Shown piece by piece: positions 1-32,108 of a stretch of DNA of 32,108 nucleotides; positions within the stretch are counted from its first letter, which is position 1, and every line of letters begins with the position of its first letter. The notes below the pieces were generated by a model. It was given only the letters and a program-made list of their open reading frames with translations. It was not told the DNA's origin and did no database searches. This stretch comes from Bdellovibrio sp. (lineage in GTDB: Bacteria > Bdellovibrionota > UBA1018): contig JACRAO010000075.1 of the NCBI GenBank assembly GCA_016213345.1, positions 1 through 32,108 on the forward strand. The letters run 5' to 3'. The position numbers were made by a program, and so were the translations under genes.

Positions 1-341
1 AGGAAAAAGACCGAACTTCTGAAATAGAACTAAAAATTTTAGAAACTTCAGACATCATTCCTGTAGGAGCTTCGGCAGATATCGAAGTTATTATTGAGCA
101 AAAACTAAGCGTACTTGCCATTCCTACTCGAACGATTTTAGGACGCGGAGATAGTCGTTATGTGTATTGTTATAAAAACGGACAAATCAACAAAACACCA
201 ATAAAAACTGGAATAGGAAATTACGATCGAACAGAAATACTTTTTGGGGTTAATGAAAATGACACTGTAATTTTTCCACCAGAAGATATTGAACTTAAGG
301 ACAAAATGTCAGCAAAAATAGAGTTAAAGCAATGGCCTTAA
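1..341 (+). CDS. C-terminal fragment of a HlyD/MacA-type periplasmic efflux adaptor (5' end outside the window)
   Basis: Frame 3 is open from the window edge to TAA at 339-341 (...GASADIEVIIEQKLSVLAIPTRTILGRGDSRYVYCYKNGQINKTPIKTGIGNYDRTEILFGVNENDTVIFPPEDIELKDKM...). The beta-rich C-terminal pattern is typical of membrane-fusion proteins. The stop overlaps the ATG (332) of the MacB-type ATPase, matching the usual adaptor-ATPase-permease order. Confidence 0.6.
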   Translation, partial: EKDRTSEIELKILETSDIIPVGASADIEVIIEQKLSVLAIPTRTILGRGDSRYVYCYKNGQINKTPIKTGIGNYDRTEILFGVNENDTVIFPPEDIELKDKMSAKIELKQWP

Positions 342-1021
342 TTGAATTAAAAGACGTAACAAAAATTTTTACAATGGGGGATGAAGATATTCGTGCACTT
401 GACCATGTGGATCTAAAAATTCAAGAAGGAGAATTTATTTCTATCATAGGCCCCTCGGGATGCGGAAAATCTACGTTACTTAGTCTTTTGGGACTGCTAG
501 ATCAACCAACAACCGGTGTTTACAAACTTGATGGACAAAGTGTTGAGTCTATCAAAGACGATCAAAAAGCAATGTTACGAAATCAAAAAATAGGATTTGT
601 ATTTCAGACGTTTCATTTGTTACCAAGAGCTAGTGCGTTAAGAAATGTTGAGATGCCACTAGTTTATTCTGCAAACTATAGTGTGCAGCATACAGGTGCT
701 AAAATGAAAGACATGGCACTCGAAGCTTTAAAGAAAGTGTCGCTTACTGATCGGGCAAATCATAAGCCAAATGAACTCTCTGGTGGTCAGAGGCAAAGAG
801 TGGCTATTGCACGAGCACTTGTTAATCATCCCAAAATACTATTGGCGGATGAGCCTACTGGAAATTTGGATTCTAAATCAGGTAATGAAATTTTAGATAT
901 TTTTCAATTATTAAACAAATCCGGAGTAACTGTGCTTTTGATTACACATGACCCAAAAATTGCAGATCGGGCAAGAAGAAAAGTATTAATGCTTGATGGA
1001 AAAATAGTGCCAGAAAAATAA
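332..1021 (+). CDS. ABC transporter ATP-binding protein, MacB/LolD-type
   Basis: Walker A GPSGCGKST, ABC signature LSGGQRQRVAIARAL, Walker B ILLADEPTGNLD and H-loop ITHD. Length of 229 aa fits the family. Confidence 0.92.
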   Translation: MALIELKDVTKIFTMGDEDIRALDHVDLKIQEGEFISIIGPSGCGKSTLLSLLGLLDQPTTGVYKLDGQSVESIKDDQKAMLRNQKIGFVFQTFHLLPRASALRNVEMPLVYSANYSVQHTGAKMKDMALEALKKVSLTDRANHKPNELSGGQRQRVAIARALVNHPKILLADEPTGNLDSKSGNEILDIFQLLNKSGVTVLLITHDPKIADRARRKVLMLDGKIVPEK

Positions 1022-1047
1022 TGGAGAAGAAATAATGGAGGATAGTC

Positions 1048-2253
1048 TTGCCAATTCGTGAAGTTTTGATTTTAGCTTTTGAGTCACTTTACGCCAATAA
1101 ACTTCGTGCAAGTCTTACGATGTTGGGCATGATTATTGGAGTTGGAGCTGTTGTACTATTGGTATCTATAGGAAACGGCGCAAGAAATTATATTACTAAA
1201 CAGTTCGAAGGTTTGGGAACAAATCTTATTGTTGTTCAGCCAGGAAAAACAGATAAGAAAATGTCTTTTGGGCCGCCAGTAGGAAATTCAAAAGAAAAGC
1301 TCACACTTGCAGACGTTGACGCACTCGAAAAACAAAGTGCTTATTTGGATGCTGTTACTGGTATTTTGTTTGGAGCAGGTACGGTAAAAACGCTTGATCG
1401 CTCAAACAACGTCAATATTCTTGGCACTAATGACAAATTTGTAAAAATTTTTAATATTATAGTCACGCAAGGTCAGTTTTTTGCTACTGAAGAAGAGCAT
1501 GGCCGTAGGGTTACGGTATTGGGAGGTCATCTGGCGGAGAGTCTATTTGGGGAGCAAAACCCTGTTGGGCAAATGGTAAAAATTAATGATAGTGAGCATC
1601 GGGTTATTGGTGTTATTAGAAAGGAGGGCACGAAGCTTGGTTTCAATATGGACGATGTGGCGTTTGTGCCCACAAAGACAGCTATGAAAATTTTCAATGA
1701 TGATAAACTTTTTGGTATTCGAGCTCGTGCAAAATCAAAAATTAGCATGGATGATGCAATAGAGGAAATAAGAGATATTTTAAAAGGTCGTCACAATGGT
1801 GAAGAAGACTTTACAATCATGAACCAGTATTCGATGTTAGAGGCGCTGAACACTATATTAGGAATGATGACTTATGTGCTTGCCGGGATTGGTATGATTT
1901 CGATGGTAGTTGGTGGAATTGGGATTATGAATATTATGCTTGTGTCGGTAACTGAACGCACACGAGAAATTGGAATTCGTAGAGCAGTAGGGGCAAGAAA
2001 AAGAGATATTTTGAAACAATTTTTAACAGAAGCAATTGCACTGTCGCTTATTGGTGGAGGACTAGGATTATTTGGTTCGGTTTCTCTGACTTATGTAGCT
2101 TATGGTTTTTTGAGAAGTTTTGATATGAGAGCACCGGCGTGGATTTTTCTTCCGGCATTTTTAATTTCCGTACTAACTGGAGTTTTATTTGGGGTATGGC
2201 CTGCCAAAAAGGCGGCTGCTCTAGAAACTATAGACGCATTGAGGTATGAGTAA
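1048..2253 (+). CDS. ABC transporter permease, MacB-periplasmic-core/FtsX family
   Basis: TTG start preceded by GGAGG. N-terminal TM helix, large periplasmic domain and C-terminal FtsX-like 3-TM bundle (TERTREIGIRRAVGARKRDILKQFLTEA motif). Confidence 0.88.
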   Translation: MPIREVLILAFESLYANKLRASLTMLGMIIGVGAVVLLVSIGNGARNYITKQFEGLGTNLIVVQPGKTDKKMSFGPPVGNSKEKLTLADVDALEKQSAYLDAVTGILFGAGTVKTLDRSNNVNILGTNDKFVKIFNIIVTQGQFFATEEEHGRRVTVLGGHLAESLFGEQNPVGQMVKINDSEHRVIGVIRKEGTKLGFNMDDVAFVPTKTAMKIFNDDKLFGIRARAKSKISMDDAIEEIRDILKGRHNGEEDFTIMNQYSMLEALNTILGMMTYVLAGIGMISMVVGGIGIMNIMLVSVTERTREIGIRRAVGARKRDILKQFLTEAIALSLIGGGLGLFGSVSLTYVAYGFLRSFDMRAPAWIFLPAFLISVLTGVLFGVWPAKKAAALETIDALRYE

Positions 2254-2258
2254 AACTA

Positions 2259-3029
2259 ATGGATTTTGTATCTAATTTTTTGAACAGTTTATTGAGTTTA
2301 GAGCCTGCGCAAAGCCATATTGGGCATTATTTACTTGCTGTCATTGTCACTTATGCTGGTGGAGTGCTCTCAAGTCTTACGCCTTGCGTTTATCCAATGA
2401 TCCCAATTACTGTGAGTGTAGTGGGAGGGATATCGGGTCATTCTCGTAGGTCTTGGAAGGAAGTTCTCTTTCGTATCATAGCGTATATGATAGGGATGAC
2501 ACTGGTTTATTCTTTTTTAGGAGTGGCAGCCGGCTTGACAGGTAAAATTTTTGGGTCTTTTACTAATACCTCTGGGTGGTATTTATTTTTAGGAATAATT
2601 TTGACTTTAGCTTCTCTAATGATGCTCGAAGTTATTAGGTTTGATCCAAGTCAGTTTATTCATAAATTAAAAAGATCTCATACCAAGCAGCATCATTTGG
2701 CAAACCCTAAAGAAGTTACACATCTTGGGGCATTTTTTTTGGGTATTTCGTCAGGTTTTATAGCTACACCTTGTACTACGCCAGCTTTGACCTCGGTGCT
2801 GGCTTTTATTGCACAAACGCAGTCTGTTGGTGTGGGATTACTGCTTATGTTTTCTTTTTCACTGGGATTAAGTACAATTTTGCTCCTGATTGGACTTTTT
2901 ACGGGTGCGTTACAAATTTTGCCAAAATCTGGGAAATGGCTAGAAATGGTAAAATTAACAAGTGGATTGATTTTACTCGCTTTTGCCGGGTATTTGATTT
3001 ATCGATCAGGACAGCTATCTGGAGTGTAA
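2259..3029 (+). CDS. ccdA: Cytochrome c biogenesis / thiol:disulfide electron transporter, CcdA/DsbD family
   Basis: Polytopic membrane protein with the two hallmark Cys-Pro motifs in TM helices (LTPCVYPMIP and ATPCTTPAL). Confidence 0.8.
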   Translation: MDFVSNFLNSLLSLEPAQSHIGHYLLAVIVTYAGGVLSSLTPCVYPMIPITVSVVGGISGHSRRSWKEVLFRIIAYMIGMTLVYSFLGVAAGLTGKIFGSFTNTSGWYLFLGIILTLASLMMLEVIRFDPSQFIHKLKRSHTKQHHLANPKEVTHLGAFFLGISSGFIATPCTTPALTSVLAFIAQTQSVGVGLLLMFSFSLGLSTILLLIGLFTGALQILPKSGKWLEMVKLTSGLILLAFAGYLIYRSGQLSGV

Positions 3030-3034
3030 AAAAC

Positions 3035-4228
3035 ATGTCGCACACTATTAACACAACTAAGAACACAACCAAGAATGTAACGACTAATCCAAACCTAAAG
3101 CTTTATTCTTTATTAATTTTAACTCTCACAGGATTTGTGATTTCTTTTCTCCTTTCAAAACACTTTTATGAAATAAGAAGTGGCTTTGCGTTTTTCAAAT
3201 CTTTTTGCAATATTAATTTTCAATGGAATTGTGATGCTGTAGCATTGAGTCGATACGCTGAAACCTTTTTTGGCATTCCGCTTTCGAACATTATAGCAGG
3301 TTGGTTTTTAAGTTTTTTTGTCATTATACTCTTTGCGTTCAATCGCGATTGGTTTTATGAAACTATCAAAGCAGCTTTTGTTTTTTCTGGGGTTGGTGTT
3401 ATTTTTTCGATTTTTTATCTTGTCATAATGGTTTTTGTTTTAAAAACTTTCTGTGTTTTATGTGTCATTGTTGAGGGTATTAATATTTTATCATTGATGT
3501 TGGTTTTTTTGCTTAAACCTTCTTTGAAAAATCCAGATTTTGCTAAGTGGAAAACATTTGGTATTTCGACCTTAATCATAATGTCTCTGTCTTTATTATT
3601 TTTAAATAACCTAAAACCGGAGTCATTACCCGCTTCTGTTGTTAATGACACTATTGATTCGATTTTGAGTGCTGCACCGGTTTCTGTAGGTGAAGGGAAA
3701 AATCCATTAATATTTGGTTCCAGTGAAGCGCCAATTACAATTGTAGAGTTTAGTGATTTTCAGTGTCCTCACTGTAAACATGGAGCAATTCTTATGAATA
3801 CATTGCTCACTCGTTTTCACAACAAGTTACGTGTTGTGTTTAGAAATTTTCCATTAGATCCTTCTTGTAATCGCAGTATGCAAGGTGGGGGTGGGCATGC
3901 TGTTGCTTGTGAAGCAGCGAAAATAGTGATTTGCGCAAAAGCACAAGGAAAGTTTAAGGAAGTTTACGAATTATTTTTTGATAACCAAGCAAAGCTAGAA
4001 CTTGTTGGGCCATTAAAGTTGGTAAAGCTGGCCAAAAATTTAGAAATTGATGAACAAAAACTATTACAATGCATTAATGCTGAAGACACTCAAAAACAAT
4101 TGTCTTGGGACATAGAGGAGGGAATGCGATTAGGTATTCAGTCCACACCGACTTTTTTTATTAATGGCAGAAAAGTAGAAGGTGCTTTACCAATGGTAAT
4201 TTGGGAAAAAGTTATTGAGCAACTTTAA
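3035..4228 (+). CDS. VKOR (vitamin K epoxide reductase)-DsbA/thioredoxin fusion protein
   Basis: I prefer the ATG at 3035 (same frame as the 2771 ORF) because it removes the overlap with ccdA. N-terminal 4-5 TM domain carries the loop Cys pair (CNINFQWNC) and a membrane CVLC. The C-terminal thioredoxin fold has FSDFQCPHCK plus the cis-Pro region STPTFFING. Confidence 0.8.
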   Translation: MSHTINTTKNTTKNVTTNPNLKLYSLLILTLTGFVISFLLSKHFYEIRSGFAFFKSFCNINFQWNCDAVALSRYAETFFGIPLSNIIAGWFLSFFVIILFAFNRDWFYETIKAAFVFSGVGVIFSIFYLVIMVFVLKTFCVLCVIVEGINILSLMLVFLLKPSLKNPDFAKWKTFGISTLIIMSLSLLFLNNLKPESLPASVVNDTIDSILSAAPVSVGEGKNPLIFGSSEAPITIVEFSDFQCPHCKHGAILMNTLLTRFHNKLRVVFRNFPLDPSCNRSMQGGGGHAVACEAAKIVICAKAQGKFKEVYELFFDNQAKLELVGPLKLVKLAKNLEIDEQKLLQCINAEDTQKQLSWDIEEGMRLGIQSTPTFFINGRKVEGALPMVIWEKVIEQL

Positions 4229-4616
4229 GTTGTTTAGCGTATCCTGTCTTAAAAATAACATGATCCGCTAAAAACAGCACAATTTTGGGTGCCCGGTATG
4301 TAATAGGCAACAACAAGTCGGATCCCTTGTTTTTTTAACCTTTCCATAAAGAAAAGGTCTCCCAAATAAATTGAAACCTGTAAAAACTTATCCAAAGAAA
4401 AATGGAAATAATAGACGTTTCTTATATAAAAGATTGTGCAAGAGAACAGTTTGCAAGTGTAGTGGTGATTGTCGCTTGAGCTCCATTTTGTAAGGTTAGA
4501 GCTTCCACTTTTGTCACATTCGAGCGCTTTGAGTTGATAAAAGATGAAAGTCCGAATTTAGCTATATAAAAGGACTGATGATTGTGCTAAAATCAGACAT
4601 AAGGAGGCCAGTAAAT

Positions 4617-4946
4617 ATGGCTGAAAATCAAATTAGACCCCCGGTACAAACAGCAACTGACATTATTCCTATTGCTAAGTTCAAAGCACAGGCTTCAACC
4701 TATCTTAATCATATTCGCGAAAATAATCATCCACTAGTTATTACACAACATGGAAAAGCAGCTGCCGTTCTGCTCTCTCCGGAAGAATTCGATCGGCTCC
4801 AGAAAATCATATACGAGCGTTACTTTTTAGGTGTGCTCGCTCAAGGACAGACTGATGCACTTCAGGGTCGGACTATTCCACATGAAGAAGTGAAACAACA
4901 ACTTCACCAACGCTATTCCCAGCAAAAAAGGGCCGCTCATAAATGA
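4617..4946 (+). CDS. Type II antitoxin, Phd/YefM family
   Basis: AAGGAGG lies 9 nt upstream of the ATG at 4617. The sequence IPIAKFKAQASTYLNHIRENNHPLVITQHGKAAAVLLSPEEFDRLQ is the classic Phd/YefM N-terminal fold. The stop overlaps the toxin start (ATGA). Confidence 0.8.
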   Translation: MAENQIRPPVQTATDIIPIAKFKAQASTYLNHIRENNHPLVITQHGKAAAVLLSPEEFDRLQKIIYERYFLGVLAQGQTDALQGRTIPHEEVKQQLHQRYSQQKRAAHK

Positions 4947-5248
4947 AAATTGTTTGGAGTCTTGGCGCTCAAACAAACTTACAAGAAATTGGGGATTATA
5001 TTGCACAAGACTCTCCTGATCGTGCCTTCTCTTTTCTTTTTGAGCTCATTGATTACGCTGAAAAAGTATTGATGTTTCCAAGAGCTGGCCGCAAGGTACC
5101 GGAAACAGATCTTGATGAAATACGTGAAGTGATCCATAAAAACTACCGAGTAGTGTACTTAATGCAGAAACACCAAGTTCTCATTCTATCTGTCCAGGAA
5201 GGTCACAAAATGCTAAAAGTCTCTGAAATTTGTGATACAGACATCTAG
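4943..5248 (+). CDS. Type II toxin, RelE/ParE family
   Basis: 101 aa, with a 4-nt overlap onto the antitoxin. The pattern W...A..DL.EI.DYIA.DSP..A..F...I......L..FP..GR...E......RE.......Y...Y is ParE-like. Confidence 0.78.
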   Translation: MKIVWSLGAQTNLQEIGDYIAQDSPDRAFSFLFELIDYAEKVLMFPRAGRKVPETDLDEIREVIHKNYRVVYLMQKHQVLILSVQEGHKMLKVSEICDTDI

Positions 5249-5296
5249 TATTGGAAGCACCGATTCAAAAATGGTCCAGAAACACCGGGGGCTAGT

Positions 5297-5513
5297 ATAC
5301 CATTTAAGTATGTACAAATTTGGAACCTGCTCCACTGGTTGCGCAAAGGCATGGTCGGTTACGGACACACAAAATATTCATAAAGTTTTTGGAAATCTAA
5401 AAATCTGACTCAACAGAACGCATCATGATGTTGAACCGAAACATTTTCCGAGTTGTTTGGACGAGTTTGTTTTTCGATTTAATCTACGCAAGACTCCTAT
5501 GGCTGCAAAATAG
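5297..5513 (+). pseudogene. Decayed C-terminal remnant of an IS1595 (ISXO2-like) family transposase
   Basis: Two short frames read ...IWNLLHWLRKGMVGYGHTKYS* and then ...KHFPSCLDEFVFRFNLRKTPMAAK*. These match the conserved C-terminus of IS1595-family transposases (..FW..LKRG..G.YH.VS.KHL..YLDEF.FR.NRR). The match is broken by a stop or frameshift and no N-terminal part is present. Confidence 0.55.
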
Positions 5514-6019
5514 CAGGCAGTTCTGGAAGTTGGCAAACTGGCAATCAGGCAAGCATGATCAGGATCTGGACCAGGTACCAGGGTTTTGGATGAGTTTATA
5601 AAGAAGAGCTGCAACTTGATCTGCAAGCTCAATCAAGCCATTTTGTTCAATAAGATCAAACTCTCTTGGACTTATTTGGTACTACAGAGTTGATTCATGA
5701 GGCCGATTGTTTAGGTGCTTCTTTGTATTATCTTTGTCGTGGCTGTAGAAACAGTTACAGCAACTGATACCGATACTGATTCTGAGACAGAGACAGTTAC
5801 TGGTTTGATTACTTTGCACCCCACAGCCTGGTTACAAATTTTACACTTGCAGAGTTTATATGCATCTAATTTCAGTATAATGCTCTCCTGCTCAGAATGG
5901 ATATATGTCCTTAAACTCTTTCATTATAAATACTTATCCGAAATGTTTTAAATACAAAAATACTGGCACCAGTTTTGCATGAGTTTATTAATAAGCTTTT
6001 TGGAATGGAATACAAAAAG

Positions 6020-6067
6020 CAGAGAGATTGCCAGAGAGATTGCCAGAGAGATTGCCAGAGAGATTGC
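6020..6067. repeat. Perfect tandem repeat, 4 x 12 bp (CAGAGAGATTGC)
   Basis: Read directly: units at 6020-6031, 6032-6043, 6044-6055 and 6056-6067. The array ends 49 nt upstream of the ATG at 6117. Confidence 0.95.
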
Positions 6068-6116
6068 ATGATACAAAACTGCTGAAATAGAACGTTAATG
6101 ACGGGAGAAGTGATTT

Positions 6117-6608
6117 ATGTCAAAAAATATGAATTATTTAGGTGTTGCATGTTTGTTTTTGAGTCTCTGTTACTTACAAGCATTCACATTCGCTGATGAC
6201 AAAGAAGTTAGCGTGAGAGACCAAGAAGTTATTGACCATCTCAGACAAGTGGAGAAAAGAGTTATTGATAATCATGAAAGAAAAAAAGCAGGTAATAGGT
6301 TTGTTTTAAGTTTTGAGGCAAAAATCATTAAACCACTGGATGATGCAATGGCTGTTTTAAAGGATCCTAATCGCACGCAAGAGCATAAAGATAGAATACA
6401 ATTTCTTTTACAAAGGCCTATTGGGCATTTGAAATATATTTCCGGTGAACTTGAACTTTTGGCGAATTCTAAAAAAGAAGGAGACATTAAGAAGACAGCA
6501 AAAAGACTTCTCTCTAATTGCAACAGATACAATAATATCTTTAAAAAATATATTGCAAGATTCGAGGGAAAAGAAGAGGAATTGAAAGCACGATTAATCG
6601 TTTTTTAA
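6117..6608 (+). CDS. Hypothetical secreted helical protein (first gene of the envelope cluster; probably continues into the next ORF)
   Basis: GGGAGAAG RBS and signal peptide MSKNMNYLGVACLFLSLCYLQAFTFA/DD. The Lys/Glu-rich helical sequence matches no family I recognise. The stop lies at the end of a T6 run. Confidence 0.65.
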   Translation: MSKNMNYLGVACLFLSLCYLQAFTFADDKEVSVRDQEVIDHLRQVEKRVIDNHERKKAGNRFVLSFEAKIIKPLDDAMAVLKDPNRTQEHKDRIQFLLQRPIGHLKYISGELELLANSKKEGDIKKTAKRLLSNCNRYNNIFKKYIARFEGKEEELKARLIVF

Positions 6609-6751
6609 CAACACTGGAAGACGTAACAAGCGAAGCACAAGATGTAGTTAATAACATATTATCGAGATTAGAAACCATAATAGATGATACAAAACAAGAT
6701 CTTATCTCTCTGCGAGATAGTCTTCAGACTGCGTATAGTGATATACGTGAA

Positions 6752-7231
6752 ATGGTCAAAACTGGTAAATCACCGAATCATCCCCGTTCAAATGAGAGTG
6801 AGAGTAAACCAATACAACGTCCAAAACAGGTTGACTTGGCAGGTGCTGAATTACTTAAAGACGAGGCAAGTGCAGTTTATCAATTGCGATGTGCAGTGTG
6901 TATCAAAGACATAAATGAAATGAATGATAAAGTTTTGGAACTTTTAGGGACGTTACGACATGAGCGTGATGACAATAAGAAATCAGAGAAAACAGAAGAG
7001 TTGAAACGAATACTTGATCTTATATTGGTATGTAAAAAACGACTTGAGTGTACGGATACAAAAGCATGTGCTCTTTCTACGGATAAACCATGTCGCATGC
7101 AAGACCTAATGGAAGTGCACAAAGAATACGAAGATGTCAAAGAAGAATCTAGCGCCATACAAGACAAAATTAATGTATTTACTGATTTAAATACACCAGA
7201 AGTCAAGTCAGATCAGGCAGAAGTCAAGTAA
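6752..7231 (+). CDS. Hypothetical Cys-containing coiled-coil protein (likely the C-terminal part of the 6117 gene)
   Basis: The ORF-track start is 6752, but this frame is open and protein-like from 6545 (…FLTTLEDVTSEAQDVVNNILSRLETIIDDTKQDLISLRDSLQTAYSDIRE-M…) with no start codon. This suggests fusion to 6117-6608 by a 1-nt frame change. Confidence 0.6.
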   Translation: MVKTGKSPNHPRSNESESKPIQRPKQVDLAGAELLKDEASAVYQLRCAVCIKDINEMNDKVLELLGTLRHERDDNKKSEKTEELKRILDLILVCKKRLECTDTKACALSTDKPCRMQDLMEVHKEYEDVKEESSAIQDKINVFTDLNTPEVKSDQAEVK

Positions 7232-7243
7232 TGAGGATCAAAC

Positions 7244-7735
7244 ATGAGAAATTATATTTTTATTATTGCAGTTTTATTTGGTCTGATAGGGTGTGGAAAA
7301 TTTTTAGATAAAACTGTTTCTCAATCAAAAACGGATGACTCTCAAAAATCCAATGCTATTGAACCCCTCAAAATTAGCAAGTTTGATATTCAAGAACATC
7401 CAGTTAAGATTACATGGGAAGCAAATATCAATCAAAATGCTGACTATATTATCCAGGCTTGTTTTGAAAATTATATCGATTGTGTAACATATTATCAGAT
7501 CGAATGTTTAGATAAACAAAACTGTATAATCAAAGATGACGCAAATCGTGAAATACAAAATCGTGTAGAACTGAAGAAAGATTTACTTACCGATAAAAAC
7601 ATCAAAAGATTTATTTTCATAGATAATAGGTTTGAATATATTTTTAGTGATGAAAACAATCTCTTGTTTAAAATACGAGCTTATAACCAAACTGCTAATG
7701 GAAATTGGGAATTGTTTTCGCGAGTTGCTCCCTAA
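7244..7735 (+). CDS. Hypothetical lipoprotein
   Basis: Signal peptide with the classical lipobox LFGLIG-C-GK. The mature part is beta-rich, and KITWEAN... possibly indicates an Ig/FN3-like fold. No recognised family. Confidence 0.7.
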   Translation: MRNYIFIIAVLFGLIGCGKFLDKTVSQSKTDDSQKSNAIEPLKISKFDIQEHPVKITWEANINQNADYIIQACFENYIDCVTYYQIECLDKQNCIIKDDANREIQNRVELKKDLLTDKNIKRFIFIDNRFEYIFSDENNLLFKIRAYNQTANGNWELFSRVAP

Positions 7736-7783
7736 GTTGCTCAATGCAGAGTAACTTAAGTTGTGTTTGTAATGGAGTTAGAA

Positions 7784-8680
7784 ATGTCAAAGAGAAGATA
7801 TGTAATTTTCTTTTTAATAATAGGCATACTGCCTGTATCTTGTGGTAAAGTTGTTGAAACAGAGTCAAATCTAAATTTGTCTACACTAGATGCAAAAGAG
7901 AGCATTGATATTCGTAAAAAGACTGCCATACAAATCAAAGACGAACTCAATAAGTTTTTGACTTTAGCTAAACATATTCAGAGAGTAACAGAAATTGTTG
8001 CATATACTCTTGCTTCTCCAATATATAACTCATTGAGCCAGATATTTAGTGTTTCATTGTTTGACACGTTTTTAGTACAAATGTTTACCAGTAGATTTAG
8101 ACTTGTGCTACTGAGATTATCTTACGGAGATGTATATTTTTCTCATAATGGCACATATTTCATTAGCAAAAGATTGCAATTTCCAACTCATCCATATGAT
8201 TTAAATAGTATATTAGAACTTATTAAACAAAACAGACTGTCAGAAGACGTTCAAACTGCGCCATTTAGATTTGACATGCTTAGAAATAAATATACTGATC
8301 TCGATACAACAGAGATTTCTATAACAGACGAATCAAATCAAAATACATTTTTGCTTACAAAATATAAGACTGATAATCTGCTTAAAACAGCTGGCGTTAT
8401 TTATCCAAATAATTTCTATGAACTAAAAACATCTAAAAATACACAAGGCATTTGTCAATTTGGTTTTGAAGTCGATAATATGAATTTTGTTTGTGATAAT
8501 TTTCAGGTTTATAGTTCAGCTACCTTGACAAAAATTGATACATTTCGCCTTAGTGGAGATCTAGAAAATCCAGAAGTTTTTCTAAAAACTATATTTTTGG
8601 GCCCGCAAGGCTCTAAAGCGGAAACAACTTTTACAGGAAAGCTAAATAATTTATCCATAACTACGAGGGTTTTAAATTGA
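7784..8680 (+). CDS. Hypothetical lipoprotein-like exported protein
   Basis: I prefer the ATG at 7784 (GGAG 6 nt upstream) over the GTG at 7763. N-terminus is MSKRRYVIFFLIIGILPVS-C-GK (signal peptide plus Cys). No recognised family. Confidence 0.65.
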   Translation: MSKRRYVIFFLIIGILPVSCGKVVETESNLNLSTLDAKESIDIRKKTAIQIKDELNKFLTLAKHIQRVTEIVAYTLASPIYNSLSQIFSVSLFDTFLVQMFTSRFRLVLLRLSYGDVYFSHNGTYFISKRLQFPTHPYDLNSILELIKQNRLSEDVQTAPFRFDMLRNKYTDLDTTEISITDESNQNTFLLTKYKTDNLLKTAGVIYPNNFYELKTSKNTQGICQFGFEVDNMNFVCDNFQVYSSATLTKIDTFRLSGDLENPEVFLKTIFLGPQGSKAETTFTGKLNNLSITTRVLN

Positions 8681-9537
8681 AATGCATTTCGAAATATATT
8701 ATTTTGCTTGTGTGCTTGTCTTGCTTGAACTGTGGCAATCCCAGGCAGGTGTACAAGCCATCTTCTGTCGCTGAAGCAGAAGATCTAATAGATAAGGGTG
8801 AAAACGAAAAGGCCATCTTAATATTAGAGAAATATATGCAAGAGGAACCTAAGAATAAAGAAGTAAAAATTTTACTTGCATCTGCATACTTGGGTTATGC
8901 GGGTTTAAGCATTTATTCTTATTTTGAGTCGTTTCATGACTTATTATTCGAAAGACCACTTTCGGAAACTCTCTTTGGAGATAAGAGTTCACAAGATTTA
9001 GCTTCGGTTTCTATCAATATGCCAGGCTTGAATGACGATTTGGCACCGATAGAAGTCATGCTTCTTAAGTTAAGTCAATTTTTTTTGATTGCAAGCAATC
9101 AGCTTTCTTTTTTTAATCGTTTTAATACTGTTATGCCTGCGTATTGGCAATTTGTTGATAGAGCACTTAAGTTAATTGATTCGACTGAAAAGACAAATGA
9201 TATAGTTTTATATAAAATTTTAATTTGGATTATTTATATAAAATCATACTTGAAATACAATATTGTTGGTGACAAAAGTGTTGGTTCTAGACAATGGATT
9301 TGTAACTTAGATGTCGAAAGATTTTATTTAGATATAAAGTGGATACTTCGCTCTGTATTAATTATAGTTAAAGATGTAAAAATCATAAAAACCGAAGGGT
9401 CCGCCGCTCTAAATGATTTAGAAATCGGTCTAAGTGATATTGAACACATCATGAATGAATTTAGTGATCAAAAAAATGGGGTGCGATTAAGCCTGAAAGG
9501 ACTGGAATATCAACTAAAATGCACTCCAGAACTATAG
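8677..9537 (+). CDS. Hypothetical lipoprotein with an N-terminal TPR-like repeat
   Basis: TTG start with a 4-nt overlap onto the upstream stop. Signal sequence MKCISKYIILLVCLSCLN-C-GN. AEAEDLIDKGENEKAILILEKYMQEEPKNKEVKILLASAYLGYAG resembles a TPR hairpin. Confidence 0.65.
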   Translation: MKCISKYIILLVCLSCLNCGNPRQVYKPSSVAEAEDLIDKGENEKAILILEKYMQEEPKNKEVKILLASAYLGYAGLSIYSYFESFHDLLFERPLSETLFGDKSSQDLASVSINMPGLNDDLAPIEVMLLKLSQFFLIASNQLSFFNRFNTVMPAYWQFVDRALKLIDSTEKTNDIVLYKILIWIIYIKSYLKYNIVGDKSVGSRQWICNLDVERFYLDIKWILRSVLIIVKDVKIIKTEGSAALNDLEIGLSDIEHIMNEFSDQKNGVRLSLKGLEYQLKCTPEL

Positions 9538-9543
9538 TGATAT

Positions 9544-10620
9544 ATGAAAATATTTATTATTTTTCTAACTAATCTATTTTTTCTGTGTAATGTTTATGCT
9601 GAAGATATTTCATTTACATTTGATTATATGCCAAGCAGGTTTGAAACAAGAGAGTTAACAGCCGGTTCTAGAGCACTTGGAGAACTTTGTACTTCATGGG
9701 CTGTAATGCCAGATGGAACAGTTTGTAATAGTGCTTTTTTGAATCAAAATACTAAAAGTTTCTTTTTAGGCAGATTTTATATTGGCAATGGATATAGTGC
9801 GCTTTCAACTGCAAATGCGGTTTTACTTAAACCAATTACTAAAGACACACTAAAAAAAGTATTCGAAAATAACTCAGTCATCACTATGGAGTCACAAATT
9901 GATTTAGTTTTTGTGACTCCATATTTTTCAATCGAGTTTGCACCGTATAGGATTCAATATTTTTCAGAAATACATAATCCTAATTTTCCAATCATAGCAC
10001 TTCATGCATCGTTAGAAAAAAGAGTAAAATTAAGCGGCAATCTTAAGCTATCCAGATTCACTCCCGCATTAAGTCAGTTCACTTTGGGTTTGGAATTAAG
10101 ATTATTAGATAGAAAGTATATACATAATAGTTTTTCGTTTTTTAAAGCTATTGCTAGTCCAGATGCAGGGTTACTGCCCGTTAACAATCAAAGAGCGGTA
10201 TTTTTGGATCCATCAATTGGTTGGGCTTCTAGAAAATGGCCATGGAAAACTAGAGCTAGTATTGCTGCTAGAAACATAGGCAAAGTTTGGTACAGCAATT
10301 CGCTCTACCCAGAATACACAGATATAGATATCGGCGTTGGTGTTGAACCACCAGTAGAGATTGGGCAGCTTGGTGTTGGCATAGAATTTGTAAATCTTAT
10401 TTATGCTCAGGATTTTATTTCTCGAATGCGTTTTGGGGGGTCATATAAGCTTGGGATGATGGAGATTATGAGTGGCGTTAATGCGAATTCACTAGTGACA
10501 GGGCTTGAATTTGGTGTCAATATTTTTCAAGCTGGTATTGTTTATGAGTTTATACGAAATGATTTGAGAGGATTGGGCCCTGAAAACAAAATTTCTACAG
10601 AGTTTTCTTTTAAACTTTAG
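9544..10620 (+). CDS. Predicted outer-membrane beta-barrel protein
   Basis: Signal peptide MKIFIIFLTNLFFLCNVYA/ED. Amphipathic alternating strands run throughout (LDLVFVTPYFSIEFAPYRIQYF; LVTGLEFGVNIFQAGIVYEFI) and the C-terminal strand is aromatic-rich (STEFSFKL). No specific family recognised. Confidence 0.6.
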   Translation: MKIFIIFLTNLFFLCNVYAEDISFTFDYMPSRFETRELTAGSRALGELCTSWAVMPDGTVCNSAFLNQNTKSFFLGRFYIGNGYSALSTANAVLLKPITKDTLKKVFENNSVITMESQIDLVFVTPYFSIEFAPYRIQYFSEIHNPNFPIIALHASLEKRVKLSGNLKLSRFTPALSQFTLGLELRLLDRKYIHNSFSFFKAIASPDAGLLPVNNQRAVFLDPSIGWASRKWPWKTRASIAARNIGKVWYSNSLYPEYTDIDIGVGVEPPVEIGQLGVGIEFVNLIYAQDFISRMRFGGSYKLGMMEIMSGVNANSLVTGLEFGVNIFQAGIVYEFIRNDLRGLGPENKISTEFSFKL

Positions 10621-10630
10621 TGTTTGGCTT

Positions 10631-11236
10631 TTGATTGTATCCCTTTTTGTTGGGCCATATGCTTTAGCTGAAGTCGATTATTTTGACTATTTGCACAAAA
10701 AAAGTGCTAATTTAAATCTAGAAAACAAAACGAATGGCTGGGCATACATGATTAGTGGAGCCCTTGTTCTGGGGGGTTCGATACCTGGTTATTATCTTTC
10801 TAAGGAGATTTTCTCGAAAGTAATTTATACGGCTGGTCAAAATTTTGGTATTGCTGGTATTGGTTACGGAGCTTATCTAGCTTTTATTGATAATGATTAC
10901 AAGCGGTTTGAAAATATTTTGCAAAAAACTCCTGAATTAACAAGAGAACAGAAAAATAAACTTGCTTATTATTTTTTTAAAGATCGAGCTGAACAGGCTA
11001 AACGTATACGAATGATCAGAGTAGTATCCCATGGTTTGTCAGCGGGTCTTAATATTTTGAATGGCCTGACATCAGATTCTAAAGAATTGGGACTGGCTTT
11101 ATTTTTTCTTGGTGGTGTTAATGTTTTGGCATCAATTGGTTTGTTGTTCTCACAATCTGCAGAAGAAAAGATGTTAACCAGTTCTTTTTCTGCAACACCC
11201 AAATTTGCTGCACTAAATATTACTTATCATTTTTGA
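10631..11236 (+). CDS. Hypothetical integral membrane protein
   Basis: Several hydrophobic helices (WAYMISGALVLGGSIPGYYL, IAGIGYGAYLAFI, LGLALFFLGGVNVLASIGLLF). The TTG start is uncertain: the frame is open from 10568 and reads like a longer signal/TM segment. Confidence 0.55.
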   Translation: MIVSLFVGPYALAEVDYFDYLHKKSANLNLENKTNGWAYMISGALVLGGSIPGYYLSKEIFSKVIYTAGQNFGIAGIGYGAYLAFIDNDYKRFENILQKTPELTREQKNKLAYYFFKDRAEQAKRIRMIRVVSHGLSAGLNILNGLTSDSKELGLALFFLGGVNVLASIGLLFSQSAEEKMLTSSFSATPKFAALNITYHF

Positions 11237-11355
11237 TTGAGAACTGCTTTTATTTTTTTGTACTAGTGCATTGAAACATAAATTTCTTTCATATACGGAC
11301 TAGTATGATCTATCTATGTTTATTTCATGATTATAATATGTTACCCATTATAAAT

Positions 11356-12132
11356 ATGCTTATTGACACTCACTGCCACTTGGATTCAGACTTTTCGCCT
11401 AAAACAATTCCTGACTTGCTCAGAGAGGCCACTCTCGCTGATGTTTCTATTATGATTGCAGTTGCTACAGAGCTCGATTCGGTAAAAAAAGTATCTGAAA
11501 TCTCTAGTCAATATGAAAACGTTTTTTGCACAGTTGGTATTCATCCTCATGAAGCGAAAAAATTTGATATTTCAGATGTATTGATCTTAAAAGAAGCAGC
11601 CATGAATCCAAAGTGCAAAGCTATTGGTGAAATTGGTTTGGATTATCATTACAAATTTTCAACTCCTGAAGAACAAAAATATACGTTGGAGCAACAACTA
11701 AACTTAGCAGCAAAACTTGGCTTGCCTGTGGTGATCCATTCTAGAGAGGCAGAAGAGGATCTGGAAATATCATTAAGTCGTTATGCAAAACGAGTGAAAA
11801 CAGGAGCAATTCCAGGCGTTCTTCACTGTTTTACTGGCACAAAGGAATTTGGCCTGAAATGTTTAGATTTAGGATTTTATGTTTCTTTTTCGGGAATTTT
11901 AACTTTCAAGAATGCAGATAGCATTCGAGAGTGTGCCCGAGTTTTTCCCTTGGATCGCATAGTGATCGAGACGGATGCTCCTTTTTTGGCACCAGTTCCT
12001 TGGCGTGGTAAAAAATGTGAGCCAAGCTACCTTAAGCTGACTGCTCAAAAGCTAGCCGAAATTAGAGGTATGTCTTTTGACGAAGTAGCGCAAGCGACAA
12101 CAGAAAATGCAAAAAGACTTTTTAATATATAA
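11356..12132 (+). CDS. TatD-family metal-dependent hydrolase (DNase)
   Basis: I prefer the ATG at 11356, which gives MLIDTHCHLD (the canonical TatD N-terminus). Further motifs: GIHPHEA, GEIGLDYHY, VIHSREA, HCFTG and ETDAPFLAP. Confidence 0.88.
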   Translation: MLIDTHCHLDSDFSPKTIPDLLREATLADVSIMIAVATELDSVKKVSEISSQYENVFCTVGIHPHEAKKFDISDVLILKEAAMNPKCKAIGEIGLDYHYKFSTPEEQKYTLEQQLNLAAKLGLPVVIHSREAEEDLEISLSRYAKRVKTGAIPGVLHCFTGTKEFGLKCLDLGFYVSFSGILTFKNADSIRECARVFPLDRIVIETDAPFLAPVPWRGKKCEPSYLKLTAQKLAEIRGMSFDEVAQATTENAKRLFNI

Positions 12133-12141
12133 AGTATTTCC

Positions 12142-13422
12142 CTACGCAGCCTCAACCAGCATTACAACACCTAGCCCGCTGCCGGCGCAAACAGAGACAA
12201 GGGCTAGTTTTTTCCCTCTGACTTTTAATTCATGCAAAGCTTGTAAGATCAGCCTCACTCCTGTAGCTCCAAACGGATGTCCTAATGGAATGCTGCCTCC
12301 GTTTACATTAAATTTTGACATATCTACTTGGCCAATTGGTCGATCCAATCCTAATTTATCTTTAGCAAATTCTTTTGATTCGATCGCTCGGATTGACGAT
12401 AAAACCTGAGCCGCAAAAGCTTCGTGCATTTCGATTAAATCAATATCTTCCCAACTAACGCCAGCTTGTTTTAACATGCGTGGAATTGCATATACTGGAC
12501 CTATCAGTAAAGGTTCCTTTTTTATGTCAATAGCAGCGGCTGCGTAACCTCTTAAAAAACCCAATGGTTTCATTTTGTATTCTTCTGCTTTTTTTTCACT
12601 CATCATTAGGATGGCACTCGCTCCATCTGTTAGCGGGCTCGCATTTCCCGCTGTGATTGTTCCATCTTTATAAAAAACAGGTTTCAGCATTGCCAGTTTT
12701 TCTAGTGTTGTATCAGCTCGAATATCCGTATCTCGATCAACCACTTTGCCATCAGGAGTACCGATAGTAACTACATGCGATTTATAAAAACCACGTTCCC
12801 AGGCATTATGAGCCTTAATATGGCTATCTAATGCATATTTGTCTTGTATTTCGCGCGAAACTCCAAAAACTCTAGCCATCAAATCCCCAGATTGACCCAT
12901 CGTAAGACCAGTTGTGGGTTCTTTGATTCCCGGAGCATGTGGCATTAGGTGTTTAGGTTTAAATTCGGTTAATTTGGATAGTTTCTGGGCCGTAGTTCTG
13001 GATTTCATTAGATCCTGAAAAAAATCAGTTGCGTCTTGGCTGAAAAGTGCACGAATAGAACTAATTGACTCGGCTCCTCCTGCCATCCCAACCTCTATTT
13101 GTCCGGATTGAATTTTTGCAGCAATTGCACTTACGCACTCAGTAGAAGAGGCACAATAACGATTTACAGTGGTGCAAGGAATTTCAGCGGGTAACCCTGA
13201 ATCAAACAAAGCCTCTCTAGCCACATTTGTTCCTTCTGGAGGGGGGCACACTATGCCGAAATACAGTTCTTGGATTAATTTTGGGTCGAAATCACTTCTA
13301 GCTATTGTCTCTCTAAGAACGAAGCCTCCTAGTGTAGAGGCTGGCATTTTTTGAAACAAGGCCCTAGACCTGACAAATGGAGTCCTTACTCCATTAACAA
13401 ATACAACCCGATTTTGGTTCAT
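12142..13422 (-). CDS. Acetyl-CoA C-acyltransferase (thiolase)
   Basis: Active-site Cys in VNRYCASS, GNASPLTDGASA, and the C-terminal NVNGGSIPLGHPFGATG and CAGSGLG motifs. Confidence 0.9.
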   Translation of the reverse strand: MNQNRVVFVNGVRTPFVRSRALFQKMPASTLGGFVLRETIARSDFDPKLIQELYFGIVCPPPEGTNVAREALFDSGLPAEIPCTTVNRYCASSTECVSAIAAKIQSGQIEVGMAGGAESISSIRALFSQDATDFFQDLMKSRTTAQKLSKLTEFKPKHLMPHAPGIKEPTTGLTMGQSGDLMARVFGVSREIQDKYALDSHIKAHNAWERGFYKSHVVTIGTPDGKVVDRDTDIRADTTLEKLAMLKPVFYKDGTITAGNASPLTDGASAILMMSEKKAEEYKMKPLGFLRGYAAAAIDIKKEPLLIGPVYAIPRMLKQAGVSWEDIDLIEMHEAFAAQVLSSIRAIESKEFAKDKLGLDRPIGQVDMSKFNVNGGSIPLGHPFGATGVRLILQALHELKVRGKKLALVSVCAGSGLGVVMLVEAA

Positions 13423-13480
13423 AAACTAAGTTTCTCCTGATAAACTTATAGCTGAAATAATATTTTTACGCACTAATTTT

Positions 13481-15154
13481 ATGAATAAATATTTTTTAAG
13501 TCCTTTTTTAAAACATCTTTGGACGCATCCCGGGCATCTTTTGTGGGTAGTGTTGGCTTACCTTCCACCGCTTGGCACAATGAATATTCTCATGATTGGC
13601 AATCAAAAATTGTATTTCAATATCGCAATGGAAATGCGTGAACGAGCCAGTCTGCTAACACCATATCTTTTTGGTGAGCCAAATTATCTCAGACCGCCTT
13701 TTCAGTTGTGGATGATGCTTTTTAGTTGGAAGGTATTTGGTTTCAATTTATGGGCCACCTTGCTGCCGTCTGTTATTTTTCTTTTAATCACTGCGTGGCT
13801 TTTAGGAGAGATTTCAGGGTTTCTTCATGAAAGAAGATGGTTTATTAACTCGGGGCTTTGGTTTGCGATTGCATTAGGTACTGTGCTTTTTGGAACAATC
13901 TATCAAACTGAAATTTATGTTTGTTTTTTTTATACAGCAAGCTGGTGGGCCATGCTTAAGTACTTATATAAACCCATTGACTTTCGTGATAGAAAATGGC
14001 TGTATATTGCCTTCATATTAGCAGGAATTTCTGCATTAGTGAAAAATCCCATTTACCCATTGATTTGGAGTATGGGGGTTTTGTCATATCTGATTTTGTC
14101 GGGAGAATGGGAGCTTTTTAGAGAAAAGTGCTTACATCGTTCTTTCTTGATTGGTATTTTAGTAGGGATTTTTTGGTATGTGTTTGTTTTTTTTCATGAT
14201 CGACAAAGGGCTTGGACTCATTTTTTACAACAACTATCTTTAGAAACACTTAACAACACAGATTCTGTGTTTGGATTATGGTTGTCGTTTCTGTACTTGT
14301 GTTTCCCTTTTACGTTAATGATTTTTGTAGCTATTCGTACGCTTATTAAAAAGGGCCGCAGAGTATCTAACCTTGTTTTGTTTGCTATAAGTTGGGTTTG
14401 GCCTATTGTTTTGGTTTTTAGCTTTTTCAATTACCGAAACCATTCTTATGCATATCTTCTTGTGCCACTTTTTGCTCTTCTGGCAGATTGGGCTTACTTT
14501 CGTGTAGGGAGAACAAAAATTTTTAGAGCCGTTGTAGTTATAAGTGGTGTTTGCGTTTGTCTGTTTTCTAGCGGTCTTGCTTTACTTGTTTACAGGGGAG
14601 ACTTTGCGTCACCATGGATAGCTTTAGGATTTGTTGTTTGCGGAATTTGGATCCTTGTTTGTTCTTTCAAAGACTGGATGCGTGGTATGATACTTTGTTG
14701 CTTGGTATCAGTGTTTTTATTTAGAGCTACTATTAGTGTAATGGGTGAGTGGGATCTGTCCGTATTAAAAAATACCGCCATTAATAAACCTTCTGCCTCA
14801 ATTGGATTTTTAGACGAAGAAAATGATCTTTGGAGTGATGTTGGCCTTTTATCGGTTACTATTAGAAAACCTATTTTAAGATTAACAAATCTGGATCAGA
14901 TTACGGAGCATTTGCAGAAAGGTGGCATAGTGGCTTTAGACGAAGAACAGGCAAAAAATAATATTAGAACCATCGAAGCAAAGTTGTTAGGCAAGGGTGA
15001 TTTTCGTATTTTAGAAGAAAAAATCTGGCCCCGCTGGCAAAGGAAGTCTAAATTTCCGCTGAAAAAGTTTTTACAAGAAGGAAAAACCGGAGTAAGTGAT
15101 TTTGTCGAGCTTACACAGCAGCAATATAAAATTTTATGGCTTAAGGACTTGTAA
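13481..15154 (+). CDS. Polytopic glycosyltransferase, ArnT/PMT (GT39/GT83)-like
   Basis: More than 10 TM helices followed by a soluble C-terminal domain. The first periplasmic loop, FGEPNYLRPPFQLWMM, resembles the ArnT/PMT (K/R)PPL.YW motif. Confidence 0.6.
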   Translation: MNKYFLSPFLKHLWTHPGHLLWVVLAYLPPLGTMNILMIGNQKLYFNIAMEMRERASLLTPYLFGEPNYLRPPFQLWMMLFSWKVFGFNLWATLLPSVIFLLITAWLLGEISGFLHERRWFINSGLWFAIALGTVLFGTIYQTEIYVCFFYTASWWAMLKYLYKPIDFRDRKWLYIAFILAGISALVKNPIYPLIWSMGVLSYLILSGEWELFREKCLHRSFLIGILVGIFWYVFVFFHDRQRAWTHFLQQLSLETLNNTDSVFGLWLSFLYLCFPFTLMIFVAIRTLIKKGRRVSNLVLFAISWVWPIVLVFSFFNYRNHSYAYLLVPLFALLADWAYFRVGRTKIFRAVVVISGVCVCLFSSGLALLVYRGDFASPWIALGFVVCGIWILVCSFKDWMRGMILCCLVSVFLFRATISVMGEWDLSVLKNTAINKPSASIGFLDEENDLWSDVGLLSVTIRKPILRLTNLDQITEHLQKGGIVALDEEQAKNNIRTIEAKLLGKGDFRILEEKIWPRWQRKSKFPLKKFLQEGKTGVSDFVELTQQQYKILWLKDL

Positions 15155-15174
15155 CTTTTATTTTGTCACAAGTT

Positions 15175-16515
15175 CTAAGGGGTAATGGCTTGCACCACAT
15201 TTGGTGACGCGGACCATTTAGGTGTAACACAGTTGCCGAGACCATAGGTCAGACGTTTCACAAAAGTTCCATCAATATTCATAACATAGATGTTTTGAGT
15301 GCCAGTTCGATTGGAACTGAAAATTACAAAATTTCCATCTGGACTAAAATAAGGATCCTCGTTGTTACCTTGATTTTTAGTGAGTCTTTCTATATGCGTA
15401 CCATCAGGGTTCATGATGAAAATGTCAAAAATGTTATCTATCCATCCTGCAAAAGCAATTTTGTTATTTTGAGGTGACCAATTTGGAGTTGCATTGTATC
15501 TACCAGCATAAGTTAAGCGTTGCAACCGACTTCCATCTAGCGCAATACTGTAAATCATAGGCATCCCGGTTCTTGAAGAAACAAAAATCAGCGTCTTACC
15601 GTCTGGACTCCAAGATGGATCCACATCTACACCAAAAGATGAAGTAAGGCGAGTCGCGTTTAATGTAGTCAAATCAAGTGAAAAAACCTCTGGATTTCCC
15701 AAAAAACTCATTGTTATAGCTATTTTTTTGCCATCTGGTGAATATGCCGCGCCACTGTTAATGCCTTTGCGGTTAGAGAGCAATCGAATTGTACTTGTTG
15801 GAAAATCATACTCATAGAGATCAATGTTTTTGATGTTATTTTTTCGTTTTGTAAAAAGAGAATAAGCAATTTTTGTTCCATCTGGGCTCCATGCAGGAGC
15901 AATAGCAATAGAGCGGTGTTATGTAATTTGCTTAATGCCGCCTCCATCAAAGTCCATAATATAAATTTCTTTTTTTCCCGTCAGATCACAACTCATTGCA
16001 ATTTTAGTTAAGAAAATGCCTGGTTTTCCAGTTAAGAAAAACATAATGTCATTGGCAAAACTGTGAGCCAAAGTTTTGGCATCTGACAAAGCTGCCAAGT
16101 ATTTTTTTGCAAAAATTTGTTTTTGACCCAAAACATCGTAAAGATGCCCTTGAAATGTTAGCGTATTTCCATCTAGATTTAGTTCTGTTTTAATCAGAAA
16201 CTCAGCTCCGACGCTTGACCAATCTGAAAACTTAAAGCTATCTAAAACAATCCCGGTACTTTTTGGATCTTCGATAAAAGCAGCAGGAGAAAGAAAGCGA
16301 AACAGGTCCATAAAGTCTAAATCTAGATTTATAGTTTTATGTATTGTTTGTTTAGCTTGGACAATAGAAACATTGCTTTGGAGGGCTAAATTGCTCTTGA
16401 TTTCTGGCAGAGCAACGATAGATCTTTTTGTTCTTGCTGTGCCCACCGCAATGTATAACTTTTCGTCCGCATACGATGCAGTTGATATGAACATGAGTGC
16501 AGCTAATATACTCAT
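15175..16515 (-). pseudogene. tolB: TolB (Tol-Pal periplasmic beta-propeller protein) interrupted by a single in-frame TAA
   Basis: One continuous reading frame from ATG 16515 (signal peptide MSILAALMFISTASYA) to the stop at 15175. The N-terminal TolB domain is followed by repeated WSPDG/FSPDG propeller blades. The frame reads ...[33 protein letters not shown]... with TAA at complement(15919-15921). Confidence 0.8.
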
Positions 16516-16540
16516 TTTATAGAATGTGCACATACGGATA

Positions 16541-17323
16541 TTATAAAGGAAACCCAAGCAAAACACCATTGAGTAAGAGTTCTTTTGCAATTTCTCTGGG
16601 CGGTATCGGATAAGGTTGGCTAGATTGTAGTGTCTTAATTACCATCTCATCAAAGGTTTGATTGTTTGATACCTTAACAAACTGAAAATGCCTTAAATAC
16701 CCTTTTTGATCTATATGAATTTGCACTTGTGCAGATAAATCTTGACGGCTCAACCACACGGGCAGCGCCCAATTTTGCTGTAGGTGGTCTTTTAAAGAGT
16801 CATAATAGCTGCCTTCTATGTTCTCTTTGGCATCTTGCGAAATGCTAGAGCCTTTTGAAAGTATATTTCCCTTAAGTACGACTTGAGTTTCATTAGATTC
16901 AGGAGAAACTTTCTCTAAGGCCTTGATTCGAGAAAGTGCATTTTTCATTTTAGATTGTCTATTTTTGACTGGATTTGTAGCCTTAGGTTTAAGCACCATA
17001 TTATCCGATCTCTCGATGGTTTTTGCTTTCCTGTACTGAGTATTTTTTAATTGTTTAGCTGCTTCTTCGGCCTTTTCTAAAGCCCGACTGAGTTCCTGTG
17101 AGGGTTTGTTTATGGCTAGGTCTTTTTTTAAATAATCTGGCAGACCGACTAAATCCACTTTTAAAGTAGGTACAAAAGGAACGATTTTTGAAGGGAAGCT
17201 AAAACCTCTAAACCATAGCATAGTAAATAACGCGACATGACAGAGTAAAGACCATTTTACTGCTACTTTAAAATTATTTGAAGTAGTCAGTACTTGTGGT
17301 GCTCTAAAAGGTGGAACTACCAT
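16541..17323 (-). CDS. tolA: TolA/TonB-like energy-transducing protein
   Basis: N-terminal TM anchor, a charged Lys/Glu-rich linker and a C-terminal TonB_C/TolA_C-like domain (YYDSLKDHLQQNWALPVW...VQIHIDQKGYL). Positioned between tolR and tolB. Confidence 0.7.
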   Translation of the reverse strand: MVVPPFRAPQVLTTSNNFKVAVKWSLLCHVALFTMLWFRGFSFPSKIVPFVPTLKVDLVGLPDYLKKDLAINKPSQELSRALEKAEEAAKQLKNTQYRKAKTIERSDNMVLKPKATNPVKNRQSKMKNALSRIKALEKVSPESNETQVVLKGNILSKGSSISQDAKENIEGSYYDSLKDHLQQNWALPVWLSRQDLSAQVQIHIDQKGYLRHFQFVKVSNNQTFDEMVIKTLQSSQPYPIPPREIAKELLLNGVLLGFPL

Positions 17324-17333
17324 TCTTAAAAAC

Positions 17334-17771
17334 TCACAAACGGAACCCTTGTTCTAGGGGTTCAGTGACTAATCCTACGCGGCTAATTTTTGCTTTTTTT
17401 ACTTCTCCCATAATTTGTGCAACATACCCGTAGGGTAAATTTTGATCAGCCTGCACTACAACTTGAACTTGTGGCTTTGCGGCAGCAATTGCTTCGAGTC
17501 TTACTCTTAAAGTACCAGGTTCAATTTGTTTTTCGTTCATAAAAATTTGTCTCCACTTGTTTACAACAAGCACTAGTTGATCAGGTACTTCGCTAAGTGT
17601 ACCTGTATCTGCTTTTGGCAAATCGACCTGAATGCCTTGCTGCATTAATGGAGCAGAGATCATAAAAATAATCAATAAAACAAGCATTACATCCACTAGT
17701 GGCGTTACATTAATTTCTGCTAATGTAGTTGGTGTAGAATTTGTGTTTTGTCTGGCAGAAGAAAATCCCAT
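17334..17771 (-). CDS. tolR: TolR/ExbD biopolymer transport protein
   Basis: EINVTPLVDVMLVLLIIFM motif with the conserved Asp in the single TM helix. 145 aa. Confidence 0.85.
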   Translation of the reverse strand: MGFSSARQNTNSTPTTLAEINVTPLVDVMLVLLIIFMISAPLMQQGIQVDLPKADTGTLSEVPDQLVLVVNKWRQIFMNEKQIEPGTLRVRLEAIAAAKPQVQVVVQADQNLPYGYVAQIMGEVKKAKISRVGLVTEPLEQGFRL

Positions 17772-17776
17772 AAATT

Positions 17777-18475
17777 TTAACTTCCTGTTTTTGTCTGTAT
17801 AAAGCTTCTCTGAATAATATTCAAAAAATCTTGGGAAAAAGAGTCTATATCAATTACAGATTTTTTGATTTGTCCTACAAAATAGTTATAAGCAATGACT
17901 GCCGGTACTGCTGCCCCAATGCCTGCAGCGGTAGTAATCAGAGCTTCTGATATTCCAGGTGCCACTATTGCCAAATTAGCTGATCCGGTGATGCCAATGT
18001 TCTGAAAAGAATTCATAATGCCCCAAACTGTGCCAAAAAGACCTATAAAAGGAGTACTGCTAGCAACAGTACCCAAAGAGCCTATATATTTTTCAAGCTC
18101 GGAAGTTTCATGTATAGAGGCTCTTGCTAAAGCGCGATTTATGTTTTCAATATTTAATTTATGATCTGTTTTAGCATCTAAAACTGTCAATTTTCGCAGC
18201 TCTTTAAAGCCCGATTGAAAAATTTGCGCAATTGGGGAATTTTTTATGTTCTCAGATTTTTTGAAAATTTCTTCAATATTTTTATCACTCCAAAACAAAG
18301 TAAGAAATTTCTTATTTTCTTTTTTAGTGTGTTTAAAGGTTCGAATTTTCAAAAAAATTACAGCCCATGACCAAACCGAAGCCAAAAGTAAAATGAAAAG
18401 TACCAGTTTAGCCATTAATCCTGACTGAAGTATCAAATTAAATGCGTCTATTGATTTTAGTGTTGTTGATTGCAT
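17777..18475 (-). CDS. tolQ: TolQ/ExbB (MotA/TolQ/ExbB proton channel)
   Basis: I prefer the ATG at 18475, which avoids overlap with the upstream gene. Three TM helices and the conserved LGTVASSTPFIGLFGTVWGIMNSF and PGISEALITTAAG segments. Confidence 0.85.
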   Translation of the reverse strand: MQSTTLKSIDAFNLILQSGLMAKLVLFILLLASVWSWAVIFLKIRTFKHTKKENKKFLTLFWSDKNIEEIFKKSENIKNSPIAQIFQSGFKELRKLTVLDAKTDHKLNIENINRALARASIHETSELEKYIGSLGTVASSTPFIGLFGTVWGIMNSFQNIGITGSANLAIVAPGISEALITTAAGIGAAVPAVIAYNYFVGQIKKSVIDIDSFSQDFLNIIQRSFIQTKTGS

Positions 18476-18482
18476 AAGAAGT

Positions 18483-19394
18483 TTACTGTTTTTTAAAGAA
18501 CAACCTCCAGTCTTCTTTTTTACCACTTAATAGAAGTACCACAATATCTAAAATAAAAATAATTTGCAGTATAAGACTCGAAAGAGGTCCGCCTGCTCCG
18601 CCCGTAAGCCACCCGATTATTTCTGAGGTCGTCTGATGTTTAATTAATACTAGGCCAGGCAGTTCATAACCGAAGATGGGTAGGCTTGAAATAGGATGAA
18701 AAAAAACCAGTATACCACTTAAGATTCCTGCACCATAACAAAAGTCTTCTTTTTTTAACGCGCGTAAGCATAAGGAAATAGAGATAAGCGTTAAACTGAG
18801 CAGATGCTTAAGGCCAATATCAAACTGATAAAATTTTATTGCTAGATATAAAATAGTTGTTAAAACAATAGCGGCAATGTTTGAAAAATTTTGTCTTAAA
18901 AGATTAAAAATTTTTCTACGAAAAATAAATTCCTCTAAATAAACGAAACCACATAACAATAAAACACGCACTGCAATTCCTGTCAGAGCAAAAAGAGATT
19001 CTTCGAAGCTAATTAAAGTGCCGTAATATTGATAAAAACCAATAAACAACAAAGCAATGGTTGTGCCGAGAGAAATACTTGATCCAATGAAAAAAGAAGT
19101 AATATATGCTTTTTCAAAACGGTAATTAGAAAAAACTTCAGAAAATGAAAAAATAATTAATGGATTAAGATTTTTTAAAAGCAGCACATAAAGAAACACT
19201 CCAATGCTAAACACATTTAGTTCGATTGAGTGAAAAGCCTCACTCATTTCGGCAATAGATACGTTGGTGTTTTTCCAGTAATAAGCGTAAAGAGTCAGAA
19301 CCAATAGTCTAAACGTCCAGGTCCATAAGAGGTAAGTTATAAAATAAAAAGCTACATCAAGGATAGCCTTCGCATTTAAAAGAGACTTCATCAT
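18483..19394 (-). CDS. CPBP (CAAX) family intramembrane metalloprotease
   Basis: Polytopic membrane protein with the CPBP motif 1 EExxxR (YLEEFIFRRKIF) and downstream His-containing helices. The start was chosen to avoid overlap with ctaB. Confidence 0.6.
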   Translation of the reverse strand: MMKSLLNAKAILDVAFYFITYLLWTWTFRLLVLTLYAYYWKNTNVSIAEMSEAFHSIELNVFSIGVFLYVLLLKNLNPLIIFSFSEVFSNYRFEKAYITSFFIGSSISLGTTIALLFIGFYQYYGTLISFEESLFALTGIAVRVLLLCGFVYLEEFIFRRKIFNLLRQNFSNIAAIVLTTILYLAIKFYQFDIGLKHLLSLTLISISLCLRALKKEDFCYGAGILSGILVFFHPISSLPIFGYELPGLVLIKHQTTSEIIGWLTGGAGGPLSSLILQIIFILDIVVLLLSGKKEDWRLFFKKQ

Positions 19395-19402
19395 TATGAA
19401 TA

Positions 19403-20296
19403 TTATATCCAATATCGAAACAACTTCACACTCCAAAGATCTGCCACTGCAATAGCTATAAAAATTATTAGACTAAAATTAACCCAAAGAAAAAACCTGA
19501 GCCACTGCTTGTTATCAGATAATTTCAAAAAACGATTGAGTTCATATACAATTTTAAAGCACATTAAAAACGCGACGCACAAATACAGGCTGCCCACTTT
19601 TAGGAACAATGGAGCACCAAGAGAGAGTCCAATATAGGCTAAACACCAAAGTACAATGTGATTTTGGGTGATTTTGTTTCCATAAACAACTGGTAAAGTA
19701 TGGATATCCCCCCGTTCGTAATCGGTTTTATATTTAATAGCTAGTGTCCAAAAATGAGGCATTTGCCAAAAAAATAAAAGAAAAAATAAATATATCCCAC
19801 CCAAAGAAAATACTTGTCCATTGCTTGCGCTGTAGCCCATTAAAATAGGCAGGGCTCCAGGAATAGCGCCAGGGACAGCAGCAAATGCAAAATTTTTTTT
19901 AAACCACAGAGTATAAAGTCCATTGTAAAAAAACAATGCTAATAAGCCTAAAAAACAAATTTTAAGATCTATTATTGCTAAAATAAAATCGCCTAAGCAA
20001 ATGCAAAATACACTAAAACCAAGTGCCATGTGAGGAGAAACTGTTTTACATACAAGTGGTCTGTGTGCAGTTCTGTGCATTTTAGAATCCAAGCTTTGTT
20101 CTTGATACTGATTTAAAGCAGATGCACCAGTTGATAAAAAAAATATCCCAAAGAGAGTGCCAATTAAATGAGCTACTTGTAAATTTTTCTCAAAGTTTTG
20201 TCCTAAGAGGTAGCCTCCTAATGCGCAGATTAGCACTAACAAAACGATTTCAAATTTTGCCAGCTCTTTATATGTTTTTATTTTTTCAATCCACAT
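19403..20296 (-). CDS. ctaB: Protoheme IX farnesyltransferase (heme O synthase)
   Basis: UbiA-family motifs ALNQYQEQSLDSKMHRTAHRPL and FFWQMPHFWTLA. I prefer the ATG at 20296 (MWIEKIKTYKELAKFEI...). Confidence 0.88.
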   Translation of the reverse strand: MWIEKIKTYKELAKFEIVLLVLICALGGYLLGQNFEKNLQVAHLIGTLFGIFFLSTGASALNQYQEQSLDSKMHRTAHRPLVCKTVSPHMALGFSVFCICLGDFILAIIDLKICFLGLLALFFYNGLYTLWFKKNFAFAAVPGAIPGALPILMGYSASNGQVFSLGGIYLFFLLFFWQMPHFWTLAIKYKTDYERGDIHTLPVVYGNKITQNHIVLWCLAYIGLSLGAPLFLKVGSLYLCVAFLMCFKIVYELNRFLKLSDNKQWLRFFLWVNFSLIIFIAIAVADLWSVKLFRYWI

Positions 20297-20307
20297 TTTA
20301 CCACATT

Positions 20308-21168
20308 TTATATGAACCACTTATGCAAAGCGCCTATTTTTAATGAAAAATAAAATAATAATCCCCATAGGGCATACCCCAATGCAGCATGAGTTGCTCT
20401 GATATGTGTGTGTAGGCCAAAAAGAACATTAGTGACGCCTAGTATTATTTGCAATATAAATAATACTAAAAGAAAAGAGCTTAATTTTTTTAAGGGATAG
20501 GAATTTTTAAAGACTTTCAGCGGTAGGTGAATAAAAACACCAATCATTATGATTCCCCACCATCTGTGAATAAACGCAAGTGAGGTTTCAAAAGTGAGTG
20601 GGATTGGGAAAAAACTTTCTAAACAATTTGGAAACTGTGAGCAAGCAAGTCCTGCGTGGCTATGTCTTACAAGTCCTCCAAGAGCGAGTTGAATTAATAG
20701 TCCCACTAATGCGGTTTTGCTAAGTAAATGTAGTGCCCGATAGTTGAGGTGATAATTGAAATCCGAATATGAACATGCAATGCTAATTAGTCCTGCTAAA
20801 ACAAGACATGCAATGAGTAAGTGTATAGTGCTTGCAAGAATTGAGAGTTGCAAAAATACGGTGATACCGCCTAATAAAATCTGAATTGCAAGTAAAACGA
20901 GAATTGTAAAAGCGTGTTTTTTTGATGAATCTTGAGGTGGTTTTTTTATTGTTTTCATAAGTGTGATAAGAATGAATATGGCCGTGATAAGAGCAATCCA
21001 GCGATGTCCCCATTCAAAGATCACTTCTTTTTGTAGAGGAGGAAATACCGTCCCATAACACAGTGGCCAGTCCGGACAGCCCAAACCACTTCCGGTAGTG
21101 CTTACTAGGTTTCCCCACACCATGAGAAGATAAGTGAAACCAACTGTGATCCAGGATAGTGTTTTCAT
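20308..21168 (-). CDS. ctaA: Heme A synthase (COX15/CtaA)
   Basis: Eight TM helices, the N-terminal GCPDWPLCYG Cys pair, a second pair (ACSQFPNC), and conserved His residues in EWGHRW and FIHRWWG. Confidence 0.85.
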   Translation of the reverse strand: MKTLSWITVGFTYLLMVWGNLVSTTGSGLGCPDWPLCYGTVFPPLQKEVIFEWGHRWIALITAIFILITLMKTIKKPPQDSSKKHAFTILVLLAIQILLGGITVFLQLSILASTIHLLIACLVLAGLISIACSYSDFNYHLNYRALHLLSKTALVGLLIQLALGGLVRHSHAGLACSQFPNCLESFFPIPLTFETSLAFIHRWWGIIMIGVFIHLPLKVFKNSYPLKKLSSFLLVLFILQIILGVTNVLFGLHTHIRATHAALGYALWGLLFYFSLKIGALHKWFI

Positions 21169-21254
21169 ATTACTCCTGTGTATAACACAATCTCCACCCA
21201 GGGGTTAGAGTTATGTCTTGACTTTAAAGTATAATTTATAGATGTTTAACACAA

Positions 21255-22052
21255 ATGAAACTCATATTTCTAGTAAATCTATTTTGGAGTTTTGCTTATG
21301 CCGACACTTTGCCTGTCAGTAATCCTAAAATCCCACAAGAGCTTCAAGGTGTGGGAATTACAGAAAACTTAGGTAAGATGATTTCTATAGCCGAACTGTC
21401 TTTGAAAGATGAAACAGACAAGATTGTACTATTATCCCAATATTTTAAAACCAAAAAACCTGTTCTACTTGGACTGGTTTATTATGAATGTCCTAATTTA
21501 TGTCATTTTTTGTTAAATGGCATACTAACTACTCTAAAAAAATTTCCTTGGACACCTGGCAATGAATTTGAGTTTGTTTTAGTAAGTATTGATCCTAAAG
21601 AAACCGCAAACCTAGCCTTAAATAAAAAAGAAAGTTATTTAAATACATATAACCGGCCAAAAGCAGACTTTCATTTTTTAACTGGATCTCAAGAATCAAT
21701 TCAAAAACTTGCTTTGCAGATTGGATTTAATTATCGCTATGATGCAAAAGAAAAACAATTTGCCCATCCCGCAGCTCTTTATGTTTTGACTGACGAAGGA
21801 AAGATTTCTCGATATCTTTATGGAGTAGAGTTCAAGGAACAGGATTTGAGGTTAGCTTTGGTAGAAGCGTCGAAGGGTAAGGTAGGAACTGTTATTGATC
21901 GTATTTTGTTATTTTGTTATAGGTATGATCCTAAACTGCACACGTATTCATTGTATATTACAAGAGTTGTGCAACTCAGCAGTGCTTTTATGATTTTTGC
22001 TTTGGGGCTGTATTTGACAGTTTTTTGGATTAAACAAAGAGGGATTTGTTGA
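21255..22052 (+). CDS. SCO1/SenC copper chaperone for CuA assembly
   Basis: Signal peptide and a thioredoxin-like fold with CPNLC (CxxxC) and the conserved His in FAHPAALYVL. Sits directly upstream of oxidase subunit II. Confidence 0.8.
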   Translation: MKLIFLVNLFWSFAYADTLPVSNPKIPQELQGVGITENLGKMISIAELSLKDETDKIVLLSQYFKTKKPVLLGLVYYECPNLCHFLLNGILTTLKKFPWTPGNEFEFVLVSIDPKETANLALNKKESYLNTYNRPKADFHFLTGSQESIQKLALQIGFNYRYDAKEKQFAHPAALYVLTDEGKISRYLYGVEFKEQDLRLALVEASKGKVGTVIDRILLFCYRYDPKLHTYSLYITRVVQLSSAFMIFALGLYLTVFWIKQRGIC

Positions 22053-22053
22053 C

Positions 22054-23004
22054 ATGAGTCTGCCTATTGCTGCCACAGATGTCGCCGTAATGTGGGATCA
22101 TCTTTATTGGTTTTTGGTCTGGTTAAGCGTGTTTTTTTTCGTTCTAGTGGTTGGAACGATGATTTATTTTGTCATTAAATATCGCCATCAAAAAAAACAA
22201 AAACCTGTATTTATCACCGGCAATCACACACTCGAAGTTATTTGGAGTATTGTTCCTTTGCTGTTAGTGCTTATAGTGTTTGTGTGGGGCTATGTTGTAT
22301 ATCGCAAGATGATACATGCGCCACCTAATTCATTAGAGGTTAGGGTTATTGGTAAGCAATGGTTATGGCAGTTTCAATATGAAGACGGAAAAACTACAGT
22401 TAATGAGCTTTTTGTTCCAGTCAACCAGCCTGTTAAGCTTATTATGTCTTCTGAGGATGTTATTCATAGTTTTTTTGTTCCAGACTTTAGAGTGAAACAA
22501 GATGTTGTGCCGGGAATGTATACAAGTATTTGGTTTGAACCAACCGTGCCGGGAAGACATCAGATTTTTTGTGCCGAGTATTGCGGAACCTCGCATTCAC
22601 AAATGCTGGCAGATCTTTATGTATTATCAGAAGGAGACTGGGCTCAGTGGAAGGCTGGAAAAAAGTTAAACTTAAAAACTTCGCGGATTAGTATGTCTAA
22701 CGTACCAAGCCCAACTTTAGCTGAACAAGGAAAAAAACTTATGTTACAAAAGGGTTGCGTAGCTTGCCATTCAGATGATGGAAGCCCAAGGCCCGGGCCA
22801 ACATATAAAAATCTTTTTAACTCTAAAGTCGAGTTAGCCAATGGTCAGGTAGTCATAGCAGACGAAAATTATTTGAGAGAATCTATTGAAACTCCACAGG
22901 CAAAATTAGTAAAGGGTTTTGGACCTCTTATGCCAACGTTTCGTGGCATTGTTTCTGAAGAAGAAATCAATGCCATTATTGCCTATATTAAAAGCTTAAA
23001 ATAA
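22054..23004 (+). CDS. ctaC: Cytochrome c oxidase subunit II with a fused C-terminal cytochrome c domain (caa3-type)
   Basis: Two TM helices, CuA site HSFFVPDF...CAEYCGTSHSQM, and a C-terminal heme c motif GCVACHS with a downstream Met (LMPTF). Confidence 0.92.
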   Translation: MSLPIAATDVAVMWDHLYWFLVWLSVFFFVLVVGTMIYFVIKYRHQKKQKPVFITGNHTLEVIWSIVPLLLVLIVFVWGYVVYRKMIHAPPNSLEVRVIGKQWLWQFQYEDGKTTVNELFVPVNQPVKLIMSSEDVIHSFFVPDFRVKQDVVPGMYTSIWFEPTVPGRHQIFCAEYCGTSHSQMLADLYVLSEGDWAQWKAGKKLNLKTSRISMSNVPSPTLAEQGKKLMLQKGCVACHSDDGSPRPGPTYKNLFNSKVELANGQVVIADENYLRESIETPQAKLVKGFGPLMPTFRGIVSEEEINAIIAYIKSLK

Positions 23005-23013
23005 AGGAAGATT

Positions 23014-24600
23014 ATGTCTGATACACAAACAATGCATTATTTGAATCAAACCACAGGGATTTGGTCATGGCTAAAGACATTGGATCACAAACGAATTGGT
23101 CTAATGTATTTATTTACTGTTTTAATTTTCTTTTTAGTTGGCGGAGTTTTTGCTCTTCTCATACGTTGGAATCTTTTCTATCCAAACCACGGATTTGTAG
23201 AAGCCAATACGTATAATAAATTTTTTACATATCACGGCGCGATCATGGTGTTTTTGGTTATTATTCCTGCAATTCCTGCCACCTTAGGCAATTTCATGCT
23301 CCCATTGTTAGTCGGAGCAAAAGATGTTGCATTTCCACGTTTAAATTTATTTTCATATTACTTGTTTGTTTTAGGTGCTCTGATAGCTTTGGCTTCACTA
23401 TTTTTTGGTGGAGCAGATACGGGTTGGACATTTTATACGCCGTATTCCATTCGTGCCAGTAGCAGTATGATTTTTGTTGTTTTGGGAGCTTTTGTTGCTG
23501 GGTTTTCGTCTATTTTAACTGCACTAAATTTTATTATTACAATTCACAAACTTAGAGCTCCTGGATTAACACTCGGAAGGTTGCCACTTTTTTGTTGGGC
23601 AGTTTATGCAACTAGTATTATCCAAATTTTAGCAACTCCTGTGCTAGCCATTACACTTTTACTGCTTGTGTTTGAACAAGTGTTTAAAATTGGTATTTTT
23701 GATCCAAAATTAGGAGGAGATGCAGTTTTGTTCCAGCATTTTTTTTGGTTTTACTCACATCCTGCTGTGTATATTATGATTCTTCCGGCTATGGGTGTGA
23801 TTAGTGAAGTAGTGCCTGTGTTTTCAAGAAAGCCTATTTTTGGTTACAAGGCTATTGCCATGTCATCGTTTGGTATTGCACTTGTTGCTTTTATTGTTTG
23901 GGGGCATCATCTGTTTGTAAGTGGACAATCAGAACTTGCAAATTTTATTTTTTCTCTTCTTACCATGTCTGTAGCTGTACCAACTGGAGTAAAGGTTTTT
24001 AGTTGGTTAGCGACAATGTACAAGGGGTCAATTCATTTTAATGCTCCATTTTTATATGTGCTTGGATTTTTAGAACTCTTTTCGATAGGTGGCTTGACTG
24101 GTGTATTTTTAGCTACCTTGGCTCTAGACGTACATTTAACAGATACTTATTTTGTAGTGGCACATTTTCATTTTGTTATGGTGGGTGGGGCAATTATGGG
24201 TTTTTTTTCAGGATTGCACTATTGGTATCCAAAAATATGTGGAAAAATGTATTCTGAAAAATCAGCTCTTATTGCATTTGTTTTAATTATTATTGGCTTT
24301 AATGTTACTTTTTTCCCACAATTTATTTTAGGCGCTCAAGGGATGCCTAGAAGGTATTGGACTTATTTGCCAGAGTTTACATTGCTCAATCAAATTTCAA
24401 CTGTTGGATCATGGATGTTAGGTATAGGTTTTGTTTATGTTGTTTATTATTTACTTAGAGATTTAAAGAAAGGAGAAAAAGCTACTGCAAATCCTTGGCG
24501 TGCTTTGACGTTGGAGTGGCAAACTACGTCACCACCACCGACTGAAAATTTTGTAAAAACGCCAGTGGTTACGGAGTGGCCCTATGAGTATCGTGAGTAG
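23014..24600 (+). CDS. ctaD: Cytochrome c oxidase subunit I
   Basis: Twelve TM helices with canonical motifs: FFWFYSHPAVYIMILP, WGHHLF (CuB ligands) and VVAHFHFVM (heme ligands). Confidence 0.95.
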   Translation: MSDTQTMHYLNQTTGIWSWLKTLDHKRIGLMYLFTVLIFFLVGGVFALLIRWNLFYPNHGFVEANTYNKFFTYHGAIMVFLVIIPAIPATLGNFMLPLLVGAKDVAFPRLNLFSYYLFVLGALIALASLFFGGADTGWTFYTPYSIRASSSMIFVVLGAFVAGFSSILTALNFIITIHKLRAPGLTLGRLPLFCWAVYATSIIQILATPVLAITLLLLVFEQVFKIGIFDPKLGGDAVLFQHFFWFYSHPAVYIMILPAMGVISEVVPVFSRKPIFGYKAIAMSSFGIALVAFIVWGHHLFVSGQSELANFIFSLLTMSVAVPTGVKVFSWLATMYKGSIHFNAPFLYVLGFLELFSIGGLTGVFLATLALDVHLTDTYFVVAHFHFVMVGGAIMGFFSGLHYWYPKICGKMYSEKSALIAFVLIIIGFNVTFFPQFILGAQGMPRRYWTYLPEFTLLNQISTVGSWMLGIGFVYVVYYLLRDLKKGEKATANPWRALTLEWQTTSPPPTENFVKTPVVTEWPYEYRE

Positions 24601-24602
24601 GG

Positions 24603-24767
24603 CACTGGAACATTAATTTCTTCTTTTTTTAAAAAAATTTATCTCACCGGCCGCCATCCTGGCTCTCCGGGGGCCCCCTTGGCCATCCATGGCCGAATCG
24701 CATCCAGCTCCCCCGAGGCCGGTAAGATAAATTTTTTCTAAAAAAAGAAGAAATTAATGTTCCAGTG
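24603..24767. repeat. 165-bp near-perfect inverted repeat (50/51-nt AT-rich arms, 64-nt GC-rich core); candidate palindromic mobile element or structured RNA
   Basis: Left arm 24603-24652 and the reverse complement of 24717-24767 differ by one 1-nt indel and one mismatch. The core 24653-24716 is 45/64 G+C by my count and contains GGGGGCCCCC (24669-24678) and GGCCATCCATGGCC (24681-24694). Confidence 0.9.
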
Positions 24768-24805
24768 TAGTAGTCGCCTTATGAAGTAGTAAAGGATAAT
24801 ACATT

Positions 24806-25480
24806 ATGGCAGAGACGCAAGTTGTAGATCATCAGAAGCAACAACAACAACCTCATCATCATCATGCACATCATTTCATAAGTGCTGAAGCGGAATTTGA
24901 AGCCTCAAAACAGGGAATGTGGGTTTTTTTAGTGACTGAAGTGCTTATGTTTGGAGGGTTGTTTACTGCTTACGCAGTGTTTCGTGGGCTTTATCCTGAT
25001 ATGTTTTATGAAGCTCATAAATTTTTGAATGTTAAACTTGGATGTTTAAATACTGTGATTTTGATTACAAGCAGCCTCACTATGGTATTAGCTGTAAGTG
25101 CTTCTCAGAGAGGAGAAAAAAATAAAACAGCTTGGTTTTTAGCGTGCACACTTATGTTAGCGGCTGGGTTTTTGATTGTAAAATATATCGAATATTCTGC
25201 AAAATTTCACCACGGTCTATTGCCTGCTGGTTTTTTTCATAATGAAACAATAAAGCATGTGAAAGCACCTTTATTTTTTTCGCTTTATTTTATAATGACT
25301 GGACTTCATGGATTGCATGTCCTGATAGGTATGGGGTTAATTTTGTGGATTTTTACTAGAGCTTTAAAGGGTCAGTTTAGTTCTGGTTATTATACTCCAG
25401 TAGAGCTTGTAGGATTTTATTGGCATTTTGTGGATTTAGTTTGGATTTATCTTTTTCCACTTCTTTATTTAGTAGGATGA
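24806..25480 (+). CDS. ctaE: Cytochrome c oxidase subunit III
   Basis: His-rich N-terminus (HHHHAHHF), then 5 TM helices with GLHGLHVLIG and YWHFVDLVWI motifs. Confidence 0.9.
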   Translation: MAETQVVDHQKQQQQPHHHHAHHFISAEAEFEASKQGMWVFLVTEVLMFGGLFTAYAVFRGLYPDMFYEAHKFLNVKLGCLNTVILITSSLTMVLAVSASQRGEKNKTAWFLACTLMLAAGFLIVKYIEYSAKFHHGLLPAGFFHNETIKHVKAPLFFSLYFIMTGLHGLHVLIGMGLILWIFTRALKGQFSSGYYTPVELVGFYWHFVDLVWIYLFPLLYLVG

Positions 25481-25490
25481 GGAACACGAT

Positions 25491-26294
25491 ATGAATAAAG
25501 AACATGTGAATAAGCATTATATTTTATCAACCAAGAATGCATGCCTGGTTGGTGTGAGTTTGTTGATTTTAACTGTCATAACAGTTTTAGTGGCAGGAAT
25601 TAACCTAGGAAGATTGAATTTTATCATAGCTTTTTTAATTGCAACGATTAAGGGAACGTTAGTGGCATTATTTTTTATGAATCTAAAGCATGACCGAAAA
25701 GAAAATACGGTTATTTTTTTGACTTCCTTTGTGTTTTTGGCGGTTTTTATTGTGTTAACTGTGTCTGACTTATTTTTTCGCGGAGATGTATATGTAAAAG
25801 GTCAATTGGGTTTTGCACAAGCTGAGTTGACTTCGGGCACCATTAAACAGCCATGGATTTCTACGCCTGAGCTTATTGCAAAAGGAAAAATAGCGTTTTC
25901 TATACAATGTGTTGCGTGTCATGGAGCAGAGGGCCAAGGCAATGGTCCTGCTGCAGCGGCTCTTAAGCCTCCACCAAGAAATTTTACATCTCAAGAAAAT
26001 TGGAAATTAGGGAGAAAACCCTCCCAAGTATTTAAAACAATCAGGGATGGCATTCCTAATTCGGCAATGAGTTCTTTTAGTACAATACCAAACGATGACA
26101 GATGGGCACTTGTGCATTATGTTTTGTCTTTGGGTCCAAAATCGACACCAAAGCCTACAGAGGACACTAATGAAGATCTTGCAAAAATAGGAATTGATCC
26201 CAGCAAACAAACTGCCGGAAGTGATCAGACTCCAAGTATTACCATCGATTTTGCAATGCAGAGAATGATAGAAGAAGCTAAAAATAAGAGGTAA
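25491..26294 (+). CDS. Cytochrome c oxidase subunit IV (bacterial COX4_pro-like) fused to a C-terminal class I cytochrome c
   Basis: The N-terminal ~100 aa has 3 TM helices and the subunit-IV-like ATIKGTLVALFFMNLKH. The C-terminal soluble domain carries CVACHG, PPRNF and a distal Met (NSAMSSF). Confidence 0.8.
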   Translation: MNKEHVNKHYILSTKNACLVGVSLLILTVITVLVAGINLGRLNFIIAFLIATIKGTLVALFFMNLKHDRKENTVIFLTSFVFLAVFIVLTVSDLFFRGDVYVKGQLGFAQAELTSGTIKQPWISTPELIAKGKIAFSIQCVACHGAEGQGNGPAAAALKPPPRNFTSQENWKLGRKPSQVFKTIRDGIPNSAMSSFSTIPNDDRWALVHYVLSLGPKSTPKPTEDTNEDLAKIGIDPSKQTAGSDQTPSITIDFAMQRMIEEAKNKR

Positions 26295-26313
26295 CAGGAC
26301 TGCGTTTTACACA

Positions 26314-26345
26314 TGCTTATCTCACATGTGCTTTTGAGATAAGCA
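26314..26345. terminator. Hairpin between convergent genes (putative terminator)
   Basis: 11-bp stem tGCTTATCTCA / TGAGATAAGCa with a 10-nt loop, followed by a T-containing stretch on the + strand. Lies between the stops at 26294 (+) and 26357 (-). Confidence 0.5.
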
Positions 26346-26356
26346 AGATTTTATAT

Positions 26357-26734
26357 CTATTCAATCTTTAGATCAATCATTGTGCCTTTTTTAAACCTAC
26401 TGCCCTTACGTTGTATTAAGGCTGCCATTTGATAAGCATGTTCTCCCATCCATCTAAGTGCAGTTTTTGAGATATGTAGAAAATTTTTAATATTTAAAAA
26501 GGATTGTGTAAAGCTTGATAATTTTGTTGTTTCTGTATTATTTTTTTCTTGGGTCTCTTTTTTAAGTTGTAACTCAAAGATGTTGTCAGTTTTTATTGGA
26601 TCTTGTTGTTTGTCTTCATGTTTAGGGTCTTTTTTGTTTTGTTGTTCTTGTGTCTGTTCTTTTTCAATCCTAAGTTCAGAAGTGGAAATCGGCTGAATAA
26701 ATTTAGTAAGCGCAGAGCCAGTCTTAGACAGCAT
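26357..26734 (-). CDS. Hypothetical protein (Lys/Glu/Gln-rich low-complexity centre)
   Basis: 125-aa ORF that matches no family I recognise. Called coding only on ORF length and position. Confidence 0.45.
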   Translation of the reverse strand: MLSKTGSALTKFIQPISTSELRIEKEQTQEQQNKKDPKHEDKQQDPIKTDNIFELQLKKETQEKNNTETTKLSSFTQSFLNIKNFLHISKTALRWMGEHAYQMAALIQRKGSRFKKGTMIDLKIE

Positions 26735-26890
26735 GTGTCAAACCCGACAGCCTTTCTGACCGAGATATTTATTGCGCCTAGTTATATTATCGGTGCGGTG
26801 CGCTAAAACTTGAGTTAAAACACCGTCTACTATGTATTTCTGATTGACCAGGCTATGAACTAGATGCTATTCAATTGAGTCTTCAGCTAT

Positions 26891-28150
26891 ATGGCAGATA
26901 TTTTTGCGAAGTGTCACAGTTATGAAGATGTCAAAAGGTTACAGTCTTTAGGCTTGTATCCTTTTTTTAGACCAATAGAGAAGACTAGTGGCTCTTGTGT
27001 TACGGCACACGGAAAGCTTTGCGTGATGATAGGCTCCAATAATTATTTAGGGCTCACACATCACCCAAGAGTAAAAGAAGCAGCTAAACGAGCCTTGGAT
27101 CATTTTGGTACTGGTTGTACAGGATCCAGATTTCTGAATGGAAATCTGGTATTACATGAGGAACTTGAGCATAATCTTGCCAGGTTTTTAAAGAAAGAAA
27201 GTTGCCTAGTGTTCAGCACGGGTTTCTTGGCAAACCAGGGTACACTATCCACTCTAGTGGGTAGAGCAGATGTACTTTATTGTGATCGCGAAAACCATGC
27301 TTCTATTATCGAAGGAACTCGCATTGCTTTAGGTGACACTATAAAATTTCGTCACAACGACATGAAGGATTTAGAAAGAGTACTTGAGCAAACAAGACAT
27401 AAATACGAAGGTGCTCTGATTGTAGCTGATGGTGTGTTTTCTATGTCTGGGGATATTTTAAATCTCCCCAAGGTGGTTGAATTAGCAAAAAAATATACCT
27501 GCCGTGTTTACGTTGATGATGCCCACTCTCTTGGTGTTCTAGGTCCAATGGGACAAGGAACTGAGGCTCATTTTAATCATATTAGCCAGGCTGATGTGGT
27601 TATGGGGACTTTTTCGAAATCTTTTGCTTCGATTGGTGGATTTGTAGCCGGACCTGCTCATGTGATTAATTATGTGAAACACAAATGCAGGCCTTTTATT
27701 TTTAGTGCGGCTATGCCACCGGCAGCAGCAGCAACTGTCTTAGAGTGTTTAAAAATTGTTCAAGAAGAACCAGAGCATTTACGAAATTTATGGACAAATG
27801 TCCGCAAAATGAGAAAAGAGTTAAATTTGATTGGCTATAATACTTTAAACAGCCGAACTCCTATTGTTCCACTTTTTATAGGTGATGATTTAACTGCGTT
27901 TTCGTTTACACAAAAGCTTTATGAACGGGGAGTATTTGCAACTCCCGTTGCAAAACCTGCTGTTCCCGAAGGATTTGCTCTTATACGCACTAGTTATATG
28001 GCAACACATACTCAAAGGGATCTTGACTATGTGCTCGAAGTTTTAGAAAGTTTAGGCAAACAGTATGGACTTTTAGGGCAAGTGGTGCACCCTAATTTTG
28101 AACCCGCCCATTTAAGGAAGGAATCTTATGTATCAGCTCAAGCGCGTTGA
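26891..28150 (+). CDS. PLP-dependent alpha-oxoamine synthase, serine palmitoyltransferase-like (BioF/KBL/SPT family)
   Basis: SNNYLGL, GSRFLNG, FSTGFLAN, DDAHSLG and the PLP-lysine motif GTFSKSFASIGGF. At 419 aa, its N-terminal LGLYPFFRPIE segment resembles bacterial SPTs. Substrate cannot be assigned by eye. Confidence 0.8.
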   Translation: MADIFAKCHSYEDVKRLQSLGLYPFFRPIEKTSGSCVTAHGKLCVMIGSNNYLGLTHHPRVKEAAKRALDHFGTGCTGSRFLNGNLVLHEELEHNLARFLKKESCLVFSTGFLANQGTLSTLVGRADVLYCDRENHASIIEGTRIALGDTIKFRHNDMKDLERVLEQTRHKYEGALIVADGVFSMSGDILNLPKVVELAKKYTCRVYVDDAHSLGVLGPMGQGTEAHFNHISQADVVMGTFSKSFASIGGFVAGPAHVINYVKHKCRPFIFSAAMPPAAAATVLECLKIVQEEPEHLRNLWTNVRKMRKELNLIGYNTLNSRTPIVPLFIGDDLTAFSFTQKLYERGVFATPVAKPAVPEGFALIRTSYMATHTQRDLDYVLEVLESLGKQYGLLGQVVHPNFEPAHLRKESYVSAQAR

Positions 28151-29276
28151 AACTCAAAAGGATTGGGAGGATTTTATAGATCTCCCATGGATGATTTATC
28201 TGGACTACCCACACTGGGTACCTCCTTTGAGGGTGGCAATCAAAGACATGTTGAATGTTAGAAAAAATCCGTTTTTTAAACATGCTGTGATGTTTCCGCT
28301 TTTGGCTTACAGGGGTGATGAATGTGTTGGTCGCATTATGGGTATTATTGATGATAACCACAATAATTTTCATAAAGAAAAAACAGCTTTTTTTGGATTT
28401 TTTGAATGTATTGATGATCAGGCATTGGCGAATTTGTTTTTAGATGAAATTGCAAAATGGGCTGCAACCAAAGGGATGAACTTGCTTCGTGGTCCTATGA
28501 ATTTGAGTACAAACCATGAATGTGGTCTATTAATTGAAGGATTTGAGGATTCTCCTACTGTCAATAATGTTTATAATCCTCCATATTATGCAAAATTAAT
28601 AGAACAGTGGGGATTTAAAAAAGCTAAAGATTTATACGCCTATATCATTGATGGCCGAAGCCCAAGTTTTTCGAATCTTCTTTTAGCGCAAGCAGAGAAA
28701 TTAAAAAAATCAAGCTCTGTGACTTTTCGTACAATAGATATGAAGAATTTTGACAAAGAAGTCGAAATGATCCATGAAATTTATAACCAAGCTTGGGAAG
28801 AAAATTGGGGTTTTGTACCGCTTTCAAAGGAAGAATTTAAACACATGGCTAAGGACATGAAGGCTATTATAGATCCGGAGCTATTATTGGTTGCCGAAGT
28901 AAAAGGAAACCCGGTTGGATTTACTTTAACAATCCCTGATGTGAACCAAATTTTAAAAAAAATAAAAAATGGAAAACTTTTTCCGCTTGGATTTTTTAAA
29001 CTTCTTTGGAATCTAAAGGGTCCTGGAAAAAGAAGTGCTATGAATCGTTGTAGAATTTTGACCTTAGGGATTAAAAAAGAATTTCGTCCGCTAGGGATTG
29101 GACCTCTGCTTTACGCAGAGCTTTTAAAGCGTGGGCCTGCATTGGGTTATCCTGTGGGAGAAGCTTCGTGGATTTTAGAGGATAATGAACCCATGAACCG
29201 TGCACTTGTGCATATGGGGGCGCAGAAAACAAAAGTTTATCGTTTGTATGATAAGGCGATAAATACCACTGTTTAA
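28128..29276 (+). CDS. GNAT-fold acyl-CoA N-acyltransferase of unknown substrate
   Basis: AAGGAAGG RBS and a 23-nt overlap with the upstream gene. The C-terminal half carries the GNAT motif A (ILTLGIKKEFRPLGIGPLLYAELL, i.e. R-x-x-G-x-G). Confidence 0.65.
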   Translation: MYQLKRVETQKDWEDFIDLPWMIYLDYPHWVPPLRVAIKDMLNVRKNPFFKHAVMFPLLAYRGDECVGRIMGIIDDNHNNFHKEKTAFFGFFECIDDQALANLFLDEIAKWAATKGMNLLRGPMNLSTNHECGLLIEGFEDSPTVNNVYNPPYYAKLIEQWGFKKAKDLYAYIIDGRSPSFSNLLLAQAEKLKKSSSVTFRTIDMKNFDKEVEMIHEIYNQAWEENWGFVPLSKEEFKHMAKDMKAIIDPELLLVAEVKGNPVGFTLTIPDVNQILKKIKNGKLFPLGFFKLLWNLKGPGKRSAMNRCRILTLGIKKEFRPLGIGPLLYAELLKRGPALGYPVGEASWILEDNEPMNRALVHMGAQKTKVYRLYDKAINTTV

Positions 29277-29326
29277 TAAAACATTTTGGTGCAAGACTGC
29301 AGGAGAGTAATGTAGAGCATTCAATA

Positions 29327-29355
29327 TTGACTCTCCTGATGAGTTAGATTATACT
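29327..29355 (+). promoter_or_regulatory. Near-consensus sigma70-type promoter for vapBC (TTGACT-17 nt-TATACT), overlapped by a 9-bp inverted repeat
   Basis: TTGACT at 29327-29332, a 17-nt spacer, and TATACT at 29350-29355. The vapB ATG at 29362 is 7 nt after the -10 and has no Shine-Dalgarno. The IR CAGGAGAGT (29300-29308) / ACTCTCCTG (29330-29338) covers the -35. Confidence 0.5.
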
Positions 29356-29361
29356 CATATC

Positions 29362-29610
29362 ATGAGTAAGAGACTGCAAATTCTCCTTCCTGAGGAGGAA
29401 TATAAGGAAATTCAAACAATAAGCCGGTTAGATAAAAAGACGATTGCTGAGTGGGTGCGTCAGAGTATTCGTAGTTCGATCAAGGAGCGTGTGCCAGAAG
29501 AATCGGAAAAAAAGATTGCCAGAATTCTTAGTTTTGCGAAGTACTCCGGCCCCACTGGAGATATCCAAAGCCTACTTAAGGAAATCGAGAAGGGTCGAGG
29601 AGAAGTATGA
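29362..29610 (+). CDS. vapB: Ribbon-helix-helix (CopG/VapB-like) antitoxin
   Basis: MSKRLQILLPEEEYKEIQTISRLDKKTIAEWVRQSI is a beta-strand plus two helices, the RHH pattern. Sits immediately upstream of a PIN toxin. Confidence 0.7.
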   Translation: MSKRLQILLPEEEYKEIQTISRLDKKTIAEWVRQSIRSSIKERVPEESEKKIARILSFAKYSGPTGDIQSLLKEIEKGRGEV

Positions 29611-29619
29611 AGGAGAAGT

Positions 29620-30015
29620 GTGATTTATATTGATTCGTGTATACCGATGTATCTTGTTGGAGCTCAACATCGTAACAAAAGTCGGGTTATTGAGATGATT
29701 TCATCTCTTTTATCTGCCCGTGAGACACTTGTTACAAGTGCAGAGGCTTTTCAGGAAATTTTGCATCGTTACAAAGCAATTCATAATCCCAAGCACATGA
29801 AGATCGCCTACGAAGCTCTTGATGAGCTGGCATTTTCAGTTGAGCCTATATGCAAAGAAGACACGGATCGTGCACTCACGCTGTGTTTTCAACTTCCTTC
29901 GCTTTCGTCTCGTGATTGTCTACATCTGGCAGTGATGAATCGCATTGGTTGCCGACGGATTTGGACTTACGACGCTAATTTTGATGGTATACCAAAAATC
30001 GACCGGGTGTATTGA
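29620..30015 (+). CDS. vapC: PIN-domain toxin (VapC family)
   Basis: GTG start 6 nt after AAGGAG. Acidic residues sit at PIN positions (IYIDS..., ...FQEILHRY..., ...SSRDCLHLAV..., ...TYDANFDGI). Confidence 0.75.
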   Translation: MIYIDSCIPMYLVGAQHRNKSRVIEMISSLLSARETLVTSAEAFQEILHRYKAIHNPKHMKIAYEALDELAFSVEPICKEDTDRALTLCFQLPSLSSRDCLHLAVMNRIGCRRIWTYDANFDGIPKIDRVY

Positions 30016-30031
30016 GTTAGAACTGGTGTGG

Positions 30032-30796
30032 TCATACTGTGCCCATAATGTGGGCGCCGCTATCGACATAAAAAATTGAGCCTGTGATGTGTTTAGAAGC
30101 GTCACTTAAAAGAAATGACCCCATTTCACCGACATCTTCGGCAGTGATATTTTCTTTGAGAGGAGTTTTTTCGGCAGCTAGACTTAAGAGACCTCTAAAA
30201 TTTTTAATTCCTGCAGCAGCTAGTGTTTTTACAGGGCCAGAGGATATTGCATTAATCCTGATTTTTTTTGCTCCTAAATCATAGGCCAAGTATCTTACTG
30301 ATGATTCGAGTGCTGCTTTTGCAACTCCCATAACATTGTAGCCTGGGATAACTTTTTCTCCCCCATAATAAGAGAGTGTTAAAACCGCTCCGCCATTTGG
30401 CATTAGTGGTTCGGCAAATTTTGAAAGTGCCACTAGCGAATACACGCTTATATCAAGCGCAGTTTTGAATCCTTCGCGTGAGGTTTGTATAAAACGGCTC
30501 TCTAAATCTTCTCTATTAGCATAGGCAACTGAGTGTACTAAAATATCTAGGTTTCCCCATATGGCTTTTATTTTGTCAAAGACAGTCTGGATTTGTGAGT
30601 CATCACAGACATTGCATGGTTCTATTATGGGTGATTTTACGCTTTCTGCCAAAGGACGCAAGCGGCGTTCAAGCGCTTCGCCCAGGTAAGTAAAAGCCAG
30701 CTCAACGCCAGCACGATGTAATTTTTGTGCAATTGCCCAAGCCAGACTTCTTTCGTTAGCTACGCCTACAATGAGTGCTTTTTTCTTATCTTCCAT
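30032..30796 (-). CDS. fabI: Enoyl-[acyl-carrier-protein] reductase (NADH), FabI
   Basis: ALIVGVANERSLAWAIAQ (FabI-type nucleotide-binding motif), the Y-x6-K catalytic region (SYYGGEKVIPGYNVMGVAKAALE) and INAISSGPVKTLAA. Confidence 0.92.
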   Translation of the reverse strand: MEDKKKALIVGVANERSLAWAIAQKLHRAGVELAFTYLGEALERRLRPLAESVKSPIIEPCNVCDDSQIQTVFDKIKAIWGNLDILVHSVAYANREDLESRFIQTSREGFKTALDISVYSLVALSKFAEPLMPNGGAVLTLSYYGGEKVIPGYNVMGVAKAALESSVRYLAYDLGAKKIRINAISSGPVKTLAAAGIKNFRGLLSLAAEKTPLKENITAEDVGEMGSFLLSDASKHITGSIFYVDSGAHIMGTV

Positions 30797-30850
30797 ATGC
30801 TTTTTTAATCGCTTAAAAATGAAGACAAAGCAACTGTAATTTCTTCGCTA

Positions 30851-31753
30851 TTAATAGTTTTGAGAAATGTTTTTTGGTTTTTCAGCCTTATGAAAATCAA
30901 AAGCAGTGTCAATGAGCCAACAGGTGGGGTTTCTTAGCATGTATCTGCGTTGATATAACCAATAAGGCTCTGATGTAGATATGGGTTGAGATATAAAGTT
31001 GTTTATCTTTTCAAAAAGTTTATTATATGCGGTATTTTTATTTTTTTGTGACTCTTTAAAAATATCAACTAAAAATTTTTTAACTTCTTTTGTGGATGCA
31101 GAGTGGTCTGGATTTTTGCCGTTTTTGTTGTCTAAGACAATAACTCCAATTGCTCCTAAAAATTTTCTTTGTAAATCAGAGTTATTTTGAAATGCTTCTA
31201 AGAAATAATTAAAACTCTCTTGATACATTTTATCTGATACATTTAATTCATTAATGACAACTAAAAAATCTACAATTTCATCATAGTCCATTTGTTTAAA
31301 TTCTTCTGGATCCAGCCAGTCTTTAATGATGGCTTTATAAGTTTCATTAACTATTTTAATGTAACTTTCATAAGTAAGATTGTTTCGCATAACATTAATA
31401 CAGTCGGTTGTAAATCTTCGGTTTTGGAGAGCTTGGTTTTGATTATTGTTTTGCAACTCTAGCAGAACTTCTGCGATAGTTTTTTTTGTGCTTTCTGATA
31501 AATCAGTGTGGTTTTGGCCCATATCAATGTTAAGCATATTTAAGAATTCATGTCTTTGCTTTGGGCTTTGTTTTATTATAATTTGGCTAAGAGTATTTTT
31601 AAAGTCTTCTTTAGTTTTTGAGTAACGAGATAGAACTTCTAAAGTAACAGCACCATACAGGGTAGTTTCAATAAGTGCGCTTTCGGTCCATTTGTGTAGT
31701 ATTTTTGGATTTTTTACAAATTCTTCTTTTAGTGAATCAAAACAGTTATGCAT
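30851..31753 (-). CDS. Hypothetical helical protein (probably the C-terminal 300 aa of a longer gene)
   Basis: Long ORF whose frame stays open and protein-like upstream of the ATG, to 31960. No recognised family. Confidence 0.6.
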   Translation of the reverse strand: MHNCFDSLKEEFVKNPKILHKWTESALIETTLYGAVTLEVLSRYSKTKEDFKNTLSQIIIKQSPKQRHEFLNMLNIDMGQNHTDLSESTKKTIAEVLLELQNNNQNQALQNRRFTTDCINVMRNNLTYESYIKIVNETYKAIIKDWLDPEEFKQMDYDEIVDFLVVINELNVSDKMYQESFNYFLEAFQNNSDLQRKFLGAIGVIVLDNKNGKNPDHSASTKEVKKFLVDIFKESQKNKNTAYNKLFEKINNFISQPISTSEPYWLYQRRYMLRNPTCWLIDTAFDFHKAEKPKNISQNY

Positions 31754-31788
31754 TAATCCTAAGGCATAGCCTTTTGGGTTTTCTTCTT

Positions 31789-32108
31789 TTAATATTTCAG
31801 GGGTGCTAGAGCTAAATATTTCATCAAGTGATCGAAAAAATAATTTATTGTCGTTAGTGATAGTGTTCTTTGTTCTTTCCCAAAAGCTAAGTAGAACTTT
31901 TTTATTTTCAGGTTCGCTTGCGTGGTTGAGTTTTGATTGATGTTGGTATCTGAAAAAGTATCAAATACGGTTTTAAGCCATTCTGATTGGGCTATTGGAT
32001 CATCAGATAGTAGTTCGGTGATTTTGATTAACAGATTCTGGATTTCTTTATCGCTTGTACGCTCTCCTTGTTTTAAGAGATTTAAGATTGATTGTATTTT
32101 GCCTTTTA
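31789..32108 (-). CDS. Partial hypothetical ORF running off the window edge (probably the N-terminal part of the 30851 gene)
   Basis: Frame open from 32108 to TAA at complement(31789-31791): ...KQGERTSDKEIQNLLIKITELLSDDPIAQSEWLKTVFDTFSDTNINQNSTTQANLKIKK.... It overlaps the open upstream extension of the 30851 ORF in another frame. Confidence 0.5.
   Translation of the reverse strand, partial: KGKIQSILNLLKQGERTSDKEIQNLLIKITELLSDDPIAQSEWLKTVFDTFSDTNINQNSTTQANLKIKKFYLAFGKEQRTLSLTTINYFFDHLMKYLALAPLKY

Follow-up and report, generated by a model that had tools for sequence, protein, structure and literature searches.

Is a run of short, closely spaced genes in an AT-rich stretch of a Bdellovibrio sp. 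genome one system, and what might its products do together? The initial annotation of the run described it as a seven-gene operon of exclusively exported proteins with no recognisable family, and as the parts list of a trans-envelope complex. An ORF scan of the window (the whole 32,108-nucleotide stretch of DNA that was analysed) found all seven ORFs, here called A to G, where they had been placed, and all on the + strand. The gaps of 6–12 nt and the single 4-nt overlap that had been described hold for B–C (12 nt), E–F (6 nt), F–G (10 nt), and D–E (an overlap of 4 nt), but A and B are separated by 143 nt and C and D by 48 nt. Export signals were read in A, C, D, E, F, and G, in agreement with the claim that the products are mostly exported. 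None of the seven products matched a Pfam or NCBIfam family at threshold, and neither database has a family for D, E, or G. Searches of Pfam, NCBIfam, and PDB sequences assigned no product to Lpt, Lol, the known Bam accessory proteins, or a pilus or secretion family. The lack of a familiar sequence family was therefore confirmed, but the description of the proteins as unrecognisable was not, because AlphaFold2 (AF2) modelling and Foldseek gave the product of F a recognisable FadL-class (FadL/TodX/PorV/BamG) fold.

Related loci were identified by a scan of a genome collection together with contig look-ups, using tblastn for E, F, and G and jackhmmer for D. D, E, F, and G recur together and in the same order in ~14 distinct Bdellovibrionota loci, the flanks of which are unrelated. 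F has 40 homologues at 41–53% identity. Homologues of E (26–31% identity) lie directly 5′ of the barrel gene wherever upstream sequence is present (12 loci), a D-like gene immediately precedes E at 10 distinct loci (13 listed), and the G gene, where present, is 3′ of the barrel gene in every locus read; one locus (FG-1, L011) is without G. More distant relatives keep E-F-G, in the same order in three distant loci, and distant G-like genes, which match the G-family profile with E-values of 1e-15 to 1e-47, are again preceded by a gene for an F-like barrel and by one or more E-like genes. At the locus of the closest relative of F, D-E-F-G stands alone, with a divergent gene on the opposite strand directly upstream of D. 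The window genes match all four profiles of the module: a lipoprotein, a TPR-lipoprotein, a barrel, and a helical protein ending in an aromatic residue. All-against-all clustering of the flank ORFs revealed no other conserved neighbours, nor was any ligand, enzyme, or regulator regularly associated with the module. We conclude that D-E-F-G is conserved across predatory Bdellovibrionota and that its genes travel jointly through unrelated contexts. When related genomes were compared, co-occurrence of the block was found for D-E-F-G and not for A/B or C; because only D-E-F-G is conserved, the seven-gene operon is unsupported as a functional unit.

The four genes are also tightly packed. To the overlap of D with E and the short E–F spacing can be added an overlap of 41 nt between F and G if G starts at a CTG codon at 10580, and homologous loci show similar gene overlaps. 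As judged from their sequences, the four products are uncharacterised exported envelope proteins that belong to no curated family. We tentatively regard D-E-F-G (7784–11236) as a self-contained, translationally coupled outer-membrane module.

The product of F (9544–10620, + strand; 358 aa) is a predicted outer-membrane β-barrel. Its AF2 model (pLDDT 85.7, pTM 0.81) has 14 strands by DSSP, and the best Foldseek match in the PDB was a type 9 secretion system (T9SS) chain (8gl6_F/6h3i_F, TM 0.55), followed by TodX, FadL, and Bacteroidota BAM barrels; the Foldseek probability was 1.0 for both TodX (3bs0) and FadL. On the evidence of the model, F belongs to the FadL/TodX/PorV/BamG fold class. The signal peptide and barrel that had been read in this product were thus upheld. 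The C-terminal residue is L or I rather than an aromatic one, and L or I is found there in 32/34 members of the family. PopA, the lipid-trapping porin of Bdellovibrio, which has 16 strands and is a pentamer, was considered as a counterpart and rejected, as it is absent from the top 50 structural matches of F.

Sequence comparisons detected less. Neither window F nor any of 34 relatives matched Toluene_X in Pfam, hhalign of F with Escherichia coli FadL gave a probability of 1%, and a sequence-profile search of PDB sequences with F returned no match at E ≤ 10. The most conserved block of the family is residues 41–60 of F, within an N-terminal segment that carries a Cys pair (C49/C61) and the family motif C-x11-C-N-P-A. 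The family consensus reads SRALGE-x14-C-N-P-A, P63 is at least 90% conserved, and C-N-P-A is kept in distant members; window F has NSA in place of NPA. The E. coli FadL sequence has GRAYSGE followed by N33-P34-A35 in its N-terminal hatch, and PDB entries for the FadL N33A and P34A mutants are among the Foldseek matches of F. Local alignment of F with the FadL hatch was weakly significant (shuffle p 0.006–0.08).

D (7784–8680, + strand; 298 aa), the first gene of the module, encodes a fast-evolving lipoprotein and has a GGAG Shine-Dalgarno sequence ahead of its ATG at 7784. E (8677–9537, + strand) encodes a lipoprotein of 286 aa. The lipobox Cys of each aligns across homologues, which supports the lipoprotein signals originally read at 7784 and 8677, and the lipobox of window E is degenerate (CLNC/CLSC). 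Neither protein has Asp at +2, and so both would be destined for the outer membrane by E. coli sorting rules. D is helical in its N-terminal part, and its C-terminal part contains an invariant Cys pair (C224/C237). E has an invariant Cys pair (C209/C282) and, as had been noticed earlier, an N-terminal TPR-like hairpin; a single one was found, which fell short of the Pfam threshold (TPR_19, cut-off 25 bits; score 22.2 bits, E = 1.9e-4), and beyond it E is probably helical. Among the homologues of D and E, Pfam searches returned nothing but sub-threshold TPR matches, which were to E. Sequence-profile searches of the PDB with D, E, and F yielded nothing beyond spurious matches, for example to coiled coils and to a ribosomal protein. 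Identification of E as BamD was rejected: hhalign with E. coli BamD gave a probability of 43%, and the alignment covered only the signal peptide and the first TPR.

G (10580–11236, + strand) most likely starts at CTG 10580, which gives a product of 218 aa, rather than at TTG 10631, which gives one of 201 aa. The upstream start has a GAGAGG Shine-Dalgarno sequence, produces the overlap with F, and restores a full signal peptide (MKTKFLQSFLLNFSVWLLIVSLFVGPYALA, followed by EV). The AF2 model of G (pLDDT ~97 over residues 20–180) consists of two long helical hairpins, which are hydrophobic and rich in Gly, Ser, and Asn at one end. Foldseek found no significant match among PDB folds (best E 0.35); the top ranks included AhlB, SmhB, designed four-helix bundles, and F-BAR domains, with probabilities of 0.84–0.91. 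Comparison of hairpin 1 with hairpin 2 for internal duplication was not significant (E 0.25). A single-sequence, word-indexed search with G gave 3 matches, and profile and exhaustive searches recovered a family of at least 169 representative clusters at 50% identity, the distant members of which are annotated only as “hypothetical protein” in a cluster look-up.

Two features of G bear on its location. An N-terminal h-region is found in 131/154 representatives of the family, and 137/154 (89%) end in F; window G has a C-terminus of the outer-membrane-protein type (ITYHF, that is, hydrophobic-x-Phe-COOH). Read from sequence, the terminal Phe is an outer-membrane-protein signature that is present on G but missing from the barrel F. 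In a short subgroup of the family, the terminal Phe comes directly after helix 4, and so a β-strand is not required there. The initial annotation made G a multi-helix inner-membrane protein; the hydrophobic helices are present, but the cleavable signal peptide and the C-terminal Phe make that assignment doubtful. Position-independent Hessa-type sums were marginal (+3 to +6 for H1/H2 and −0.2 to +3.9 for H4), and their range overlaps that of a genuine inner-membrane protein encoded in the same window.

How might these four proteins work together? All four carry export signals, and D, E, and F have conserved Cys pairs, features that fit an extracytoplasmic location. We infer, with some reserve, that D-E-F-G forms an outer-membrane complex that is autonomous and built around a barrel with a lateral gate. 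F would act as the gate, as do FadL-family barrels, in which a kink in strand S3 creates the lateral opening. Within the outer membrane, G would use its C-terminal strand or hairpin to dock onto or beside F, by β-augmentation or BAM-type recognition, and its hydrophobic helical end would contact the lipid bilayer. D and E, the latter by way of its TPR hairpin, would scaffold the complex from the periplasmic leaflet, and at the outer membrane the whole would hold or pass a hydrophobic ligand, which might be lipid-like or a hydrophobic segment of a protein. FadL-fold barrels are known to partner lipoproteins by binding them, as BamG does with BamH (PMC12611786).

The features of G also allow an unlikely alternative, in which the four genes encode a trans-envelope system with G as an inner-membrane four-helix protein (both termini periplasmic), D and E as a bridge, and F as the outer-membrane conduit. 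G has four hydrophobic helices of ~20 residues, the fourth of which matches ordinary transmembrane helices in hydrophobicity, and AF2 models the protein as a membrane-sized bundle that has a polar helical extension. In favour of this reading, too, transfer through SecYEG is normally halted by segments that are strongly hydrophobic. In this topology, however, a juxtamembrane Lys/Arg cluster at residues 116–130 would be periplasmic, against the positive-inside rule, and the near-universal hydrophobic-x-Phe terminus of G is an outer-membrane-protein hallmark. Moreover, D and E are ~290 aa and have no recognised bridging fold, and clustering of the flank ORFs linked no ATPase or proton-motive-force motor to the module. 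The seven-part trans-envelope set first proposed is reduced to four genes, and its putative inner-membrane component has a signal peptide and a C-terminal Phe. In our view, a complex confined to the outer membrane is no less likely than one that spans the envelope.

The structural matches of F raise the question of whether it handles protein rather than a small ligand. In this quite unlikely reading, F is an adaptor barrel like PorV, PorP/SprF, or BamG that holds a partner protein or displays it on the cell surface, the partner being either D or E, threaded through a lateral opening, or G, bound by its C-terminal tail. Its best structural matches are the T9SS chains and the FadL-like barrels of Bacteroidota BAM, but the TM-scores are only ~0.55. 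PorP_SprF (PF11751) is matched in Pfam by 10/34 relatives of F (best, 26.6 bits against a cut-off of 22.3), but the best match spans profile positions 218–271 of 273, corresponding to the last ~65 residues, and window F has no match. There are precedents for such an arrangement: the lateral opening of BamG binds the N-terminal region of the lipoprotein BamH (PMC12611786), and PorP-like proteins are reported to anchor neighbour-encoded cargo (PMC9143113). Against it, Pfam identified no T9SS component or CTD-type protein among the called neighbours at the loci read.

The outer-membrane complex that we favour has a more specific and improbable version, in which G is an α-helical outer-membrane protein, or a “β-signal in trans” subunit that, by means of an outer-membrane-type C-terminal strand, is recruited to, or completes, the aromatic-less FadL-like barrel, with E as its dedicated TPR receptor.

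Upstream of the module, the locus has a different character. A (6117–6608) and B (6752–7231) had been suspected of being one gene, and insertion of one T in a T6 run at 6601–6606 does join them into a 371-aa ORF; A/B (6117–7231, + strand) would thus be a frameshift-split gene for a secreted coiled-coil-like protein. A has a type-I signal peptide, and C (7244–7735, + strand; 163 aa) encodes a small lipoprotein with the lipobox LIG-C, both as originally read. A/B had no match in Pfam, and C none in Pfam or NCBIfam. No homologue of A/B or C was present in any of the related Bdellovibrionota loci compared, and a scan of metagenome contigs with the fused A/B protein found no close relative. In the C–D gap, a consensus scan located a weak terminator-like hairpin (7733–7758, + strand; a stem of 10 bp, of which 3 are GC, followed by a weak T tail), which, from its sequence, may mark the border of the module with the local genes. 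The toxin-antitoxin pair (PhdYefM/ParE), the IS1595-type transposase remnant (C-terminal, at ~5400–5500), and the tandem repeat (perfect, 12 nt × 4, at 6020–6067) that had been noted upstream are all present. The seven-gene block is AT-rich, as claimed, in that its GC content of 0.33 is the lowest of any 5.1-kb stretch of the window (mean 0.364) and 11 of the first 60 nt of F are G or C. The deficit is just 3 points, however, and falls within the range of single ORFs elsewhere in the window (0.30 to 0.42), and for this reason we rejected horizontal transfer as a reading of the AT-richness. It is the variable junction on the A/B/C side to which the AT-richness and the mobile-element neighbours belong, and A/B and C, which lie outside the conserved module, are probably unrelated, lineage-specific neighbours in that junction, next to the toxin-antitoxin pair and the IS remnant. 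That A to G are instead one dedicated system acquired horizontally, as their common strand, short gaps, low GC content, and adjoining toxin-antitoxin pair and IS remnant might suggest, is very improbable, given that A/B and C are missing from all related loci, A/B has no close metagenome relative and is frameshifted, a 48-nt gap with a hairpin precedes D, and the GC deficit is within the range of the window's ORFs.

FadL-fold barrels have long been viewed as channels for fatty acids and aromatic compounds, and recent work has shown that they are also protein-binding subunits of large machines, such as PorV in the T9SS and BamG in Bacteroidota. The D-E-F-G module would be a further independent use of this barrel, in a largely predatory phylum and with three unannotated partner families. 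G is its most interesting part, as this helical protein combines a confident but unmatched fold with a terminus of the outer-membrane-protein type. Were G to reside in the outer membrane, it would be informative about the targeting of non-barrel proteins to that membrane, and if it supplies a β-signal in trans, it would represent a previously undescribed route for assembly of an outer-membrane complex. For genetics in cultured Bdellovibrionota that carry the module, D-G, and not A-G, is a defined four-gene target.

Parts of the module resemble several known systems. Like G, the AhlB/SmhB components of tripartite α-pore-forming toxins have long helical hairpins with a hydrophobic tip, but the structural similarity is not significant (E 0.35–0.55, TM 0.30–0.35), and G is half their size and has an outer-membrane-protein-type C-terminus. 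BamD is a TPR lipoprotein that recognises the β-signal of outer-membrane proteins, and Slam/T11SS fuses a TPR domain to a DUF560 barrel of 14 strands, with a β-barrel-domain substrate encoded alongside. The module has a like parts list of receptor, barrel, and client, in that the TPR lipoprotein E adjoins a 14-strand barrel and the β-signal-like G. In E, however, just one TPR hairpin could be detected and YfiO was not matched, whereas BamD has five TPR motifs. Identity with Slam/T11SS was rejected, as E and F have no DUF560/SlipAM match in Pfam, the TPR and the barrel are separate proteins, and the neighbour G is helical.

With FadL and TodX (Toluene_X), F shares 14 strands, a similar size, and a conserved N-terminal pre-barrel segment, in which the family motif has N-P-A at a position similar to that of N33-P34-A35 in FadL. 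It differs in having no detectable sequence homology, an extra N-terminal stretch that is predicted to be disulfide-bonded, and a terminal L/I in place of an aromatic residue, and, unlike canonical FadL genes, it is always encoded with two lipoproteins and G (locus FG-1 aside). PorV, PorP/SprF, and BamG are the closest to F in structure, and several relatives of F match PorP/SprF weakly in Pfam over the C-terminal strands only. Those systems belong to another phylum (Bacteroidota, rather than Bdellovibrionota), the F loci have no adjacent T9SS or BAM genes, and D, E, and G have no counterparts in them, but they and the module alike pair a FadL-like barrel with lipoproteins (PMC12611786).

The block consists of seven plus-strand ORFs, A (6117–6608), B (6752–7231), C (7244–7735), D (7784–8680), E (8677–9537), F (9544–10620), and G (10631–11236 from its TTG start), lying on a contig of 32 kb in a metagenome-assembled genome labeled Bdellovibrio sp. 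whose identical proteins bear HY843 locus tags. The tight spacing described in the initial annotation was observed, but the intergenic distances are not uniformly 6–12 nt: they are 143 nt (A–B), 12 nt (B–C), 48 nt (C–D, with a weak terminator-like hairpin at 7733–7758), −4 nt (D–E), 6 nt (E–F), and 10 nt (F–G). The reading frame of B stays open upstream into the end of A, a T6 homopolymer (6601–6606) lies at the stop codon of A, and addition of one T joins both into a single ORF encoding a secreted, coiled-coil-like product of 371 aa. We therefore regard A/B as one frameshift-interrupted gene; the interruption could mark a pseudogene or stem from misassembly or from slippage at the homopolymer, including slippage-based variation.

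We identified 40 homologs of F at 41–53% identity, all in Bdellovibrionota metagenomes or genomes. Seventeen related loci, gathered by looking up contigs and by scanning a collection with one genome per species, were read, and about 14 were distinct after removal of duplicates; they come from Bdellovibrionales, Bacteriovoracaceae, Pseudobdellovibrionaceae, and two "Bdellovibrionota bacterium FG" genomes (FG-1 and FG-2). In this set, tblastn recovered the same E-F-G order wherever the contig was complete, with the sole exception of FG-1, in which G had no tblastn match. By iterated HMM search, E is immediately preceded by a gene for a D-like lipoprotein at 10 distinct loci (13 listed). A/B and C had zero matches in the related loci, the fused A/B protein had no relative in a metagenome scan, and all-against-all clustering of every flank ORF of the loci revealed no further conserved neighbor. 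The closest relative of F belongs to a D-E-F-G module, upstream of which lie a 270-nt spacer and an opposite-strand gene. Because D–G recur in order, A/B and C are absent, and no other neighbor is kept, the conserved unit is D-E-F-G and not the seven-gene system originally proposed. We conclude that A/B and C are lineage-specific genes of a variable junction.

At four loci (L011, L015, L016, and L020, with FG-1, as L011, and FG-2 among these assemblies), the F-like barrel gene is interrupted, its two parts lying in different frames, and in FG-2 D and E are fragmented too; such breaks may stem from misassembly, or the module may be decaying in some lineages. At L001, genes for a LuxE/LuxC-type acyl-protein synthetase and reductase and AMP-binding genes (1012–6115) directly precede the module on the same strand. 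Seen once, this set of fatty-acyl chemistry genes is not evidence, yet it fits a lipid-related role.

The toxin-antitoxin pair, IS1595 remnant, and tandem repeat that had been described upstream of the block were all found. A PhdYefM antitoxin/ParE toxin pair is followed by the C-terminal fragment of a transposase (region 4578–5500); the fragment reads "...HHDVEPKHFPSCLDEFVFRFNLRK" in the plus frame near 5400–5500, a motif that we take to be of IS1595 type and on which the family assignment rests. Between this remnant and A, about 50 nt upstream of A, lie four perfect copies of the 12-nt repeat CAGAGAGATTGC (6020–6067). The toxin-antitoxin pair and the transposase fragment mark a variable junction upstream of A. 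The block, described earlier as AT-rich, has a lower GC content than any other 5-kb stretch of the window, but by a small gap (0.33 versus 0.364), and individual ORFs elsewhere in the window range from 0.30 to 0.42. The lowest-GC ORF (0.30; 300 aa, minus strand, 30851–31753) lies below every gene of the block. Just upstream of the block, 2259–4228 encodes disulfide-bond machinery, namely a DsbD/CcdA-type membrane protein and a VKOR-DsbA fusion; the TTG listed as a start at 2771 overlaps the preceding gene and is probably too far upstream. Invariant Cys pairs occur in D, E, and F, yet the disulfide-machinery neighborhood is not conserved in other genomes.

An AlphaFold2 model of F from a 34-sequence alignment (pLDDT 85.7, pTM 0.81) contains 14 β-strands; in front of them lies an N-terminal segment with short helices, about 50 residues long. 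The top Foldseek matches in the PDB were chain F of the type-9 translocon complexes 8gl6 and 6h3i (TM 0.55), which is PorV; TodX, FadL, TbuX, and CymD were also among the leading matches, and the FadL-like barrels of Bacteroidota BAM (9hiv_F, 9hjm_F, and 9n2d_B) ranked high. A PDB sequence search with F gave no match, hhalign against E. coli FadL gave a probability of 1%, and Pfam Toluene_X matched neither F nor its relatives. Pfam PorP_SprF was matched by 10 of 34 relatives, through the last ~65 residues only, with a best score of 26.6 bits against a cut-off of 22.3. Judged by sequence, F belongs to no named family. Conservation peaks within the N-terminal segment, at residues 41–60, and in this segment a Cys pair is invariant and a C-x11-C-N-P-A motif (N-S-A in place of N-P-A in the window copy) is retained even in distant modules. 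The hatch of E. coli FadL carries N33-P34-A35, and N33A and P34A mutants are among the PDB entries listed; the shared N-P-A motif is a lead, not proof, for true FadL ancestry.

The D and E families have a signal peptide and a conserved lipobox Cys, and neither protein has a relative among PDB sequences. D evolves fast (12–17% identity) around an invariant Cys pair. E has an invariant pair of its own (C209/C282) and one TPR-like hairpin, always under Pfam thresholds; its alignment with E. coli BamD is limited to the lipoprotein signal and the first TPR (probability 43%).

The TTG start at 10631 gives G a truncated signal peptide, and the frame is open to 10568. Initiation at CTG 10580, preceded by the Shine-Dalgarno sequence GAGAGG, restores a full signal peptide (MKTKFLQSFLLNFSVWLLIVSLFVGPYALA|EV); G and F then share 41 nt, much as at L003 (38–44 nt, depending on the start chosen). 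In homologs of G, an ordinary type-I signal peptide leads into a linker that varies. The AlphaFold2 model of G (36 sequences; pLDDT ~97 over residues 20–180) consists of two long helical hairpins (helices 17–56/60–85 and 105–147/151–173), with a hydrophobic end that has many Gly, Ser, and Asn residues. Comparison of G with the PDB, made by fold only, gave no significant Foldseek neighbor (best E 0.35), the best matches being designed four-helix bundles and the α-pore-forming toxin components AhlB/SmhB. Searched exhaustively with a profile, 1.84 billion representatives yielded 169 clusters at E ≤ 1e-3, and the members from indexed searches contained no Pfam domain. Among 154 full-length representatives, a hydrophobic signal region is present at the N-terminus of 131. 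The last residue is Phe in 137 and aromatic (Phe, Trp, or Tyr) in 146, and the residue at −2 is hydrophobic; the barrel F, in contrast, terminates with Leu or Ile in 32 of 34 sequences. In the closer subgroup the tail is β-hairpin-like and ends in G-x-x-aromatic-x-Phe, the classical C-terminal β-signal of outer-membrane barrel proteins. Conserved polar residues of G are S42, H134, N141, T147, and N164.

Three further contexts of distant G-like genes (GC 36%–47%) were looked up, and in all three an F-like barrel gene and one or two E-like genes precede G; D was detectable in one. We therefore place E-F-G at the deep core of the module, with D as a fourth member that diverges rapidly. One distant lineage (L022–L024, GC ~36%) has two tandem E-like paralogs of ~430–444 aa and, 3′ of the G-like gene on the same strand, four DUF3015 genes and one Lnb_N/DUF7843 protein.

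Together, D–G encode four exported proteins in a conserved and translationally coupled arrangement: the FadL-fold barrel F, the lipoproteins D and E, and G, a secreted protein of helical hairpins whose terminus is of OMP type. We infer, tentatively, that the four proteins form one outer-membrane complex with a hydrophobic cargo, which would be lipid-like or a hydrophobic stretch of protein. F would be its lateral-gate barrel; the C-terminal strand of G may dock G onto F or onto the assembly machinery, adding a membrane-embedded helical bundle with its conserved polar residues; and E and D would scaffold the complex at the inner leaflet of the outer membrane. A trans-envelope arrangement with G in the inner membrane is less likely: the helices of G are marginally hydrophobic, in a range overlapping that of a real inner-membrane protein in the window, but the juxtamembrane positive charges would point to the periplasm and the terminal Phe is left unexplained. 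Somewhat less probable still, by analogy with PorV, PorP, or BamG, the module may serve as a protein adaptor. That A–G act as one seven-gene system is very improbable, given the restriction of conservation to D–G.

Sequence-based tests for membership in FadL, PorP/SprF, BamD, and Slam were negative in each case, and neither T9SS nor BAM genes accompany the module. D, E, and G match no curated family in Pfam or NCBIfam. A literature search on Bdellovibrio and FadL found only PopA, a 16-strand pentameric porin-like protein that lies outside the top 50 structural matches of F. The conservation of this module and the odd features of G are real, but uncharacterized envelope operons are common. Closest to the module in its proposed working are the recently described Bacteroidota assemblies of a FadL-fold barrel plus lipoprotein. 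In the Flavobacterium BAM complex, BamG is a FadL-family 14-strand barrel, and the lipoprotein BamH is bound by its N-terminal region at the lateral opening of BamG (PMC12611786). The module belongs to none of the Bacteroidota assemblies, and we rate it as a putative FadL-superfamily outer-membrane complex with novel partners.

Follow-up and report, generated by a model that had tools for sequence, protein, structure and literature searches.

Several described systems resemble the long palindrome that lies between the cytochrome c oxidase genes ctaD and ctaE at the locus studied here. REP units are G+C-rich hairpins of 20-40 nt with a conserved GTAG foot and are accompanied by a RAYT gene in the genome. 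A CAGGA(U/A/C)G repeat in hairpin loops is the signature of CsrB, and CsrA dimers bridge sites that are some 10-60 nt apart. To our knowledge, CsrA decoy RNAs are firmly established in gamma-proteobacteria only, and the biology of CsrA is almost unexplored in Bdellovibrio-like predators. For the TwoAYGGAY RNA, an orphan motif, a function has been guessed at, and we know of no demonstration of it. In the original description (Weinberg et al. 2010, PMC2864571), two hairpins end in AYGGAY loops and the P1 helix that closes them is "often very large (e.g., 24 base pairs)"; the motif has since been proposed to be a CsrA-binding small RNA (PMC4333381). The CsrA of B. bacteriovorus was found experimentally to be functional, and the Bdellovibrionota are enriched in predicted functional CsrAs (PMC13443453). 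Among the longer palindromic repeats, Correia elements are cleaved by RNase III and ERIC elements alter mRNA decay (PMC10969869, PMC3184786).

The window (the whole stretch of 32,108 nt that was analysed) is ordinary chromosome. Its oxidase genes are arranged in the order ctaB and ctaA (opposite strand), an SCO1-like gene, ctaC (carrying a cytochrome c domain), ctaD, the palindrome, ctaE and a subunit IV-cytochrome c fusion, and Tol-Pal, ABC transporter, thiolase, toxin-antitoxin and serine-palmitoyltransferase-like genes are found elsewhere in the window. No transposase or integrase, RAYT and Y1 proteins included, was recognized among the window ORFs, and no csrA gene is present within the 32 kb. 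The best CtaD matches in GTDB were Bacteriovoracaceae/Bdellovibrionia MAGs at 75-78% identity, and 84% was the identity ceiling for CtaD among 5.8 billion proteins. This exact CtaD is absent from the collection searched, and the DNA therefore comes from a Bacteriovoracaceae-like bacterium that lacks a close sequenced relative.

The palindrome occupies 165 nt (24603-24767), begins 2 nt past the ctaD stop codon TAG (24598-24600) and ends 38 nt ahead of the ctaE start (Table 1). The two arms of its outer helix, P1, match apart from a 1-nt indel and a single mismatch, which reads C.A in the + strand and G.U in the - strand. Between them is a core of 64 nt with 45 G+C (70%, compared with 30% in the arms and 36.5% in the window), which is the sole 60-nt stretch above 62% G+C in the window (73%, ~5 sd over the mean) and which contains two palindromes of its own, GGGGGCCCCC from 24669 and GGCCATCCATGGCC from 24681. 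The element is the longest inverted repeat of the window and has terminal inverted repeats, as MITEs do. Its predicted RNA fold (24595-24775) has an energy of -95.3 kcal/mol against -43.1 +/- 3.8 in 200 shuffles (z = -13.9, 0/200), and the predicted single-stranded DNA fold is similarly extreme (z = -14.6). The hairpin is predicted to fold independently of its flanks and leaves free the ctaE Shine-Dalgarno sequence AAAGGA (24791-24796), which lies outside of it. The lengths and differences of the arms, the G+C count of the core, the distance from the ctaD stop and the inner palindromes had all been given correctly in the earlier note on this DNA. The very stable hairpin that the note expected in the operon transcript agrees with the predicted fold, and repeat searches likewise detected no second copy across the 32-kb window. 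Several candidate identities were rejected: an intrinsic terminator (the sequence past the hairpin, UAGUAGUCGCC, holds no U-tract, and a terminator scan calls none), an attC site (its R''/R' consensus is not matched), a coding element or RPE-like in-frame insert (ORFs reach 20-25 aa at most), an MDA chimera (the arms are not copied from the flanks) and an insertion with TA target duplication (inconsistent between copies).

Table 1 Features of the palindrome and its neighbours in the window, and hairpins of the four elements
Feature	Position	Strand	Description
ctaD, cytochrome c oxidase subunit I	23014-24600	+	upstream neighbour
ctaD 3'-terminal coding sequence AGTGGCCCTATGAGTA	24575-24590	+	codes ..WPYE..; left copy of possible imperfect direct repeat
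P1, left arm	24603-24652		50 nt; 30% G+C; inner end CCGGCC
G+C-rich core	24653-24716	-	three GGA-loop mini-hairpins and a fourth GGA in linker (CGGAGAG)
Hairpin C	24653-24663	-	GCC-AGGAU-GGC (CAGGAUG motif); + strand reads GCC-AUCCU-GGC
Inner helix P2	24668-24715		CGGGGG (24668-24673) paired with CCCCCG (24710-24715); surrounds hairpins A and B
Hairpin B	24681-24694	-	GGCC-AUGGAU-GGCC; AYGGAY loop
Hairpin A	24700-24708	-	GC-UGGAU-GC; weak, 2-bp stem
P1, right arm	24717-24767		51 nt; one extra C, bulged
AGTCGCCTTATGAAGTA	24772-24788	+	translates SPYEV; possible degenerate second copy of ctaD 3' end
ctaE, subunit III	24806-25480	+	downstream neighbour
Window element, hairpins		-	GCC-AGGAU-GGC, GGCC-AUGGAU-GGCC, GC-UGGAU-GC
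L027a element, hairpins		-	GGC-AGGAU-GCC, CUGCGAC-AGGAA-GUCGCAG
L027b element, hairpins		+	GGC-AGGAU-GCC, GUGAC-AGGAU-GUCAC
L101 element, hairpins		+	AUAGC-AGGAA-GCUAU, CUC-AUGGAU-GAG

Comparison with relatives indicates how the palindrome arrived at this position. The ctaD-ctaE spacer of the window measures 205 nt, or ~40 nt once the 165-nt palindrome is subtracted. The corresponding spacers of the closest relatives are 15 nt (locus L098, CtaD 84% identical) and 17 nt (L101, CtaD 81%) and hold a Shine-Dalgarno sequence only, and in five further relatives the spacer is 9-23 nt or the genes overlap. In a survey of 80 GTDB loci (one without an identified ctaE), a spacer of at most 35 nt or a gene overlap was observed in all but one, bar one estimate of ~74 nt. 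With an unoccupied site in the closest and ~95 other relatives, the palindrome is best described as a lineage-specific insertion into a normally very short ctaD-ctaE junction. The earlier note had proposed an inserted palindromic element of the MITE or REP kind and had suggested inspecting this spacer in sister genomes; the empty junctions of L098, L101 and the ~95 relatives, together with elements of the same anatomy in two further genomes (described below), bear the proposal out. The junction is occupied in other ways elsewhere. L033 carries a 226-nt palindrome there, in an insertion flanked by exact 13-bp direct repeats that copy the last ctaD codons, and in L109-L111 the spacer reaches 127 nt and contains a 12-bp hairpin. 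Neither structure is homologous to the window palindrome, and both were rejected as relatives of it.

The flanks of the insertion offer limited indications of its mechanism. No short target-site duplication is present at the ends of any of the four elements considered here, in line with the earlier note, and no exact flank repeat longer than 5 nt surrounds the window palindrome. An imperfect, offset 17-nt repeat is nevertheless discernible. The right-flank sequence AGTCGCCTTATGAAGTA is identical to the ctaD terminus AGTGGCCCTATGAGTA at 14 positions of a 17-column alignment (p ~0.02-0.03 by shuffling) and to the ctaD end of L098 at 13/14 (p ~0.004). These values are no more than suggestive of a decayed long target duplication of the ctaD end. 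If the duplicate is real, its decay, which includes synonymous sites of the functional copy, would speak against a recent insertion. GTAG stands at the foot of the window hairpin (24597-24600, also 24767-24770 and 24770-24773) and is present in L101 too, and it is absent beside the L027 copies.

The core shows its most distinctive features on the - strand. The loops read there are CAGGAUG, CAUGGAUG and CUGGAUG, with CGGAGAG in the linker, providing the multiple GGA sites that are seen in decoy RNAs; the GGA starts of the loops are 17 and 29 nt apart by hand count. P2 takes in the GGGGGCCCCC palindrome. The GGA loops of the window copy are antisense to cox, and the + strand, which is the sense of the cox mRNA, presents complementary CAUCC loops. 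The predicted core fold is -41.1 kcal/mol on the - strand versus -38.7 kcal/mol on the + strand. By analogy with known binding sites, the core hairpins look like candidate sites for CsrA. In L027a, as in the window, the informative arm mismatch can pair as G.U on the GGA strand alone; two such cases out of two fit an RNA from that strand, weakly (p = 0.25). A consensus scan for promoters of the sigma-70 type found none on the - strand from 24768 to ~25150 (~390 nt upstream), and the terminator scan found none following the palindrome on that strand. Neither the repeated CAUCC/GGAUG loops nor a likeness to TwoAYGGAY and CsrA sites had been mentioned in the earlier note.

A scan for long inverted repeats in all retrieved loci (1.57 Mb) identified palindromes of the same architecture in L027 (6802-6931 and 13191-13317; CtaD 75%) and in L101/L102 (2206-2346; CtaD 81%), the L027 and L101 MAGs (CAZCBS01 and GCA_023250795.1, respectively) both being Bacteriovoracaceae-like. 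In each element a near-perfect P1 (window, 50 bp; L027, 36-38 bp; L101, 46 bp) is built around a set of two to three mini-hairpins whose loops read C-A(N)GGA(U/A)-G. In the common layout P1 surrounds a P2 containing hairpin B, and hairpin C comes next; hairpin A is an extra of the window copy. Pairs of strict C-A(N)GGA(A/T)-G hairpins at most 60 nt apart occurred four times in 1.55 Mb (both strands), and 4/4 were inside long palindromes; single strict hairpins occur at about one per 40-90 kb of strand. The 12 control trinucleotides gave no genuine pair, since the lone GCC "pair" consisted of overlapping matches in a GCCAG repeat. These counts concern a loop motif that was spotted in the same data as it was tested on, and four members in three genomes. 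A looser hairpin scan by duplex energy was unspecific (331 for GGA versus 107-661 for controls), and the strict motif test was used instead. The arm sequences share no alignable similarity between genomes, the likeness residing in architecture and the short loop motif.

The other elements also differ in their surroundings. L027 has two diverged copies within 7 kb plus a partial copy (6983-7013), all in 15 kb; an outer inverted repeat encloses element b, giving a nested or partial arrangement. Contexts outside the window are past subunit IV, past ctaB and beside mazEF. The GGA strand has mixed orientation with respect to genes: it is antisense in the window and L101 and in the sense of the 3' region in L027a (ctaB, upstream of a bidirectional terminator) and L027b (subunit IV). 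All loci were centred on ctaD, and proximity to cox is an ascertainment bias. Of the additional loci L103-L111 (~80 kb), L103-L107 were scanned and contained no new family member. Searches of larger collections were similarly unproductive. A 21-mer of the arm had 0 matches in GTDB genomes, a 20-mer of the arm had 17 in JGI metagenomes that were confined to the 20-mer and were all chance or unrelated, and neither a core 26-mer in IMG/VR nor blastn of the palindrome against plasmids and phages gave anything meaningful. Taken on their shared anatomy, the four elements are evidently a small, previously undescribed repeat family of Bacteriovoracaceae-like Bdellovibrionota, known from four members.

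The two L027 copies, which are by alignment homologous to each other (87/141 identical overall, with an identical 17-mer, TTCAGGCAGGATGCCGT, in the core), demonstrate how such arms evolve. Their arms have diverged to roughly 55-60% identity. In a MAFFT alignment with an RNAalifold structure, 42/42 predicted pairs are kept, with 14 two-sided changes, 2 one-sided changes and 0 broken pairs. None of 500 column shuffles reached these values and slid controls gave 0-2. The count is limited to these two copies, as MAFFT of all four elements mis-aligned the arms. The arm complementarity may stem from selection for a helix of RNA or of single-stranded DNA, or from one protein that binds both ends; covarying arms are also expected if one transposase must bind both ends. 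Because diverged copies keep full complementarity, arm near-identity does not date an insertion, and the near-perfect arms of the window are better read as a family property held by constraint or concerted evolution than as a sign of recency. Two interpretations of the earlier note are affected. The recent acquisition deduced from near-identical arms does not follow, given the 14 two-sided changes and 0 broken pairs of the L027 copies, and the "foreign base composition" is that of a G+C-rich structured module that is related across the four elements.

Covariance searches gave sub-threshold matches of two of these elements to TwoAYGGAY, on the GGA strand. At the gathering threshold, Rfam has no match for the window palindrome; of the analyses proposed by the earlier note, RNA folding gave a strong structure and the Rfam search no match at that threshold. 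Ranked on bit scores, TwoAYGGAY (RF01731) came first in the window (24.7 bits, - strand), two miRNA-precursor models having lower E, and it was the best match of L027a (34.1 bits, E = 6e-4, GGA strand). Both scores are under its gathering threshold of 43 bits. At lax thresholds long hairpins draw 40-50 bits from unrelated miRNA-precursor models, helix length inflating the scores. L027b and L101 gave no match to RF01731 at E <= 10. A covariance model built from the L027 copies (R1) and run with filters off gave weak matches to L101 and to the window (24.2 bits on the - strand, E = 0.001, against 16.2 bits on the + strand) and aligned hairpin C with the L027 hairpin GAC-AGGAW-GUC; under default filters it recovered its own two sequences alone. 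Compared with AYGGAY, the loops are AUGGAU, AGGAU and UGGAU in the window, AUGGAU and AGGAA in L101 and AGGAU/AGGAA in L027. The GGA core is constant in all of them and the Y preceding GGA is often missing. The P1 helices all have the large size of the closing helix of TwoAYGGAY.

These results indicate that the palindrome is a real feature, most simply described as a phylum-specific palindromic intergenic repeat with a TwoAYGGAY-like GGA-hairpin core. We judge it somewhat probable that the window palindrome is a copy of a dispersed, structure-constrained repeat family of Bacteriovoracaceae-like bacteria that was inserted secondarily at ctaD-ctaE. Against a dispersed family stand the single copy per 32 kb here, the four members in three genomes, the want of a true match to the arm or core in the larger collections, a likeness between genomes that lies in architecture and a short loop motif, the weak or sub-threshold model scores, the lack of a target-site duplication or of a transposase or other mobilising enzyme among the window ORFs, and the mixed orientation of the GGA strand. 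Arm covariation would also follow from binding of both ends by one transposase. As no terminator was found, the palindrome is presumably co-transcribed with cox. With GGA loops that are antisense and no promoter found, its likeliest local effect would be that of a stable intercistronic hairpin in the cox mRNA. A duplex of ~50 bp between the cistrons would break the tight ctaD-ctaE coupling of relatives, and ctaE translation would then start from its own Shine-Dalgarno sequence. By analogy with Correia, ERIC and REP elements, the duplex could be cut by an enzyme of the RNase III type or could block 3'-exonucleases, and the ctaC-ctaD and ctaE-subunit IV halves of the transcript might thereby differ in stability. 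Any binding of CsrA would be a matter for the opposite strand; at the window locus a CsrA-decoy property, which is more speculative, would apply to - strand transcripts only.

That the elements are portable CsrA-decoy modules, a TwoAYGGAY-like RNA spreading as a mobile repeat in Bdellovibrionota, is an extension that we regard as doubtful. A copy would then add GGA decoys to its host transcript or, when reversed, anti-Shine-Dalgarno-like CAUCC loops. Were this true, a selfish palindromic repeat would be tied to global post-transcriptional control in a bacterial predator, and TwoAYGGAY itself might be suspected of being such a repeat. Should the element be no more than a selfish palindrome, it would be an ordinary insertion of the MITE-like kind. 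The family presents the TwoAYGGAY layout in another phylum, inserted and with its helix kept by compensatory change, and supplies short RNAs for CsrA-binding tests in Bdellovibrio-like predators. Locally, the insertion is a natural experiment that uncouples two normally tightly coupled oxidase subunit genes.

The evidence on strand bears on whether the - strand instead encodes a small RNA, a TwoAYGGAY- or Rsm-like decoy antisense to cox that would titrate CsrA dimers with its three or four GGA sites while P1 guards it against nucleases. The three GGA-loop hairpins and linker GGA of that strand, with the GGAs of the loops starting 17 and 29 nt apart, would suit such an RNA, as would the preference of both the TwoAYGGAY and the R1 matches for it, the sole arm mismatch being G.U rather than C.A (as in L027a), the slightly more stable core fold and the functional CsrA of Bdellovibrio (PMC13443453). 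We nevertheless consider a decoy gene unlikely: the site is inside an operon on the non-coding strand, the ~390 nt upstream contain no sigma-70-like promoter and no terminator follows, the orientation of the family towards genes is inconsistent, two G.U cases arise by chance with p = 0.25 and the Rfam scores are sub-threshold. An element acting in cis, dedicated to setting the subunit I : III ratio of the cox mRNA and neither mobile nor dispersed, would account for the position exactly between ctaD and ctaE, the very stable fold and the maintained arm complementarity, and L033 and L109-L111 independently carry structures in the same spacer. Such a role is quite improbable, as the palindrome is missing in the closest relatives and ~95% of the lineages examined and is thus not a conserved operon feature, elements of the same anatomy occur in unrelated contexts, the clustering near cox reflects loci chosen around ctaD and the lack of a U-tract speaks against an intrinsic terminator.

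A further alternative is an element that functions as DNA, its RNA having no role. The absence of target duplication is shared with REP and IS200/IS605-type elements, GTAG adjoins the hairpin foot in the window and L101, the nested and partial L027 copies recall mosaic REP clusters, single-stranded DNA folds equally well, and the orientation with respect to genes is random. On the other hand, the window has no RAYT, Y1 or other transposase, the L027 copies have no adjacent GTAG, the loops fit a well-known RNA-protein motif and the two informative mismatches are G.U on one strand, as expected (weakly) of RNA pairing; we assign this alternative the same low standing as a cis-acting role. It is very unlikely that the palindrome is an inert one-off insertion or local rearrangement whose likeness to other palindromes is coincidental. 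The single copy in the window, the want of a sequence match across five collections and the possible ctaD-end duplicate on the right flank agree with that idea, but 4/4 paired GGA hairpins within long palindromes (against 12 controls lacking a genuine pair), a common P1/P2/hairpin layout and strand-specific, if weak, R1 and TwoAYGGAY matches do not. MDA and fold-back reads are able to generate perfect palindromes, yet a fold-back chimera or other assembly artefact is scarcely credible here: neither arm duplicates a flanking gene, the surrounding DNA is collinear with that of relatives, the core sequence is unique and analogous elements are present in the independent assemblies of L027 and L101/L102, whose contigs have names of the NODE and k141 type, respectively.

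The preferred reading, a dispersed and structure-constrained repeat, invites comparison with established palindromic repeats. The elements resemble ERIC/IRU, Correia (CREE/NEMIS) and MITEs in being palindromes of the 100-170-bp class that occupy intergenic or intra-operon sites in either orientation. ERIC and Correia repeats are co-transcribed as long RNA hairpins on which RNase III and RNase E act, shifting the stability of flanking mRNA (PMC10969869, PMC3184786). They differ in that the present elements have no TA or other short target-site duplication, no sequence similarity to those repeats and no known cognate transposase, and in that their arms are complementary over the full length rather than ending in 20-30-bp terminal inverted repeats; no parent IS or transposase with matching ends was found in the window ORFs, plasmids, phages or IMG/VR. 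REP/BIME/REPIN elements (as in the malE-malF spacer) are likewise intra-operon extragenic palindromes, shield upstream mRNA from 3' exonucleases, lack target-site duplications and can form nested or mosaic arrangements, whereas here GTAG is inconsistent, the window ORFs include no RAYT, and a far longer, A+T-rich helix takes the place of the short hairpin. The Rickettsia palindromic elements are similar as palindromic repeats of ~100-150 bp in an A+T-rich genome. RPEs, however, are typically in frame inside coding sequences and confined to Rickettsia, and the window element is intergenic, without a usable ORF and without similarity to them.

Among RNAs, the Csr/Rsm decoys (CsrB, CsrC, RsmX/Y/Z) share with these elements the repeated GGA of the CAGGA(U/A/C)G type in hairpin loops, and the GGA spacing of 17-29 nt in the window is compatible with bridging by a CsrA dimer. 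Unlike those decoys, the present elements have no promoter or terminator of their own that could be found, contain 2-4 sites only, are enclosed by a long palindrome, are dispersed in either orientation and have no Rfam match to the CsrB, CsrC or RsmX/Y/Z families. The comparison with TwoAYGGAY is the closest, although its scores are sub-threshold and 2/4 elements are unmatched. The loops of the present elements are mostly of the AGGAU/AGGAA type, shorter by one base; the window copy adds a third hairpin and an inner helix; P1, at 36-50 bp, exceeds that of TwoAYGGAY; and the hosts are Bdellovibrionota rather than the Clostridia, gamma-proteobacteria and gut metagenomes of TwoAYGGAY. Both nevertheless set A(Y)GGA(Y)-loop hairpins within a very long P1, one window loop is exactly AUGGAU, the match falls on the GGA strand, and TwoAYGGAY, with its 216 representatives, likewise has no fixed gene context.

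Long palindromic intergenic elements seem to be common across the phylum. Long, nearly perfect palindromes of 63-197 nt occur in other Bdellovibrionales loci (L011, L006, L043 and L066), and the GGA-loop hairpins are absent from all of these. The first 20 nt of the element's arm match 17 JGI metagenome contigs exactly (L081-L097; 29-36% G+C), while the rest of the element was not found in those contigs; these matches probably represent sequence of an abundant unrelated organism, or chance.

L027, the locus that carries elements L027a and L027b, contains nested, mosaic arrangements. A solo GGA hairpin there (CGAC-AGGAT-GTCG plus CAGCGAGG) is a partial, inverted copy of part of L027a, and L027b is itself enclosed by a 13-bp perfect inverted repeat, CAGAAGTGCGTCA / TGACGCACTTCTG. 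The right flank of the window element holds what may be a second, degenerate version of the 3' end of ctaD. In translation this possible copy reads SPYEV versus WPYEY in ctaD, and at two synonymous sites it is nearer to L098, a close relative by CtaD, than to the window's own ctaD.

Coordinates of repeats, palindromes and genes in the window and the fetched loci
Locus	Positions	Feature
L011	3955-4019; 12662-12724	long palindromes
L006	15185-15269	long palindrome
L043	18354-18550	long palindrome
L066	15984-16172	long palindrome
L027	6983-7013	solo GGA hairpin
L027	13164-13176/13332-13344	inverted repeat around L027b
Window	24772-24788	possible degenerate copy of ctaD 3' end (24575-24590)
L033	11590-11815	palindrome, ctaD-ctaE junction
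L033	11565-11879	insertion with direct repeats
L033	3050-3300; 7002-7033; 11879-11906	7-nt tandem repeats
L109	3437-3563	ctaD-ctaE spacer
Window	15175-15783; 15919-16590	tolB ORFs, - strand
Window	4578-5248; 29620-30015	toxin-antitoxin genes: Phd/YefM-ParE pair and PIN-domain protein
Window	26891-28150	serine-palmitoyltransferase-like gene

The ctaD-ctaE junction of L033 also holds a long palindrome (-127 kcal/mol). An exact 13-bp direct repeat, TGAGGATGAAGAA, stands on both sides of the inserted sequence and takes in the final ctaD codons; the whole has the appearance of an insertion within the 3' end of ctaD that generated a long target duplication. L033 comes from an unrelated MAG, a groundwater 'Deltaproteobacteria' of 53% G+C. 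Its recurrent 7-nt tandem repeats (GGACCAG, GGACTAC, AGGGACT) are a separate repeat family; at 3050-3300 they make up both arms, 33 nt each, of a palindrome 251 nt long, and a further array directly follows the ctaD-ctaE insertion. In the relative L109 (CtaD 79% identical), and also in L110 and L111, the ctaD-ctaE spacer is 127 nt long. This spacer contains a G+C-rich hairpin of 12 bp, GGCAGCCAGGAC-UUUC-GUCUUGGCUGCU, with a weak U-run after it; the structure may act as an attenuator or stabiliser between the two cistrons.

Among the other genes of the window, tolB is apparently split into two ORFs, one with TolB_N and the other with the PD40 beta-propeller, and about 135 nt containing stops lie between them. 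A frameshift, pseudogene formation or a sequencing error could account for the split. Toxin-antitoxin genes are also present; in L101, another close relative, a MazE/PemK pair adjoins that locus's own palindromic element. The serine-palmitoyltransferase-like gene scored 489 bits against a Bacteroidetes-type model, below its 640-bit cut-off. Sphingolipid synthesis has been reported for Bacteriovorax, and this gene would be consistent with sphingolipid synthesis as in that genus.
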